Assembly (NCBI GenBank): GCA_965203325.1
Contig: OZ241875.1
Coordinates: forward strand, 1,056,001-1,120,000
Source: a bacterium
Lineage (GTDB): Bacteria > UBA8248
Length of the DNA stretch: 64,000 nt
Reading direction: 5' to 3'
The notes under the pieces: model-generated
Told to the model about the DNA's origin: nothing
Database searches by the model: none
The model's input: only the letters and a program-made list of their open reading frames with translations
Program-made: the position numbers and the translations under genes
Part shown: piece by piece, positions 1-64,000 of the stretch
Layout of the letters: each line of letters opens with the position of its first letter
Numbering within the stretch: position 1 is the stretch's first letter

Positions 1-660
1 ATCGGGCCAATACCCGAGCAACCCCGCCACCTCCTCCTCATTCGGCGTGATGGCCGTGACTCCCAGAAACGAATCCCCGGCATAGCGGCTGTCCACCGTA
101 ACGATGATTTCGGTGGGCAATTTCCGAATCGCCTCTTTCACGCCTTTCGTCACGACGCCCAGGCCGTAGTCCGAGATCAAAAGTGCATCCAGACCGTCAT
201 TCGCCATTCGCTCTAATTCACCAACGAGTTGAGATTCCAGCCTTTCACCCAAGTCCAGCTGCTTTTCGTGATCCACCCTGATCACCTGCTGGCGTTTGGT
301 GTTTCGCCCTCCCGCCATGATGCGCGTCTTCGTGGGGGTGAGGCGCTCGGACTCCGCCAACAAAAGTCCGGTTTCGATTCGGCGTCTCTCCATCGCCCGG
401 CGGAGTTTTTCGCCCGCCGCATCGGCTCCCAACGCGCCGATGGCCCGCACGTTCCCGCCCAGGGCCGCCGAGTTCATCGCCGCATTGCCCCCGCCCCCGG
501 GAGCGATCTCGCGGCGGATGAAATCCAGAACAAGAACCGGCGCTTCCCGGCTGATGCGCGAGGTGGCGCCATGGATGAATTCATCCGCGATGAAATCTCC
601 CAGCACGGCCATGCGGATGGACGGGAATCTTTTAATATATTCTTTGAGTGGAGACTTCAT
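1..660 (-). CDS. rfaE1: D-glycero-D-manno-heptose-7-phosphate kinase (RfaE/HldE domain I, PfkB family), runs off window start
   Basis: Manual translation from ATG at 660: MKSPLKEYIKRFPSIRMAVLGDFIADEFIHGATSRISREAPVLVL...PGGGGNAAMN...TKTRI...QQVIRVD...ISDYGLG...TPNEEE. Not in the ORF track because no stop lies in the window. Confidence 0.9.
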   Translation of the reverse strand, partial: MKSPLKEYIKRFPSIRMAVLGDFIADEFIHGATSRISREAPVLVLDFIRREIAPGGGGNAAMNSAALGGNVRAIGALGADAAGEKLRRAMERRRIETGLLLAESERLTPTKTRIMAGGRNTKRQQVIRVDHEKQLDLGERLESQLVGELERMANDGLDALLISDYGLGVVTKGVKEAIRKLPTEIIVTVDSRYAGDSFLGVTAITPNEEEVAGLLGYWPD

Positions 661-661
661 G

Positions 662-1264
662 TCAGTGATTCCCGCCCTCGTTCAAAATGATTTCCACCGC
701 GTGATAGGCGTCTTCCGCCACGAAATCCGGTCGGCGGGGCCACTGCGCGCCGCGGAGCTCTCTTTCTCCCCGACCATACCCCGTGAGCACGAGGCCTGAT
801 CTGCAACCCGCGCGCCAGCCTGCCTCCAAATCGGAATACTTGTCCCCCAGCATGATGGATTTTTCCAAATCGACGCCGTGCTCCTCCGCCGCCTTGAGAA
901 TCATGCCGGGATAGGGTTTCCGCATCTTGGAGTCGAGCGCGTACGCGGGGACGTCTCCGTTCGGGACGTACGGGCAATAGTAGATGGCGTCGAGACGCGC
1001 GCCCTTGCCGCCCAGTTCGTCCCGGAGCTTGCGATGCACCTTTTCGATCATGGATTCGGAGAAGTAACCCCGCGCCACGCCGGCCTGATTCGTGATCAGG
1101 ATGGCGAGCCACCCCGCCTCGTTCACCTTGCGCACGGCCGCCGCCGCCCTGGGAAGCAGTTCATACACGTCGAGGTGGGTGACATAGCCCACGTCCCGGT
1201 TCAGGGTTCCGTCCCTGTCGAAAAATACCGCTGGTTTCTTTACGGCGCCTGCCTCAGTTTCCAT
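662..1264 (-). CDS. gmhB: D,D-heptose 1,7-bisphosphate phosphatase (HAD IIIA)
   Basis: FFDRDGTLN, TNQAGVARG, RKPYPGM and GDKYSD motifs; heptose operon context. Confidence 0.93.
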   Translation of the reverse strand: METEAGAVKKPAVFFDRDGTLNRDVGYVTHLDVYELLPRAAAAVRKVNEAGWLAILITNQAGVARGYFSESMIEKVHRKLRDELGGKGARLDAIYYCPYVPNGDVPAYALDSKMRKPYPGMILKAAEEHGVDLEKSIMLGDKYSDLEAGWRAGCRSGLVLTGYGRGERELRGAQWPRRPDFVAEDAYHAVEIILNEGGNH

Positions 1265-2336
1265 CTTTTGCGATCCTCAATTTTTCGTTCAACAACTCGA
1301 CGACCTCACTCGCCACCTCCTCGGGCGTAATCCGTTTCATGCAGTCGTGATGGCCGAGAGGACACGTTCTCGCGAAACACGGGCTGCAATCGAGAGCCTT
1401 GTGGATGACCCTGCTCCGAGGCCCTCTCGGGCCTGTTCGACGATAGTCCGTGGGTCCGAACAGCGCAATCGTCGGGGTTTTTACGAGTGCGGCCACATGC
1501 AGCGGACCCGTATCGCCGGAGATGAACACGTCCAGACGAGACAGCAGGGCGGGCAAGGTTTCCAGAGTATCCTTTCCGGCCAGATTCACCGCTCTCCCCC
1601 CGGACATCGCGTTCAATTGCCCGGTAAGTTCGATCTCATCCGGCCCGCCCAATATGAAGACCTGCCCTACCCCGCTATCCACGAGCCGGTGAATGAGTGT
1701 TTTGAAATGCTCCAGCGGCCACGTCTTGGACTCGCCGAAAAAGGCTCCGGGATGAATCCCTACCGAAAGCGTGCTGCTCATCGCACGATACGGGTTCAGC
1801 AGATTCTCCGCGAATTGTTGCGCTTCCGGTGTAATGCAGAAATCATCGACCTGCGCCCGGGTTTCATGTCCTTGCGCCTCAAGCAGATGGAGATATCGAT
1901 CCACCAAATGCGAAACATCCCGCGGAGGAGCCACCCGGTCGCTCAACAACCAGCCCCGGCTGTCGGTTCCATACCCGATTCGCCGCCTTGCTCCTATCCA
2001 TTTCGTCATCAGGGCCGCCCGAAAGCTGTTGGGCAGAATCCACGCATAATCCACCGTCTGGTTTCTTAATAATCTCCTTAAAGAAAACAAACCGGACCAT
2101 TTCCCCGCACCGAGCGGCAAGACCCGATCGATCCAGGGAAAACTGCGGAGCAACCCAAAAGTCCAGGGACCCGCCGCCGCCATCAGCTTCGCCCGTGGAT
2201 GCGCTCTTCTCAATGACGAAAAGAAAGGAGCGGACATGGCCGTGTCACCTATCCATGTGGGCGTCACTACGAGGTGCAACTCCTCCCGATGGGCATCGCC
2301 GGACAAACTCGATTCCTCCCCGATGCGTCTCCGCAC
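1254..2336 (-). CDS. waaF: Lipopolysaccharide heptosyltransferase II (GT9)
   Basis: PTWIGD, PNSFRAA, PGAFFGESKTWP, DTGPLHVAA, FGPTD and CSPCFARTCPLGHHDCM motifs; start approximate. Confidence 0.9.
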   Translation of the reverse strand: MRRRIGEESSLSGDAHREELHLVVTPTWIGDTAMSAPFFSSLRRAHPRAKLMAAAGPWTFGLLRSFPWIDRVLPLGAGKWSGLFSLRRLLRNQTVDYAWILPNSFRAALMTKWIGARRRIGYGTDSRGWLLSDRVAPPRDVSHLVDRYLHLLEAQGHETRAQVDDFCITPEAQQFAENLLNPYRAMSSTLSVGIHPGAFFGESKTWPLEHFKTLIHRLVDSGVGQVFILGGPDEIELTGQLNAMSGGRAVNLAGKDTLETLPALLSRLDVFISGDTGPLHVAALVKTPTIALFGPTDYRRTGPRGPRSRVIHKALDCSPCFARTCPLGHHDCMKRITPEEVASEVVELLNEKLRIAKDGN

Positions 2337-2495
2337 CTTGAGTCACGGGGAAAAGCAACAAAAACCGCCCTTTTTTCAACGCTATCAACCGATGTGATGG
2401 GCGTCAATGAGCAGAAAAACACGTTTTGCATTCCGGTAAACGCTCATATAGTGTGATGTAAGCGTATCGAGCACCCGACTTCCAGAGGATTCCCT

Positions 2496-3713
2496 TTGAA
2501 GACATTGCACCGATATATCCTGGGCGAGTTGGTGTCCTATCTGCTCATCTCCTTGTTTTTCCTTACATTCGTGCTCCTGCTGCACAGAATGTTTCAATTC
2601 ACGGATTTGGTGGTGAACCGCGGAGTGCCAATTTCAATCGTGGCGCAATTTCTTTTCGCCGCATTGCCCGTCCTGCTCCTCATCACCCTGCCCATGTCCA
2701 CCCTTATCGCGAGCATCATGGCGTTCAGCCGCCTCTCGAGCGATAGCGAATCCCTGGCGATGACAGCCTCCGGCATGACCTTCTACTCTCAGCTCATCCC
2801 CGTGGGAGTGGTAGGGGTAGCCACCGCTCTCCTGAGCGGATCCCTCATGATGTTCGGGCTTTCCTGGAGTCAAAACACCACTTTGGAAGTCCGCCAACAG
2901 ATGCTCCACAGCCGAGTCGCAACATTCGATCTTCGAGAGCAGGTTTTTCATGACGGTTTCGATGGAATCATGTTCTACGTGCGAGAAATCGAATCGTCGG
3001 GCAAGGTGATGAAAGGCATCATGATTTCAGACACCACAGAGGCCGGGACGAACCGGGTTATCTTTGCCGATCGTGGCATGTTGTTCAAATCCTCATCATC
3101 CCCGAAAGTATGGCTGCGCCTCGTCAGGGGAACCGTCCATACGGTCAGCGACACGGAGAAGACCTCCGGCAAGAAAATCAGCGCGAATGACGGCTCTTCT
3201 CTCTCCGGAAACAACTATCAAATCACGCGCTTTGAGAGCCACGACCTCAATTTCGATCTCACGAAAACCATCGGCAAAACGAAAGCGCTTCGCAAAAGCC
3301 TGCGAGCTTTTCCTCTCGATGAGCTCAGAAACAAGTTAAAAGAACACGAGCCCGGAACGAGCAGGTACAACGCCGTTCTCGTGGAGTTGCACAAAAAATT
3401 CTCGGTGCCCTTCACCTGCCTCATTCTGGCTTTGCTGGGAGCACCCCTCGGCCTACAGAACAGACGCTCGGGACGCCACGGCGGCTTGGCCCTGAGTCTG
3501 GGTGTTCTGATCCTCTATTATTTGCTCGTCACCTTTGCCGAGGGCGTGGCGGAAAGCGGGCAAATCAGCGCCGCCGTCGCTGTCTGGAGTCCGAACATTT
3601 TATTGGCTCTCCTTGCGGGATACACGATACGAACCGCAGGGCTGCGCAACACTGTCGACATTTGGGGTCTGCTCCTCAAACCTTTCTCCCCCTTCATCCG
3701 AAGCAAATCATAA
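2496..3713 (+). CDS. lptF: LPS export ABC transporter permease LptF
   Basis: TLHRYIL start, RLSSDSE..AM.ASG motif, multiple TM helices, WSPN; paired with lptG. Confidence 0.9.
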   Translation: MKTLHRYILGELVSYLLISLFFLTFVLLLHRMFQFTDLVVNRGVPISIVAQFLFAALPVLLLITLPMSTLIASIMAFSRLSSDSESLAMTASGMTFYSQLIPVGVVGVATALLSGSLMMFGLSWSQNTTLEVRQQMLHSRVATFDLREQVFHDGFDGIMFYVREIESSGKVMKGIMISDTTEAGTNRVIFADRGMLFKSSSSPKVWLRLVRGTVHTVSDTEKTSGKKISANDGSSLSGNNYQITRFESHDLNFDLTKTIGKTKALRKSLRAFPLDELRNKLKEHEPGTSRYNAVLVELHKKFSVPFTCLILALLGAPLGLQNRRSGRHGGLALSLGVLILYYLLVTFAEGVAESGQISAAVAVWSPNILLALLAGYTIRTAGLRNTVDIWGLLLKPFSPFIRSKS

Positions 3714-3722
3714 ATTCCCGCC

Positions 3723-4811
3723 ATGACCATATTGAGCCGCTACATCCTCATGCAGTTTTTGAGAATGGTGTTTCTTTGTCAGTCGGGAGCCATCACCCTC
3801 TTCCTTACCGCGGAGTTTATCGAGCGCATCGATGATTTTATCGAAGAGAACGCGACCCTGGCCGACGCAACCCTGTATTTCCTATACAAGATACCCCATC
3901 TCGTTTTCCTCTCCGTTCCGCTCACCGTTCTGATGGCGAGCACGTTCACGCTGATTCTTTTCTCCAGAGAAAACGAGGTTCTCGCCATGCGCGCAGGGGG
4001 CCTGAGTCTCTACCGCATCATCGCGCCCATTCTCATCGCCAGTCTGGGAATCAGCCTCCTTACCTTCCTGGCGAATGAATACATCGTTCCATTCGCCAAC
4101 AAACGCGGAGAATACATTCGGCGGGTCAATATCCAAAAAACCGGCTTACGCACGCATGCCCAGAGAAACAAAATCTGGTATCGCTCGGAAAACAACACCA
4201 TCTGGCAAATCACGCACTATGATCCATCTTCGGAAAAAATGAGAGGCGTTACCCTGTACCGAATGGACCGGCAAAACCGCCTCACGCAACGCATCGATGC
4301 AGATGAGGTGGTTTGGCTTCCTGCAAAAGAACATTGGGAATTCCACAAAGGCGTGATCCACGACTTTGCGGGCGAGGGGAAAATCAAACAACAAACTTTC
4401 AAGAAGAAAATTTTGGGGCTTACGGAAAAACCGGAAGATTTCCAAAAAGCCGGCAGAAACCCGGAGACAATGAATTACCAGGAACTCGGCCGCTACATCG
4501 AAAACTTGCGCAAAAGCGGCGCGAACCCCACCCGCTACGTCGTAGATATGTGGGCTAAAATTTCTGCGCCGTTCATCAGCTTCGTATTGGCGATTGTGGG
4601 TGTGCCTTTTTCCATTCGAAGCAGCAGAAGCGGAGGAGTCGCCCTGGGGGTCGCCATCGCCATCGGAATCGGCGCCATCTATCTCGTTCTTTTCCATGCA
4701 AGCCTATCGTTCGGACATGCCGGACGCCTCCCACCCGTCCTGGCGGCCTGGGGGCCGAATGCGATTTTCCTGGCGGGAGGGGCTTATTTTCTCGCCTCCG
4801 TCAGGGGATAA
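3723..4811 (+). CDS. lptG: LPS export ABC transporter permease LptG
   Basis: ILSRYI start, RENEVLAMRAGGLS, PETMNYQEL, LPPVLAAWGPN. Confidence 0.9.
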   Translation: MTILSRYILMQFLRMVFLCQSGAITLFLTAEFIERIDDFIEENATLADATLYFLYKIPHLVFLSVPLTVLMASTFTLILFSRENEVLAMRAGGLSLYRIIAPILIASLGISLLTFLANEYIVPFANKRGEYIRRVNIQKTGLRTHAQRNKIWYRSENNTIWQITHYDPSSEKMRGVTLYRMDRQNRLTQRIDADEVVWLPAKEHWEFHKGVIHDFAGEGKIKQQTFKKKILGLTEKPEDFQKAGRNPETMNYQELGRYIENLRKSGANPTRYVVDMWAKISAPFISFVLAIVGVPFSIRSSRSGGVALGVAIAIGIGAIYLVLFHASLSFGHAGRLPPVLAAWGPNAIFLAGGAYFLASVRG

Positions 4812-4825
4812 CGCGCCCACTCCCT

Positions 4826-5911
4826 TCAGGATGAAAATAGCTCTTTCTCGATCAAGGCGGATAAATTCATCTCTTCATCAATCTTCATCACCACGCGAAG
4901 GACGCGATGCGGCGCATTACTCAATAGAGGAGACAGCTTCACCGCATCCTTCTCCGTGGTGAGAATGAAATCGGCCCCGGTCTTCTGCATGGACGAAACG
5001 AGCCGCACGCCGTCCGCCAAAGCATAATGGGCATGATCGGGATATTCGTGATGCGCAATGACCTCGACATCCAGCGATTCGAGCATTTTCTCGAAACCAT
5101 GCGGATTCCCCAAGCCGCTGACGGCAACGACCCTGGCGCCCTTCAATTCATCCGGTGAACCCGTGTTCTCGCCTCGTGAATCCAAGAGCGCATCGGGCTC
5201 AAGGTGGCCCGTGAACACCGGGATATCCGGTATAAGAGACTGAATCTCCTCTCTCGTACGGCCGGCGCATTCGCCCGTCAGCAAAACGGCGTCTGCGCAA
5301 ATCAGGGCCGAAACCGGCTCCCGGAGAACACCTGCGGGAACCACCTTGCCGTTCCCAAAAGGAGAGTCTCCGCGCAATACCACCACGTCCATATCCCGGT
5401 GAAGCGCAAGGTGTTGAAACCCATCGTCGAGCACGACAACGTCCGCTCCGAATTCCTCGACCGCCTTCTTCGCCACAAAAGAACGCTCCGCACCCGTCAA
5501 CACGAGGAGGTCGGGATAGCGGCGGGCAAGCATCGCCGCCTCATCCGCGGCCGGTGGCGCGGTTATCAGGCTTCCCTTCCCATCGCCCACAACCATCACA
5601 TCCTTGGGTCTTCCGCCATAACCCCTGCTCACCACGGCGGGTTTCCGACCGTTCAAGATTAGTTTTTCCACCAGCCAGGCGACCGTGGGCGTTTTCCCCG
5701 TCCCCCCCAGGGCGAGGTTTCCAATCGAAACAACAGGTACGGGAATTTTCGAGACATTGGCTTTTTCGGCTTCATAACGCCGGCGCCGGTTCGTCATCGC
5801 AGCGCCATAGAGACTTCCCAGGGGGCCGAGGCTCTTCGCCAACATGCGGGACCATGCCGGGGACGCGGGGTCGCCCTCCCAGGCCTGCAGGACTGCGCGC
5901 CGAAAACTCAT
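4826..5911 (-). CDS. lpxK: Tetraacyldisaccharide 4'-kinase
   Basis: SIGNLALGGTGKTP, SRGYGG, LDDGFQH, PAGVLRE and TTEKDAVK motifs. Confidence 0.95.
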   Translation of the reverse strand: MSFRRAVLQAWEGDPASPAWSRMLAKSLGPLGSLYGAAMTNRRRRYEAEKANVSKIPVPVVSIGNLALGGTGKTPTVAWLVEKLILNGRKPAVVSRGYGGRPKDVMVVGDGKGSLITAPPAADEAAMLARRYPDLLVLTGAERSFVAKKAVEEFGADVVVLDDGFQHLALHRDMDVVVLRGDSPFGNGKVVPAGVLREPVSALICADAVLLTGECAGRTREEIQSLIPDIPVFTGHLEPDALLDSRGENTGSPDELKGARVVAVSGLGNPHGFEKMLESLDVEVIAHHEYPDHAHYALADGVRLVSSMQKTGADFILTTEKDAVKLSPLLSNAPHRVLRVVMKIDEEMNLSALIEKELFSS

Positions 5912-7179
5912 GCGGCGCCCTCATTCGATTTCGCCAGGACTTGAACGATATATTCCGCGGTTCGCTCGCAAGCGCCCCGATTATTCTCCACTACCCGCCG
6001 GGCTGCTTCACCTGCCCGATTCCGAGACTGCGGGTCGTCCAGCCATTTCATGACGGCCGTCTCCAAATTCTCCCGCCCGCTCAGTTGAATCGCGCCGCCT
6101 TGTTTCACCATCTCCCGCGTCACCTCGGCGAAATTCTCCATGTGGGGGCCGCACAGGCACGGCACCGCCCAGCGCGCCGCTTCTATCGGGTTCTGGCCGC
6201 CATGGGGAATAAAACTTCCACCGATGATCGCCATCGTTGCCCACCCGTACGCATCCGCCAGTTCGCCCATCACGTCCAGGATGACTGCCTGATGATCACC
6301 GCCCGTATCTTTTATACGGCTCCACCGTACGGGAGAAATCCCCGCATTCTGCAGGTCTGCCTCCACCTGAGCCACTCTTTCCAGGTGACGAGGCGCGACG
6401 AGCAGGCCCACTCCCGGCATTTTCCGGTAAACGGACGACAATACCTCTCCAATCAGTTTCTCTTCTCCCGGGTGCGTGCTGCCGGCTACGATGACGTGCC
6501 GGCACGCGCCCAGGCCATACGCTCCATGCGGGGGTTCCTGAAGCGGCGCGGGCGCGTCGAACTTGACGTTTCCGGAGACCCGCACGGAAGGCGCGCCCAA
6601 ATCCGAGAACCGCCCGGCGTCCCCTTCCCCGCGCACGAGTACGTCTCTGAAACGCTTGAGGACTGAAGAGAAGAAAAATCGAAATCGCTTGTATTTATGA
6701 TACGAACGCTCGGAAAGCCTCCCGTTGACGATGGATACGGGGATATTCCGCCTTGCCGCCTCCGCCACGAGATTCGGCCATATCTCCGTCTCGATGAGCG
6801 CGATCATGGACGGCCGGATGCGCTTCAAGGCGGAGCGGACAATCACAGGAAAATCCAGGGGGAGGTAGATGAGCTGCTCGACTCCCGATATTTTTCCGGC
6901 CTCTTTTCTTCCCGTTCGCGTCACCGTGGAAAGAACGATTTTGAGTTCCGGCTTCTTTTTCAAAAGCACGGGTATCAAAATAGCCGCCACGCCCACTTCC
7001 CCCACGGAGACGGCGTGCAGCCAAAGACGCCCCCCCTCCGCATCGGGCAACCCGGGCGGAAACCCGAACCTCTCACGAACGGCTCGCAAGTCGAACCCCC
7101 GAAGCCACAAGCGAATCAGAAAGTAAACGAGCAATACGGGCGAGACGAGAAGCAGAACGAGGTTGTAGAGAAACAGCAT
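5908..7179 (-). CDS. waaA: 3-deoxy-D-manno-octulosonic acid transferase
   Basis: WLHAVSVGE, ETEIWPN, NGRLS, AGSTHPGEE, APRHLER and GGQNPIE motifs. Confidence 0.95.
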   Translation of the reverse strand: MLFLYNLVLLLVSPVLLVYFLIRLWLRGFDLRAVRERFGFPPGLPDAEGGRLWLHAVSVGEVGVAAILIPVLLKKKPELKIVLSTVTRTGRKEAGKISGVEQLIYLPLDFPVIVRSALKRIRPSMIALIETEIWPNLVAEAARRNIPVSIVNGRLSERSYHKYKRFRFFFSSVLKRFRDVLVRGEGDAGRFSDLGAPSVRVSGNVKFDAPAPLQEPPHGAYGLGACRHVIVAGSTHPGEEKLIGEVLSSVYRKMPGVGLLVAPRHLERVAQVEADLQNAGISPVRWSRIKDTGGDHQAVILDVMGELADAYGWATMAIIGGSFIPHGGQNPIEAARWAVPCLCGPHMENFAEVTREMVKQGGAIQLSGRENLETAVMKWLDDPQSRNRAGEAARRVVENNRGACERTAEYIVQVLAKSNEGAA

Positions 7180-7186
7180 GAGAAGC

Positions 7187-7918
7187 TCACTTCCCCGCCG
7201 TGTTCTTCAGGTGGTGCTGCGCCTCTTCATTCGCATGAATGAGCCGCCTTTCGACTTCCGCGCGCTTCGCCTCCAACACCCCCTTGTCCCGGGTTCGCGG
7301 CACTTCCAGAGGTTCCCCGCAACAAAAGGCGATTCTCCCGAACGGCAGGGGCAAAATCGTCTTGTCCCAGGTGGGGATGGTGAAAAAGCGCGATGCCGCA
7401 AAAGCGACCGGGCAAATTCGATATCCCGTGAGGCTCGCCAAAGTGATGACGCCCATTTTTACCTTCTGAGGCGGGCCCTTTGGACCATCCGGCGTGATGA
7501 CGAGTTGATGCTTCCCTTGTTTCGCCACCCTGACCATCTGCCGAACCGCAGAGGTTCCGCCTTTATCGCTCCCGTCCAACACAGAGGAAGAGCCTCTCAC
7601 GCAATGGGTATCGAGCCGGGCCATCACCTGAGCGAGTAGTTCTCCGTCCCGGCTTCTGCTCGCCATACATGTGCGGTGAGAATGATACGCATTAAAGAAG
7701 CAGGGCAGCCCCAAATGACGATGCCAGAGCGCCCAGATAAATTGTTCATCACGCTTGCGGCCCATTTTTTCATTCGATTCCGTTTTCGGCACGATCATCG
7801 ACGAAGTTGCATAGACCGCTTTCAGGTAACCCGCGATGACCAAGCCTCCCAGCCGCGCCGAAAGCGGCGCATCGGGATTCCGGCCCCATTCATCATAGGC
7901 GATGGAATCTCCATTCAT
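7187..7918 (-). CDS. DUF374 family acyltransferase (LpxJ-like candidate late lipid A acyltransferase)
   Basis: WH motif, SRSRDGE, VRGSS, ITPDGPKGP, WDKTILPLPF; lies between lpxB and waaA. ATG at 7918 preferred to 7942. Confidence 0.8.
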   Translation of the reverse strand: MNGDSIAYDEWGRNPDAPLSARLGGLVIAGYLKAVYATSSMIVPKTESNEKMGRKRDEQFIWALWHRHLGLPCFFNAYHSHRTCMASRSRDGELLAQVMARLDTHCVRGSSSVLDGSDKGGTSAVRQMVRVAKQGKHQLVITPDGPKGPPQKVKMGVITLASLTGYRICPVAFAASRFFTIPTWDKTILPLPFGRIAFCCGEPLEVPRTRDKGVLEAKRAEVERRLIHANEEAQHHLKNTAGK

Positions 7919-7919
7919 G

Positions 7920-9098
7920 CTACGCGTCCTGCGCTTCAACACCGAGTTCCGCCGCGATGTGCGCCGCGGCGCATTCGTAGGGGTTTACCCCTTCCAGGGC
8001 GTTTTGAATCCTCTCGAATGCCCTGACTTGCCCGGCTCTCACGCCGTCATCGAACAGCACTTCCCTCAAGGCATTTGCAATGGGTTGCGCGCGCACCTGC
8101 TTCTGAAACAACTCGGGAACCGCCTCATGGCCGGACAACAAATTCACAAGGCTGATGAAATCCACTTGAAGCAAAAAATACCTGGCCAGCGTATACGAAA
8201 AAATATCCCCGGCATAGAGAACGACCATCGGCACACCCAGCAGAGCCGTCTCGAGAGATGCCGTGCCGCTCGCCACGACTACGGCGTCGGCCGCGCGAAT
8301 CACTTGTTCCGCATCACCCCTCACGACCCTTATCTCGACGCCGGACGACTTCAAGCGGTTCGCAACGTACCCCTCGGGCAACGAAATCGCCTCTGAAATC
8401 AAAAAGCGCACCTCCGGCGTCTGCGCATGGATAATCTCCAGCGCATCCACCATGGCACCCACGTGAGAATCGATTTCCTTGAGGCGGCTGCCGGGAAGAA
8501 GCGATACCACCTTCTCGTCCATCGACAAGCCCAATGAGCACCGGGCGCTCTCCCTGGAAGGCGCATCTCGAAGTTCATAGGCGACGGGATTGCCGATGAA
8601 CACGGCTTTTCCGCCCAATTCGTTAAAAATCCGAGGCTCGAACGGAAATATGTTCAGGGCCAGCTCGAAAACATCCGCAATGATGCGGGCGCGGCCTTTC
8701 CACCAGGCCCACACCTGGGGGGTGATGAAATATATGCACTTGGGCGGTTGCGGCAGTTTCCGCACCGCGCGCGCGCACGAAAGATTAAAACCCGGATAAT
8801 CCACAAAAATCACCGCCTTCGGCTTGTGATCCGCGATCCTCCTCAACAAATCTTTCTTGATCTTTCTCAGCTTGGGATAAATGCGGGGGATGCCTGCGAA
8901 ACCAACGATGGATATGTCGCCGATGTCGTGAATCAAATCGACTCCCGCCTCGGCCATCAATTGCCCACCCATCCCGGATAGCTGGAGGTCGGGTATCCTG
9001 GCGGCAAGCGCTTTCACCAGATTCGCAGCGTGAACGTCTCCGGACGGCTCTCCGGCGAGCACTACGACGTCGTTCGCCGAGCGCTCATCCGATCTCAT
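7920..9098 (-). CDS. lpxB: Lipid-A-disaccharide synthase
   Basis: AGEPSGD, DYPGFN, PQVWAW, LLPGSR, SGTASLE and PELFQ motifs. Confidence 0.95.
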   Translation of the reverse strand: MRSDERSANDVVVLAGEPSGDVHAANLVKALAARIPDLQLSGMGGQLMAEAGVDLIHDIGDISIVGFAGIPRIYPKLRKIKKDLLRRIADHKPKAVIFVDYPGFNLSCARAVRKLPQPPKCIYFITPQVWAWWKGRARIIADVFELALNIFPFEPRIFNELGGKAVFIGNPVAYELRDAPSRESARCSLGLSMDEKVVSLLPGSRLKEIDSHVGAMVDALEIIHAQTPEVRFLISEAISLPEGYVANRLKSSGVEIRVVRGDAEQVIRAADAVVVASGTASLETALLGVPMVVLYAGDIFSYTLARYFLLQVDFISLVNLLSGHEAVPELFQKQVRAQPIANALREVLFDDGVRAGQVRAFERIQNALEGVNPYECAAAHIAAELGVEAQDA

Positions 9099-9915
9099 TT
9101 TCCGACCAGCCGACTACGCAGATTCCAGTCGCGTCGGCTTCCCGTATCAAGCGCTCGCGATCGATGAGAAAAGTTCGCTCAGCCTCCAGGATCAACCCCG
9201 AAGCGCCGCCTTCGCGCATCACCTGCAAGGTCTCGGGTCCCACTGTAGGCACATCGTAGCGCATGTCCTGCTCGGGACGGGCCACCTTGCAGACAACAGC
9301 CCCTTTCCCGGCGAGAGCGCATCCCCTTCGGATCGCCTCGTTCGTACCCTCGATACCCTCCACTGCGACTACCGTCCCCTTGTGAACCACCACGGTCTGG
9401 CCGATGTCCAAGGCCGCGACGCTACGGGCCATCCGGAACGCATATTCCGCCCCTTTCCGCTGATTCCGGGGCAACTTCTTTTTCGTGATGCCCCCACGCG
9501 GGGTCATGAGATGCTCGAGATATTTCGTTTGGGGCACGACTTTCATCCCGTTTTCTTCCACAAACTCGATAACGGCATCCATGACCGTTGTATCGGCCGT
9601 ATTCCTGGCATTCTTCATGAAGCGCAGAACCGTCAAATCGAAGCGCAAAGATTGGAACAAGACACTTTTCTCCACCTTCCCCACAAGCCCTATTTCTCCA
9701 ACATCCTCATCTCTGAAGAACCGGATGATTTTATTCGGCTGGGTGGGAGGGATGTGGGTGATGGAATCCGCCTCTCCTGACAGCGTCGCCTCGATTTCAG
9801 CGGACAAAGCCACCACGGATACGCGCTTGCCCCGCTTTTTCGCACTGGATACAAACTCGGACGGCAACCTGCCCGAACCTGCAACGAGGCCTATTCTTTC
9901 CAGGGAATCCGGCAT
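9085..9915 (-). CDS. lpxI: UDP-2,3-diacylglucosamine pyrophosphatase LpxI
   Basis: GLVAGSGRLP, DIGQTVVV, AVEGIEGT and QDMRYDVPTVG motifs. ATG at 9915 (MPDSLERIG); the track's upstream extension overlaps the next gene. Confidence 0.92.
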   Translation of the reverse strand: MPDSLERIGLVAGSGRLPSEFVSSAKKRGKRVSVVALSAEIEATLSGEADSITHIPPTQPNKIIRFFRDEDVGEIGLVGKVEKSVLFQSLRFDLTVLRFMKNARNTADTTVMDAVIEFVEENGMKVVPQTKYLEHLMTPRGGITKKKLPRNQRKGAEYAFRMARSVAALDIGQTVVVHKGTVVAVEGIEGTNEAIRRGCALAGKGAVVCKVARPEQDMRYDVPTVGPETLQVMREGGASGLILEAERTFLIDRERLIREADATGICVVGWSENEIG

Positions 9916-9923
9916 GGTGAATT

Positions 9924-10895
9924 TTAGTGAGTTGAGGGCATGGTGTTTTTCAGCATCTCTACGATACGCAGGGCAATCTCCAAAGACCGCAATTCTTTCT
10001 CCGGATCGGAAACAACATCCCGGAGTCGTACCGATTGCAAGAAATGCCGCAACTCCAACTGGAGCGGATTGCCTTTGTGGACGAAAACCCTCTCCACCTG
10101 GAATTGCTCGCGGTATTTGAGCTCCTCCCGGGTCAATTGGTGCTCGCTCACGGCCTGTCGATGAATTCTCAGTTCCTGGTCCGCGTAATCGAGTGTGATG
10201 AACGCGTCCGGTTGCGATACGGAAAGCGTCCTGATCTTGTTCTGCGTCACACGGCTTGCGGTCAGATTCGCCACGCACCCGCCCTCGAAGCAAATCTGCA
10301 CATTCGCCACGTCGTCCCGATCGGACAGAACACTCGACCCGGTAGCCGAGAGCAAATCAATTTCCTCATCCACGAGCCGCAAAACGATGTCCAGATCATG
10401 AATCATCAAGTCGAGCACGACGCCGTCTTCTCTCACTCTCGGCGAGAAGGGCCCCAGCCTGCGGCATTCCACCAGGGTGGGCGCATCAACGATGTTGCCC
10501 AATTCCTGAACAGCCCCGTTGAACCGCTCCACGTGGCCGATGTGAAGAACCAGATTGTTTTCGGTGGCCAGGTCGAACAATTTCCGGGCATCTTCCATCG
10601 TAGTACAAATGGGCTTTTCCACCAAAACATGGATGCCGTTCTCAAGGAAGATCCGCGACACCGCAAAATGCTGCAAGGTGGGTACGGCGATGGTAACCGC
10701 ATCTACCAGACCGATCAGGTCGGCGGGATCGGAGAACGCCTCCACACCATATCCGTTGGCCAGTTCTTGGGCGCGGCTCGGAACCAGGTCACAAACAGCC
10801 GCCAGATTTACGTCCGAAAGCTCGGAGAGCGCAGCCACATGATAACTACCCATGTGGCCGACGCCGACGACGCCAACTCGTAGAGAATCCAGCAT
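9924..10895 (-). CDS. Gfo/Idh/MocA oxidoreductase, GnnA-like (candidate UDP-GlcNAc 3-dehydrogenase)
   Basis: GVVGVGHMG, VLVEKP, GHVERFN and DLMIHDLD motifs; located between lpxA and lpxI. Confidence 0.8.
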   Translation of the reverse strand: MLDSLRVGVVGVGHMGSYHVAALSELSDVNLAAVCDLVPSRAQELANGYGVEAFSDPADLIGLVDAVTIAVPTLQHFAVSRIFLENGIHVLVEKPICTTMEDARKLFDLATENNLVLHIGHVERFNGAVQELGNIVDAPTLVECRRLGPFSPRVREDGVVLDLMIHDLDIVLRLVDEEIDLLSATGSSVLSDRDDVANVQICFEGGCVANLTASRVTQNKIRTLSVSQPDAFITLDYADQELRIHRQAVSEHQLTREELKYREQFQVERVFVHKGNPLQLELRHFLQSVRLRDVVSDPEKELRSLEIALRIVEMLKNTMPSTH

Positions 10896-10924
10896 GGGCT
10901 CTTAACCTCGTAAAAAACTTACAC

Positions 10925-11707
10925 TTACACGCGGCCTTGGTAGACGCCATTCTTCGAATTCCGCACGAATTCTACCACGGATTGAATTTCCGCTCCTAAC
11001 GGCGCCTGCGCTTCTATTTCCTCTATTTTTTGCGCCATCGTGCCCGGCCCGTCGAAAAGGATTCCATATGCACGCTTGATTTCCGCTCTCACTTCGGCCG
11101 AAACGCCTCTTCTGCGCAAACCGACCACATTCAGTCCGACCACGCGAAAAGGAGCACCCGCCATCTTGACGAAAGGAGGCACATCTTTCCTCACCGCAAC
11201 GGGACCCACCAGAATCACCCCTTCCCCGATTCGCATACGCTGATGAACGCCGATGAAGTTGGAGATGAAGCTATTGTCCCCCACTTCCGCATGACCTCCC
11301 AGGGAGCAATGGTTCACCAGGATCACCTCGTCGCCGACACGGGAGTCATGGCCTACATGCGCTCCGACCATGATGTAGCATTTCCGGCCGATTACCGTAT
11401 TTTGACCCTGGTGCATCGAACGATGGATGGTCGCCGTTTCGCGGATGGTCGTACCCGCTCCGATTTCAACCCCGCCCGAATCCGACTGTAAATCAACAAC
11501 CTGCGCTTCCAGACCGATGACGGCATTCGGAAAAATCCGGCACCCCTCCCCTACGACGGCAGGTCCCTGAATGGTTGCGTTTTGTCCGATTTCGCAGCCG
11601 TCCCGAAGAATCACGTTTGGGCCCACAAAAGCCCCCGGGCCGATTTTCAAATCTTTCCCGAGCTGTGCTTCCGGATGGATATGGGAAGTGGGGGCTATAT
11701 CGTTCAA
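10925..11707 (-). CDS. lpxA: UDP-N-acetylglucosamine acyltransferase
   Basis: Hexapeptide repeats, IRETATIHR, HVGHD, GVHQ, KDVPPF, GLNVVGLRRRG. Confidence 0.93.
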   Translation of the reverse strand: MNDIAPTSHIHPEAQLGKDLKIGPGAFVGPNVILRDGCEIGQNATIQGPAVVGEGCRIFPNAVIGLEAQVVDLQSDSGGVEIGAGTTIRETATIHRSMHQGQNTVIGRKCYIMVGAHVGHDSRVGDEVILVNHCSLGGHAEVGDNSFISNFIGVHQRMRIGEGVILVGPVAVRKDVPPFVKMAGAPFRVVGLNVVGLRRRGVSAEVRAEIKRAYGILFDGPGTMAQKIEEIEAQAPLGAEIQSVVEFVRNSKNGVYQGRV

Positions 11708-11713
11708 TGTTTA

Positions 11714-12151
11714 TCAGGACCGGGGGACGGCGTAAGCGGAGAAAATACCTTCGGCGGCTATCTGACCCCCTGCAAATGCCCGCCCTTCAAACTTCCAAAA
11801 AGTCCTTCTGTTTTTCAGGAGTTTTGCGTGCAACTCCAGCAAATCACCGGGAACGACGGGACGCCTGAATTTCACCTGCTCGATGCCGGTGAAGAAAAAC
11901 TCGGCATCGGGTTCGACCATTTTCAGCTCGAACAGACAAATCAAACCGGTCTGCGCCAGCGCCTCGATGATCAAAACCCCCGGCATGATGGGATTACCAG
12001 GGAAATGACCCCTGAAGAAAGGTTCATCAATCGAAATCGTTTTCCGGGCTACGACAGATTTTTCTTCCGCATTTAGTGAGGTCACCTGATCGACAAAAAG
12101 AAACGGCTCCCTGTGCGGGATTAATTCCTGTATCCGCTGACTATCAATCAT
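11714..12151 (-). CDS. fabZ: 3-hydroxyacyl-ACP dehydratase
   Basis: [39 protein letters not shown]. Confidence 0.96.
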
Positions 12152-13155
12152 GATTCCAGTTCGCCGATCTTTCTTTCGAGTCGATTCACTCTATCCGAAA
12201 GCCTCGGCAAATTCCTCAATACCGCAATCCGCCTGCGCGCATCGCGAACTTCCGCCGCCGGGTTGTGCATATACACTTTCCCGCCTTCCAAGCTTTGCAG
12301 CACACCGGTATCCGCGCCCAGTTTGGCGCCGTCACCGATTTCGACATGATCCACCACCCCGACACGGCCGCCCATCATGACGCCCCGTCCAATTTTGACA
12401 CTACCCGCAATGCCCACCTGGCTCGCCAATATGCAATCCTCCCCAATCACGACGTTGTGCGCGATTTGCACCAGGTTGTCGATTTTCGTGCCGCGTCCGA
12501 TTCTCGTCTCCCGCAACGTAGCGCGATCTATCGTGGTGTTCGCCCCGATTTCCACGTCGTCTTCAATGACGACCCTCCCGGTCTGCGGGTATTTGAAAGT
12601 ACGGCCCTCCTCATCGGGAATGTACCCGAACCCGTCCGCCCCGACGACGACTCCCGCATGAAGAATGACTCTCGCCCCGATTTCCACTTCCGCATACAAA
12701 ACACAATTCGGGTGTATGAAACACCCGGAACCTATGCTCACGTTCTCGCCGACATGCACACCCGCCCCGATATAGGAACCATCGCCTACCGCTGCGCCGC
12801 CGGCAAGAGATGCAAACGGCCCGACATATGCGCCGTCTCCGATGCGGGCCGTATCGGAGATACTGGCCTGGGCATCGATTCCGGGCTGGAATTTCCGGGG
12901 TGGCCGGAACAGCGAAACCGCGCGGGCGAAAGACAACCGGGGGTTTTGGGTTGAAATCGAGGGGCGGTTGGTTTCCAGCCCCTGAGGAACGATGAGAGCG
13001 CCTGCGTCAGAATGCGCACTCAGTTTTTTCGCCGACTCCACGTAGCTCAAATCTTTCGGCGAAGCCCTTTCATACTCGGCCACGTCGTGTATATCCACGT
13101 TCCCGTCACCGATCAATTCCCCGCCAAGCAGATTGGCGATGTCCGCGAGAAGCAT
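12148..13155 (-). CDS. lpxD: UDP-3-O-acylglucosamine N-acyltransferase
   Basis: [34 protein letters not shown]. Confidence 0.96.
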
Positions 13156-13156
13156 T

Positions 13157-13747
13157 TTATTTCTTCTTCTGGTCGTATAGCCTGATCACCCTCTCCGTAA
13201 GATCCACTTTCGGGTTGACGAACAAAACACCGCCTGAGGCATTGTCTACGACGACGTCATAACCTTCGTTTTTTCCGATGTCCTCAACGATCACGCGAAC
13301 TTCTTTCAAAACCTTCTCGGTGGCTATTCTTCGGCGGTCTTGCAGGTCTCGTTCGCTCTCTCGCACCAATCGCCTCAAATTGTCCTGCTCACGTGCGAGT
13401 TCCCTTCTTTGGGAACGCAAATCGAACGCCTTGCGCTCTTTTTCCTCCTGGCGCCAAACCCCGCTTTTCTGCTCGATCTCCACCTGCAAATCCCGCACCT
13501 TGTTCGCAAGTATGCTCAACTCGTCGCGCCTTTTCCGAATCGCGCTTTGAAGCCTGTTTCTCTCCCTCTCCAAAGACGAACTCGCGGCCCGGCCGCCTTT
13601 CGAAACCCGCAATACGCGCTGAATATTGACGACGCCGTATTTCACACCCGCCGATTCCGCATGACCCGCATAGCCGAAGGCGAGAAGCATCGAAAGGATC
13701 AAAACAGATGGACCATACCGCCTCACTTCAGACATCCTCCCCATCAA
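13157..13747 (-). CDS. skp: OmpH/Skp periplasmic chaperone
   Basis: Signal peptide, GVVNIQRV, long coiled coil, GYDVVVD, DLTERVI; lies between bamA and lpxD. Confidence 0.88.
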
Positions 13748-13769
13748 AGGCGAAATCGGCGCGCGCGAC

Positions 13770-16085
13770 CTAGAACGCGGCCCCGATTCCCAAATGCGCT
13801 TCCCTTCTGCGCTCGTTGTCTTTTCTGTCCAGCTTGTATCCGATATCGAGCCGCATGGGGCCGATCGGCGTCACGATGCGCAAGCCGATTCCGGCGCCGT
13901 ACCTCAATTCCCCGAAATCGAAGGCATTATCCTCATCCCAGATGTTTCCCATATCGAAGAAAACCGCGACCTGCGTCGGGCCGATGAAAGGATGCGTCAA
14001 TTCGACGGAGCCGAGAGCGGCGGAGAATCCGCCTATGGCTTCGCCCTGCGAATCCTTCGGCCCCAGGTCGTCGGAAGTGAATCCTCGAACGGTGTACCTT
14101 CTCGTGGCGTACAAACGACGGAACGCGGGCGCTTCGCCATCGAGCGCTTCGGCGAAGCGAACATTGCCACGCAAACTCAAGACCAAATCCCGCAAAAGGC
14201 GGATTCGGAAACGCTCCCCGATGTTATGATATTGCCTGAATTCCGCCTCTGCGGTGAGAACGTCGACGTTTCCGCCCAACGCCGATGAAGAAATCGTGGA
14301 GGCGATGCTCCAGTAAGTGCCGTCCGTCGGGAAAATGGGTCTGTTCAGGCTATCGTAGACCAGCCTCGGAATGATGCTGCTTTCAAGGAAAGTTTCCCCT
14401 TCCTGCGCGAGAATCGTGGATATCGCGTTGGCGGAGACGTTGCTGATTTCCGATTCCGCGATCTCATAGGAGAGGAAACCCCTCAAAAACTCCTGAAATT
14501 CCCTGCCGACCGTTATCCGGCCACCCTGCCTTTCGTTGTCGAAAGTACTGTACTCCTGATCGACGAAAAAGAGACTTCCCCCAAGCGAATAGCCGGAGTC
14601 CCGGAAACTGGGGTCGAAGTATTCCGCAACCAAATCAAAGCGATCGGAAGAAATTCTGGTGAACAGGGAGCCGACCAGACCCTTGCCAAACAAATTCGCT
14701 TCTCTCAATTCGCCTTGCCCGTAAAGGCCCTCGTCGCTATTGACGCCGAGGCCGCCCGTTATGGAGCCGGTCGGCTTCTCCTTCACCTCGATTTCGATAT
14801 CGAGGATTTCATCGTTGCCGGGACGCCGTTTTTCAACGACCTTCACCGTTTCGAAATAGTTCTTGCGTCTCAGACGCTGACGCGTCAACTCCAGTCCCCT
14901 CGCGCTGTACAGAGATCCTTCGATAACGCGAACGTTGCGGCGAATCACGTTCTCGCGAGTGCGGGTATTGCCTTTTACCGCCACCTTCCCGATGTATACC
15001 CTTCGCCCCTTGTTGATTCGCACCGTGATGTCGACCGTTTTCTTCTTATCGTCCGCTTTCGTGAAACTGTTCACGTCCGCGAACGCATAGCCTCGGTTGG
15101 AGAATTGATTCGTTATCTTGCGCACGTCGGCGAGCAGGCGGGTTTTGTTGAAAATATCGCCGACGAAAACGAGCATTTTCCGCCGAATCTCTTCTACGGG
15201 GATGACGTCCTCCCCGCCGCGAACCTCGATTTTGGCGACTCTGTACCGAAAGCCTTCGCGGACGGGAATCGTTATATCGATGCGGTTCCTCCCCCGGTCC
15301 TCGCGAATGACGGGCTGGCTGACCTGAACCTTGGCGTAGCCGCGGCTCTCGTACAGCAAGCGAACCCGCACCAGGTCCCTCTGCAGTTCATCTTCGTTGA
15401 ATATCCCCGAACTCGTCAGGAAAGAGAAAAACCCCTTCTCGCTGGTTTCCATGACCTTGAGCAATTCTCTTTTGGAGACGTTCTCGTTGCCTTCGAAATT
15501 GATCGAGCCGATGCTGACGCTTTCCCCCTCGTCGATCACCAGGGTGACGGCCACCGTATTCGGGCCGCTTTCCTTGAGAACCGCTTCTACGCGCGCGAAA
15601 TAATAGCCGCTTTCCTGATAGAGTTTTCGGACGTTACGGACACTTTCTTTCAGGATGGATTCGTTGACGATGGTCTGAACCTTCACCGTCATGCGCTCGC
15701 GGATTTTCTCGAGGTCCAGGTTGCTGTTTCCGATGATTTCGATCTGGTTGATCGTGGGCTTTTCACTGAGTTGATATATCACGCGGAGCCCGCCTTCCAG
15801 AGACTCCACTTGAACCCTCACATCCCGGAAGAATCCCAGTTTGTATATGGCCCGGACATCCGCGCGGATTTGCTTGACCAATTCTACGTTGGTGTAGTTT
15901 TGCCCCTCTTTCAGCCGGACATAGAAAAGAACGGTGGAACGGTCGACCCGGCGATTCCCCTTGACCTCAATGGCCCGTATCGTGATGGCCGTTGAGTCCG
16001 ACTGCCCCCTCGCCTCATGCGGAGCGGCAATAAGCAACACGACGGCCACCAAGGCGCAGGTCAACACCTTCGCCGCACAACGCAT
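13770..16085 (-). CDS. bamA: Outer membrane protein assembly factor BamA
   Basis: POTRA repeats (GNRRVD, GNTRTRENVIRR), EKPTGS, VRGF motif, TPIGPMRLDIG, C-terminal Phe. ATG at 16085 preferred; the ORF extends to 16154. Confidence 0.95.
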   Translation of the reverse strand: MRCAAKVLTCALVAVVLLIAAPHEARGQSDSTAITIRAIEVKGNRRVDRSTVLFYVRLKEGQNYTNVELVKQIRADVRAIYKLGFFRDVRVQVESLEGGLRVIYQLSEKPTINQIEIIGNSNLDLEKIRERMTVKVQTIVNESILKESVRNVRKLYQESGYYFARVEAVLKESGPNTVAVTLVIDEGESVSIGSINFEGNENVSKRELLKVMETSEKGFFSFLTSSGIFNEDELQRDLVRVRLLYESRGYAKVQVSQPVIREDRGRNRIDITIPVREGFRYRVAKIEVRGGEDVIPVEEIRRKMLVFVGDIFNKTRLLADVRKITNQFSNRGYAFADVNSFTKADDKKKTVDITVRINKGRRVYIGKVAVKGNTRTRENVIRRNVRVIEGSLYSARGLELTRQRLRRKNYFETVKVVEKRRPGNDEILDIEIEVKEKPTGSITGGLGVNSDEGLYGQGELREANLFGKGLVGSLFTRISSDRFDLVAEYFDPSFRDSGYSLGGSLFFVDQEYSTFDNERQGGRITVGREFQEFLRGFLSYEIAESEISNVSANAISTILAQEGETFLESSIIPRLVYDSLNRPIFPTDGTYWSIASTISSSALGGNVDVLTAEAEFRQYHNIGERFRIRLLRDLVLSLRGNVRFAEALDGEAPAFRRLYATRRYTVRGFTSDDLGPKDSQGEAIGGFSAALGSVELTHPFIGPTQVAVFFDMGNIWDEDNAFDFGELRYGAGIGLRIVTPIGPMRLDIGYKLDRKDNERRREAHLGIGAAF

Positions 16086-16137
16086 AAGACCACCCCCCGA
16101 GGAAAAAGGGGAAACAAGTTTCAATTTTGCAGTGAAA

Positions 16138-18582
16138 CTATAGGTCCTGGACACTGAGCACTTCCGTGTCTTCTTTCAGTTCGAATACCAATTCATCCCC
16201 AGCCAGCTTCGCCAGGATCGTTCCCCCGTCCTGGAATTTACCGTGCAAAACTTCTTCGCTGAGGGTGTCTTCGATGTGTTTTTGGATGACGCGGCGCAGA
16301 GGCCTCGCCCCATAGGCCGGTTCGAACCCCTGTCTGGCAATCCAGTCTTTGGCATCGTCGCTCAGTTCAATCGTCATTTCCTTTTCACTCAGCGTCTCAT
16401 TGACCTTGTCGATTTCGATATCCACGATTTTCAGGATGTCCTCGTGGGTCAACGGCCGGAAGATGATGACGTCGTCAATCCGGTTCAGAAACTCAGGATT
16501 GAAGGTGCGCTTCAGTTCATCGCGAATGCTGTCCTTCATCTTGTCGAAGCCGAGGCCCGTGTCCACCTTCTGGAAGCCGAGGGACGTCCCTTTCTCGATG
16601 GATCGGGCCGCCAGATTCGAAGTCATGATGATGACGGTATTCTTGAAGTCGATGTTGCGGCCATAGCTGTCGGTGAGCAAACCATCGTCCATCACCTGGA
16701 GCAAAACGTGGTAGACATCGGGATGCGCCTTCTCGATTTCATCGAGCAGCACGACGGAGTAAGGCTTTCTGCGAACACGCTCGGTGAGTTGTCCCCCCTC
16801 CTCGTAACCGACATACCCCGGAGGCGCTCCGGTGAGGCGGGAGACGTTGAACCTCTCCATGTATTCACTCATGTCGATGCGAATGAGAGCGTTCGGGTCG
16901 CCGAACATGAACTGGGCGAGCATTCTGGCCATCTCGGTCTTGCCCACGCCCGTGGGACCCAGGAACAAGAAGCTGCCGATCGGGCGTTTCGGCCCTTTCA
17001 GGCCGGCACGCGCCCGGCGAACCGCCTTCGTCAGGGCGCGTGTGGCTTCTTCCTGCCCGATGATGTTGCTGTTCAACTCCTCTTCCATCCGGAGAAGACG
17101 CTCGTTCTCTACTTCTCCGATGCGCTGCAGCGGAATCCCGGTCATCCGGCTGACGACGTAAGCCACATCATCTTCGGTGACATACGGCTCCTCATCGGTT
17201 TGCTCCGCTTCCCACTCCGCCTTCAACTCGTCGAGCCTGCTTCTGTCCTGCTCCTCCTGGTCGCGCAACTCGACGGCCTTTTCAAAATCCTGCTTTTCGA
17301 TCATGTCCTTCTTGGTACGAACCGTATCTTCAATCTGGCGCTGAAGATCTCGGATGTTGGTGGGGAACGTTTCTTTCTCGAGGCGAACCTTGCTGCACGC
17401 CTCATCGATGACGTCTATCGCCTTGTCCGGCAGGAAGCGATCCGACACGTACTGGGACGACAGGCGAACGGCGGAGACCAGCGCATCGTCCGTCAACTGC
17501 GCGCGGTGGTGTTTCTCGTATTTGTCCCTGAGGCCCTTCAGTATGCTGACCGTGTCATCCACCGACGGCGGGTCCACCATCACCGTCTGGAAGCGCCGCT
17601 CCAAAGCGCCGTTTTTCTCGATATATTTCCGATATTCATCCAGCGTGGTGGCGCCGATGCACTGAACTTCTCCGCGGCTGAGCGCGGGTTTCAGCATGTT
17701 CGAAGCATCAATGGAGCCTTCCGCCGCACCCGCGCCCACCAGGGTATGCAGTTCATCGATAAAGATAATCACATCCTGGCTTTGCGTGATCTCCTTCATG
17801 ATGGCTTTCAGGCGCGCCTCGAATTGTCCGCGGTATTTCGTCCCTGCGACCAAAGCGCCCAGATCGAGCTGAACCACGCGCTTGTTGTACAAAATCTGGG
17901 GAACTTCCTTCGAGATAATCGATTGAGCCAAGCCCTCGACAATCGCCGTTTTCCCGACGCCGGGCTCGCCGATCAGGACGGGGTTGTTTTTCGTCCGTCG
18001 CGCGAGAATCTGGATGACGCGCTCGATTTCCTGCTCCCGCCCGATGACCGGGTCGAGTTTCCCCTCCTCGGCAAACTCCGTGAGGTCGCGCCCGAATTCA
18101 TCGAGCGCGGGCGTCTTGCTCTTCTCGCGAGAACGCGCAGCCACCGGCTCCCTCAAGAGATTGATGGTCTGCTCCCGCGTCTGCTGGAGCTTGACGCCGA
18201 AACTGGCCAGGATTTTCGCGGCCAATCCGTCTTTTTCGCGGACAATACCCAACAACAGATGCTCGGTGCCGATATAGTTGTGGCCCATCAGACGGGCCTC
18301 TTCGACGGCGTACTCAAGCACTTTCTTCGCTTTCGGGGTGAACGGGATGTCCCCTTCCACGGGGCCGCTCAAACTCTTGGGCAAATTACGTTCAAGCTCC
18401 AGCCGAAGCTGTTTGGGGTCGACACCCAGCTTCTGCAAAACGGCTATGGCGATCCCGCCCCCATCCTTCAGCACGCCAAGCAAGACATGTTCGGTGCCCA
18501 GATATTCGTGTCGATAGTGCTCCGCCTCTTCTCTGGCGAGGATAATGACTTTTCGGGCGCGCTCGGTGAATCGCTTGAACAT
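16138..18582 (-). CDS. clpC: ATP-dependent Clp protease ATPase subunit, ClpC type
   Basis: [13 protein letters not shown]-domain repeats, two AAA+ modules ([16 protein letters not shown]), short UVR-type middle domain, LGF ClpP-docking motif. Confidence 0.93.
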
Positions 18583-18592
18583 ACGGCCCTCC

Positions 18593-19327
18593 TTACTTTT
18601 TTTGAGCTATTTTCCCATCCACCACGGCGATCACACGATCCATCTTCTCCGCCATCGAAGCATTGTGCGTCGCCACCAGAATCGTTTGCCTGCTTCTCTC
18701 GTTAATCTCTCGAAGCAATTCAAATATCGTTCCCGCGGTTGACGAATCCAAATTCCCCGTTGGTTCATCCGCGAGTACCACAGAAGGATTGTTAATTAAC
18801 GCGCGTGCAATAGCAACCCTTTGCTGCTCCCCCCCGGAAAGTTCTCCAGGCCGATGATTCCACCTGTCGGCCAAGCCCATCCGGCTTAACAATTCCTTCG
18901 CCTGCTCCTCCACTTCTTTTTTCCGGGCGCCGCGGAGCAACCCGGGTATCATAACATTTTCCAGCCCGGAAAACTCCGGCAACAGATGATGAAACTGGAA
19001 TACGAAACCCACATACTGATTTCTCAGTCGAGCCAACTCGACCTCGGAGCGCTCATACAGGCTTTTGCCCTCCAGAATCACTTCGCCTTTCGTCGGCCTG
19101 TCGAGCGCTCCCAAAAGGTGGAGCAAGGTGGTTTTCCCCGCTCCGGAGACTCCCATGACGGCCACCATCTCGCCATGCGCAACTTCGAGATCGACTCCGC
19201 TCAGAGCCATCACTTCGCCGCTGCCCATGGCGTATGATTTTTCTAGTCCCTTTGTGATGATGACCTGCGTCGACACCTCTTCTGGTGCAGCAGATTCGCT
19301 CATCTCCAATGTGCCCGAATCAACCAT
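18593..19327 (-). CDS. lolD: Lipoprotein-releasing ABC transporter ATPase
   Basis: GVSGAGKT, GFVFQFHHLLPEF, LSGGEQQRVAIARA, DEPTGNLD. Confidence 0.93.
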   Translation of the reverse strand: MVDSGTLEMSESAAPEEVSTQVIITKGLEKSYAMGSGEVMALSGVDLEVAHGEMVAVMGVSGAGKTTLLHLLGALDRPTKGEVILEGKSLYERSEVELARLRNQYVGFVFQFHHLLPEFSGLENVMIPGLLRGARKKEVEEQAKELLSRMGLADRWNHRPGELSGGEQQRVAIARALINNPSVVLADEPTGNLDSSTAGTIFELLREINERSRQTILVATHNASMAEKMDRVIAVVDGKIAQKK

Positions 19328-20585
19328 AACGGAGATTTTCTACCGGATCGACGCGAGAAGCCCGCCACGCTGGATAAAGTGTCGCCGCCAAACAGATAAT
19401 AAAAGCAACCACTGCCGTAACAGAGACATCAAAAGGCGTCATCTGCACCGGTAATTTCTCTATATGGTAAACGCTGGGAGGCAGTATGTCCAGACCAAAG
19501 ACACGCTCTAAAAAATCCTCCACCACATGGAGATTCCACCCCAGAACGAGGCCGCCACCGGTGCCCAGTACAGCCCCCACCAGACCGATAAAAGCGCCTT
19601 GCACGAAAAATATCCTCAAAATGGCGCCGCTCGTAGCCCCCATCGACTTCAAGATTGCGATTTCGCGCCCCTTCTCCATCACCACCATGACGAGTGAGCC
19701 GATGATGTTGAAGGCGGCCACGACGACGACGAGGAGGAGAAGGATGGTGAGCGTGGTTTTTTCCGTTTTCAGCGCGGAAAACAGGTTGCGGTTCATTTCC
19801 TGCCAAGAGCGGGAAGAATACGTCCCCGAGAGCACGCCCTGAATCTTGCGGGAAATGCGCTCCGCCGAAAAAATGTCCTTCACGCGCAAATGCACCCCCG
19901 TCACGGATTTGCCGAACCCGAAGAATGCCTGGCTCTCTTTCATCGAGACGAACGAGAGTCCGGCATCGTACTGATAAAAGCCGCTGCGGAAGATGCCCAC
20001 TATCTGGAATTTTTTCGTTCGGGGCACCAGACCCATGGGCGTAACCACCCCCACGGGGCTGACCATCGTCACCGTGTCGCCCTCCTTCAGAAAGAGGTTT
20101 TTCGCGAGTTCGGCCCCGATGATGATGCCCGGCTTGCCCGCGCCGGTTTTCCCCAGAATCTTTTTCAGTGCACCGTCCTTCAAGTATTTCCTGATATCCG
20201 TCACGTCGATTTCCCGGTCCGGAACAATCCCGCGCACCACCGCGCCCAGCACACGGTTCTTGAACGAGAACATCGCCTGGCCATACACGAACGGACTCGC
20301 CGCCACCACGCCCTCATGCTTGCGTGCCTTTTCCAGGACGTCCTCCCATTTGCGCATCAATTTAGCGCCCGATCTCGTGATGACGATATGACTCTGCGTG
20401 CCCAGTATCTTGTCGCGGAATTCCCGCTGAAACCCGGTCATCACTCCCACAACGACGATGAGGGTGGCGACGCCCAGCGCGATGCCCAGCACGGATATCC
20501 AGGTCGTGAGCGAGACAAAGGCGAGTTTGCTCCGCGAGCGCAAATGCCTGAAGCCGATGAACAGTTCCGTGGAAAAAGACATCAT
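19320..20585 (-). CDS. lolE: Lipoprotein-releasing ABC transporter permease LolC/E
   Basis: [47 protein letters not shown]; single permease copy. Confidence 0.9.
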
Positions 20586-22153
20586 CCGTCCTGGTGTTTG
20601 CGCAACAGGGGGAAAAGGATGACGTCACGAATCGAATGCGTATTCGTCAGAAGCATTGCGAGCCTGTCGATCCCGATCCCCTCGCCGGCCGTAGGCGGCA
20701 GGCCGTATTCCAGGGCCGTCAGGTAATCCCAGTCTATCTCGTGGGCTTCCTCATCGCCGGCTTCTCTTTTCGCTTCCTGTTGCTCGAAGCGCGCCCGCTG
20801 ATCGTCGGGATCGTTCAACTCCGTATAGGCGTTGGCGATCTCGCGCCCGGCGATGATGAGTTCAAACCGCTCTACGATATCCGGGTCGTCTTCCCTGCTC
20901 TTGGACAGCGGTGAAAGGGCTTTTGGAAAATCATAGACGAAAGTGGGCTGTCTGAGTTTCGGCTCCACCAACTCCTCGAACAGGTACTCCAGGACGTGCG
21001 CGTGGCTCATCTCATCCGGAATGGGATAACCCTTGGGTTCCGCGGTTTTTCTCGCGAAATGGCGGGCTTTTTCCTGATCCTCCAATACGTCGTCCGGTGC
21101 TCCGCCCACCTCGACGATGGAATCGCGCCATTCATACCGCGCCCAGGGCGGCTGAAACGAGATTTCCTCGTCCCCGTATTTCAGCACGTCATCCCCCAAA
21201 ATCTCCCGGGCCAGCGACGCCAGCATCTTTTCCGTCAATTCCATCAGGTCGTTGTAGTCCGCATACGCCATATAGAATTCCAGCATGGTGAATTCGGGGT
21301 TGTGCTGCGTGGATATGCCTTCATTCCTGAAATTGCGGTTGATTTCGTAGACACGATCCATTCCACCGACAACCAGGCGCTTGAGGTAGAGCTCGGGCGC
21401 CACGCGAAGGAACAAGGGCATTTCCAGGGTATTGTGGTAGGTCGTGAACGGTCTCGCCGTCGCCCCGCCGGCGATGGCCTGCATCATCGGGGTCTCGACC
21501 TCGATAAAATTCAGATCATCCAGAAAGCGGCGTATCGACTGAATCATCCGGGTGCGCACCCGGAATACCTCGACCACCTCGGGGTTTGCGATCAAGTCCA
21601 CATACCGCTGCCGGTAGCGGGCCTCCACGCTTCTCAGGCCATGCCACTTTTCAGGCAGGGGCCGCAAACTTTTCGTCAGGAGGCTCATCCGGCGCACCCA
21701 GATGGAGAGTTCGCCCATCCTCGTTCGGAACACCCCGCCCTCCGCGCCGACGATGTCACCGATGTCGAGATCCCTGGCGGATTGAAACGCCTCCTCGCCG
21801 ATCTCATTCATCCGGATGAACAGCTGGATCTGCCCGGTTCCGTCCCGCAGATCGATAAAGGCGACTTTCCCCTGCACCCGCTTGGCGATGATTCTTCCCG
21901 CAACGGAAAAATTCGCCTCTTTCGCCTCATCGAAGCCATCCGCCGGCACTTCATGAAATTCCCCGACGATGACGCCGATTTGGTGCGTCGTCGAAAACCG
22001 GTTCACGAAGGGGTTGGCGCCCGACGCCCGAATCCCTTCGAGCTTTTTTCTCCGCTGCTGGGTCAATATGTTTTCATCGTCCCGCTCATCCGGCGACGAT
22101 GCCGCTTCATCCGCCACTGGGGCGCTCCTCCCATGTCCTCTTTCTGCGTCCAT
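20582..22153 (-). CDS. lysS: Lysine--tRNA ligase (class II)
   Basis: [44 protein letters not shown]. Confidence 0.97.
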
Positions 22154-22201
22154 AAAACCGTGATTTCCCCATCCGCCTCAATCCGGCCCGGTCGACGGCG
22201 A

Positions 22202-23324
22202 TTAATCGCGCGCGTTCGCCTTCTCCTGTATCAACGAGAGGAGATAGGCGTCAATGAACGCGTCGATATTCCCGTCCAATACGGCGTTCACGTCCGAGCG
22301 CTCCACGTCCGTTCGATGATCCTTCACCATCCGGTAGGGGTGCAGGGTGTAAGAACGAATCTGGCTCCCGAACCCGATGGTCTTTTTCATGGCGTGCTGC
22401 GCCTCTTTCTCCTCGTCGCGCTTTCTTTTCTCCATCTCGTACAACTGGCCGCGCAGCAGCTTCATGGCCGTCGCGCGATTCTTGTGCTGGCTTCTCTCGT
22501 TCTGGCATGAGACCACGATGCCCGTGGGCATGTGCGTAATCCGCACCGCGGAGTCCGTGGTGTTCACATGCTGCCCGCCGGCGCCCGAACTCCTGAACAC
22601 GTCGACCCGTAAATCGTTCTCATCGATCTCGACTTCCACGTCATCCGACACCTCGGGAACGACGTCCACGGAAGCGAAAGAGGTGTGCCTCTTCGCGCTG
22701 GCGTCGAAAGGTGAAATCCTGATGAGACGATGCACGCCGACTTCCGCCCGAAGATACCCGTAAGCATAATCCCCCTGGATGATCAGGGTAGCGTTCTTGA
22801 TGCCGGCCTCCTCCCCTCCGAGTATGGAAACAAGGCGCGCCTGATACCCCTTCTCCTCCGCCCATCTCGTGTACATGCGCAAGAGCATTTCGGCCCAATC
22901 CTGGCTCTCCACGCCGCCTGCGCCTGCGTTCACGGAGAAAATGGCGTTGGCCCTGTCTTCCTCGGAATCCATGACCAGGTGGAACTCCAGGCGCTCGATC
23001 TCCCGAAAAAGGGAGGAAAGCGTTTTTTCGATATCGCTCAGGAGTTCCGATTCGGACGTTTCTTCCATCTGGAGAAGCTGGAGAAGCTCTTTCTGCTCGT
23101 TGAGTCTCCCGCTGAGGTTCTCCCAGTTGCGGATCGTCTTTTCAAGCGAAGCGCGCTTTCTTAGCGTGTTCTGGGCGGCTTCGGGGTCGTTCCAGAAATC
23201 CTCTTCACCGGCGATTTTATCGAGCCTGGCGCACTCCGCCTCCAGTCGATCGAGGTCAAAGCCGCCCTCGCAGTTCAAGGAGGCGCGCCTCCAGTTGCTC
23301 ACATTTCCTGCATAACTCTTCCAT
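22202..23324 (-). CDS. prfB: Peptide chain release factor 2, expressed via programmed +1 frameshift
   Basis: SPF and GGQ motifs. ATG at 23324 encodes MEELCRKCEQLEARLLELRGRL followed by CTT-TGA-C; the +1 frame continues DLDRLE. Confidence 0.96.
23255..23270 (-). promoter_or_regulatory. RF2 +1 frameshift signal (internal SD-like sequence plus CTTTGAC)
   Basis: Minus strand reads CGAGGGCGGCTTTGAC; CTTTGAC occupies 23261-23255. Confidence 0.93.
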
Positions 23325-23400
23325 CTACATCTCCCATCTTTCGAATTCGGACTCCATGCCCCTCGGCACGGAGTCCAGCCGGGCGGTTCCAGCTATCATA

Positions 23401-24936
23401 TCACATCCGCGGCCTCCGTCTGGAGCGGAACAACAAAACCGCCGCCGCGGAGAAGAAAACACAGATATAGGCGAACATATCCCCCACCCTGGCGTACAAG
23501 CTGGGACGATCTTTTTTCAGCGATACGGCATCGGCGTGCACCCACTCCTCGAACAGGGGGCTTCGTACCCGAATTGCTCCGGTGGGGTCGATGAGCGCGC
23601 TGATTCCCGTGTTGGCCGATCGGACGATCGGCATCCGGAATTCCACCGCCCGGAACGCCACCATCGAGAGGTGCTGCTCGGAGGCCGCCGTCTCGCCGAA
23701 CCACGCATCGTTCGTGATGTTGACGAGAAACTGCGCATCTTTCATCCGCCGCACCACGCGGGGGAAAATCACCTCGAAACAAATCAGGACGCCGAATTTC
23801 CCCTGCGCGGCGTCGAATATCTCGGGCCGATCCCCGGGCCTGAACGCGCCGATGACCGGCACGAGTTTTTTCACGAAAAACAGTAACTTGCCGAGCGGGA
23901 CATATTCGCCGAAGGGGAGCAGGTGCATCTTGTCGTACCGGCCGGTTTCGGTGCCCTCCGGGCTCAAGAGATAGGCCGAATTCGTCAATTTGGGGCCCTG
24001 TTTCACTTCCCGCTTCCCGATGACGCCGAAGAGCAGGTGGGAATTCGCGTCCTTCGCGATATCGCGGAGATACTTTTGTTCGGATGCGTGTCTTCCGTAG
24101 ACAAGGGGCGCCGCCGCCTCCGGCCAGGCGATGAGGGGGGGAGCGGTCGATTCATCTTTCGGGAAACGCCCTCTCAAATCCTTCGTCAGCCTTCCCATCT
24201 TCTCGAGAATGCTCCTCCGCCACTTGGGAGACCACTTCACGGACTGATCGACGTTGCCTTGTACGATGCCCACCGCGCGCGACTCGCCTCGCGTCTCAAG
24301 CGGCACCTCATGGAGCCGCAGGTATCCATAGCCCCACACGAACGCTGCGGCGAGCGAGACGCTGATGACGAGGGCGAAGGGCGCCTTCCGGGGAAAACGG
24401 AAGAAATGCCAGATCGCCGCGTTCACGAACACGATGAAGAACGACACGCCGTATACGCCCACCAGATCGGCGATTTGGATGACGTGTAAATAGCGGTACT
24501 GGCTGTAGCCCAGCAGCGCCCACGGGAAGCCGGTCATGAAATAGGCGCGCAAAAGCTCCAGGGAGACCCACAGCGGCGCCGCGAGGAGGAAAGTGAGAAC
24601 GGAGCCGCCCGCATGGATGCGCACCATGCAAAATGCGAACAGCGCCGGGTAGAGCGCCAGATAGAGCGCGAGGACGGCGGTGATCAGCCACGCGAGCGAC
24701 GCCGGCAGCCCGCCGTAGGTGGCCATCGAAATCTTGACCCACCAGATGATGACCCCGAAGGAAACCAGACCGCTCACCAGCCCCAGGGTGAACGCTTCGT
24801 GCGGTTTCTTGCCTTCGAGCACCCACAAGAGGGGGACGAGGGCGATCCAGGCCAGCATCTCGAAGCGAAACGGCGGGAACAGGGACGCCACCAAAAGGCC
24901 CGAGAATATGGCATAACCGATGTCCTTCGCTTTCAA
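23401..24936 (-). CDS. lnt: Apolipoprotein N-acyltransferase
   Basis: TGFPWALLGY, QGNVDQ, WPEAA, YDKMHLLPFGEYVP, ICFEVIF, NDAWFG, RSANTGIS. Confidence 0.96.
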   Translation of the reverse strand: MKAKDIGYAIFSGLLVASLFPPFRFEMLAWIALVPLLWVLEGKKPHEAFTLGLVSGLVSFGVIIWWVKISMATYGGLPASLAWLITAVLALYLALYPALFAFCMVRIHAGGSVLTFLLAAPLWVSLELLRAYFMTGFPWALLGYSQYRYLHVIQIADLVGVYGVSFFIVFVNAAIWHFFRFPRKAPFALVISVSLAAAFVWGYGYLRLHEVPLETRGESRAVGIVQGNVDQSVKWSPKWRRSILEKMGRLTKDLRGRFPKDESTAPPLIAWPEAAAPLVYGRHASEQKYLRDIAKDANSHLLFGVIGKREVKQGPKLTNSAYLLSPEGTETGRYDKMHLLPFGEYVPLGKLLFFVKKLVPVIGAFRPGDRPEIFDAAQGKFGVLICFEVIFPRVVRRMKDAQFLVNITNDAWFGETAASEQHLSMVAFRAVEFRMPIVRSANTGISALIDPTGAIRVRSPLFEEWVHADAVSLKKDRPSLYARVGDMFAYICVFFSAAAVLLFRSRRRPRM

Positions 24937-26842
24937 GATTCGCTCCTCCGGGGAGCGCTCTTCCCGGGTTCTTCGACCAACGCGCCCTCGCCTCCGAGTT
25001 TTTCCCGCAAGGCGGCGACGAGGTTCGGCGTGATGCCCTCCACTTCGAGGAGCTTGAGATCGCTCGCCTCCAGAACGCCCCGCAGGCTCCCGAACGTCCG
25101 CAAGAGCGCGCGCCTGCGCTTGGGGCCGAGACCCGGCACGTCATCGAGGCCGCTCCTGATCCCGGTGCGCCTGCGGCGCGTCCGGTGGAACGTCAGGACG
25201 AAGCGGTGCACCTCGTCGCGGATTTTCTGGAGCATGAGCTTCGGCGCGCTCCCCTCTTTCAATTGAACGGGGTCCGGCTGCCCGGGCAGGAAAACCACGT
25301 CCTGCGCTTCGGGGTTCTCGGAACTTCTGCCCTTCGCGATCGCGCATAGCGCCACGTCCGCAAGCCCGAGTTCCTCCAAGGCCGAGGCGACCGATGAGAG
25401 CTGCCCCTTCCCCCCGTCTATCACCAGAAGGTCGGGCATCTCGCCTCCCTCGTTCACCAGACGCTCCAGGCGCCTGAACACGATCTCGCGCATGGAGGAA
25501 TAATCATCCGGCGATTCCGCCACGCTCCTGATCTTGTAGCGGCGGTAGCCGTCCTTGAGCGGGCGCCCGTCCTGGAACATGACGCTCGCGCCGACGATGT
25601 TGCTGCCCTGCAGATTCGACACGTCGAACGCCTCAATCCGCACCGGCAGTTCTTCGAGTCCCAGCGCCCGGCGGATATCTTCGAGCGTCTGCTGCTCCTT
25701 GCTGAGGAGGGCGTTTTCCTGCTCCTGGGCGTGCGAAGCGTTTTCGCTCGCCATCTCGACCAGCCGGCGCTTGTTTCCCCGGCGGGGATGAAAAACGGAC
25801 ACCTTCTTCCCCCGCTTTCCGGACAACCACTCTCCGATGAGCGAAGCGTCGCCCACGGCGGAGGGCAGGAGCACTTCATCGGGAAAAAACGTCTTGTCCC
25901 CGTAATACTGCTTCACGAACGCGGAGACGACCTCTCCGTCGGGAACGCCTTCGCGGGCGGCCACCTGGAACCCCTGGTCGCCCAGCAGCCTGCCGCCCCT
26001 GATGAAAAACAGGCGGAACGTCGCCTTCTCATCTTCCCTGTGACAGCCGAGCACGTCCTGATCGCCCCCCTTCACCGAAAGCATGGTCTGCCGCTCGGTG
26101 ACGTGCTCGATGCCCTGTATCTGATCCCGCACCTTCGCGGCGGCCTCGTATTGCAAATCTTCGGAGTATTCCTTCATCTGCTTCCTGAGCCTTCGAACCA
26201 GTTCCTGGTTCTTCCCCTTGAGGAAATCAAGCGCGTCGTCGACGCCGCCCCTGTACGCATCTTTGCTTTGAAGATCGTCGCACGGCCCCAGGCACTGGCC
26301 CATCTGGAAATAGATGCACCGCTTCGCCGTCTTGTCCTCAAGCCCGCCCGTACAGGGCCTGATGTGAAACGTCTTCTGCAAGAAGCGGATCGTGCGCCGC
26401 AGGCTGCTCGCCGAGGGGAAGGGCCCCAGGTAGGAATCGCCGTCACCCGCGGGGCGACGGACGATGCTCAGGCGCGGGTAGTCCTCGCCCGTGCTCAGCT
26501 TCATGTAGGGAAAATGCTTGTCGTCGCGCAAAAGCACGTTGTGGCGGGGCTTATGCTTCTTGACATAGTTGCTCTCCAGGATGAGCGCCTCGATTTCATT
26601 GGCCGTCACGATGTGCTCCAGCGTGGATGATTCCTCCACCATCTTCTGAATCCAGGGACCCCGGCCGGTCCTCTTGGCGAAGTAGCTGCGCACCCGGCTT
26701 CTCAGGCGCAAGGCCTTGCCGACGTAGAGCACGTCTCCCGCACGGTTCCTGAAAATGTAAATCCCCGGTTTTTCGGGCAAGGACTTCAGAAACGAGCGGT
26801 CCTCTTCCACGGAAACGGAGCTCGGGGAAAGGGCGGAATCAC

Positions 26843-26846
<4 letters not shown>
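24933..26846 (-). CDS. uvrC: Excinuclease ABC subunit C
   Basis: GIY-YIG domain (PGIY, LYVGKA), UVR domain, DGGKGQ, RDEVHRF, HhH. ATG at 26846 overlaps the uvrB stop (ATGA). Confidence 0.96.
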
Positions 26847-28852
<2,006 letters not shown>

Positions 28853-28939
28853 GAAGGGTCCTCTGCTCCCGAGTCAGGCGCTCGAAAAAACGAGCGATAA
28901 AAGTTTAGCGGATAAAGGAGGGCTGATAAACCTTGCGGG

Positions 28940-29467
28940 TCAGGCGAGAGGCGTGGGTTGAAGATATTTTTCCCATACTTGCTGCACTGCACGGGGAAAC
29001 CGATGATTCAGGTGATGGAATATGAACGATTTCGGTTTTTGGGGCTGTTTTTTCAGTTTCAGTCTGGCCTCGTCCGGCGTGCGGTCCCCTTTTTTCGCAT
29101 TGCATTTCCGGCAACTGCAAACCACGTTCTCCCACGTGGAGCGGCCGCCGCGCGAGCGCGGCAAAACGTGATCCACCGTCAGATACCCGCCTTTCGCCCC
29201 GCAATACTGACAGGTATTCTCGTCGCGGCGCATCACGTTCTTTTTGCTGAACGGAACCTGGCTTCGGCGCGGGACGTATACATACGTTCTCAGCCGTATG
29301 ACGGCGGGCAGGTGAAACTCCATCGCCTCGCTGCGCACGAGCAGGCCGTTCGTTTCCACTGTATCCGCTTTTCCGTTGATCATCATGCGGATCGCACGAC
29401 GAGCGTTGCAGACGTTTATCGGCTCATACGTCTGATTGAGCACCAAAACACGCGATTGTTCGAACAC
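28940..29467 (-). CDS. HNH endonuclease (McrA-like)
   Basis: VLVLNQTYEP, P.VIRL, RRDENTCQYCG, TVDHVLPRSRGG..TWENVVCSCRKCNAKK; probable GTG start at 29467. Confidence 0.88.
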   Translation of the reverse strand: MFEQSRVLVLNQTYEPINVCNARRAIRMMINGKADTVETNGLLVRSEAMEFHLPAVIRLRTYVYVPRRSQVPFSKKNVMRRDENTCQYCGAKGGYLTVDHVLPRSRGGRSTWENVVCSCRKCNAKKGDRTPDEARLKLKKQPQKPKSFIFHHLNHRFPRAVQQVWEKYLQPTPLA

Positions 29468-29606
29468 CCTATGCGCTCCCCTTGAGACAAGTGGGCGACG
29501 GGATACAAACACGATTTGCGCATCCCTTTATGTCGACCCCGCCTGTCCTTGTCAACGAGCGATCGCTTTTTTCGGATATTGCGAAAACGGCAACGCAAAC
29601 TTATAA

Positions 29607-31895
29607 TTGATGATCTCCGCAAAATGCGGAGGGACGCTTCGAAAATTCGCCTTCCCCAAGAGGATCGCCCCGTTGTTGCCCCGTTCCGGACGCGGAAAAA
29701 CAACCCTGCTGATACTATGCGCCCTGGCTATTGCATGCGGCATGGGTGTCGGCGCGAGCTTTACCTATCTATACGATTTCCCCGAACTCGATCGTCTCCA
29801 CAACTACAAACCCAACACCATCACGCGCATTTACGCCCGCGGAGGCGAACTACTTGCGGAATTGTACCAGGAGAGAAGAAAGCCCATCCCCTTGAAGCAA
29901 ATCCCCACAACACTGCAGCAAGCGTTCCTGGCCATCGAAGACAGCCGCTTCTATGACCACCCGGGCGTCAGCTATCCCGATATTTTCCGGGCGTTCATCA
30001 AAAACCTGAGTGCGGGCCAATTCGTGCAGGGCGGCAGCACCATTACCCAGCAGTTGGCGAAAGTCCTCTTCTTGACGCCCGAGAGAAAACTCAAGCGGAA
30101 AATCCGGGAAGCCCTCCTGGCCCTGGAGATCGAGCGGCGCTTCACGAAAGATGAAATACTCGAATTCTACATGAATCAAATCTACCTCGGCAGCGGGGCG
30201 TACGGAGTGCAGGCGGCGGCCCAGGTGTATTTCGGAAAGACGGTCGCACAACTCACGCTGGCCGAATCCGCCATGATCGCGGGGCTGCCCAAGGCGCCCA
30301 CGCGTTTCAACCCCAGAACCAATCCCGAAAAAGCCCTGAATCGACGCAACCTGGTCATCAACAGAATGCGGGTATCGGGCTTCATCACGGAAGAGCAGGC
30401 GAAAACCACCCGCGAAGCGCCTATCGAAGTGATCCCCCGGACAGCCAATATTGTACCCGAAGCGGCCTACTTCATCGAAAAAACACGCTTGGGCCTGAGC
30501 CGCAGATTCGGGCAATCCCTTTACAAAAGCGGTCTGCAAATCCATACGACGGTCGATATCGGCTTGCAGAAGATTGCCCACGAAGCGCTCTTGAACGGGA
30601 TCGGGAAGATTAACAAGAAGCGCGGATTCAAGAGTCCAGGAGAGAAAATCAAGAGGCCGCCGCGTTTGGGGGACAGGTTCCAATTCCACACTCTGGACAT
30701 CGCGGGCAACGTGGTGAGCGGAATCATCGGGGATTACGAGGCGGAGATGCCTCTACCCAAACACATCGACCCCAAAAGGCTCCGGGAAGGCGACCTGCTT
30801 CTGGGGCGCGTGGTCAAGGTGGACCGCGCCTCGAAAAAACTCTTCCTGGATTGGCAGGAGACCGTGCAAGGCGCCGTCATCGCGTTCGACTCCAAAACCG
30901 GAGCGCTCCGCGCCCTGACGGGTGGAACCAACTTCCGCCGCTTCCCGTTCAACCGCGCCACGCAGGCGCGGCGCCAGCCGGGTTCGGCTTTCAAGCCCAT
31001 CGTCATGGGGACGGCCCTGTCCCAGGGCTATACGCCCACGCACATTCTCATGGATACCCCCTTCGTCCGCCGGATGCCGGGAACGCGCAAGGACTGGAAA
31101 CCCAGAAACTACACCAACAAGTTCTACGGCCCCGTCACGATGAGAAGGGCTCTCGAGTCTTCACTCAACCTGGCCACCATCAAGCTGCTCGACCAAATGG
31201 GCCCGAAAAAAGCGATCACGTTCGCGCATCGGCTCGGCATCCAATCGAAAATGAGTCCGTATCTTTCGCTCGCGCTCGGCTCCATCGAGGTGTCGCCATA
31301 CCAGTTCACGGCTTCCTACATTCCGTTCGCGGCGCGGGGCGTGTATGCGCGGCCCTACGAGATCATGAAAGTCACCGACGGGAGAAACCGGGTGCTGGAA
31401 GACAACGTTCCCACGACGCACCTCGCCATCGCGCCCGAGACGGCCTATCAAATGAAAATGCTGCTGCGCGGCGTCGTCACGAACGGAACCGGGAAAAAAG
31501 CCAAAGATATCGGCGCGTTTCTGGCCGGAAAAACCGGCACCACGAACGAATTCAGGGACGCCTGGTTCATCGGTTTCTCCGAAGACCTCGTGCTGGGCGT
31601 ATGGGTGGGCCGCGACGACAACAAGCATATGGGCTACCGGGCTTCGGGCGGAAGCGCGGCCCTGCCCATCTGGGTCGAGGCGATGAAAGGCTGGCTCGAA
31701 GGCAGGGAATCGGAAGTTCGCACTCCCGAACCGCCGCCGGGCATCACCCTGGTGCAGGTGGATTCGCGCTCCGGTCAACTGCCCTCGGCCTGGTGCGAGG
31801 GGGAGCCGATAACGGAAGCCTTTGTGGAGGGGACGGAACCTTCGGAGCCTTGCGCCCGAAAATCCCGCCTGCCGGCGATACTGAGCGGCGGTTAA
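29607..31895 (+). CDS. mrcA: Penicillin-binding protein 1A (class A, transglycosylase/transpeptidase)
   Basis: EDSRFYDHPG, GGSTITQQ, RKIRE, SAFK (SxxK), SLN and KTG motifs; start approximate. Confidence 0.94.
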   Translation: MMISAKCGGTLRKFAFPKRIAPLLPRSGRGKTTLLILCALAIACGMGVGASFTYLYDFPELDRLHNYKPNTITRIYARGGELLAELYQERRKPIPLKQIPTTLQQAFLAIEDSRFYDHPGVSYPDIFRAFIKNLSAGQFVQGGSTITQQLAKVLFLTPERKLKRKIREALLALEIERRFTKDEILEFYMNQIYLGSGAYGVQAAAQVYFGKTVAQLTLAESAMIAGLPKAPTRFNPRTNPEKALNRRNLVINRMRVSGFITEEQAKTTREAPIEVIPRTANIVPEAAYFIEKTRLGLSRRFGQSLYKSGLQIHTTVDIGLQKIAHEALLNGIGKINKKRGFKSPGEKIKRPPRLGDRFQFHTLDIAGNVVSGIIGDYEAEMPLPKHIDPKRLREGDLLLGRVVKVDRASKKLFLDWQETVQGAVIAFDSKTGALRALTGGTNFRRFPFNRATQARRQPGSAFKPIVMGTALSQGYTPTHILMDTPFVRRMPGTRKDWKPRNYTNKFYGPVTMRRALESSLNLATIKLLDQMGPKKAITFAHRLGIQSKMSPYLSLALGSIEVSPYQFTASYIPFAARGVYARPYEIMKVTDGRNRVLEDNVPTTHLAIAPETAYQMKMLLRGVVTNGTGKKAKDIGAFLAGKTGTTNEFRDAWFIGFSEDLVLGVWVGRDDNKHMGYRASGGSAALPIWVEAMKGWLEGRESEVRTPEPPPGITLVQVDSRSGQLPSAWCEGEPITEAFVEGTEPSEPCARKSRLPAILSGG

Positions 31896-31940
31896 GACGC
31901 AGACGCGCCGGTGGGGTGTGAATTCCGAGTGAGAAGGGGG

Positions 31941-31955
31941 TTTTTCAACAACCCC
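31941..31955 (-). repeat. IS/MITE-like terminal sequence GGGGTTGTTGAAAAA
   Basis: TTTTTCAACAACCCC is the exact reverse complement of 62556-62570. Confidence 0.5.
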
Positions 31956-32034
31956 GTATCATGAAAATTGAAACATATCGACGACATGGCCTTTCACCCT
32001 GCGGACGGTAGTTCCGCGAGAACGCACGAGGAGC

Positions 32035-35000
32035 GTGATGATTAACCAGCCGCAAACCAATTTCCGCCGACTCCTGGTCGCCAACCGGAGCGAGATCGCC
32101 ATCCGCGTGTTTCGCGCCTCGGTCGAACTCGGCATCGAGACGATCGCTATCTATTCACAAGAAGACCGCTTCGCCCTGCACCGCTTCAAGGCGGATGAGG
32201 CCTACCTGGTGGGCCGGGGGATGGGCCCGATCGAGGCCTATCTCAGCATCGAGGAGGTGATACGCGTCGCACGCGAGAACGCCACCGACGCAATCCACCC
32301 CGGCTACGGCTTCATGGCCGAAAACCCCGATTTCGCCGAGGCCTGCGCGGACGCGGGCATCGCCTTCGTCGGGCCGAATCCCGATATCCTGCGCGCGCTC
32401 GGCAACAAGGTGGCGGCGCGCGAGCTTGCGGTGTCGGCGGGCGTTCCGGTGGTTCCAGCGACCGGCCCGCTCCCCCGCGACCCAGAGGAGGCCGCGCGCC
32501 TCGCCCGCGAAGTCGGTTTCCCCGTCATGCTCAAGGCGAGCTGGGGCGGCGGCGGACGCGGCATGCGCACGATCGAGAACGAGGCCGAGTTCGCCGACGA
32601 GGTCGAGGCCGCGCGGCGCGAGTGCCTGGCGGCGTTCGGCAACGACGAGGTCTATCTCGAAAAACTGATTCGCCGCGCGCGCCACGTCGAGGTCCAGATC
32701 CTCGGCGACAACCACGGCAATCTGGTGCACCTCCACGAGCGGGACTGCTCGGTGCAGCGGCGCAACCAGAAGATCGTCGAGCAAGCGCCGGCGCACTATC
32801 TCGATGAGGCGACCCGCGCGGCGATCCACGAGAGCGCGCTCAAGATAGGCCGCGCGGTGGGCTACAACAACGCCGGCACCGTCGAGTTCCTGGTCGACGA
32901 CGACACGGGCGCGTTCCACTTCATCGAGGTCAATCCGCGCATCCAGGTCGAGCACACGGTCACCGAGGTGGTGACCGGCGTCGACCTCGTACAGGCGCAG
33001 ATCCGCATCGCGGGCGGGGCCGCTATCGGTAAGCCCGAGAGCGGAATTCCGGGCCAGGACGAGATTCGGGTGAACGGACACGCCATGCAATGCCGGGTGA
33101 CCACCGAGGACCCGGAGAACAATTTCATTCCGGATTACGGCGTGCTCACCAACTATCGCGGCGCCACCGGGTTCGGCATACGCCTGGACGGCGGCACCGC
33201 CTATTCGGGCGCGCGGATCACGCCGTATTACGACTCGCTGCTGGAAAAGGTGACGGCCTGGGCGCCGACGTTCGAAGAGGCGATCCGGCGGATGAGGCGG
33301 GCGACCGTCGAATTCCGCATCCGCGGCGTCGCCACCAACCTCGCCTTTCTCGATAACGTCATCAGCCATCCGCGGTTCCTCGAGGGCGCCTGCACGACGC
33401 GCTTCGTCGACGAGACGCCGGAGCTGTTCCACTTCGAATACAGGCGGGACCGCGCGACCCGGCTGCTGCGCTATCTGGGAGAAGTGGTCGTCAACGGCAA
33501 CGCCGCCGTCGAAGGCCGGGCCAAACCGCCGACGCACCAGACGCCGAGCGCGCCCGAGGCTCCCGGCGTCGAGGTCCCGGACGGCACGCGCCAACTGCTC
33601 GATGAACTCGGGCCCGAGGCTTTCTCCCGGTGGATGCTGGACCAGGAGCGGGTGCTGATGACCGACACCACGTTCCGGGACGCGCACCAGTCGCTTCTGG
33701 CGACGCGGGTCCGGAGCTACGACCTGGTCGCGGTCGCGCCGGTCTATGCGCGGCTTTTGCCCCAGCTTTTCTCGGTCGAATGCTGGGGCGGGGCTACCTT
33801 CGACGTGGCGATGCGCTTTCTCAACGAATGCCCCTGGGCAACGCTCGAACGGCTGCGCGCCGCGATGCCCAACCTCCTGACCCAGATGCTGCTGCGCGCG
33901 TCGAACGGCGTCGGCTACACCACCTACCCCGACAACGTGGTGCGCTATTTCGTGCAGCAATCGGCCGAGAACGGGATAGACATTTTCCGCATCTTCGATT
34001 CGCTCAACTGGGTCGAGAACATGCGCCCGGCGATGGACGCGGTGCTGGAAACCGGAAAGCTCTGCGAAGCGGCGATCTGCTACACCGGCGACATCACCGA
34101 CCCGGGCCTCACCAAGTACGACCTCAAATACTATGTCGCGCTCGCCCGGGAACTCGAAGCCGCGGGCGCCCACATCCTGGGCCTCAAGGACATGGCGGGT
34201 CTTTGCAAGCCTGCGGCGGCCCGGCTCCTCGTCGAGACCCTGAAAAAAGAGATCGGCATCCCCATCCACTTCCACACCCACGACACCAGCGGTATCTCCG
34301 CGGCAAGCGTGCTCGCCGCGGCCGAGGCCGGGGTCGACGCCGTGGATGCGGCGATGGATTCGATGAGCGGACTCACCTCGCAGCCGAGTTTCGGCTCGAT
34401 CACCGCGGCTTTGCGCCACTCCGAGCGCGACCCCGGGATCGACCCCGATACGGTGATGACCCTCTCCACCTACTGGGAGCAGGTGCGCAACCAGTACCGC
34501 GCCTTCGAGAGCGAATTCCGCGCCGGCACGTCGGACGTCTACAACCACGGAATCCCGGGCGGCCAGTACACCAACCTGCGCGAGCAGGCGCGCGCGCTGG
34601 GCATCGACAACCAGCGCTGGCCGGAGGTCTCGCGGGCCTTCGCCGAGGTCAACCGCATGTTCGGCGACATCGTGAAGGTGACGCCCTCCTCCAAGGTGGT
34701 CGGCGACATGGCGCTGATGATGGTGACGGGCGGGCTGACGCCCGAAGACGTGGCCGACCCCGAGCGCGAGATCGCCTTTCCCGAATCGGTGGTATCGCTG
34801 TTTGCGGGCGAACTGGGGCAGCCGCACGGCGGCTGGCCGCGCGCCATGCAGGAGAAGATCCTCAAAGAAAGGGAGCCGATCACCGTGCGGCCCGGATCGG
34901 TGCTGCCCGACGCCGACCTCGAAGCCTGCCGCGAGGAAGCCGAAAAAGACGCCCAGCGCCCGATCAGCGACGCCGAGTTCGCCTCCTGGCTGATGTACCC

Positions 35001-35502
35001 GCAGGTTTTCACCGACTACGCGGCGGCGCGCCGCGATTACAGCGACGTGAGCGTGCTGCCGACGCCGGTTTATTTCTACGGCATGGAGCCGGACGAGGAG
35101 ATCGCCGTCGACATTGAGCGCGGGCGCACCCTGTTCATCCACTATGTCGCGCGCAGCGAGACCGACCAGAAGGGAGAATGCACGGTCTTCTTCGAGTTGA
35201 ACGGGCAGCCCCGGACGGTGCGCGTCGCCGACCGCAGCGCCGCCGCCGCAGTCACGGAACTGCCCAAGGCCGAGGAAGGCGACCCCGGCCACGCCGGCGC
35301 GCCGATGCCGGGGATGGTGACCAAGGTGTTCTTCCATGAGGGCGAGGCGGTCGATGAGGGCGACGTACTGGTGGCGATCGAGGCGATGAAGATGGAAACC
35401 GTCATCCGCGCCGAACGCGGCGGCGTCATCGAGAAGGTCGTTGCGCCGGTCGGCACCACGGTCGACACCAAGGACCTGCTCGTCGTCGTCGGCGACGCCT
35501 GA
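32035..35502 (+). CDS. pyc: Pyruvate carboxylase (single-chain)
   Basis: ANRSEIA, GGGGRGMR, ERDCSVQRR, RDAHQS, WGGATFD, HFHTHD, GGQYTNL, KVTPSSK and AMKM biotinyl motif. Confidence 0.97.
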   Translation: MMINQPQTNFRRLLVANRSEIAIRVFRASVELGIETIAIYSQEDRFALHRFKADEAYLVGRGMGPIEAYLSIEEVIRVARENATDAIHPGYGFMAENPDFAEACADAGIAFVGPNPDILRALGNKVAARELAVSAGVPVVPATGPLPRDPEEAARLAREVGFPVMLKASWGGGGRGMRTIENEAEFADEVEAARRECLAAFGNDEVYLEKLIRRARHVEVQILGDNHGNLVHLHERDCSVQRRNQKIVEQAPAHYLDEATRAAIHESALKIGRAVGYNNAGTVEFLVDDDTGAFHFIEVNPRIQVEHTVTEVVTGVDLVQAQIRIAGGAAIGKPESGIPGQDEIRVNGHAMQCRVTTEDPENNFIPDYGVLTNYRGATGFGIRLDGGTAYSGARITPYYDSLLEKVTAWAPTFEEAIRRMRRATVEFRIRGVATNLAFLDNVISHPRFLEGACTTRFVDETPELFHFEYRRDRATRLLRYLGEVVVNGNAAVEGRAKPPTHQTPSAPEAPGVEVPDGTRQLLDELGPEAFSRWMLDQERVLMTDTTFRDAHQSLLATRVRSYDLVAVAPVYARLLPQLFSVECWGGATFDVAMRFLNECPWATLERLRAAMPNLLTQMLLRASNGVGYTTYPDNVVRYFVQQSAENGIDIFRIFDSLNWVENMRPAMDAVLETGKLCEAAICYTGDITDPGLTKYDLKYYVALARELEAAGAHILGLKDMAGLCKPAAARLLVETLKKEIGIPIHFHTHDTSGISAASVLAAAEAGVDAVDAAMDSMSGLTSQPSFGSITAALRHSERDPGIDPDTVMTLSTYWEQVRNQYRAFESEFRAGTSDVYNHGIPGGQYTNLREQARALGIDNQRWPEVSRAFAEVNRMFGDIVKVTPSSKVVGDMALMMVTGGLTPEDVADPEREIAFPESVVSLFAGELGQPHGGWPRAMQEKILKEREPITVRPGSVLPDADLEACREEAEKDAQRPISDAEFASWLMYPQVFTDYAAARRDYSDVSVLPTPVYFYGMEPDEEIAVDIERGRTLFIHYVARSETDQKGECTVFFELNGQPRTVRVADRSAAAAVTELPKAEEGDPGHAGAPMPGMVTKVFFHEGEAVDEGDVLVAIEAMKMETVIRAERGGVIEKVVAPVGTTVDTKDLLVVVGDA

Positions 35503-35554
35503 CGCGCCGGCGCATCCCGAAAAACGACCGCCCCAACCGCATCATGCGAGGCGC

Positions 35555-35975
35555 GCATTCGTCCCGCATTTCCCGCCCGCGCGGGTTGAGCGGCCTCCGG
35601 CATGCTGGGGAAGCCGACCGGCTCGTTCGGCGCGCAGATGCGGGCAGTTGCAGGCAAATGCGGTGGCGCCTGAAAAATTTTTTTTGCCGCCGGATCTGAG
35701 TGCGCGACGCTAAGATTTATATGATAACCCTTTTGATTACAGTCATTTACATAGTCAGAAATTTACAGGAAAACCCCGTCAATTTATCGATATTTATCGT
35801 ATTTTTCAGGAATTCCCATCGCGCGGAAAACGCCGGGTCCGTTCGCTTTGCTTTTTCCGAATCCATCCTGCCCAGGTCCATCGGAACTCCTCCCGTTCGC
35901 GCGCCCGATTCTGCCCCGCGCGGGCCCAAGCCCGGTAACGCCAAGTGCGGGAAAATGCGGGGGATTTGCGGGGAT
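35555..35975. repeat. Intergenic element with clusters of 10-11-bp periodic CCCGCATTT-like motifs in both orientations
   Basis: CCCGCATTTCCCGC at 35563; TGC at 35639/35649/35659; TGCGGG at 35946/35956/35967. Confidence 0.65.
35761..35803 (+). repeat. 43-bp dispersed repeat, copy 1
   Basis: 36/43 ungapped identity to 61299-61341 by manual alignment. Confidence 0.8.
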
Positions 35976-36005
35976 GATAATCCCCCGGGCGGGCGCCCGG
36001 AGGCG

Positions 36006-36962
36006 CTACCTGCCGAAGATCGCCTCGATGAAGGCGTCCGCGTCGAAATCAATGAGGTCTTCCGCCGCCTCACCCACGCCGACGTACCTTATCGGTATGC
36101 CGCTCTCGTAAGTGGCGCCCAGCGCCACGCCGCCCTTGGCCGTGCCGTCGAGCTTGGTGAGCACCAGGCCCGTCACGCCGAGCGCCGGGCCGAACTCCCG
36201 CACCTGGGAGAGGACGTTCTGCCCGGATGTCGCGTCCAATACGAGCAGCACCTCATGGGGCGCCGTATCAACGAGGCGCCCCGTGACGCGCCTGAGCTTT
36301 TTGAGTTCCTCCATGAGATTGTGTTTCGTGTGCAAGCGCCCCGCCGTATCCACGAGCAACACATCGGCGCCGCGCGCCTTCGCCGCCTGAACGGCGTCGT
36401 ACACCACGGCGGAGGAATCCGCTCCCTCTTTGTGGCGGATGATTTCGCATCCGCTCCGCTCTGCCCATGCCGTCAACTGCTCACCGGCTGCGGCCCGGAA
36501 CGTATCCCCCGCCGCGAGCATAACTTTAAGTTTTTCGGCGGAATACCGCGATGCGAGCTTGCCGGCCGTCGTCGTCTTGCCCACGCCGTTGACGCCCACC
36601 AGAAAAATGATTCTGGGCTCGTCCGCCGCAGGCTCCTTCGGCGCAAACGCAGGCGGGGATTCAGGGTTTTCAAGACAAGAGCGCATGATTTCCTGAACGC
36701 GCGTCTGCGGGTCCGACCCCGCGCCCTGCCCCGCTTTCAATTTCCCCAGCAGCGACTCGACGAGAGAGGGACCCATATCCGCCATATAGAGAACTTCTTC
36801 CAACTCCTCGAGCGTATCCTCATCGATGCGTCCCGCGACCAAACCCTTCACTTGCGCGAGAAAACCACCTCTCGTCTTCGAGAGGCCTTGGCGCAATCTG
36901 CCGAACCAGCCTTTTGCGCCGCTGTCTCTCTCTGAATTTTTCTGCTGCCCGGAACCAGACAT
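36006..36962 (-). CDS. ftsY: Signal recognition particle receptor FtsY
   Basis: GVNGVGKTTT, DTFRAAA, DTAGRLHT, TKLDGTAKGG, GVGE; ATG at 36962 preferred. Confidence 0.97.
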   Translation of the reverse strand: MSGSGQQKNSERDSGAKGWFGRLRQGLSKTRGGFLAQVKGLVAGRIDEDTLEELEEVLYMADMGPSLVESLLGKLKAGQGAGSDPQTRVQEIMRSCLENPESPPAFAPKEPAADEPRIIFLVGVNGVGKTTTAGKLASRYSAEKLKVMLAAGDTFRAAAGEQLTAWAERSGCEIIRHKEGADSSAVVYDAVQAAKARGADVLLVDTAGRLHTKHNLMEELKKLRRVTGRLVDTAPHEVLLVLDATSGQNVLSQVREFGPALGVTGLVLTKLDGTAKGGVALGATYESGIPIRYVGVGEAAEDLIDFDADAFIEAIFGR

Positions 36963-37060
36963 CAAAGGGCTTTCCTCGGCCTGCGCCAAACAAACCAACC
37001 CCGGCGACAATGCGCCGGGGTCATCTTCAACGAAACCTTTCGTGAATATACGGGACGATG

Positions 37061-40000
37061 CTACGACACACTCGTTTCCAGCACCGCTTCTCCTACGCCG
37101 TTTACCCTCTCATCCTCGCGGCTCAACTTTACCGAGACGATTTCTGAAACGCCTTTTTCTCTTTGCGTAACGCCGTAGAGGTGATTCGCGTACGACATGG
37201 TCTTTTTGTTATGGGTGATGATGATGAACTGGCTTCTGTCCTCGAGTTCGGCCAGTACTTCGCGAAAACGTCCGACGTTGGCGTCATCGAGGGTGGCGTC
37301 CACCTCGTCGAGGATACAAAACGGACTCGGCCGGACGCTGAAGACCGCGAACAAAAGAGAAATGGCGGTGAGCGCTTTCTCCCCGGCGGAGAGGAGCATA
37401 ATGTTCGAAGGACGCTTGCCCGGCGGTCTCACCTCGATGTCGACGCCCGTCTCCAGCGGGTCATCCGGATCAAGCAGGAACATGCGCGCCTCCCCTCCCT
37501 GGAAAAGACGTCCGAAAATGTCCGAAAAGGCGCTACCCACCTCCTCGAACGCCGCCAGGAAGCGGGACTTCGTCGTCTTGTTCAACTTCTCGATCGTAGC
37601 GTGGAGGTCGGCGATGGAGTTTTCGAGATCCTGCTGTTGTTCCTGCAAAAACACATATTCCTGGTTGATTTCATCGTATTCCTGCGCGGCCAGAGGGTTC
37701 ACCTCACCCATCTTGCAAAGCCTATGGTTCAGCATCTCCAGGCGATTCACAATCTCCTGGTACCGGGGAAGTTCTTCCCGCCAGTTCTCCGCCGTCTCCT
37801 CGAGATTCACCTGATATTCCGCTTCGGCGGACTCCTCCATAGATTCCCGTTGCACGCGAAGCGTCGTCCGCCGCTCCGCCGCCGCTCGAACTTCATCGCT
37901 CAGAAGAGAGGCTTTGGTTTTCATATCGCGAATCGAATCCGCCAGTTCCTCATCGCGCGATTGCATCTCCTGTAAAACGCGATCACGCTCCGCCAACTCG
38001 GCTGTCACATCCGCTTTTTCATCCTGAAGAGCGAGTATTCCCTCTTCGCTCTGCGCAACGCTCTCCGTAAGACGCTCTCTTTTTTCTCTCGATTCGCGCT
38101 GCTCTTCTTCCCTGCGAATCTTGCGAGCCGCATTCTGGGATATCCCGTCTTCTATCCGCTGGACTTCGGCCTGGCCGCCGGCCACCTGCCCGTTGATTTC
38201 CGTCAAGGCGACTTTCTTGTCCGTCACACGCGCTTCCACCTCCGAGTACCGCAGGCCGGCGCCGCTCACCTTTTTCTCGATTTCGTGGATACGCAAGCTG
38301 AATTCCTGAATCGTTTCTTCCAAACCAAGGCTTTCGTCCTTGACCGTTTGGAGAGCCTCCATGAGACGCGTCTGCTCATCGCGTATTTGCTTTTGCGCAG
38401 CTTCGAGCGTGGCCAGCCGTGTATTCAACTCTTCGTGCCTGCCTTCCGCTGCCCGGAGGGCTCCCTCCGCCTCCACGCGCATCACTTCAGCCCGCTGATA
38501 CGCCTCGGCCGCATGGCGGCTTCTTTGCTCCGCTTTCGTGAGTTGCCCGCCCAATTTCCGGGAAATCGGCTCCAATTCACGAAGTTGCGCCTCAAAATGC
38601 TCAACCTTCAGGCGCATTTCCTCACACCTTCTCGAACGCTCCAAAAGACCCTCGTTCCGGGTCAAACCGCCTTCCACCACACCATTCGCATGGATAATCT
38701 CTCCATTCAAAGTCACGCAAACGATGCCTTGGGGTCCGTTGCACCATGCCGCCTGCGCGGCATCGATGTCTTCCACCACGACAACATTGCCGAGCAGCGA
38801 CTGAGCGAGATGGCGATAACGCATGTCACAACGAACAAAATCCGTCGCCGCGCCCAGAACGCCCTCTCCCAACGGGACGACGGCGCCCGGCTGGGCATCG
38901 ACTCCAATCGGCAGGGCTACACCTCGCCCGGCTTCCGAACCCATCAGCGCGCGAACCGCGTCCACCGCGTCGCCGGGGGTATTCACGACCACGCCCAACA
39001 ACTTGTCCCCAAGGGCCGTTTCGATGGCTTTTTCGAATTTCGGATCTACACGAATGACTTCGGAGAAAGACGCCAGAACTTGAGCGCCGCAAGATCTGAA
39101 CGCTTCCGCATCCGAGATTCCGCTCTCCCCGGAACCCAAAACACCCTCCAAGGCGGAGAGGGCGGAGCGCGCCTCCATCAACGATTCTTTCGCCCCAGCC
39201 ACGGATTCCTCATGGCGGGCCGCCAACTCGGAAGTCCGCGCACACTCAGACATTGCCTGCTCAAGTTCCAGTTTTGCCTGGCCTTCAGATGCAACCAGCG
39301 ATTCCAGCCGGCTTCTCGCACCACCTGCGTCGGTTCGGGTCGATTCGAGTTGGCGCTTGACCTCCTTGATCTCGTCGCCGGTTTTTTCCATGGATTCAGC
39401 CAGTCCTTCGCGCCTCGATTCCACCGAGGCGATTTGCTGACGCGCCGCGCTCAAGCGCTCCCTTTCCTCCTCTTGGGCGCGCCTGGCCTCATCAAGCGCC
39501 CGTTCGAATTCTTTCAGGTTCTCCCGAACGGCGGCCAACTCCGCCGCGCTGACGTCATACTCCTGGCGCGCAACGCGCGATTGCTCCGTAAGCATATCGA
39601 GGGTTGCGGCAAGCTCGACTCTTTCATTTTCAAAGGCCGCGATTTCAACGTCGAGCGTCCGGATTTCCTCCGCGCGGCGCTCATCGTCCACGTCGAGTTC
39701 CGCGAGATGGTTCTTCAGCATCTCGATTCGAGTCTCCAGACGCTCCAGGCTCCCCTCCAACTTCGTCGCACGTTGGCGGGATTCCACCAAAGCCTCTGAA
39801 CGCTCCCGCAGTAAAATACGCCCGCTCTCCCTTTCGGCTTCGAGAGAAGACAATTTCGCCGACACCGTTTGCTCTTCTTCTTTGACGCGAGCGTACGCTT
39901 TTTCCGCCGGAACAAGTTTTTCCACATGTTTCAGGTAGTCGAGCGCCATGATTCTTTGGGAAAGATCGGCAACCTCGGTTTGATATTCCTTATGAAAAGT

Positions 40001-40648
40001 CGCCTTTCTCGCCTGGCGGCGCAAGGAGCGGAGACGGGATTCCTTCTCACGCATGATGTCGGCCACACGGAGCAGATTCGCCTGCGCAAGTTCCAGTTTG
40101 CGCAAGGCTTCGTTTCGCCTGCTCTTGTATTTCATGATACCGGCGGCTTCTTCAATCAGAACGCGCCTGTCCAAGGGCCTCGCGTTCACGAGGGTTTCTA
40201 TCTTGCCCTGCTCGACGATGGAGAAAGTATCGAGGGAAACACCGGTATCGAGAAACAAATCGACGATGTCTTTGAGGCGGCAAGGGTTGCGGTTGATGAG
40301 ATATTCACTTTCTCCCGAGCGATACAAGCGGCGGGTGACCACCACCTCGTCAAAATCCCTGAACGCGGGAGAGGTCACCACGCCCTTGAGATCGGTGACG
40401 GTAAGCGAGACCTCGGACATCCCGTGCTGTTTGCGTTCGGCGCTGCCGTTGAAGATGACATCCTCCATCTTCTTCGAGCGCATGTTCTTGGGAGCCTGCT
40501 CACCCAGAACCCACCTGACGGCGTCACACACATTGCTTTTGCCGCACCCGTTGGGCCCGACCACAGCCGTAAGGCCCTCGCCAATTTCGATTACGGTCTT
40601 TTCAACGAAAGACTTGAACCCCTGCATCTCCAAGCGTTGGAATCGCAA
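37061..40648 (-). CDS. smc: Chromosome segregation protein SMC
   Basis: GFKSF, GPNGCGKSN, coiled coils, hinge, LSAGE, LDEVDA. Confidence 0.96.
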   Translation of the reverse strand: MRFQRLEMQGFKSFVEKTVIEIGEGLTAVVGPNGCGKSNVCDAVRWVLGEQAPKNMRSKKMEDVIFNGSAERKQHGMSEVSLTVTDLKGVVTSPAFRDFDEVVVTRRLYRSGESEYLINRNPCRLKDIVDLFLDTGVSLDTFSIVEQGKIETLVNARPLDRRVLIEEAAGIMKYKSRRNEALRKLELAQANLLRVADIMREKESRLRSLRRQARKATFHKEYQTEVADLSQRIMALDYLKHVEKLVPAEKAYARVKEEEQTVSAKLSSLEAERESGRILLRERSEALVESRQRATKLEGSLERLETRIEMLKNHLAELDVDDERRAEEIRTLDVEIAAFENERVELAATLDMLTEQSRVARQEYDVSAAELAAVRENLKEFERALDEARRAQEEERERLSAARQQIASVESRREGLAESMEKTGDEIKEVKRQLESTRTDAGGARSRLESLVASEGQAKLELEQAMSECARTSELAARHEESVAGAKESLMEARSALSALEGVLGSGESGISDAEAFRSCGAQVLASFSEVIRVDPKFEKAIETALGDKLLGVVVNTPGDAVDAVRALMGSEAGRGVALPIGVDAQPGAVVPLGEGVLGAATDFVRCDMRYRHLAQSLLGNVVVVEDIDAAQAAWCNGPQGIVCVTLNGEIIHANGVVEGGLTRNEGLLERSRRCEEMRLKVEHFEAQLRELEPISRKLGGQLTKAEQRSRHAAEAYQRAEVMRVEAEGALRAAEGRHEELNTRLATLEAAQKQIRDEQTRLMEALQTVKDESLGLEETIQEFSLRIHEIEKKVSGAGLRYSEVEARVTDKKVALTEINGQVAGGQAEVQRIEDGISQNAARKIRREEEQRESREKRERLTESVAQSEEGILALQDEKADVTAELAERDRVLQEMQSRDEELADSIRDMKTKASLLSDEVRAAAERRTTLRVQRESMEESAEAEYQVNLEETAENWREELPRYQEIVNRLEMLNHRLCKMGEVNPLAAQEYDEINQEYVFLQEQQQDLENSIADLHATIEKLNKTTKSRFLAAFEEVGSAFSDIFGRLFQGGEARMFLLDPDDPLETGVDIEVRPPGKRPSNIMLLSAGEKALTAISLLFAVFSVRPSPFCILDEVDATLDDANVGRFREVLAELEDRSQFIIITHNKKTMSYANHLYGVTQREKGVSEIVSVKLSREDERVNGVGEAVLETSVS

Positions 40649-40718
40649 TTCAACACCTCGGCGGGCGGATGAACTTTCATTATCAGGGGGCGGTGTAGGA
40701 CACTACCAGGGCGGTAGG

Positions 40719-40731
40719 AATCAATAACTTA
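40719..40731 (+). promoter_or_regulatory. Possible IHF-binding site upstream of smc
   Basis: AATCAATAACTTA matches WATCAANNNNTTR; intergenic. Short motif, could be chance. Confidence 0.35.
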
Positions 40732-40779
40732 CCAGAATTCCCCTGCATTCGTAAAGCAAAAATATCGCATTCCGGAAAC

Positions 40780-41466
40780 TCACGGTTGCCAGGCTTCCTC
40801 AATCTTATGAACTGCTTCTTTCGCAGCTACTTGCTCGGCCGCCTTTTTGGTCGTGCCCTGCCCCCGTCCCAGCACCTTCCGACCAAGGCGGACTTCCACT
40901 TCGAATTCTTTTTCGTGCTCGGGACCACTCTCTCGAACCAGACGATAACCGGGGGGCTTATTTCCATTTCTTTGAGCCAACCGTTGGAGTTGGCTCTTGA
41001 AATCCTGGGACAGGACATCTTTTTCATTCAAGCCCGCAGCCCAGAACCATGATTCCGCCCACTGAACGCAACGGGTGTAACCGGCATCGAGATATATGGC
41101 GCCGACCAGTGCCTCGACTGCTCCCGCCTGGATGGAGGGCTTTTGCCGGCCACCCGTTTTCTCCTCCCCTTTACCCAAACGAAGGAAATCGCCCAACCCC
41201 CGGCGCCTGAAAATTCCCGCCAAAGAGCGGCCATTCACCCGTTCTGAACGCATATGGGTCAAAACACCCTCATCATCCGTCGGAAAATCCTTCCAGAGCT
41301 TTTCCGTCACGATAAGTTGCAAGACGGCATCGCCCAAAAATTCCAGCCGCTCATTATCTAAAGTGGGAGTTGAACTTTCTTGAGAAAAAGAGCGGTGCGT
41401 CAGGGCCCGGACGAGGAGTTCCCTGTTCGAAAACGAATAACCGATCTCGGCTTCGATTTCGGCCAG
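40780..41466 (-). CDS. rnc: Ribonuclease III
   Basis: ALTHRS, NERLEFLGDAVL signature, EALVGAIYLD, dsRBD. Probable CTG start at 41466 after SD AGAGGTG. Confidence 0.94.
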   Translation of the reverse strand: MAEIEAEIGYSFSNRELLVRALTHRSFSQESSTPTLDNERLEFLGDAVLQLIVTEKLWKDFPTDDEGVLTHMRSERVNGRSLAGIFRRRGLGDFLRLGKGEEKTGGRQKPSIQAGAVEALVGAIYLDAGYTRCVQWAESWFWAAGLNEKDVLSQDFKSQLQRLAQRNGNKPPGYRLVRESGPEHEKEFEVEVRLGRKVLGRGQGTTKKAAEQVAAKEAVHKIEEAWQP

Positions 41467-41530
41467 GGTAACACCTCTTGCACCGAAACCGGGGACTTTC
41501 CCGTTTCCGTGGATGGGGGAGCCTCTCTTG

Positions 41531-42808
41531 CTAAGCTGCGTTGCTTTCCGCTTTCCTGAATAAGAGCGACGCGTTGGTTCCCCCGAAGCCGAACGAGTTT
41601 GTGATGGCACAGCCGATGTCCGCTTTCCGGGCAGAGTTGGGCACATAGTCGAGGTCGCATTCCGGATCTGCAGTGTCCAGGTTAATCGTGGGAGGAATAC
41701 ACTGGTTCTTGAGCGCCAGGATGGTGTAAACCGATTCCACGCCTCCCGCCGCACCCAGAAGATGTCCGGTCATGGATTTCGTGGAACTGACACTCAGTTT
41801 GTAGGCATGCTCGCCGAATGTTCTTTTGATGGCTGTCGTTTCGAGTCTGTCTCCCGCACCGGTGGATGTACCATGCGCGTTGATGTAATCCACCTCCTCG
41901 GGCTCGAGTCCCGCATCATTCAGCGCCATGTCCATGCAGCGGGCCGCCCCGTCACCGCCGGGGTCCGGAGAGGTGATGTGATGGGCGTCGGAAGTGAGGC
42001 CATAACCACTGAGTTCGGCGTAAATCTTCGCGCCCCGCGCCACGGCGCGTTCATAGCGCTCCAGGATCATGACGCCCGCCCCCTCCGCCATCACGAATCC
42101 ATCCCTGTCCGTATCAAAGGGGCGACTCGCCCCCTCGGGATCGTCGTTACGCGTGCTGAGCGCTCGCATCGCGCAAAATCCCGCCATGGCCAACTCCGTG
42201 ATACAAGACTCACTGCCACCGGCCACCATGACATCCACCAGGCCGCGCTGAATGCACTTCATCGCGTCCCCGATGGCGTGATTCCCGGATGCGCACGCCG
42301 TGGTCGTGCAGATGTTCGGCCCCTTCAGTCCCCAGCGTATCGAAATCTGGCCGGCGGCCAAGTTCCCCACCAACATGGGGATGAAGAAGGGACTGATGCG
42401 CGTCGGCTCTCTGGTTAGTATTAATTCCTTGTTGGCCTCGATGGCGGGCAAACCGCCCAAACCCACACCGATGATGGTGCCGTATCGCGGCGCCGTTTCC
42501 TCGTCCGGCGCTTCCAGTCCAGCATCATCGAAGGCCATTTGAGAGGCCGCAAGAGCGTACTGGATGAAAGTATCCATCTTCTTGAGTTCTTTGCGGGAAA
42601 TATAATTTTCGGGCTCGAAACCTTTTATTTCGCCGCAAATCCGCGAGGCGATCCGATCCGGAGAAAACCGCGACACTTTTCCGATGCCCGAGCGGCCCTG
42701 CATCAAGGCTTCCCAGTTTTCCTCCACCGACAAGCCCAGCGGCGTAAGCAATCCGAGCCCGGTGACGACGACCCGAACATCCGACTTCACCAAATCTTGA
42801 TTATTCAT
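41531..42808 (-). CDS. fabF: 3-oxoacyl-ACP synthase II
   Basis: TACASG, NAHGTST, KSMTGHLLGAAG, NSFGFGGTN. Confidence 0.97.
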   Translation of the reverse strand: MNNQDLVKSDVRVVVTGLGLLTPLGLSVEENWEALMQGRSGIGKVSRFSPDRIASRICGEIKGFEPENYISRKELKKMDTFIQYALAASQMAFDDAGLEAPDEETAPRYGTIIGVGLGGLPAIEANKELILTREPTRISPFFIPMLVGNLAAGQISIRWGLKGPNICTTTACASGNHAIGDAMKCIQRGLVDVMVAGGSESCITELAMAGFCAMRALSTRNDDPEGASRPFDTDRDGFVMAEGAGVMILERYERAVARGAKIYAELSGYGLTSDAHHITSPDPGGDGAARCMDMALNDAGLEPEEVDYINAHGTSTGAGDRLETTAIKRTFGEHAYKLSVSSTKSMTGHLLGAAGGVESVYTILALKNQCIPPTINLDTADPECDLDYVPNSARKADIGCAITNSFGFGGTNASLLFRKAESNAA

Positions 42809-42844
42809 GCTTCCTCTTCAGATTTGCAGACCAACGGGGTTTCT

Positions 42845-43087
42845 CTAATCTCCAGGCACCTTGCCGATATAGTCGTACGCATCCTGAACCGTGGAGATTT
42901 TTTCCGCTTCTTCATCAGGTATTTCGATACCGAATTTCTCCTCAAACGCCATGACGAGCTCTACGGTATCCAGCGAGTCCGCTCCCAGATCATCGGTAAA
43001 CGAAGCTTCCGGCACCACCTTTTCAGGCTCCACGCTCAACTGTTCCACAATGATTTCTTTGATTTGTGCTTTGATTTCATCTGTCAC
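42845..43087 (-). CDS. acpP: Acyl carrier protein
   Basis: [18 protein letters not shown]. Confidence 0.97.
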
Positions 43088-43258
43088 GCCGATTCCTCCG
43101 AAAATCTTTCTGTCAAACCGGCACCGGGTCGTCCTTTCGACAAGAACTCAGACCCGATACGCATTTACACATCTGCGGGGCGTTCATCCGAATTCGATGA
43201 CTTGCTTTTTTCTTTTCCGCTCAATGTCCTCATCAACCATCATACACGGGGATGAAAT

Positions 43259-44197
43259 TCAGTTGAACTCTCCCAAGGCCGAAACTGCTTTCTCCAGACT
43301 CTGCATATCTTCCACATTGTGCACCGGTATATCCCGCAATATCCGCCTGTTCAATCCTGAGAGCACTTTCCCGGGGCCCAGTTCGACCATCACATCGGGT
43401 TTTTCCTCACCTGCCGCCCGCACGGCGTCTTCCCAGCGCACGGCGGAGCGAATCTGCCGTTTGAGCAACTCCCTTGCCTGTTTTCCCTCCCGAACGGGTC
43501 GAGCGGTCACGTTCGCGTAGACGGGGATGGAAGGATCGCCTATCTCCGTTTCATCGAGCACTTCACTCATCCGCTCCGCAGCTTCACTCAGCAAGGAGCA
43601 ATGGAAGGGCGCTCCTACCGGAAGCATAACCGCCTTCCTGGCTCCTTTGTCCGTCGCCAAGCGAGTGGCGGATTCTACCGCATCCTTGTCTCCCGACAAG
43701 ACATATTGGCCGGGGGCATTATAATTTGCAACCTCCACCACGCCTTCCACTTCCCCGCATATGGCTTCGGCCGCCTCTCTCTCTATCCCGAGCAAGGCCG
43801 CCATGGCGCCGCCGCCCGCCGGGACGGCCTCGTGCATGAAGCGGCCCCTTTTCTTCACCAACTCGACACCCTTCTGAAAATCGATGGCCCCGGCCGCCAG
43901 AAGAGCGGAGTATTCCCCCAAGCTGTGGCCCAGGGCGAGAGAAGGCCTGAAGCCGCGCTCACACAACAGGGTGCATGCGATATGGCTATGAACGAGAATG
44001 GCGGGCTGGGTGTGACAGGTGAGCGTCAACTCCGACTTGGGGCCTTCAAAGCTGAGCCTGGCGAGATCCCACCCCAGGATATCACTCGCCCGTTCATAGG
44101 CTTCCCGAGCGAATGGATACTCATCATAGAATTGTTTGCCCATGCCGACGTACTGCGAACCTTGTCCTGGAAACAAAAACGCAATTTTCACGGCCAT
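43259..44197 (-). CDS. fabD: Malonyl CoA-ACP transacylase
   Basis: FPGQGSQ, TQPAI, GHSLGEY, APFH. Confidence 0.97.
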   Translation of the reverse strand: MAVKIAFLFPGQGSQYVGMGKQFYDEYPFAREAYERASDILGWDLARLSFEGPKSELTLTCHTQPAILVHSHIACTLLCERGFRPSLALGHSLGEYSALLAAGAIDFQKGVELVKKRGRFMHEAVPAGGGAMAALLGIEREAAEAICGEVEGVVEVANYNAPGQYVLSGDKDAVESATRLATDKGARKAVMLPVGAPFHCSLLSEAAERMSEVLDETEIGDPSIPVYANVTARPVREGKQARELLKRQIRSAVRWEDAVRAAGEEKPDVMVELGPGKVLSGLNRRILRDIPVHNVEDMQSLEKAVSALGEFN

Positions 44198-44302
44198 CTA
44201 GCAACCCTTACCTATGGCATGAACGGCAAAGCTTGAATCTATTATGCTCGCGAGAAAAACAGGGCGGGGGATGAAGCGAAATCATTCCGGGCGTTCATAT
44301 CG

Positions 44303-45328
44303 TCAATTCCATTCGACCAAAGCCGCACCCCAAGTGAGGCCTCCGCCGAAAGCAGCCATGAGCACATTATCTCCGCTTCGAATTTTCCCCTCCCTCACCG
44401 ATTCATCCAGAGCAACCGGGATGGTGGCCGCGGACATATTGCCATATTTGTTAATCGTGATGACTACTTTGTCCATTGACAATTCGAGCCGTTTCGCCAC
44501 GGCTTCGATAATCCGCAGATTCGCCTGATGCGGGATAAACACGTCGATGTCATCCAAGGTAAGGCCGCTTCGCTCCAGCGTTTCCTTACAGGCTCCCAGG
44601 AAATAACGCACGGCCGTCTTGAACGTCTCCTGCCCCTTCATCTGCAATAAATGCTCTTTGTTGTGCACGTCGTCCGCCGTGATCGGGGCGAACCGCGAAC
44701 CGCCTCCCGGCACCAGAATCAACTCCCCGCCACTGCCGTCGCTGTAAACTCTCGAATCCACCACACCTCTTCTGCCATTCTCCGACGCCCCTACAACAAC
44801 GGCGCCCGCTCCATCGCCCCACAAAACGCAGGTACCCCTATCCTCCCAATTGGTCATCCGCGTCATCACGTCGGCGGAAACCAGGAGCACCTTCTTCATC
44901 ATGCCCGAACGAATATAGGCATCCGCCGCCTGAAGGCCGTAGACGAAACCCGTGCACGCCGCGTTCAAGTCGAACGCCGCGGCCCTGTGCGCGCCGATAT
45001 GCGACTGAAGCCAGCAAGCCGCGGCCGGGCACATCGTGTCCGGCGTGAGAGTGGTTACGATGATGAGGTCGATTTCCTCAGCGCTCACCCCCGCTGCTTC
45101 GAGCGCATGATTGGCGGCATGAAGCGATAAGTGGGAAGTCGCTTCGTCAGCCCTCGCCACACGCCGCTCGCTGATTCCCGTTCTCTCGCGAATCCATTGG
45201 TCGCTGGTATCGACCATCTTTTCCAGATCGGCGTTCGAGAGAACTCTTTCAGGGACGTATGAACCCGTCCCCAGGATGACGGAGTGGGTCACGGTTTGAT
45301 TCCCTATTCGGGCGAGATTACTGCTCAA
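44303..45328 (-). CDS. fabH: 3-oxoacyl-ACP synthase III
   Basis: AACTGF, GDGAGA, HQANLRI, GNMSAA, GGGLTWG. Confidence 0.96.
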   Translation of the reverse strand: MSSNLARIGNQTVTHSVILGTGSYVPERVLSNADLEKMVDTSDQWIRERTGISERRVARADEATSHLSLHAANHALEAAGVSAEEIDLIIVTTLTPDTMCPAAACWLQSHIGAHRAAAFDLNAACTGFVYGLQAADAYIRSGMMKKVLLVSADVMTRMTNWEDRGTCVLWGDGAGAVVVGASENGRRGVVDSRVYSDGSGGELILVPGGGSRFAPITADDVHNKEHLLQMKGQETFKTAVRYFLGACKETLERSGLTLDDIDVFIPHQANLRIIEAVAKRLELSMDKVVITINKYGNMSAATIPVALDESVREGKIRSGDNVLMAAFGGGLTWGAALVEWN

Positions 45329-45359
45329 ATGTGATGGTAGTCGAAAACAGGCTCAGATA

Positions 45360-46484
45360 TCAAGAAGACGAATTTTCTTCATCTTCTTCATCGCCGCTCT
45401 TTTTTTCGTCCTCCGTTACCTTTTCGTAGAAAATGCCCGTTCGTATCTGATTCCACAAACGCCAGCCCACATCTCCGCTGCGCTGTATGGAGATATGCTT
45501 GTCGATTTCTTTTTGTATCTTCGCGTTCAGATCGACCTTGACGATACTCGCCGTCGTACGGATGGCGTTTTTCACGGCCTTCGAGTTGCTGCGGCCGTGT
45601 CCGATTGTGCAAATTCCCCCCAAACCCAGCAACGGCGCCGCTCCGTATTCGGAATAATCGGTTCTCTGGCGCATGGATTTCAGCCCGTTCTGCAAAAACA
45701 TATACCCAATCTTGCTGCGCACAGAACCCACGATTTCCTCTCTGAGCAGCGTCGTCAGCATTTCACTGAGACTCTCGCTCACCTTCAAGGCCACGTTTCC
45801 CGCGAACCCGTCGCACACGACCACGTCCGTGTCGCCCTGAAAAATCGTGCTCCCCTCTACATTGCCCACAAAATTCAAATCGCTTTTCACGAAAATCTCA
45901 TGGACCGCCTTGAGCACGTCGGTTCCTTTGGAATCCTCTCCCCCCACGTTCAGCAGACCCACCGTGGGCGCGGGTTTCCTGAACACCTCTTCGGTATACA
46001 CGGCTCCCATAACGCCGAACTGGAACAGGTGCTGCGCCCGCGGGGTCAGGTTCGCTCCCACGTCCAGCATGACGGAAAAGCCTTTGAGGGTGGGGATCAA
46101 GGCGGCAATGGCGGGCCGTTGAACCCCCGGCATGCGCTGCAAAACAGCCAGGCCCGTGGCAAAGGCGCCTCCGGTGTCGCCTGCGCTGAACACCGCCTGC
46201 GCTTCATCGTCCTTCACCAACTGGAGGGCGACGCGCATGGATGAATCCGGCTTGGACTTCACCGATTTCGTGGGTGATTCGCCCATCCCGATGACTTGAC
46301 TCGCCGAGCGAATATCGAAGGTGTCCTTGGAGGCTCCGAGGCGCTTGAGTTCCGCCTCGATTCGCTCCGGCTCACCCACCAATACGGATTCGATACCCTC
46401 TTCGCGGTGAGCATCCAACGCTCCTTCTACGATCGCCGAAGGCGCGTTGTCCCCTCCCATGGCATCTATCGCTATTTTCATCAT
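45360..46484 (-). CDS. plsX: Phosphate acyltransferase
   Basis: IAIDAMGGDNAP, RPAIA, LDVGAN, CDGFAGNVALK, HGRS; acidic C-terminal extension. Confidence 0.96.
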   Translation of the reverse strand: MMKIAIDAMGGDNAPSAIVEGALDAHREEGIESVLVGEPERIEAELKRLGASKDTFDIRSASQVIGMGESPTKSVKSKPDSSMRVALQLVKDDEAQAVFSAGDTGGAFATGLAVLQRMPGVQRPAIAALIPTLKGFSVMLDVGANLTPRAQHLFQFGVMGAVYTEEVFRKPAPTVGLLNVGGEDSKGTDVLKAVHEIFVKSDLNFVGNVEGSTIFQGDTDVVVCDGFAGNVALKVSESLSEMLTTLLREEIVGSVRSKIGYMFLQNGLKSMRQRTDYSEYGAAPLLGLGGICTIGHGRSNSKAVKNAIRTTASIVKVDLNAKIQKEIDKHISIQRSGDVGWRLWNQIRTGIFYEKVTEDEKKSGDEEDEENSSS

Positions 46485-46496
46485 CTCTATCCAGCG

Positions 46497-46682
46497 TTAG
46501 TATTGTCCCTTCACATCTAAAACTTTTTGCCCCTTGTAATACCCGCAGACATTGCACACCCGGTGGGGCAGCACCGGACTATTGCAATTCGAGCAAAACG
46601 CAACCGATGGTTTCGCCACCTTGTAGTGTGTTCTTCTTTTGCGGCCTCGCGTCTGCGAGTGCCGACGTTTGGGAAGCCCCAC
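46497..46682 (-). CDS. rpmF: 50S ribosomal protein L32
   Basis: PKRRHS...RRTH, CxxC...HRVCxxCGYY. Confidence 0.96.
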   Translation of the reverse strand: MGLPKRRHSQTRGRKRRTHYKVAKPSVAFCSNCNSPVLPHRVCNVCGYYKGQKVLDVKGQY

Positions 46683-46823
46683 AGCACCGTACTCCTCTCA
46701 CAATAATACGTTAAACACGGGCAATTCCCGCCGATGTCCTCTCGGCTCCATGCCCGAAAACAGAATCCTTACATACTAACATATTTCAAATTTCAGATTC
46801 ACCACGCACGAAGGACACAAAAT

Positions 46824-47360
46824 TCATGCGGGGTCCTCCGGTTTCCAGCCCTTGAGCGGCCCCCACCGCGGGTCCGACCCCGCGCCCGCGCCGACGGATT
46901 CTCCCTCATCGAGTTTACGGCAAGTTTCAGGCGCCTCTCCCAGACATTTATCAGGACATCGGGGCTGAATGGGAATCGCCAGCCCGATTTGATCGCGAAC
47001 GGGCGTCGTCAGGTCCGCCGTTTCATTTTCGATGTATGCGGCCTCGATATCTTCTTCTTTCAGCTCAACTTCATCTTCTGAGGCGAGGTCTGGCGGCATT
47101 CGCGAAAAATAGACGGCCAACGGCTCGCTGAACGGGTAAGGAAATTCCGCCAGTCCGAGAGAACACTCCAGCAAAAACCGACCGCTCAACCGCCCCTGAA
47201 AACTCACCTCATCAGAGCCTGTTCTCTCCAACTTGCCGATGAGCTTTAGACTTGATGCCCGGAACCAGATTTCCTCCAAATCAGCCGGCTCTAAATCCAC
47301 AGAGACGTCCAGGCCGTCATCCGGAATCTGGGCGAGAGGAAATTGAAGTATTTTCCCCAT
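46824..47360 (-). CDS. yceD: YceD/DUF177 family protein
   Basis: Upstream of rpmF; DLT..VRDQI.LAIP..P.C...C.G...C and DPRW..LK motifs; ATG at 47360 preferred. Confidence 0.85.
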   Translation of the reverse strand: MGKILQFPLAQIPDDGLDVSVDLEPADLEEIWFRASSLKLIGKLERTGSDEVSFQGRLSGRFLLECSLGLAEFPYPFSEPLAVYFSRMPPDLASEDEVELKEEDIEAAYIENETADLTTPVRDQIGLAIPIQPRCPDKCLGEAPETCRKLDEGESVGAGAGSDPRWGPLKGWKPEDPA

Positions 47361-47558
47361 ATCGTTTCCCCGGAGGAGGTGCTCGACCAGACGGGCGTAC
47401 GACTTGATCATCACGGCGCATCGCGCTTCAAACCTCCCGATGCCTGAATTCAAAATATAGGGAGGTGTCGAGTCATGTCAAATTACATCGCCGGGATCCG
47501 GCAAGTATGTCCCGTATTCGATTGAATTTACGCACATCTCATCGTCGAGTCGGCGTAT

Positions 47559-48509
47559 CTACCCCCCCGGTCGCAGCAGTTCCAGGAGCCTTCCCTCGCG
47601 AACACCACCGGTCGATACGCCCAACGCCTTCTTTCGTCCCCACCGCATCAGCGCGCGTACGACGATAAGCCCGGCGAGCGCCACGTCCTCGCGCCCCGGT
47701 TCGAAGCCTGCCAGCTCTCTCCTTCCCTCGTAAGTCAGCCCGGCAAACCGGTTGACCCATTCTTCGAAAAAAGAGTTCGGCAACGAAACGCCGTCTATGC
47801 GCCCGCCCGGCGGCGCGCCTTCCGTCAAAAACCAAGCCAACGCCACCACCCCCCCACAGCCGATGAAGGGGATATCCGCCAGTTCCGCCCCGGCGAAATC
47901 AACATCCGCCAACATCGCCTCCACCGCCTCCGAACAGGCCTGCACCTGTTCATCCGGCGTGGGCATGTTCTTCAGATAGCGCTCCGTCAGATACACCACG
48001 CCGGCGGGAAGGCTCGCCATTTTTCGAACCTCGCCACGCCCGGAGAGTATGACTTCGAGACTTCCTCCGCCGACGTCGAACACCAACGCGCGCTCGGGCT
48101 TGGCCTCCTCATCGGCGAAAACACCCGCCAGCGCCAGGCGCGCTTCCTCCTCGGGCGGAATCACGCGCATCGAAACCCCCAGTTGCAGGGCGCGCTCGAT
48201 AAACACATCCGCGTTTCGCGCCTCACGCAGCGCGCTGGTCGCGAGGCCGTCCGTGAGGCCGACGCGATTCTTTTCAATGATTTGCGCAAACCGGGAAAGG
48301 CAGGCAAGCCCTCTCTCCATGGCGCTTTCAGAGAGCACTCCTGTTTCGCGGACCCCCTCGCCCAGACGAATCAGCTCCCGCCAGCGGCCCCGCGACTCCA
48401 GCCTGCCCGCATCATCGAGCGTGGCGAGCGCCAGGCGGGCCGCGTTCGTGCCCAAATCCACCACCGCGGCAAGCGGGGCCGGGGATTCGGCGCAGGCCTG
48501 TTCAGACAT
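47559..48509 (-). CDS. Ppx/GppA family phosphatase (catalytic domain only)
   Basis: VDLGTN, IRLGEG, ATSALREARN, EEARL, DVGGGSLE, GVREG. Confidence 0.9.
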   Translation of the reverse strand: MSEQACAESPAPLAAVVDLGTNAARLALATLDDAGRLESRGRWRELIRLGEGVRETGVLSESAMERGLACLSRFAQIIEKNRVGLTDGLATSALREARNADVFIERALQLGVSMRVIPPEEEARLALAGVFADEEAKPERALVFDVGGGSLEVILSGRGEVRKMASLPAGVVYLTERYLKNMPTPDEQVQACSEAVEAMLADVDFAGAELADIPFIGCGGVVALAWFLTEGAPPGGRIDGVSLPNSFFEEWVNRFAGLTYEGRRELAGFEPGREDVALAGLIVVRALMRWGRKKALGVSTGGVREGRLLELLRPGG

Positions 48510-48533
48510 GAAAAAAGAGGATTTTCGGTGCGG

Positions 48534-49043
48534 TCATGAATTTCTGAAGCGTTCCTTGTTGTTCATATAGGAGACGGCCGCGTTCTTGAAACGCTCTATT
48601 TCCTCATCGCTCAGATCGCGAACATACTTCGCGGGCGCGCCCAGCCAAAGAGTACCGGGCTGGATCACTTTATTCTCGGGTACGACGGCGCCCGCTCCGA
48701 CGACGGCGCCCTCGCCCACCTTCACGTTGTTGAGCACGATGGCGCCCATCGCGATGACGGCGCCGTCTCCCACATGGCACCCATGCACGATGGCCATGTG
48801 GCCCACGGTAATGTCGTCGCCCAGAACGCAGTCGTATTTGCCGCTTTCGATGTGCAGAATGGAGCCATCCTGTATGTTGGTGCGCTTGCCCACGCGGATG
48901 GGCATGTGGTCCCCGCGCAATACACAGTGGTACCAGACGCTGCTGTGCTCGCCGATCTCAACGTCGCCGATGACGGCGGCGGTCTCCGCCAGCCATGCGG
49001 TTTCATGAACTTTGGGCAGCACTCCCTCGAAGGGAATCAACAT
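48534..49043 (-). CDS. Gamma carbonic anhydrase family (YrdA/PaaY-like)
   Basis: VIGDVEIG..SSVW..VLRGD, NIQDGSILH, TVGHMAIVHGC. Confidence 0.9.
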   Translation of the reverse strand: MLIPFEGVLPKVHETAWLAETAAVIGDVEIGEHSSVWYHCVLRGDHMPIRVGKRTNIQDGSILHIESGKYDCVLGDDITVGHMAIVHGCHVGDGAVIAMGAIVLNNVKVGEGAVVGAGAVVPENKVIQPGTLWLGAPAKYVRDLSDEEIERFKNAAVSYMNNKERFRNS

Positions 49044-49073
49044 GAGCGTCTTCTCCCTGGTTTGGTTTCCGGC

Positions 49074-50558
49074 TCAAAGGTTTGACGTTCGGCCGCGCAC
49101 GGCGGCGAACAGCGGCCCGGGGACCGCGCGCGAAGCCTGAGAGTCCTTCAGCAGGGGCAAGTTGTCAAACATCGTTCGCCGCTCCTCCAGAATCTGTTTG
49201 AAGGCCGGACGCAGCGAACGGGGAAGCGGCATGCCTTTGGGGAGTTTCGCCTTCAGGGGGTTCAAATACCGTCCACGGCGGGTGATCCGGTAATCCAGAT
49301 GAGGACCCGTGGACAAGCCCGTGGAACCCACGTAGCCGATCACCTGGCCCTGGAGGACCCGCCTGCCCCTGCGAATCCCGCGCGCGTACCGATACAGATG
49401 GAGATAGGAGGTCCGATAACCGCCGCCATGACGCAGTTTGATCGTCTTGCCGGCCTGGCTTTTGCGGCCCACCCAGGTGACGACGCCATCGGCGACCGCA
49501 TGGACGGGCGTCCCACGGGGCGCAGCGTAGTCGACGCCGAAGTGGGGGCGGTAGCGCTTGAGCAGGGGGTGAAAGCGCTTCTTCGAGAAACGCGAACTGA
49601 TTCGCGTATAGCGAAGCGGAGATCGCAAAAAGGCGCGCCTCAGGGATTCGCCCTCGACGTTGTAATACCTGCCGCCTCCGCCCTCGAAATACACCGCGGT
49701 GTGCCGCCTCTTCCCCACGATGAACTCGGCCGCCAGAATCCTCCCGTAACCAACGAATTCATCTCTCAAGTGCTTTCGCTCGACCAGGGCCTCCACCTGG
49801 TCTCCACTTTGCAAATCCTTGTGAAAGTCAATGACAAACGCAAAAATATCGCTGAGCTTGTTCACCAGGACGGGAGAGCCGCCGCCATCGGCAATGGCTT
49901 TATACAAGGAACTATGGATGCGGGATTGAATGCGAACGACGTCTACCGAATAAGGTATGTCCTCTTTCGAGGCCGTCATCGCACCGTTCGGCGCTCGCGA
50001 AATTCTGAGTCGGCTTTCATTGTCGAGTTGAAGAACGAATTCACGGAGTTCGCCGCCTTTTTTTTTCACCTCATACCGGCGACCCGCCCGGATGCGCGAA
50101 AAAATACGTTTTTCACGGACGCTATCCAGGACTTTCTGAATCACCGAACGGGGCACATCGTGCGCCATCAACACGCCGATGACCGTGTCCGCTTTGGAGA
50201 ATTTGCCGGCTTCCGTGGTGAGTTTTTCCTCTTTCGGCAAACTCTTGGTTGGTTGATCCCGGGTGATTTTCTTTAAAGTATTTTCATCCGGCCTCTCGCC
50301 CACCCGATGCCGGGGCGCTTTGGCGATTTCCCGCTGCGTCTTGTCTTCAAGCGCTTTTTCGGTGACGCGCGCATCCGGACGCGGCGCATTCTTTCCAGAC
50401 GATTCGGAAGGGGGATGAACTACGGAGCGGCCGCTCAACAACACGCTGATGCCCAGCGCCAGCAATACGCCGACCACGCAGACCATCGCGGAACTGCTGG
50501 TGGATTTTAGTTTCGAAATAAATTGCGTGACGAGACGCGCGCGCCTCTTGCGCATCAC
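49074..50558 (-). CDS. M23 peptidoglycan DD-endopeptidase (MepM/Csd3-like)
   Basis: N-terminal TM helix, RISSRF...HP, HFGVDYAA (HxxxD), YLHL, STGPHLDY. Confidence 0.9.
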   Translation of the reverse strand: MMRKRRARLVTQFISKLKSTSSSAMVCVVGVLLALGISVLLSGRSVVHPPSESSGKNAPRPDARVTEKALEDKTQREIAKAPRHRVGERPDENTLKKITRDQPTKSLPKEEKLTTEAGKFSKADTVIGVLMAHDVPRSVIQKVLDSVREKRIFSRIRAGRRYEVKKKGGELREFVLQLDNESRLRISRAPNGAMTASKEDIPYSVDVVRIQSRIHSSLYKAIADGGGSPVLVNKLSDIFAFVIDFHKDLQSGDQVEALVERKHLRDEFVGYGRILAAEFIVGKRRHTAVYFEGGGGRYYNVEGESLRRAFLRSPLRYTRISSRFSKKRFHPLLKRYRPHFGVDYAAPRGTPVHAVADGVVTWVGRKSQAGKTIKLRHGGGYRTSYLHLYRYARGIRRGRRVLQGQVIGYVGSTGLSTGPHLDYRITRRGRYLNPLKAKLPKGMPLPRSLRPAFKQILEERRTMFDNLPLLKDSQASRAVPGPLFAAVRGRTSNL

Positions 50559-50772
50559 GAGTCCTTTCGCAACATCGGGCGGACTTCATACAAAACCGGC
50601 AGGTACAAGAGAAAACTTCATCTTGCTGTTGAAGTATCACTATAGCAAATTTTTCTGATTTCTCAAATTTCTATTTCGCAATCCCTCCCGAAAACAAGAA
50701 CTCTCCGGGCATTCATGGGCCAACCTGTTGCAGAACGATTCCCCGCCCTCCTCAAATGTGACTCTCTCCCGC

Positions 50773-50791
50773 GCATTTGCCCGCATTTGCG
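50773..50791 (+). repeat. 19-bp direct repeat, left of tail-like cassette
   Basis: GCATTTGCCCGCATTTGCG versus GCATTTACCCGCATTTGCG at 57635-57653 (18/19). Confidence 0.75.
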
Positions 50792-50920
50792 AGGCGAACG
50801 CTCCTCCCCGATTCCCATATATTCGGTGACCTCGGCGCCTTCCTGCGCCGGAGTGATGCCGAAACCCAGGCGGGAGCCAGGGATTTTCCCGACATGGAAC
50901 GCCCCGCCCAGGAGAGTGGA

Positions 50921-52000
50921 ATGGGACACCGCTTCATGTACCGAAATCTCATTGACGACGAGACGCTCATCACCGCCACTTCCGTGGAGAAGGGGTTCGT
51001 CGGCGCAGGCGTGCCCCGCGTCGCGAATGCGGGCGGCTCGATGGTCTTCTCGGGCGCCTACGCCGGAGAGGACCAGGAAGTCTACTTCGCCGAAATCGAA
51101 GCGCCGGGCGACGTGGGAAGCGCCCGTTTCAGGTGGCGCAAGACATCGACACCCGCGGGCGGCTGGGAAGCCTCGAACATCCCCACCGCGCTGACGGATA
51201 CCGCCCTGGACTCGGGCGTGAAGGTCCGCTTCGTGAGCGGCGCGAGTTCACCCGCTTTCGCCTTGGGAGATCATTGGCAGGCGACGGCGAATCGCTTTTT
51301 TTCTCCAAGAAGAATCTACGATCTCGACCCCGCCACGAAGATGAGAAGCGCCTCGCCGCCCGAGGACCCATGGTCGCTCGCCCTTGATTTCGGTGAGGAG
51401 AAATCTCCCGACGTATTCATCGCCCACCTCCACAATTTCCCGCCCGGCGCAAGTCTCCGGATTCAGGCGAACGGGTCTGCAGACTGGCGCGCGCCCGCAC
51501 TCGATGAAAGGCCCATCTGGCGCAGCGGCACGCTCATCCACTATTTCGCCACCACGCCGCGCTCATACCGCCACTGGCGTTTTCTGGCCGAGGGCGTAGC
51601 CGCCGGTCAGGCTGCCTGTCTGGAAGTCTCGGAAATCTATCTGGGGGACTTTTTCGAGCCAGCCGACCATTTCTGGTTCGGGAACGTGGTGGGAGAAGAA
51701 GCTTTTGAGGAAACAAGCCGCACGGAAAGTATGGCGGAGCGTCCGGTGCTCTTGAATCGCGGCCGCAGGATCACCCTTCCCTACGAGCGCATATCGGATG
51801 AGCAGCGAGGTGCGTTTCTCGCCATGTACCGCGCGGTGAAGGACGTCGACGCCAGGCGGGCCAAGCCGTTTTTCGTTCACCTGGACGTGGACGACCCCGC
51901 CTCGGTCATTCTCGCCCACCTCACGGGCGGCTTCTTGCCGCAACAGACGGGGTCGGACGACTTCTCCTTCGAACTCGAACTCAGGGAAAGACTCGCATGA
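50921..52000 (+). CDS. Phage distal-tail (Dit)-like protein with inserted beta-sandwich domains
   Basis: SD AGGAGAG then ATG at 50921 (359 aa). Discoidin-like segment LDFG...HN...YRHWR...EIYLG; Dit-like C-terminus (KPFFV...FSFELELRE). Family call by pattern only. Confidence 0.55.
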   Translation: MGHRFMYRNLIDDETLITATSVEKGFVGAGVPRVANAGGSMVFSGAYAGEDQEVYFAEIEAPGDVGSARFRWRKTSTPAGGWEASNIPTALTDTALDSGVKVRFVSGASSPAFALGDHWQATANRFFSPRRIYDLDPATKMRSASPPEDPWSLALDFGEEKSPDVFIAHLHNFPPGASLRIQANGSADWRAPALDERPIWRSGTLIHYFATTPRSYRHWRFLAEGVAAGQAACLEVSEIYLGDFFEPADHFWFGNVVGEEAFEETSRTESMAERPVLLNRGRRITLPYERISDEQRGAFLAMYRAVKDVDARRAKPFFVHLDVDDPASVILAHLTGGFLPQQTGSDDFSFELELRERLA

Positions 52001-52530
52001 GGCGCGCTACGGACCAGGCGGTCGCGGACATCGCCGGACATGAGGGGAAAACCGCTTTCATCCTCTATCATCTCTCCACCGCCGGCGGAAAGCGCGTGTT
52101 CTGCGGCAAGCAGGTCCCCGACTCCCTGATCGGGCAAGGCGGAAGAATCCATTTCCTCGACGGCTCGCGAATTCTCGATGGCTCCCTTCTGCTGGGAGAG
52201 GGAGCGGAAGTGCTGCTCGGCGTCCATGACTGGATAGAAGACGGCGGGCGATTCTCTCTCGGCGCGTTTCAGGGCCCCTCCATTCTCGAGGCATTCCGGG
52301 AAAAGGAACTCTCCGGCCTCACGATAGCCGTCCACAACGCTCCCGACATGGACGGCCACCCGCGCATGAGCCGCATCCTTGCGACGGAGCCGCTCATTGG
52401 CGGAAGGGTCGACGTGCGCGTCGGGTTTTCGGGACAAAACATATCCGACGTTCTCTCGATCGGGAGCTTCACCATTCGCCGTATCATCGAGCGCATCGAC
52501 CAGGTCTCCATGGAGTGCGAGGGCAACTAG
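51997..52530 (+). CDS. Hypothetical phage tail-tip/hub-like protein
   Basis: ATGA overlap with the upstream gene; LDGSRILDGSLLLG motif; beta-rich C-terminus. Confidence 0.45.
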   Translation: MRRATDQAVADIAGHEGKTAFILYHLSTAGGKRVFCGKQVPDSLIGQGGRIHFLDGSRILDGSLLLGEGAEVLLGVHDWIEDGGRFSLGAFQGPSILEAFREKELSGLTIAVHNAPDMDGHPRMSRILATEPLIGGRVDVRVGFSGQNISDVLSIGSFTIRRIIERIDQVSMECEGN

Positions 52531-53742
52531 ATGAGTGACCCGACGACGGACCGGCTCTCGGACGCATTCCCGATAGGGCGCGCTTCGAGGTACGCCGACC
52601 CTGAATTCGAAGACCAGAGTCTCCCCATCATCTATGGGGATTTGACCACTCCTTCGCGCGAGAACGCGGGCGTTTACGAGCTTCCGAAAATCGACTCCGC
52701 CGGGGGCGGCGTCTACTGCGTGGCCGCCCATGAGATTTCGGGAGCCGTCGCGCTTTTCGACGACGGTGGCCGCATCGAGCCGGAAAGCTACTCCCTGGAA
52801 CTCGCCCGGAACTACCAGGGCAGGGGCGCAATCGCCACGGCCGCTTTCGCAGACCCGCCGAAGGGGCGCGTGACCGCCGTATGCAAGGGCAGGAAAAACG
52901 ACAGCGGCGCGCTCATCGAAAACCCCGCAGAGGTCGTTTATGACCTGATGACGAGCGTCTGGGGGTTCGGCGAGCAGGCCCTCGACATGCAGGCCCTCTC
53001 GCGCGCGGCAGCCGGCGCGAAGGCCCTCGGCTACCGGGCGGGCGGGATCATCATGGACGACCATGCGCCCGCCGACATCCTCACCTCGCTTTTGGGCGAT
53101 TTCCTCGGGCGATACGAAATCGACCCGTTCGGCCGTCTGAAAATTCACATCACAGGAGAGGAACCTTCCGCCATTTCGCCCCAAAAGGTTCTGCCGCGTT
53201 TCGGCCACTCGAGCATCGAGGCGGAGATGGCGCGCGACACCGTCGTCAATCAGGTTCCGGTGCTCTATGCAAAGGATTATCCGGGCGCGCGCTACATCAG
53301 ACACGACGACGGGAGCGCCGCCCGGAACATTTCCTCCCAAAGGCTCTATGGCGTCAGGAGACCTCCGCAAAGCCCGCTCAGGCTCGACTGGGTCCGGCGC
53401 GAGCGCGTTGCCGCAACGGTTCAATCGCGCATCGTGGAGCGCTGTCACGAACCCACCCGCATGCTCACCATCGAGGACGGCTCCTTGAGAGCGCTCGAAA
53501 TCGAACCGGACGACTACGTGGCGTTCAGCGTGCCCTGGATGCGCTCCGAGAAGCTCGAACCCCTCGTGAATCAAATCGGAGAAGTCATCGAGGTGAATTA
53601 CGACCTGGGTGAGCAGGGCATGGAGCTCAAAATCCGGGATACCGGCTTTTTCCTGACGTCCTCCCTTCTTTTGGACGGGAGCAGAACACTCGAAGGCGGC
53701 CGGCTCCTGGGCGCCGAGCGCGACGCCGCCACTTACGCATAA
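52531..53742 (+). CDS. Phage baseplate hub/tail-tip-like protein
   Basis: LPIIYGD, G.LIENPA.V.YDL, LEIEPDDYV and terminal LDGSRTLEGG motifs recall tail-tip proteins. Confidence 0.55.
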   Translation: MSDPTTDRLSDAFPIGRASRYADPEFEDQSLPIIYGDLTTPSRENAGVYELPKIDSAGGGVYCVAAHEISGAVALFDDGGRIEPESYSLELARNYQGRGAIATAAFADPPKGRVTAVCKGRKNDSGALIENPAEVVYDLMTSVWGFGEQALDMQALSRAAAGAKALGYRAGGIIMDDHAPADILTSLLGDFLGRYEIDPFGRLKIHITGEEPSAISPQKVLPRFGHSSIEAEMARDTVVNQVPVLYAKDYPGARYIRHDDGSAARNISSQRLYGVRRPPQSPLRLDWVRRERVAATVQSRIVERCHEPTRMLTIEDGSLRALEIEPDDYVAFSVPWMRSEKLEPLVNQIGEVIEVNYDLGEQGMELKIRDTGFFLTSSLLLDGSRTLEGGRLLGAERDAATYA

Positions 53743-53753
53743 AGGAGAAAACG

Positions 53754-54695
53754 ATGCCCATCGGAGCCGATCTGTCCGCCCGTTACACCGAGGAAGCCAT
53801 CGGCGGCCATCACCCCACGAAAGCCCGCGTCATCGACCGCCTGGCCCTCGCCGCCCTGTTCCCGGACGGAAAAATCAGGGCCGACAGGCAACCCATCGAA
53901 TGCGCGGGCAGGCTCGATTACGTGAACGCCACCACCCTGGCGTTCAGGCCGGCGCTGGGCTCCGCCTATTATCCCGCCGTCGCCAATCCCGTGGCGGGCC
54001 GCCATGTGCCCTTCATCGACGAAGCGTCGGGAGACGTCTATTACGAGGATTTGCCGTGGGAGGGCATCACGATTACGAACGCGGACCTCGAGGCGGACAG
54101 CTCCCATGCGGTCTTCGTCTACGATGACGGAGGCGGGCTCAAGCTCGAATTCGACCACGCGGGAAGCTGGGCGTTCGACGCCGCCACGGGGCTGGCGCAC
54201 AAAACGGACGACAAGAGCCGCACCCTCGCCGGGGTCGCGAGAACGGACGGCTCATCGCAATTCGTCCTCGCGAACGACGTGTATGTCAGAAGTTTCTGGA
54301 ACAAGGCGGCATACGCCGCGCAGTCCAAAGGAACGCTCGCCACCACCCTGTCCACCGACTGGACCTCCGTCGCCACGCACGAAATCCTGATGTGGCCGGG
54401 ACATGACGTCATCCGCCAGGAAGCCGGCGGACAAGGCTGGGTGAATTCGACGAGCATCGCGGGTCTGGCGGGTCTGGACATGAACCTCGAACTGTTCGGC
54501 GGAACGGGGCAGGCCTATCCGGAAGTCGAAATCATTCGCTTGTCGAACAATGAAAAAGACAACTTCGCGATTGCGAGCACACGAATATACAGGGGCGCCC
54601 TCGCCGAGGTTCACTCCACGTTCGTCTTTCGCGTGGCGGGCTCGACCATCCTGAACATCGGCGACTATCTCTTCCAAAGCGTCGTCTTGATCTAG
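53754..54695 (+). CDS. Tail fibre/receptor-binding-like protein
   Basis: SD AAGGAG; beta-rich; RTLAGVARTDGSSQF...VRSFWN segment resembles phage fibre modules. Confidence 0.5.
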   Translation: MPIGADLSARYTEEAIGGHHPTKARVIDRLALAALFPDGKIRADRQPIECAGRLDYVNATTLAFRPALGSAYYPAVANPVAGRHVPFIDEASGDVYYEDLPWEGITITNADLEADSSHAVFVYDDGGGLKLEFDHAGSWAFDAATGLAHKTDDKSRTLAGVARTDGSSQFVLANDVYVRSFWNKAAYAAQSKGTLATTLSTDWTSVATHEILMWPGHDVIRQEAGGQGWVNSTSIAGLAGLDMNLELFGGTGQAYPEVEIIRLSNNEKDNFAIASTRIYRGALAEVHSTFVFRVAGSTILNIGDYLFQSVVLI

Positions 54696-54704
54696 GAGGC
54701 CAAT

Positions 54705-55400
54705 ATGGAAATCGAAGTGACCAAAGCCGTCGGGCCGCATTTTCGAGATGAACTCAAAACCGCCGGCCTCGCGCACCTCTACCTGGGCAGCGCGCACCGG
54801 CTGAAAACGACCATGGTGAATGACGCCGACTGGCGGCCCAAGCCCGGCGAGACGGAATCCGCCCGTCCCGAAATCCACGGCCCCGGTCGGGACACGTGGG
54901 TCATCAACGTAGCCGGTTCAAGCACCCGGGCGCAGCGCGAAGCCATTCTCGCCGCTCATGCCGCGCACGTGCCCGGTGGCATCGCTGATATCCATCGAGA
55001 CGAGGCGAAGGAGAAGCTCAACCTGTTGCTGAACGCCGCCAAGGCGCGCATCGTGGGCGTGCCGGTGAGCGCTCTGGGCGGCAAGCTGGCCGAATACGAG
55101 GAAAAAGCCAAGCTCATCGACGCCTGGGCGCAGGATTCAGGCGAGAACAAACTCGCAAAGCCGGGGTTCGCGCTCATCAAAAACAGAAAAGACGCCTATC
55201 CCGCGCGCTACGCGACGGGCCAAAGCGTGGTGGATGAGTGGACGAGCCGGAGGACGGCCCTGCTCGGCAAGCTCGCCTCTCTCCTTAAAATTTATGATGA
55301 GAGCGTGCGCGACACCCGGGACGCCGCCGTCACCGCCAGCGTGGCGGCCCTGGATTCCAGACTCGAAGAAGCCGCCTCTTCTTTCGACAAGGTGCGCTGA
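54705..55400 (+). CDS. Tail fibre assembly chaperone-like hypothetical protein
   Basis: SD AGGAGG; directly follows the fibre gene; AILAAH..H.P followed by a helical EYEEKA...AW domain. Confidence 0.4.
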   Translation: MEIEVTKAVGPHFRDELKTAGLAHLYLGSAHRLKTTMVNDADWRPKPGETESARPEIHGPGRDTWVINVAGSSTRAQREAILAAHAAHVPGGIADIHRDEAKEKLNLLLNAAKARIVGVPVSALGGKLAEYEEKAKLIDAWAQDSGENKLAKPGFALIKNRKDAYPARYATGQSVVDEWTSRRTALLGKLASLLKIYDESVRDTRDAAVTASVAALDSRLEEAASSFDKVR

Positions 55401-55783
55401 TGGCGTCTGAAGGAAATGGAAAAGGGCTCCAGATATTCCTGTCCATCCTGAGCATCGCCGGCTTAGGTGTCGCCGCCTACACGCCGCTCTACAACCAGAT
55501 CGTGAACGTGGAAAGGCGTCTGGCGGCCCACATGGCCGAGCGGGGCCACTCCTGGCTTTTGGAGAAAAACGCGGGCGCGCGCGTCCGCTTCCGGGAAGTG
55601 GAAACCCGGTTGCGGGAGGCGAAGACGATCGCCGATCTCGAATTCCGTGAACTCAAAGCGATTTCCGTGAAAAAAACGCGCGGGGACGCGCAAACCTTCG
55701 CGCAAATACTTCGCCGCCTGCGCGAGGTCGAAACCGCGCTCGCCAGACTCGACGAGCGCCTGAACAAGGAGCGTCAACCATGA
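55400..55783 (+). CDS. Membrane-anchored coiled-coil protein (holin/spanin-like position)
   Basis: TGATG overlap; TM segment IFLSILSIAGLGVAAY; coiled coil ending LARLDERL. Confidence 0.45.
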   Translation: MASEGNGKGLQIFLSILSIAGLGVAAYTPLYNQIVNVERRLAAHMAERGHSWLLEKNAGARVRFREVETRLREAKTIADLEFRELKAISVKKTRGDAQTFAQILRRLREVETALARLDERLNKERQP

Positions 55784-55902
55784 TTCCTTATCTTCTCGCG
55801 GCGCTTTTCTCGGCCGCCGCCGTCTTTTGCGTCATCGCGGTGGTCGAGCCGCGCCTCATCACGAACCACCTGTGGCATTTCATCAACCCCTGGGCGGATT
55901 AG
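55780..55902 (+). CDS. 40-aa single-TM protein, below the ORF-track cutoff
   Basis: SD AAGGAG and ATGA overlap; MIPYLLAALFSAAAVFCVIAVVEPRLITNHLWHFINPWAD. Confidence 0.6.
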   Translation: MIPYLLAALFSAAAVFCVIAVVEPRLITNHLWHFINPWAD

Positions 55903-55954
55903 CGCACCCCGCTGCGCACCCCATCCAGCATCTCGTTCATGAATAGGGGATTCC

Positions 55955-57634
55955 ATGCCGAAGCACGTCCACAAGATATCGGTGATAAAGAAAATCGACC
56001 TGAACTCCGGGAACAGCCTGAAAGCGCTCGACCGCTTCACCAAGGCGGCGGGCCGGGCGAGAATCGCCACGGAAAAACTCAAGGCCGAAATGCATGGGTC
56101 CCGGAGCGCGCTCGAAAAATCGAGCCGCGCCTTCGTGAGGTCTTCAGAACGCCTCCAGAGAGTCGGCGCTTCGTCCACCGATGCCGCCGAGGGGATGCAC
56201 TCCCTGTGGAGGAATGCGGAACGAGCCGGCTCCCGACTCGCCTCCGGCCCGCTCACGAGGGGTCTCGATGAGGTCAAGGCGAAAGCCGCCGCCCTGCCCG
56301 CTTCTTTCCGGGTCGCCGGAAGGGCGGTGAACGACTTCGCCTCGGCGAGCGAGCAGACGCTCACCCGGTTTTTCTCGAGCGTCCTCACCGGCAAAATCGA
56401 CAGCGCCAAGGACCTGTTCAGCGACCTCAAGAACCACGCCATCAACATGGTTCGGAACGCCGCCGCCGAGATGGCGAGCACGCAGTTCATCAAGCCCGCG
56501 GTGGGCGCACTCCAGGATTTGGGGCTGAACCTGGTGGGCGATCTGGGGAAGGGGCTGCTCAGTGTATTCGGATTTTCCAAGGGAGGTCTGGTGAAAAAGC
56601 CCACCCTGGGCGTGATTGGCGAGGCGGGGCCGGAACTCGTCGTGCCGCTGGCGAAAATCGGCGGCGAGGCGGGCCTCATGCGGCTTTTCCAGTCCGTCTC
56701 CGAACTCGAGGCGGCCAACCGCATCGGCGGCACGGCGGTGGCCACCGCCGCAGGCGAAAAGGCGAGCGGCGCGCTGGCCGCGCGGATTGCGGCGACGAAA
56801 GCAGCGGCGGCCCTGCGGGTCGCTTTTTCGGCGCTGGACTTCCTGAGCGGCCCCAAGACACTGAAAACAGGGGCGAACCTGGCCATCAACGTCGCGGGCG
56901 CCGTCCCCGCGCTCGCGGGCGCCACCGGCCTCGCCGCCTTCGGGCCGGCGGCGGGCGCTTTTCTGCTCACCGACGTCCTGTTCAACAAGGGCGGCGCCAT
57001 CAAACAGGTGCTCTCCTTCCTGGGCTTCAAGGGCTTCCGGGACAGGTCCACCCCCTTCACTCGGGGAATCGCGAATCTCGCGCAGGCAGCCGGGCTGTAC
57101 ATCGCGCTCGATAAATTCCAGAAAACCGGCGTAGCGGATGAAGCGCGGCTCCTCTCGCTTCCCAAGGCGGTCTACGAAGGCCGGATGAGCGTGGACCCCC
57201 CTTTGCTGGAAAAAGCGGGCCTCACGTTTCAGCTCATTCAAAGGGCGGCCGGGAAGGCGGGCATCTCGCCCCAGGAGGGAGTGAAGCGGTATTTCGGCCA
57301 AAGCCTCTACTCATCATATTTGGGGGCGTTGCCCGTACTCATCGATGAAGGCGACGCGGCGGGGCGTTTCGTCAAGCGCTCAGCACTCAGGCTCGTGGGC
57401 GAGGCGGGGCCCGAGCACATCATGAACGTGAACCACCCGCAATCGATCGACTTCTTTCAGCGCGGCGTGCGGCCCATCATCCGCGACGCGATACGGGAAG
57501 AAACCGGCGGGGGCAACAGCCACGTATACCATATTCACATCGAAGGGAACCTGAGCGACAACCGCACGCTGGAGAAGCTCTCGCGCAAGCTCGAGGACAT
57601 CAACAGGCGCCGCCGCCGCTACGGGCGGGGGTAG
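55955..57634 (+). CDS. Phage tail tape measure-like protein
   Basis: Ala/Gly/Leu-rich and helical; FGFSKGGLVKKPTLGVIGEAGPELVVPL motif, a second GEAGPE copy, and YHIHIEG beta-strand plus terminal helix typical of TMP C-termini. Confidence 0.72.
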   Translation: MPKHVHKISVIKKIDLNSGNSLKALDRFTKAAGRARIATEKLKAEMHGSRSALEKSSRAFVRSSERLQRVGASSTDAAEGMHSLWRNAERAGSRLASGPLTRGLDEVKAKAAALPASFRVAGRAVNDFASASEQTLTRFFSSVLTGKIDSAKDLFSDLKNHAINMVRNAAAEMASTQFIKPAVGALQDLGLNLVGDLGKGLLSVFGFSKGGLVKKPTLGVIGEAGPELVVPLAKIGGEAGLMRLFQSVSELEAANRIGGTAVATAAGEKASGALAARIAATKAAAALRVAFSALDFLSGPKTLKTGANLAINVAGAVPALAGATGLAAFGPAAGAFLLTDVLFNKGGAIKQVLSFLGFKGFRDRSTPFTRGIANLAQAAGLYIALDKFQKTGVADEARLLSLPKAVYEGRMSVDPPLLEKAGLTFQLIQRAAGKAGISPQEGVKRYFGQSLYSSYLGALPVLIDEGDAAGRFVKRSALRLVGEAGPEHIMNVNHPQSIDFFQRGVRPIIRDAIREETGGGNSHVYHIHIEGNLSDNRTLEKLSRKLEDINRRRRRYGRG

Positions 57635-57693
57635 GCATTTACCCGCATTTGCGCGCATCCGGGCCCCGCATTTCCCCGCAAATCCCCGCATTT
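57635..57693 (+). repeat. Tandem 10-bp-period CCCGCATTT array, including the right 19-bp direct repeat
   Basis: GCA at 57635/57645/57655 and CCCCGCA at 57664/57674/57684; begins at the base after the TMP stop. Confidence 0.8.
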
Positions 57694-58050
57694 CCACTCG
57701 GAAATTTTCAGCAATTTACCGGCTCCGCCTCGCGTGATCCGCCAATCTCCTTGTCACCTTTTGTCGCATGACAGTTCAGATACAGAATCCCTTACATAGC
57801 TGCACAGGGTTTGGATTTCAAATAATGCTTATGTATTGATTGGTTTGTTCGAGACGCATGTGTCGACTAAGCGAATACGACATGAAATCGCTTGGGTACG
57901 TGCGAGTTTGAATTCGCCCGCTTCCGCTTTGATTGCATCTTACAAAATACGAATCCCGAGCGAAGTTTCCAAAAACCAATACCTGCAACAGTTTCAATAA
58001 ACTACAAGGACTCCACCCCCGTTGGAATTCCCCCACTGTCTGAAAACACG

Positions 58051-58450
58051 CAACAACTCCGAGCGAAAGCACCGCCCCACCCCCGACCTGTCCCGCATCC
58101 GGGGAACACGAACCCGCACCGCACCGACACCCGTCAAAACCTCCCGCGACGGCAGGTAGCCGCCCAGCACCACCGTGCGACGGCCTCGCGTGTCTCGCTC
58201 GGTAGAATGCTCTTCCAGAAAGGCCCCCAACTCCGCTTCCACCGTCTGGCGGATGATTCGCTGCGCGCCTTCGCGCACCAGTTCGCTCAACTCGTCTCGA
58301 AAGGCTGGATTCGTAAAGGGAATCGTCGTATCTTCGTGCATGGTGGCGCATCTCCTATTTGCTGAATGACAGGGCTTCTCACAACCCCATTCCAGCAGGA
58401 ATGCGCCGCCTTCTTCAATTCAACCCATACACAAGATCTGAGGGTAACTC
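58051..58450 (-). mobile_element. Truncated IS256-family element (left end plus about 97 codons of transposase)
   Basis: ATG at 58341: DELSELVREGAQRII...VEAEL..FL...GYLP.REVLTGVG.V.VRVPR.RDR...FRS, after which similarity stops. IR-like end GAGTTACCCTCAGATCTTGTGTATGG at 58450-58425. Confidence 0.85.
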
Positions 58451-58468
58451 CATAATATAGTGTCATTC

Positions 58469-60469
58469 CTAAAACGCCCCGGTGACGCCGACGAGGAAGA
58501 CATCGGTGCGCGCCGAGGCGTCACTGTGCGTTTGGTCCGGCATTATCTCGCCGCTTTCGTCCTTGATGTTGCCGCCGCTGATGAAGTCCAAGGGTGTGTA
58601 TCCATCGACACGGATGTATTCGGCAAAGAGCTTCACGCTGGGCCGGGGCAACCAGGCCACGCCCAGGGCAAGCTGGTTCTGGCGCTCCCACGGCGCGTCA
58701 TCCGGACCGGCGACGAATCGGCTGAGTTCGATGGAAAAATCCAGAGGGCCGCGACTGGAGTCGTACCGGTATCCGGCCCCGACCCTGAAGCTCGTCACCT
58801 TGCTCGCCGGGAATTGCGGGATGCCGGGGTTGAATGTAGCGGGCCACTCATTCACCGTACGGATGAACTCGCCCCCGATATTGAGATTGTCATGGACGAG
58901 TTTTCCGTAAACGCCTGAAGCCGGGTTGTTGTCCTTGCAGGGCGCGAAGTGAACAACCGGAAAATCCTGGCAATAAGCCGTCCCGCGCAGGTATGACCCT
59001 CCCAGGAGAAACGTGCCCCAGGAAGCGAGTTCTATCGTATAGTTCGCGTTCACGGCGAAGTTGTTCAGTTTGCTCGGGACGGCGGTTCCGTTCACCGGGG
59101 TGTTTACGGCCCTGAACTGCGCTCCTCCCTGCACGCCCATGAAGGAGAGGTTCAACCCGTCGCTGGAATAGCCCAGCTTCAAGCCGTTGGCCAGCCCTCC
59201 GAAGGCGTGCCAGACGCTCGAGGCGGAGAACGGATTGACGGTATCTGTGAGACCGAAGGGAATCGCCATCTTGCCCAGGCTGGCATAGAGCGGCGACCTG
59301 TCGAGATTTCCGATCAGGACCCAGGCGCGCCGCAATTGCAGCTGGTTGCGTTCCAGGTCCGTATTGGTTCCCTGGCCGAAACTCTGTTGCGGATCATAGA
59401 GAATCTCGGCGTTGGCGGTAATCCACCCGCCGAGCGCACCCGTGAATCCGAGTTGCGCCGAATGGATCGCCGCCTCGGAAACCACGGTCCCCGCCTGATT
59501 CTTTCCGGTCGGGTGGCGCATCAGGTATCCGAACTTGTTCTCCCTGTTGCTCGACTGGTAATCGGCTATCGCGGTGACCGCACCGTGCAGGTGAACGCTG
59601 TCCGGGGCGAGTACGCCCTCTTGCTTGCGCTGGAGTACCAGGCGTTGCTTGGAGTTGATGTTCGTCGTCGGGTCGAGGATCTCGTAGCCGAATTGCGGGT
59701 CGATCCGGATGAATCCGGTTTTGGCTCTCGCGGGCGCAGCCTCCCTCGCGGATACATCCATTGACAGGTCGCCCGAAGCGTAGCGGACGAAGCCGCCCGC
59801 TTCCACTTGCGCGGAGCCTCCCTCGAGCGAAGGCGTCAGCACGAGGTTCTCCCCGAAGCGCGACGAGCGTGAGCCTTCGGGCGGTACGCGAACGCGGCTT
59901 GCATCCCCGTCAACTCCGGGCAGGCCCGGCGCCGCCTCGCCGGTATCCGCCGGCGTCGTGGCCGTGGCGACCGCAGAGGGAGGCCCCGCTCCCGACTCGC
60001 CGACCGCCGAGACGCGGTAGTGATACGTCGTGCCTCCCGGGAGGCCCGAGTGCCAGTACTCCGTGTCACTGACGCCCGTCTCGGGGACAAGGTCGCTCCA
60101 GCCCGCCTCCTCTTCGCGGACCTCTATCCGGTAGGTCAGGAACGCCGATTCGCTGACCGGAGGTGCGCGCCAGGACAGGAAGATGACCGAAGATCCCTCC
60201 GCCCGCGCCGTGAGGCCGCCGGGCGCGATCGCCGCCGCGCCGTTGACCAGAGTGGCGGCCTGGGCATGGGCCAGCCCGGCGGAGGCCGGCGCCATGACGG
60301 CGAGGAGAACGAGACACGCCGCGAGACTGCTCCGCCACAAGGTCAGGGGCCGCCGGTCGGGGGGGATACAGGCGGGTGTTCGGCTTCTTCGGTCTCGAGC
60401 CCAATCATGACTTCCGGCTCCGGGCACAGTCGCAACTCCCGGCTCTTCAAGGGACGATGGGTGCATCAA
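58469..60469 (-). CDS. Fibronectin type III domain fused to an outer-membrane beta-barrel (LbtU-like porin)
   Basis: Signal-peptide-like segment (..LAHA-Q); FN3 (LSWRAP...YRIE...GL.GGTTYHYRVSAV); barrel with alternating strands, GKMAIPFG and terminal Phe. True start probably downstream of 60469. Confidence 0.7.
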   Translation of the reverse strand: MMHPSSLEEPGVATVPGAGSHDWARDRRSRTPACIPPDRRPLTLWRSSLAACLVLLAVMAPASAGLAHAQAATLVNGAAAIAPGGLTARAEGSSVIFLSWRAPPVSESAFLTYRIEVREEEAGWSDLVPETGVSDTEYWHSGLPGGTTYHYRVSAVGESGAGPPSAVATATTPADTGEAAPGLPGVDGDASRVRVPPEGSRSSRFGENLVLTPSLEGGSAQVEAGGFVRYASGDLSMDVSAREAAPARAKTGFIRIDPQFGYEILDPTTNINSKQRLVLQRKQEGVLAPDSVHLHGAVTAIADYQSSNRENKFGYLMRHPTGKNQAGTVVSEAAIHSAQLGFTGALGGWITANAEILYDPQQSFGQGTNTDLERNQLQLRRAWVLIGNLDRSPLYASLGKMAIPFGLTDTVNPFSASSVWHAFGGLANGLKLGYSSDGLNLSFMGVQGGAQFRAVNTPVNGTAVPSKLNNFAVNANYTIELASWGTFLLGGSYLRGTAYCQDFPVVHFAPCKDNNPASGVYGKLVHDNLNIGGEFIRTVNEWPATFNPGIPQFPASKVTSFRVGAGYRYDSSRGPLDFSIELSRFVAGPDDAPWERQNQLALGVAWLPRPSVKLFAEYIRVDGYTPLDFISGGNIKDESGEIMPDQTHSDASARTDVFLVGVTGAF

Positions 60470-60663
60470 TCTTCCTGTCGGGAATTCTCATCTCCACACG
60501 GAGCGACAGACGCCTCCCCGGAGGATGCAAATAAATCCACTTTATTCACCGATAAGTATACAAAATCCACCTGTCTTTAGCGTATCTTTTTCGTCTCTTT
60601 TCATGCCTCTTTCATGTATGCTTGCGTTTTTTGCCGTATTTTCTGCTCCGGGAGGGAAGAACG

Positions 60664-61093
60664 ATGAACGGATGCGACGACGCGGGGCGCATCCGGGCCG
60701 AGAGCGCAGACGCGGGCCTCGGGGCGCGTTTCACCTTCACGCTGCCGGCGGAGGAGGAGACCGGAGCGGCGGGCGCGCCGCCCGCGCACGGCAGGGGGAG
60801 TGAACCCGCTCGCGTCCTGGTGGTGGACGACGACCCCGAGACGCTGCGCCACGCCCGCGAGGCGCCCGAGCTGGCCGACCTGCCGGTCATCTTCATCTCG
60901 GCCTACGGGCATGAGGAGACCGTCGTGCGTGCGCTCGATGGTCTGGGGGAGGCGCGAGGACGCGGGCGTGCAGGCGGTGCGCAACTTCGTGAAGAAGCTC
61001 CGCCGCAAGCTCGGCGACGACCCCGCGCAGCCCGCCTTCATCCACAACGTGCGCGGCGTCGGCTACCGCATGCCGAAGCCCGGCGAGACGTAG
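60664..61093 (+). pseudogene. Multiply deleted hybrid histidine kinase/receiver/OmpR-type wHTH gene
   Basis: Consecutive fragments GRIRAES..GLGARFTFTLP, RVLVVDDDPETLR and LPVIFISAYG, then in another frame VWG...VRNFVKKLRRKLGDD...IHNVRGVGYR. Confidence 0.8.
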
Positions 61094-61225
61094 CAATCCC
61101 CAACACGGGCCCGCCGTGATGCGCTGGAGTTGGAACGAGTCCGCTTTCGGCTTGTTTACGGACTCTTCAGGGCTGGTTCGAGAACGGGCCGGTAGCAGTT
61201 ATGAAAAATGAATATACAGAAATGA

Positions 61226-61238
61226 TATCAACGCGTTA
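61226..61238 (+). promoter_or_regulatory. Possible IHF-binding site
   Basis: TATCAACGCGTTA matches WATCAANNNNTTR with an AT-rich upstream tract. Confidence 0.35.
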
Positions 61239-61298
61239 CGGGAACTCCGCAGTAAAGGGAAAAAGACCGGCATCCCTGGATATCTGGATTTTCCGGGA

Positions 61299-61341
61299 AT
61301 TTACGGAAAAACCCCGCAAATTTATCGAATTTTATCGAATT
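61299..61341 (+). repeat. 43-bp dispersed repeat, copy 2
   Basis: 36/43 identity to 35761-35803; contains TTTATCGAAT twice in tandem. Confidence 0.8.
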
Positions 61342-61355
61342 GTTTACTATTTCCC

Positions 61356-62489
61356 CTAAAGCAGACTCACCACCCGTTCGAGTTCTTCTTCGGTGTTATA
61401 GAAATGCGGCGCGAAGCGAAGGCCGTTGTTGCGCGCGCTGGCGATGACTCTCTTCTCGCGCAGGCGCGCCGCCGCCTTGGGCGGATCGGGCGACTCGATG
61501 CTCACGATGGCGGCGCGCTGCTCCCAGGGGCGAGGCGTCAGAATCTTCTCGCCCCGCCTCTCCAACAACTCCATCAGATACGTCGTCAGCCCCCGCACGC
61601 GCGCCTCGACCTGAGCAAGCCCCACTTCTGCCAGGAACTCGACCGAGCGGCCGAGCACCCATAATCCCAGATAATTCTGGTTCCCGATCTCGAAGCGGCC
61701 GGCGTCCGGGGCCAGTCCGACCTCCATCCGGGGACGCGCTTCAGGCACCATGCTGGCGCGGGCATAGAAAGGGGGCTTCATCCCGGGAATCAGGTCTTCG
61801 CGGCAATAGAGAAAACCCGTGCCCGGCAGGCCGAGCAACCCCTTGTGCCCGCCGCAGACCACGATGTCCGCCCCGAGGACAGGCAGCGACGCCGAGAGGA
61901 TTCCGACCCCCTGAATCGCGTCCGTCATCAAGACGACCCCGCGCTCGCGGCAGGCCGCGCCCAGAGCGGGCAGGTCCACCCGGCAGCCCGTGCCGAAAGT
62001 CACGTAGGAGACCGCCACGACGCGCGTTCGCTCGTCCATCGCTTCGATGAACGCCTCCACGGAGGGGTAGCCGTCCCCGTTTCGCACCCACCTGAGTTCG
62101 ACGCCGTTTTCCTCCAGGCGCTTCCAGGCGTACACCTGGTTCGGGTGGTCCATTTCCGCCTGGATGACGTTGTCCCCCGCCTTGAGATCGAGTGCCTGCG
62201 CGGCGATGTTCAATCCCTCCGACGTGTTCTTGATGAACGCGAGCGCTCCCGGCGATACGCCTAGGAGCGATGCCAGTGAGGTGCGGATCTCCTCCACGCG
62301 CAGCTTGGAGAAGGCTTCCCGGACGCCGCCTTCGTTCATCTCCCGCAGGAAATCGGGGATGGCGTCTTGGGCGCACCGGGGAAGGGGCGCCTTGTTGGCG
62401 AGGTCGAGATAGGTCCAGTTCCGGGTGACGGGAAACGCTTCTCGCAGCGCCGCAAAATCAGGAGCAACCGCCCCCTGTTGTTCGTTCAT
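61356..62489 (-). CDS. Class V PLP-dependent aminotransferase family enzyme
   Basis: NTSEGLN, DAIQGVG, GGHKGLLG (PLP lysine), RFEIG, LRFAPHFYNT. Confidence 0.9.
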   Translation of the reverse strand: MNEQQGAVAPDFAALREAFPVTRNWTYLDLANKAPLPRCAQDAIPDFLREMNEGGVREAFSKLRVEEIRTSLASLLGVSPGALAFIKNTSEGLNIAAQALDLKAGDNVIQAEMDHPNQVYAWKRLEENGVELRWVRNGDGYPSVEAFIEAMDERTRVVAVSYVTFGTGCRVDLPALGAACRERGVVLMTDAIQGVGILSASLPVLGADIVVCGGHKGLLGLPGTGFLYCREDLIPGMKPPFYARASMVPEARPRMEVGLAPDAGRFEIGNQNYLGLWVLGRSVEFLAEVGLAQVEARVRGLTTYLMELLERRGEKILTPRPWEQRAAIVSIESPDPPKAAARLREKRVIASARNNGLRFAPHFYNTEEELERVVSLL

Positions 62490-62555
62490 CGAATTTCTCC
62501 CGTTAGATAAGTCGGTAAACCCTTATTCGGATGATTATATACAATCCTGCCCGAA

Positions 62556-62735
62556 GGGGTTGTTGAAAAAGCCCTGATTTCGTGATTTGTCGTATGGAGA
62601 TGAGGGAATGACGATCAAAACCGCACCGCCTCATCCTGAATAGCGGCGAAGCCGCATATCGAAGGCCAAACGCGATTGATGAACGAGTGTTTGCTCTCGC
62701 CACGGCGCGAGCCTCTCGCCCTTCGATACGCCGCC
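62556..62735 (+). mobile_element. Truncated MITE/REP-like palindromic element
   Basis: End GGGGTTGTTGAAAAA; TCATCCTGA; hairpin GCGGC-GAA-GCCGC; inverted arms TATCGAAGG (62657) and CCTTCGATA (62720). Confidence 0.5.
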
Positions 62736-62904
62736 GTTCGGATTTGCGCTGTTTTACATGAAGGGCGTGGGCCCACCCCAGGTCAAGATCCAGCAGGTCT
62801 GCACCGGAATCATTCCGTTCGTGCTTCTGCAACTGACCGGACGGGCGCTTATCATGGCATTTCCGGAAATCGCCATGCGGCTGCCGAGACAGCTGCTCAA
62901 TTGA
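62728..62904 (+). pseudogene. dctM: C-terminal fragment of TRAP transporter large permease
   Basis: Manual translation TPPFGFALFYMKGVGPPQVKIQQVCTGIIPFVLLQLTGRALIMAFPEIAMRLPRQLLN*; no upstream part is present. Confidence 0.85.
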
Positions 62905-64000
62905 GCTGTTCCCGGGCCGGTGCGGCCAGATCGGGCCTTCGGTCGGCCCACGGTCTGGCGGCCTCGAACGCGGCGGCGGCGCGGAAGATGTCTTCCTCGT
63001 GCAGGATCTTCGAAACCATCTGCATGCCCACGGGCAGGCCGTCCCGGGTCCATCCCGCCGGCACCGAGGCGGCCGGCTGGCCCGTCAGGTTGAACGGATA
63101 GGTGTAGTAGACCCAGGATACGATGTTGCGGCCGGGCAGCTCAGGCGGCGCGTTGCAGTTCACGTCGAAAGCCGGGACGGGAAGCGTCGGCGTCAGGAGC
63201 AGATCGTAGTCCTCGAAGAAGAGGCGCATCTTCTCGCGGAAGTCGTAGCGCCGGAAAACCTTCCCGTAATACTCGTCCAGTTCCTGATCGAGGGCGCCGG
63301 CGAGCACGTCGGCAACCGCCGGGTCGAGCAGGTCCGGCTTGTCGGCGAGCACATCCTTGAGCCGGGTTCCGACGCCGGCGTAGAACTCGGCCATCCAAAT
63401 GGGGAGCGGGTCCTCTTCCATGACCTGTTCGACCAGGTCCACGGTGCAGCCGAGATCCTCGAACACCCTGACGGCCTCCTCGACGATCCGGACCACCTCG
63501 CCGGTCGGCTGCGCGTAGCCAAGCGTCGGGCTCCAGGCCAGGCGCATGCCCTCGACCGGACGCTCGCAGGCGGCCAGGAAGTCGGGCACGGGCTGCGCGA
63601 CGCCGAAGGGATCCCGGCGGTCGTGCCCGGCGACGGCGTTCAGCAGGAGCGCCCCGTCGCGCACGGTGCGGGTGAGCGGGCCGACATGGGCGAGCGTCGG
63701 CGTGGCGGCCGCCGGGAAGACCCCGACGCGCGCGAACTGCGCCTTGATGCCGAAAAGGCCGCTGAGCGAACTCGGGATGCGGACGGACCCGCCGCCGTCA
63801 GTTCCGAGCGCGAACGGTGTGACCCCGGCGGCAACGCTGGTCGCGGCGCCGCAGCTCGATCCGCCCGGCGTCTTGGCGAGATTCCAGGCGTTCGGCGTCA
63901 CCCCGGTCAGCGGGCTGTCGCCGACCGCCTTGCAGCCGAACTCGCTGGTCGTCGACTTGCCGACGATGCAGCCGCCCTGCCGCCGCACCCGGTCCACCGA
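62897..64000 (-). CDS. Amidase-signature family enzyme, 5' part outside window
   Basis: GKSTTSEFG, TPGGSSCG, GTDGGGSVRIP, PFNLTGQPA, GLPVGMQ. Confidence 0.92.
   Translation of the reverse strand, partial: SVDRVRRQGGCIVGKSTTSEFGCKAVGDSPLTGVTPNAWNLAKTPGGSSCGAATSVAAGVTPFALGTDGGGSVRIPSSLSGLFGIKAQFARVGVFPAAATPTLAHVGPLTRTVRDGALLLNAVAGHDRRDPFGVAQPVPDFLAACERPVEGMRLAWSPTLGYAQPTGEVVRIVEEAVRVFEDLGCTVDLVEQVMEEDPLPIWMAEFYAGVGTRLKDVLADKPDLLDPAVADVLAGALDQELDEYYGKVFRRYDFREKMRLFFEDYDLLLTPTLPVPAFDVNCNAPPELPGRNIVSWVYYTYPFNLTGQPAASVPAGWTRDGLPVGMQMVSKILHEEDIFRAAAAFEAARPWADRRPDLAAPAREQLN

Follow-up and report, generated by a model that had tools for sequence, protein, structure and literature searches.

We found that an eight-gene cassette in a Nitrospinota chromosome probably encodes the tail tip and tape measure of a particle system that derives from a siphophage, has been domesticated and is inherited vertically, a reading to which we assign a probability of roughly 0.6. 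The cassette occupies positions 50,921 to 57,634 of the window, the 64,000-nucleotide stretch of DNA that was analysed. It is best read as one part (segment A) of a system spread over four chromosomal segments of a single Nitrospinota genus, a multi-locus element resembling a gene transfer agent (GTA). The more specific proposal, that this is an independently domesticated GTA of the Nitrospinota with its four operons wired to one predicted host regulator, is put forward tentatively, at a little under even odds.

All eight ORFs (o1 to o8) lie on the + strand, co-oriented and tightly coupled with intact frames; ATGA overlaps join o1 to o2 and o6 to o7, a TGATG joins o5 to o6, and GGAG-type sites precede o4 and o5. 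This arrangement had been described in an earlier sequence-only reading of the same DNA, and checking of the coordinates and junctions confirmed it. The flanks named in that reading were also borne out, with an M23 peptidase gene upstream (49,074-50,558, - strand; Pfam 3.4e-29) and a real IS256-family 5' stub downstream (58,050-58,452); seven intact IS256-family (Transposase_mut) copies elsewhere in the genome match it at about 83% over their 5' 400 bp. The stub belongs to a strain-specific insertion (57,635-61,355), which marks a boundary only and lies outside the element. Also within this insertion are a copy of the repeat motif described below (57,642-57,653), an fn3 ORF of 666 aa on the - strand (58,469-60,469) and other repeat fragments. 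In the closest relative (L009), an aminotransferase gene begins within ~120 bp after o8, and the same gene is found at 61,356-62,489 of the window.

Pfam returned nothing usable on the eight cassette proteins, and in PHROGs o8 gave the sole tape-measure match, with a weaker match for o6 (phrog_34951, E 2.7e-4). Profile searches of o1, o2, o4 and o5 against PDB sequences gave nothing below E 0.27. The fold of o3 (52,531-53,742, +, 403 aa) was more informative: its AF2 model (pLDDT 89, pTM 0.82) matched 39 PDB chains at E <= 0.001 by Foldseek, with the DT57C and T5 hubs at the top (2e-11 to 6e-11, TMq 0.6) and with JBD30, Chi, the lambda tail tip and the RcGTA chain 6tba_8A (4.5e-8) also among the matches. 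As modelled, with a pb3/gpJ/gp27-like hub fold, o3 is a siphophage baseplate hub protein of the pb3/gpJ type. The preceding gene, o2 (51,997-52,530, +, 177 aa), is in the same frame as o3, separated from it by an in-frame TAG with an ATG adjoining. A single ORF spans both positions in the viral loci L060, L062 and L063 (574 aa queries) and in L077, L086 and L087 (561-571 aa), and the L086 ORF matches o2 by BLASTP at E 4e-6. Judged by these frames and alignments, o2 is the predicted N-terminal piece of the hub, cut from o3 by the in-frame TAG. For o1 (50,921-52,000, +, 359 aa), there was no Pfam or PHROGs match, and its phage relatives match phrog_8610, annotated as ‘unknown function’. Both fold searches with the o1 AF2 model (pLDDT 81) returned only a CBM32/discoidin-type sugar-binding domain (Z up to 13.7, rmsd 2.4 over 121 residues; Foldseek E 3e-4), with residues from about 250 to 359 barely covered. 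Relatives of o1 follow the tape-measure gene in L050, L056 and five annotated phage loci, and this gene position supports o1 as a putative Dit. A complex prediction for the tube and o1, run without controls, scored 0.00 and weighs neither way.

The N-terminal ~40 residues of o4 (53,754-54,695, +, 313 aa) are the only part that matches phage genes at the post-hub position (L070, L071, L089 and L090), as expected of a fibre anchor, and its nearest ESM-Atlas clusters are mostly viral, with one carrying mtd_2nd (a lead only). Placed after the hub, o4 is probably a tail fibre or receptor-binding protein. There was no match to o5 (54,705-55,400, +, 231 aa) in Pfam, PHROGs or PDB; in its nearest Atlas cluster, which is viral, 15% of members carry XkdW, a weak lead towards a candidate fibre-assembly accessory protein. 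From their sequences, o6 (55,400-55,783, +, 127 aa) is a membrane-anchored protein with one N-terminal hydrophobic helix and a charged, repeat-like tail that appears helical or coiled-coil by eye, and o7 (55,780-55,902, +, 40 aa) is a single-pass membrane peptide with one N-terminal hydrophobic stretch. At the 3' end of the cassette, the displaced o8 (55,955-57,634, +, 559 aa) matches PHROG 1535 ‘tail length tape measure’ at E 1.8e-8 and contains two GEAGPE motifs, and its homologue in L050 sits between the chaperones and o1, the canonical position, which supports its assignment as a predicted tape-measure protein. The sequence-only reading had guessed most of these identities from motifs. Its hub was confirmed by fold, and the tape measure and the two membrane proteins agree with the matches and hydrophobic stretches given above. 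Its fibre and fibre chaperone (o4 and o5) stand as leads, and its Dit is upheld by gene position, whereas the fold search for that protein gave a sugar-binding domain only.

The same reading had called the cassette stand-alone, with no head, tube, lysin or integrase. This holds for the window, but not for the genome (G000), where three further segments with matching head, tube, packaging and lysis genes lie about half a megabase away. Segment B (1,599,331-1,605,535) holds two chaperone-like ORFs, the tail tube, connector proteins and a protease-major capsid fusion; segment C (1,615,638-1,618,692) holds the portal together with a split large terminase, its ATPase and nuclease parts being separate ORFs; and segment D (1,633,736-1,636,430) holds a 110-aa ORF, the small terminase, a holin and an endolysin. 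Pfam matches in G000 included Phage_tube_2 (9.7e-12), Phage_capsid_4 (4e-44) and GpA_ATPase (4.5e-20). The portal matched phrog_10963 (3.9e-46), Neck1 was found at 1e-15, and both terminase halves fell on phrog_675. For segment D, the scan consisted of 12 chosen ORFs against PHROGs and identified the small terminase (phrog_426, 3.5e-9), the holin (6.7e-24) and the endolysin (2.9e-21). Together the four segments span 529.5 kb, with the cassette operon ~490 kb from the tail tube gene and with host genes separating capsid from portal. The ORFs scanned by Pfam beside segments A, B and C were host-type genes only, with no integrase, repressor or replication gene among them.

Several candidates were set aside in the course of these searches. 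A headless genome was first suggested by searches of G000 with PF05065, PF03237, PF03354 and PF04860, all of which were empty; the head genes belong to other families. A 147-aa ORF upstream of the large terminase was rejected as the small terminase on a weak DUF520 fragment and poor conservation, and hits at ~1.448-1.463 Mb, considered as a small terminase or phage protein, proved to be IS1595 fragments and asparagine synthase. The locus 2 ORFs p155, p245 and p178, along with the 5' part of p253, contain stops in relatives and are probably wrong-strand or over-extended calls; dN/dS is above 1 for p155 and p245.

Gene order in relatives connects the tail segments. Among 32 IMG/VR viral contigs that have an o3 relative, 27 have a relative of o1 just upstream of it, with o2 detected by tblastn in 14. 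Five PHROG-annotated phage loci carry, in order, adaptor, head closure, neck, terminator, major tail, chaperone and tape-measure genes and then o1-o2-o3-fibre, and their tape measures (1008-1390 aa) lie between the chaperones and o1. In two sister genera (L050 and L049; o3 identity 54-57%), p236-Neck1-p253-tube-chapA-chapB and then o1-o2-o3 are contiguous on one strand, with o4 following in L050, where the order was read by tblastn. Their tube proteins are 65-68% identical to that of G000, and an unmatched ~4 kb gap in L049 between the chaperones and o1 corresponds to the place of the o8 homologue in L050. At the level of sequence and order, these loci show segments A and B as descendants of one contiguous cluster. 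The least probable of the readings we considered, raised previously from the window alone, is a stand-alone tail-tip cassette that arms the particles of other elements and alters their host range: the window lacks a tube, head or lysis gene and the cassette has its own promoter, yet the same genome encodes a tube, chaperones and head that agree with the cassette in phyletic pattern as well as in promoter design, and tube and chaperone genes are contiguous with the cassette genes in the sister genera. Elsewhere, the element of G026 (L016) joins a different head module to a related tail tip, and its head genes had no tblastn match in G000.

Within the genus, o3 is intact in 20 of 22 genomes at 68-96% identity, and in 12 of 12 fetched loci all eight ORFs occupy the same site next to plsX-yceD-ppx-hexapeptide transferase, in unchanged order. 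Nearly all ORF copies in these 12 relatives are intact (92 of 96), leaving four broken copies (o1 and o4 in G005, o2 and o6 in G006) that reflect either local decay or assembly indels; all genomes compared are MAGs of uncultured organisms. Median dN/dS across the cassette is 0.17-0.31 (o1 0.24, o2 0.18, o3 0.24, o4 0.24, o5 0.31, o6 0.17, o7 0.20 and o8 0.26) versus 0.07-0.26 in four flanking housekeeping genes, as computed by a simple Nei-Gojobori script, restricted to pairs whose dS was 0.05-2, among relatives that are not independent. The synteny of segments B and C extends to 12 of 12 relatives, with dN/dS of 0.14-0.22. A large terminase divided between two frames recurs in 11 of 11 relatives, with dN/dS of about 0.2 for both halves; the split could indicate a crippled packaging motor.

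By its synteny, intact frames and dN/dS, the cassette is not a decaying remnant. The earlier suggestion of a maintained module is supported by this genus-wide synteny and purifying selection, and the ordinary-remnant scenario set against it, with presence in one strain and neutral dN/dS, does not apply to a cassette found genus-wide at the same site with dN/dS well below 1. We consider it very improbable that the four segments are the scattered remains of an old prophage, functionless and persisting by chance. The rearranged element (the moved tape-measure gene and the host genes between capsid and portal), the two-frame large terminase and the loss of everything in two genus members would suit such a history, as would the decayed sister genus G023, which has its hub in three pieces and is without a capsid; it is hard to reconcile with so many intact copies at a median synonymous divergence of ~0.5, with dN/dS of 0.14-0.31 for every structural gene examined, or with promoter motifs kept in otherwise diverged spacers.

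The segments also share a phyletic pattern. The capsid, the large terminase and the small terminase each occur in 20 of the 22 genus genomes and the holin in 18, and no genome that keeps the cassette without segments B to D was found among the 22. G008 and G009 alike are without o3, capsid, both terminase subunits and holin; both keep the host flanks, and G009 retains a 41-residue portal remnant. Since G009 is nested within the crown of a three-protein tree, its absence is a secondary loss, while reading the absence in G008 as a loss depends on the presence of the element in other genera of the family. Vertical inheritance is seen in the same sites (12/12), the 20 of 22 genomes and the dN/dS range of 0.14-0.31. 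Related lineages labelled ‘Tectomicrobia’ also carry the element.

A promoter-like region precedes the cassette at 50,773-50,823 (+), with a double 10-bp direct repeat GCATTTGCCCGCATTTGC (50,773-50,790, +) upstream of o1 and a -10-like TATATT (50,818-50,823, +) 45 nt past the motif start. Of the 26 double-motif sites in G000, only 4 combine the motif GCATTT[GC]C[CG]CGCATTTGC with a TA[TG]ATT box at +45, and when a TA[TGC]A[TA]T box was allowed anywhere from +30 to +69, again only 4 of the 26 had one, all at +45. All four boxed sites precede phage-derived operons, with TATATT or TAGATT as the box. Three lie before o1, the capsid gene and the large terminase, and the fourth pointed to the small-terminase locus, which was found through this shared design. 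Every one of the 13 genus sequences retains the core 10-mer ~107-139 nt before o1, as a conserved island in a spacer that has otherwise diverged. The repeat motif is also present at 22 other sites and beside repeated elements, and alone it may be a general genomic repeat that is specific only in combination with the +45 box. What bears on expression control is a shared, conserved direct repeat and a -10-like box before four operons; a host regulator that binds the direct repeats would switch the four operons on together. The motif is presumably unrelated to the CtrA box.

The genes expected of a GTA are present: small and split large terminase, portal, protease-capsid fusion, Neck1, tube, tape measure, hub, holin and endolysin. 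Read from gene positions, the dispersal over 529.5 kb and the host-type neighbours of segments A, B and C indicate an element that does not propagate itself. In the proposed mechanism, heads would be filled by the terminase acting on host DNA, tails would assemble on an initiator of tape measure, Dit and hub that the window encodes, and cells would be lysed through the holin and endolysin; the particles would act as a gene transfer agent because they could not carry their own gene set, dispersed over 530 kb. An unlikely alternative is that the same multi-locus particle has another use, as a PBSX-like killing particle or bacteriocin, or as a lysis or DNA-release device in the sponge microbiome. 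The conservation and completeness data fit it equally well, the sugar-binding CBM32 domain of o1 is in keeping with it, and the LamG inserts in the o1 and o3 homologues of other Nitrospinota would then reflect evolving surface recognition; some species have variable lipoprotein genes within the cassette, which might serve in immunity or exclusion. A pure killing tail, however, would need neither capsid, portal nor the two terminase subunits, all of which are under purifying selection here, and no toxin-like payload was recognised in the cassette by Pfam or PHROGs. PBSX-like elements of Bacillus are conserved non-propagating particles with head, tail and lysis genes that package host DNA, and PBSX is a single contiguous, contractile-tailed locus. 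The Nitrospinota element shares the head, tail and lysis genes, but is non-contractile and dispersed.

F-type pyocins and tailocins are non-contractile phage tail modules kept by the host with a lysis cassette, and tailocin loci are not known to carry capsid, portal or terminase genes. We give very little credence, even less than to prophage remains, to an F-type tailocin encoded in pieces: the siphophage-type hub, tape measure, tube, chaperones and lysis pair are all here, but so are capsid, portal and terminase. That these are conserved, under selection and apparently regulated together with the tail genes disfavours a system of tail and lysis genes alone. The sequence-only reading had offered a split GTA or tailocin locus; segments B to D and the contiguity in L050 and L049 uphold the split locus, and the tailocin half falls away.

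In RcGTA-type elements, a head-tail gene set of siphophage origin is fixed in the host chromosome, and tail, fibre and lysis genes occupy loci of their own. Their inheritance is vertical and subject to purifying selection, and a host response regulator governs them (PMC10883770; PMC11841831). The GTA-like element of the Nitrospinota resembles those of Rhodobacter capsulatus and Caulobacter (Alphaproteobacteria) in its dispersed, chromosomal, siphophage-derived set under purifying selection, and in the match of the o3 model to the RcGTA hub chain. It differs in belonging to another phylum and in being known from genes alone, and the two have no family in common at the sequence level; no Pfam GTA or DUF family was found on o1-o5 or o8, and HK97-type PF05065, Terminase_6N, TerL_ATPase and Phage_portal are absent from G000, where the capsid is a Phage_capsid_4-type protease fusion and the terminase is gpA-type and split. 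The siphophage tail tips of T5, lambda, JBD30 and Chi share the hub fold, and the phage relatives share the order of tape measure, Dit-position protein, hub and fibre. In contrast, the tape-measure gene of the window comes last instead of first, its product is about half as long as the tape measures of the five annotated phage relatives, the hub is split and the operon is distant from its own tube gene.

Known GTA lineages are few and almost all belong to the Alphaproteobacteria; for the others, most of the loci that encode them are unknown or incomplete (10.1101/2024.11.15.623857). Our literature search found no relevant paper linking GTAs with Nitrospinota, Nitrospinae or Tectomicrobia. The element would provide a complete candidate GTA gene set in a new phylum with a searchable promoter signature and, if the reading is true, a dedicated gene-exchange route for uncultured bacteria and a GTA lineage with its full gene set known from the outset. 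G008 and G009 offer natural loss-of-element species for comparison, and the still unsplit sister genera make the steps of domestication traceable (splitting, tape-measure shortening and relocation, and terminase splitting). The case also warns, on the side of method, that when a single window shows a ‘headless’ tail cassette, a dispersed system may lie behind it. A search of sequencing runs found no RNA run with this sequence; the DNA runs that contain it are mostly labelled sponge metagenome, and record titles along with these runs tie the genus to sponges.

The eight cassette ORFs of segment A (window 50921-57634) all lie on the forward strand, as o1 at 50921-52000 (359 aa), o2 at 51997-52530 (177 aa), o3 at 52531-53742 (403 aa), o4 at 53754-54695 (313 aa), o5 at 54705-55400 (231 aa), o6 at 55400-55783 (127 aa), o7 at 55780-55902 (40 aa) and o8 at 55955-57634 (559 aa). 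Their tight coupling, described in the sequence-only reading, is borne out by ATGA overlaps at o1/o2 and o6/o7 and a TGATG at o5/o6, with GGAG in the short spacers preceding o4 and o5. At the o2/o3 junction (window 52528-52533), the two ORFs share a frame and an in-frame TAG is directly followed by ATG. Upstream, on the opposite strand, are plsX, yceD and the genes for a Ppx/GppA phosphatase, a hexapeptide transferase and an M23 peptidase. Downstream, the supposed IS stub is real, since window 58050-58452 corresponds to the 5' end (~400 bp) of an IS256-family element with seven intact copies elsewhere in the genome. In the closest relative, the aminotransferase gene found here at window 61356-62489 lies downstream of o8 by no more than ~120 bp, so window 57635-61355 is a strain-specific insertion. 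The insertion includes a 666-aa ORF on the reverse strand (window 58469-60469) with one fibronectin type III domain, single in the genome and absent from the site in the closest relative.

The genome's relatives are labelled as Nitrospinota, those at family level being labelled 'Candidatus Tectomicrobia', and the DNA sequencing runs containing the cassette are mostly sponge metagenomes. Among 22 same-genus genomes, o3 is intact in 20, at 68-96% identity. All eight ORFs occur in the same order beside plsX-yceD-ppx-hexapeptide transferase in each of the 12 same-genus loci fetched, nine of which also have the M23 gene, and 92 of the 96 ORF copies are intact, the broken ones being o1 and o4 in one genome (G005) and o2 and o6 in another (G006). 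Median pairwise dN/dS (Nei-Gojobori, pairs with dS 0.05-2) was 0.24 for o1, 0.18 for o2, 0.24 for o3, 0.24 for o4, 0.31 for o5, 0.17 for o6, 0.20 for o7 and 0.26 for o8; the flanking genes gave 0.09 (plsX), 0.20 (ppx), 0.07 (hexapeptide transferase) and 0.26 (M23). The cassette had been proposed to be a maintained module, against which presence in one strain only with neutral dN/dS would have spoken; instead, synteny is genus-wide and cassette dN/dS is 0.17-0.31, which together indicate that the cassette is under selection. Five of the 12 relatives carry one to three tandem genes between o7 and o8 (L011:12664-13317, L015:13266-13862 and L019:12626-13279; three copies each in L013:12795-14582 and L014:13052-14821) encoding lipoprotein-like proteins of 182-217 aa with a signal peptide and Cys lipobox. 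These genes, variable in copy number and absent from the window (o7/o8 gap 55903-55954), have products with no Pfam match that might be exclusion, immunity or spanin-like factors.

Pfam gave no match for o1-o5 or o8, and o8 was the sole cassette ORF recognised by PHROGs, as a tape-measure protein (phrog_1535, E 1.8e-8). With 59 clusters, the family of o3 is a small one; all are 'hypothetical' or LamG-labelled and, where an organism is named, come from Nitrospinae/Nitrospinota, Tectomicrobia or plain 'bacterium'; the 43 clusters of the o1 family carry labels of the same kind. The AlphaFold model of o3 (pLDDT 89) matches siphophage baseplate hubs, best those of DT57C and T5 (2e-11 to 6e-11, TMq ~0.6), followed by JBD30, Chi, the lambda tail tip and the RcGTA hub chain 6tba_8A (4.5e-8). 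For o1 (pLDDT 81), fold searches returned CBM32/discoidin matches only (Foldseek E ~3e-4, VIA-align Z <=13.7) with the C-terminal third barely covered, so that o1 is a putative Dit by gene position. Several phages have a single ORF of 561-574 aa spanning the o2 and o3 positions and, with o2 in frame with o3, this identifies o2 as the N-terminal part of the hub. In o4, similarity to phage genes in the corresponding position is confined to the first ~40 residues, and its nearest ESM-Atlas clusters are viral, a lead to a putative fibre with a conserved anchor. For o5 there are weak leads only, and a single hydrophobic helix was read from sequence at the N-terminus of both o6 and o7. Some Nitrospinota homologues of o3 (P0031-P0035) and o1 (P0087-P0092) are ~230 residues longer, most with a LamG domain (PF13385), which points to binding domains being exchanged at the tail tip.

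Relatives of o3 are encoded by 32 IMG/VR viral contigs (25-35% identity), with an o1 relative just upstream in 27 and o2 detected in 14. Five of the loci, with 67 proteins annotated by PHROGs, show the canonical siphophage order of head-tail adaptor, head closure, Neck1, tail terminator, major tail protein, chaperone, tape measure (1008-1390 aa), o1-like protein (phrog_8610, 'unknown function'), o2/o3-like protein and fibre. The occurrence of o1-o2/o3-fibre within this order identifies the window cassette as a genuine distal-tail module. Its tape-measure gene is placed last, which is unusual, and is about half the usual length. Avd and reverse transcriptase genes come after the fibre gene that occupies the o4 position in one viral relative (L067:11207-14453), forming a diversity-generating retroelement aimed at the fibre; the window has no such element. 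In an order-level relative (L016, G026:C4:142000-161900), relatives of o1-o4, with that of o1 forming the N-terminus of a 904-aa protein, are joined to an SLT lysozyme and a different head module, which includes a weakly SPP1-portal-like 457-aa protein and whose genes have no match in G000, the genome under study. This joining indicates that the tail-tip module moves between phage backbones.

The cassette had been described as stand-alone, which did not hold, as genes for tube, capsid, portal, terminase, holin and endolysin were found elsewhere in G000. The proposed genome search for tube, capsid and terminase clusters was carried out by whole-genome tblastn with ORFs of distant relatives and, separately, with 605 ORFs from 36 viral or distant loci, and both query sets pointed to ~1.60-1.62 Mb. 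Segment B (G000 1,599,331-1,605,535) encodes two overlapping chaperone-like ORFs, a tail tube (Phage_tube_2, 9.7e-12), connector proteins including Neck1 (phrog_5, 1e-15) and a 692-aa protease-major capsid fusion (Phage_capsid_4, 4e-44; phrog_4523). Beyond a stretch of ~10 kb with host genes such as cdaA, segment C (1,615,638-1,618,692) encodes a portal (phrog_10963, 3.9e-46) and, on the reverse strand, a split gpA-type large terminase (1,616,990-1,618,692; L092:6990-8692) with ATPase (352 aa) and nuclease (215 aa) ORFs in different frames joined by an ATGA overlap. The split recurs in 11 of 11 relatives; the two halves would either act as separate subunits or be joined by programmed frameshifting. 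Synteny of both segments extends to 12 relatives, and dN/dS is 0.17 for tube, 0.175 for capsid, 0.14 for portal, 0.16 for chaperone A, 0.22 and 0.20 for the large terminase halves and 0.17 for host cdaA. Of the flanking ORFs scanned with Pfam, none was recognised as an integrase, a repressor or a replication gene; those identified were ammonium transporter, adenylate cyclase, ABC transporter, F420-dehydrogenase beta-subunit-type and CofD genes. Among the host genes between B and C, a PIN-domain gene and a 267-aa gene (G000 1,612,491-1,613,757; L092:2491-3757) look like a toxin-antitoxin-type insertion; the full pair is confined to G000 and its closest relative, with the 267-aa gene only in G014, and a frame-broken PIN gene plus the 267-aa gene in G009.

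In two sister-genus loci (L050 and L049; o3 identity 57% and 54%), p236, Neck1, p253, tube (65-68% identical to that of G000), chaperone A, chaperone B and o1-o2-o3 are contiguous on one strand, the run in L050 also including o4, and segments A and B therefore derive from one cluster. In L050 the chaperones and o1 are separated by an o8 homologue; the corresponding ~4 kb in L049 gave no detected o8 match. The focal genus has the break between the chaperones and the tape-measure gene, and the latter came to lie after o7. Two relatives at class level, G027 and G032, have capsid, connectors and o1/o3 relatives within one region, and the cluster in G023 is decayed, with the hub in three pieces and the capsid not found. 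Capsid, large terminase and small terminase each occur in 20 of the 22 genomes of the genus; holin occurs in 18, its two further misses being fragmented assemblies. The two same-genus genomes G008 and G009 lack capsid, both terminases, holin and o3; they keep the host flanks of the cassette site and the host genes between B and C, the phage-derived genes being gone apart from a 41-residue portal remnant in G009. In a tree built from three flanking housekeeping proteins (854 columns), G009 falls inside the crown group (support 92/89, drawn open), so its loss is secondary, and G008 forms the deepest branch, where absence is also loss if the element is older than the genus, as the sister genera suggest.

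A conserved double direct repeat with a 10-bp period and the core CGCATTT[GC]CCCGCATTTGCG recurs in the 300-400 nt that precede o1, the capsid gene and the large terminase. The core 10-mer, an identity island in otherwise diverged spacers with a -10-like hexamer downstream, is present upstream of o1 in 13 of 13, capsid in 11 of 13 and terminase in 10 of 11 regions. Genome-wide there are 26 double-motif sites, and only four have a TA[TGC]A[TA]T box within +30 to +69, all at +45 from the motif start; three are those before o1, capsid and large terminase. The fourth, at G000 1,634,835, defines segment D, where a 110-aa ORF and the small terminase (phrog_426, 3.5e-9) follow the site and endolysin (phrog_7, 2.9e-21) and holin (phrog_3427, 6.7e-24) lie just upstream. 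The small terminase, found through motif and box, has the same 20/22 distribution as the other markers, and we take it as an independent, successful prediction of the co-regulation idea. With a 10-bp direct-repeat site ending ~27 nt upstream of the -10 box, the design may parallel promoters at which winged-helix response regulators replace the -35 element. The motif alone is not specific, occurring also beside repeated elements. Where the strain-specific insertion begins, past the stop codon of o8, there is a CGCATTT-type motif (window 57642-57677, copy at 57642-57653), and others lie, for example, at G000 1,297,018, 1,304,670, 1,414,389, 1,450,585 and 2,723,314, several adjoining a repeated 'gagttaccatataaacttgagcg...' element; outside the four operons the motif could mark a wider regulon or a repeat targeted by mobile elements.

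What the analysis shows is which genes are present, that A and B have a common origin, that structural genes are under selection, that two species have lost the element's genes together, and that the promoter design is shared. We put the probability that the cassette is part of a conserved multi-locus particle system at about 0.9. In the mechanism we propose, one host regulator would turn on all four operons together, heads would be built from the protease-capsid fusion and filled via the portal by the small terminase and two-piece large terminase, and the segment B tube would polymerise on an initiator of o8 tape measure, o1 and o2/o3 hub. The o4 product would be the receptor-binding fibre, the o1 CBM32 domain would add glycan binding, and holin and endolysin would release the particles. 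Element genes span 529.5 kb, so such particles could not carry their own gene set, which makes a gene transfer agent (GTA) the likely product; we lean slightly towards GTA function, the main rival being a PBSX-like killing particle. Literature searches on GTAs returned nothing relevant for Nitrospinota, Nitrospinae, Tectomicrobia or sponge symbiont, the matches being alphaproteobacterial or unrelated. Outside Alphaproteobacteria few GTAs have been described, with loci mostly unknown or incomplete (10.1101/2024.11.15.623857). RcGTA is the closest analogue in logic, being siphophage-derived, multi-locus, vertically inherited and host-regulated, the last a predicted feature of the Nitrospinota element; it differs in having no sequence-level protein family in common beyond the generic hub fold, and the Nitrospinota element, a computational GTA candidate, comes from a phylum new to GTAs.
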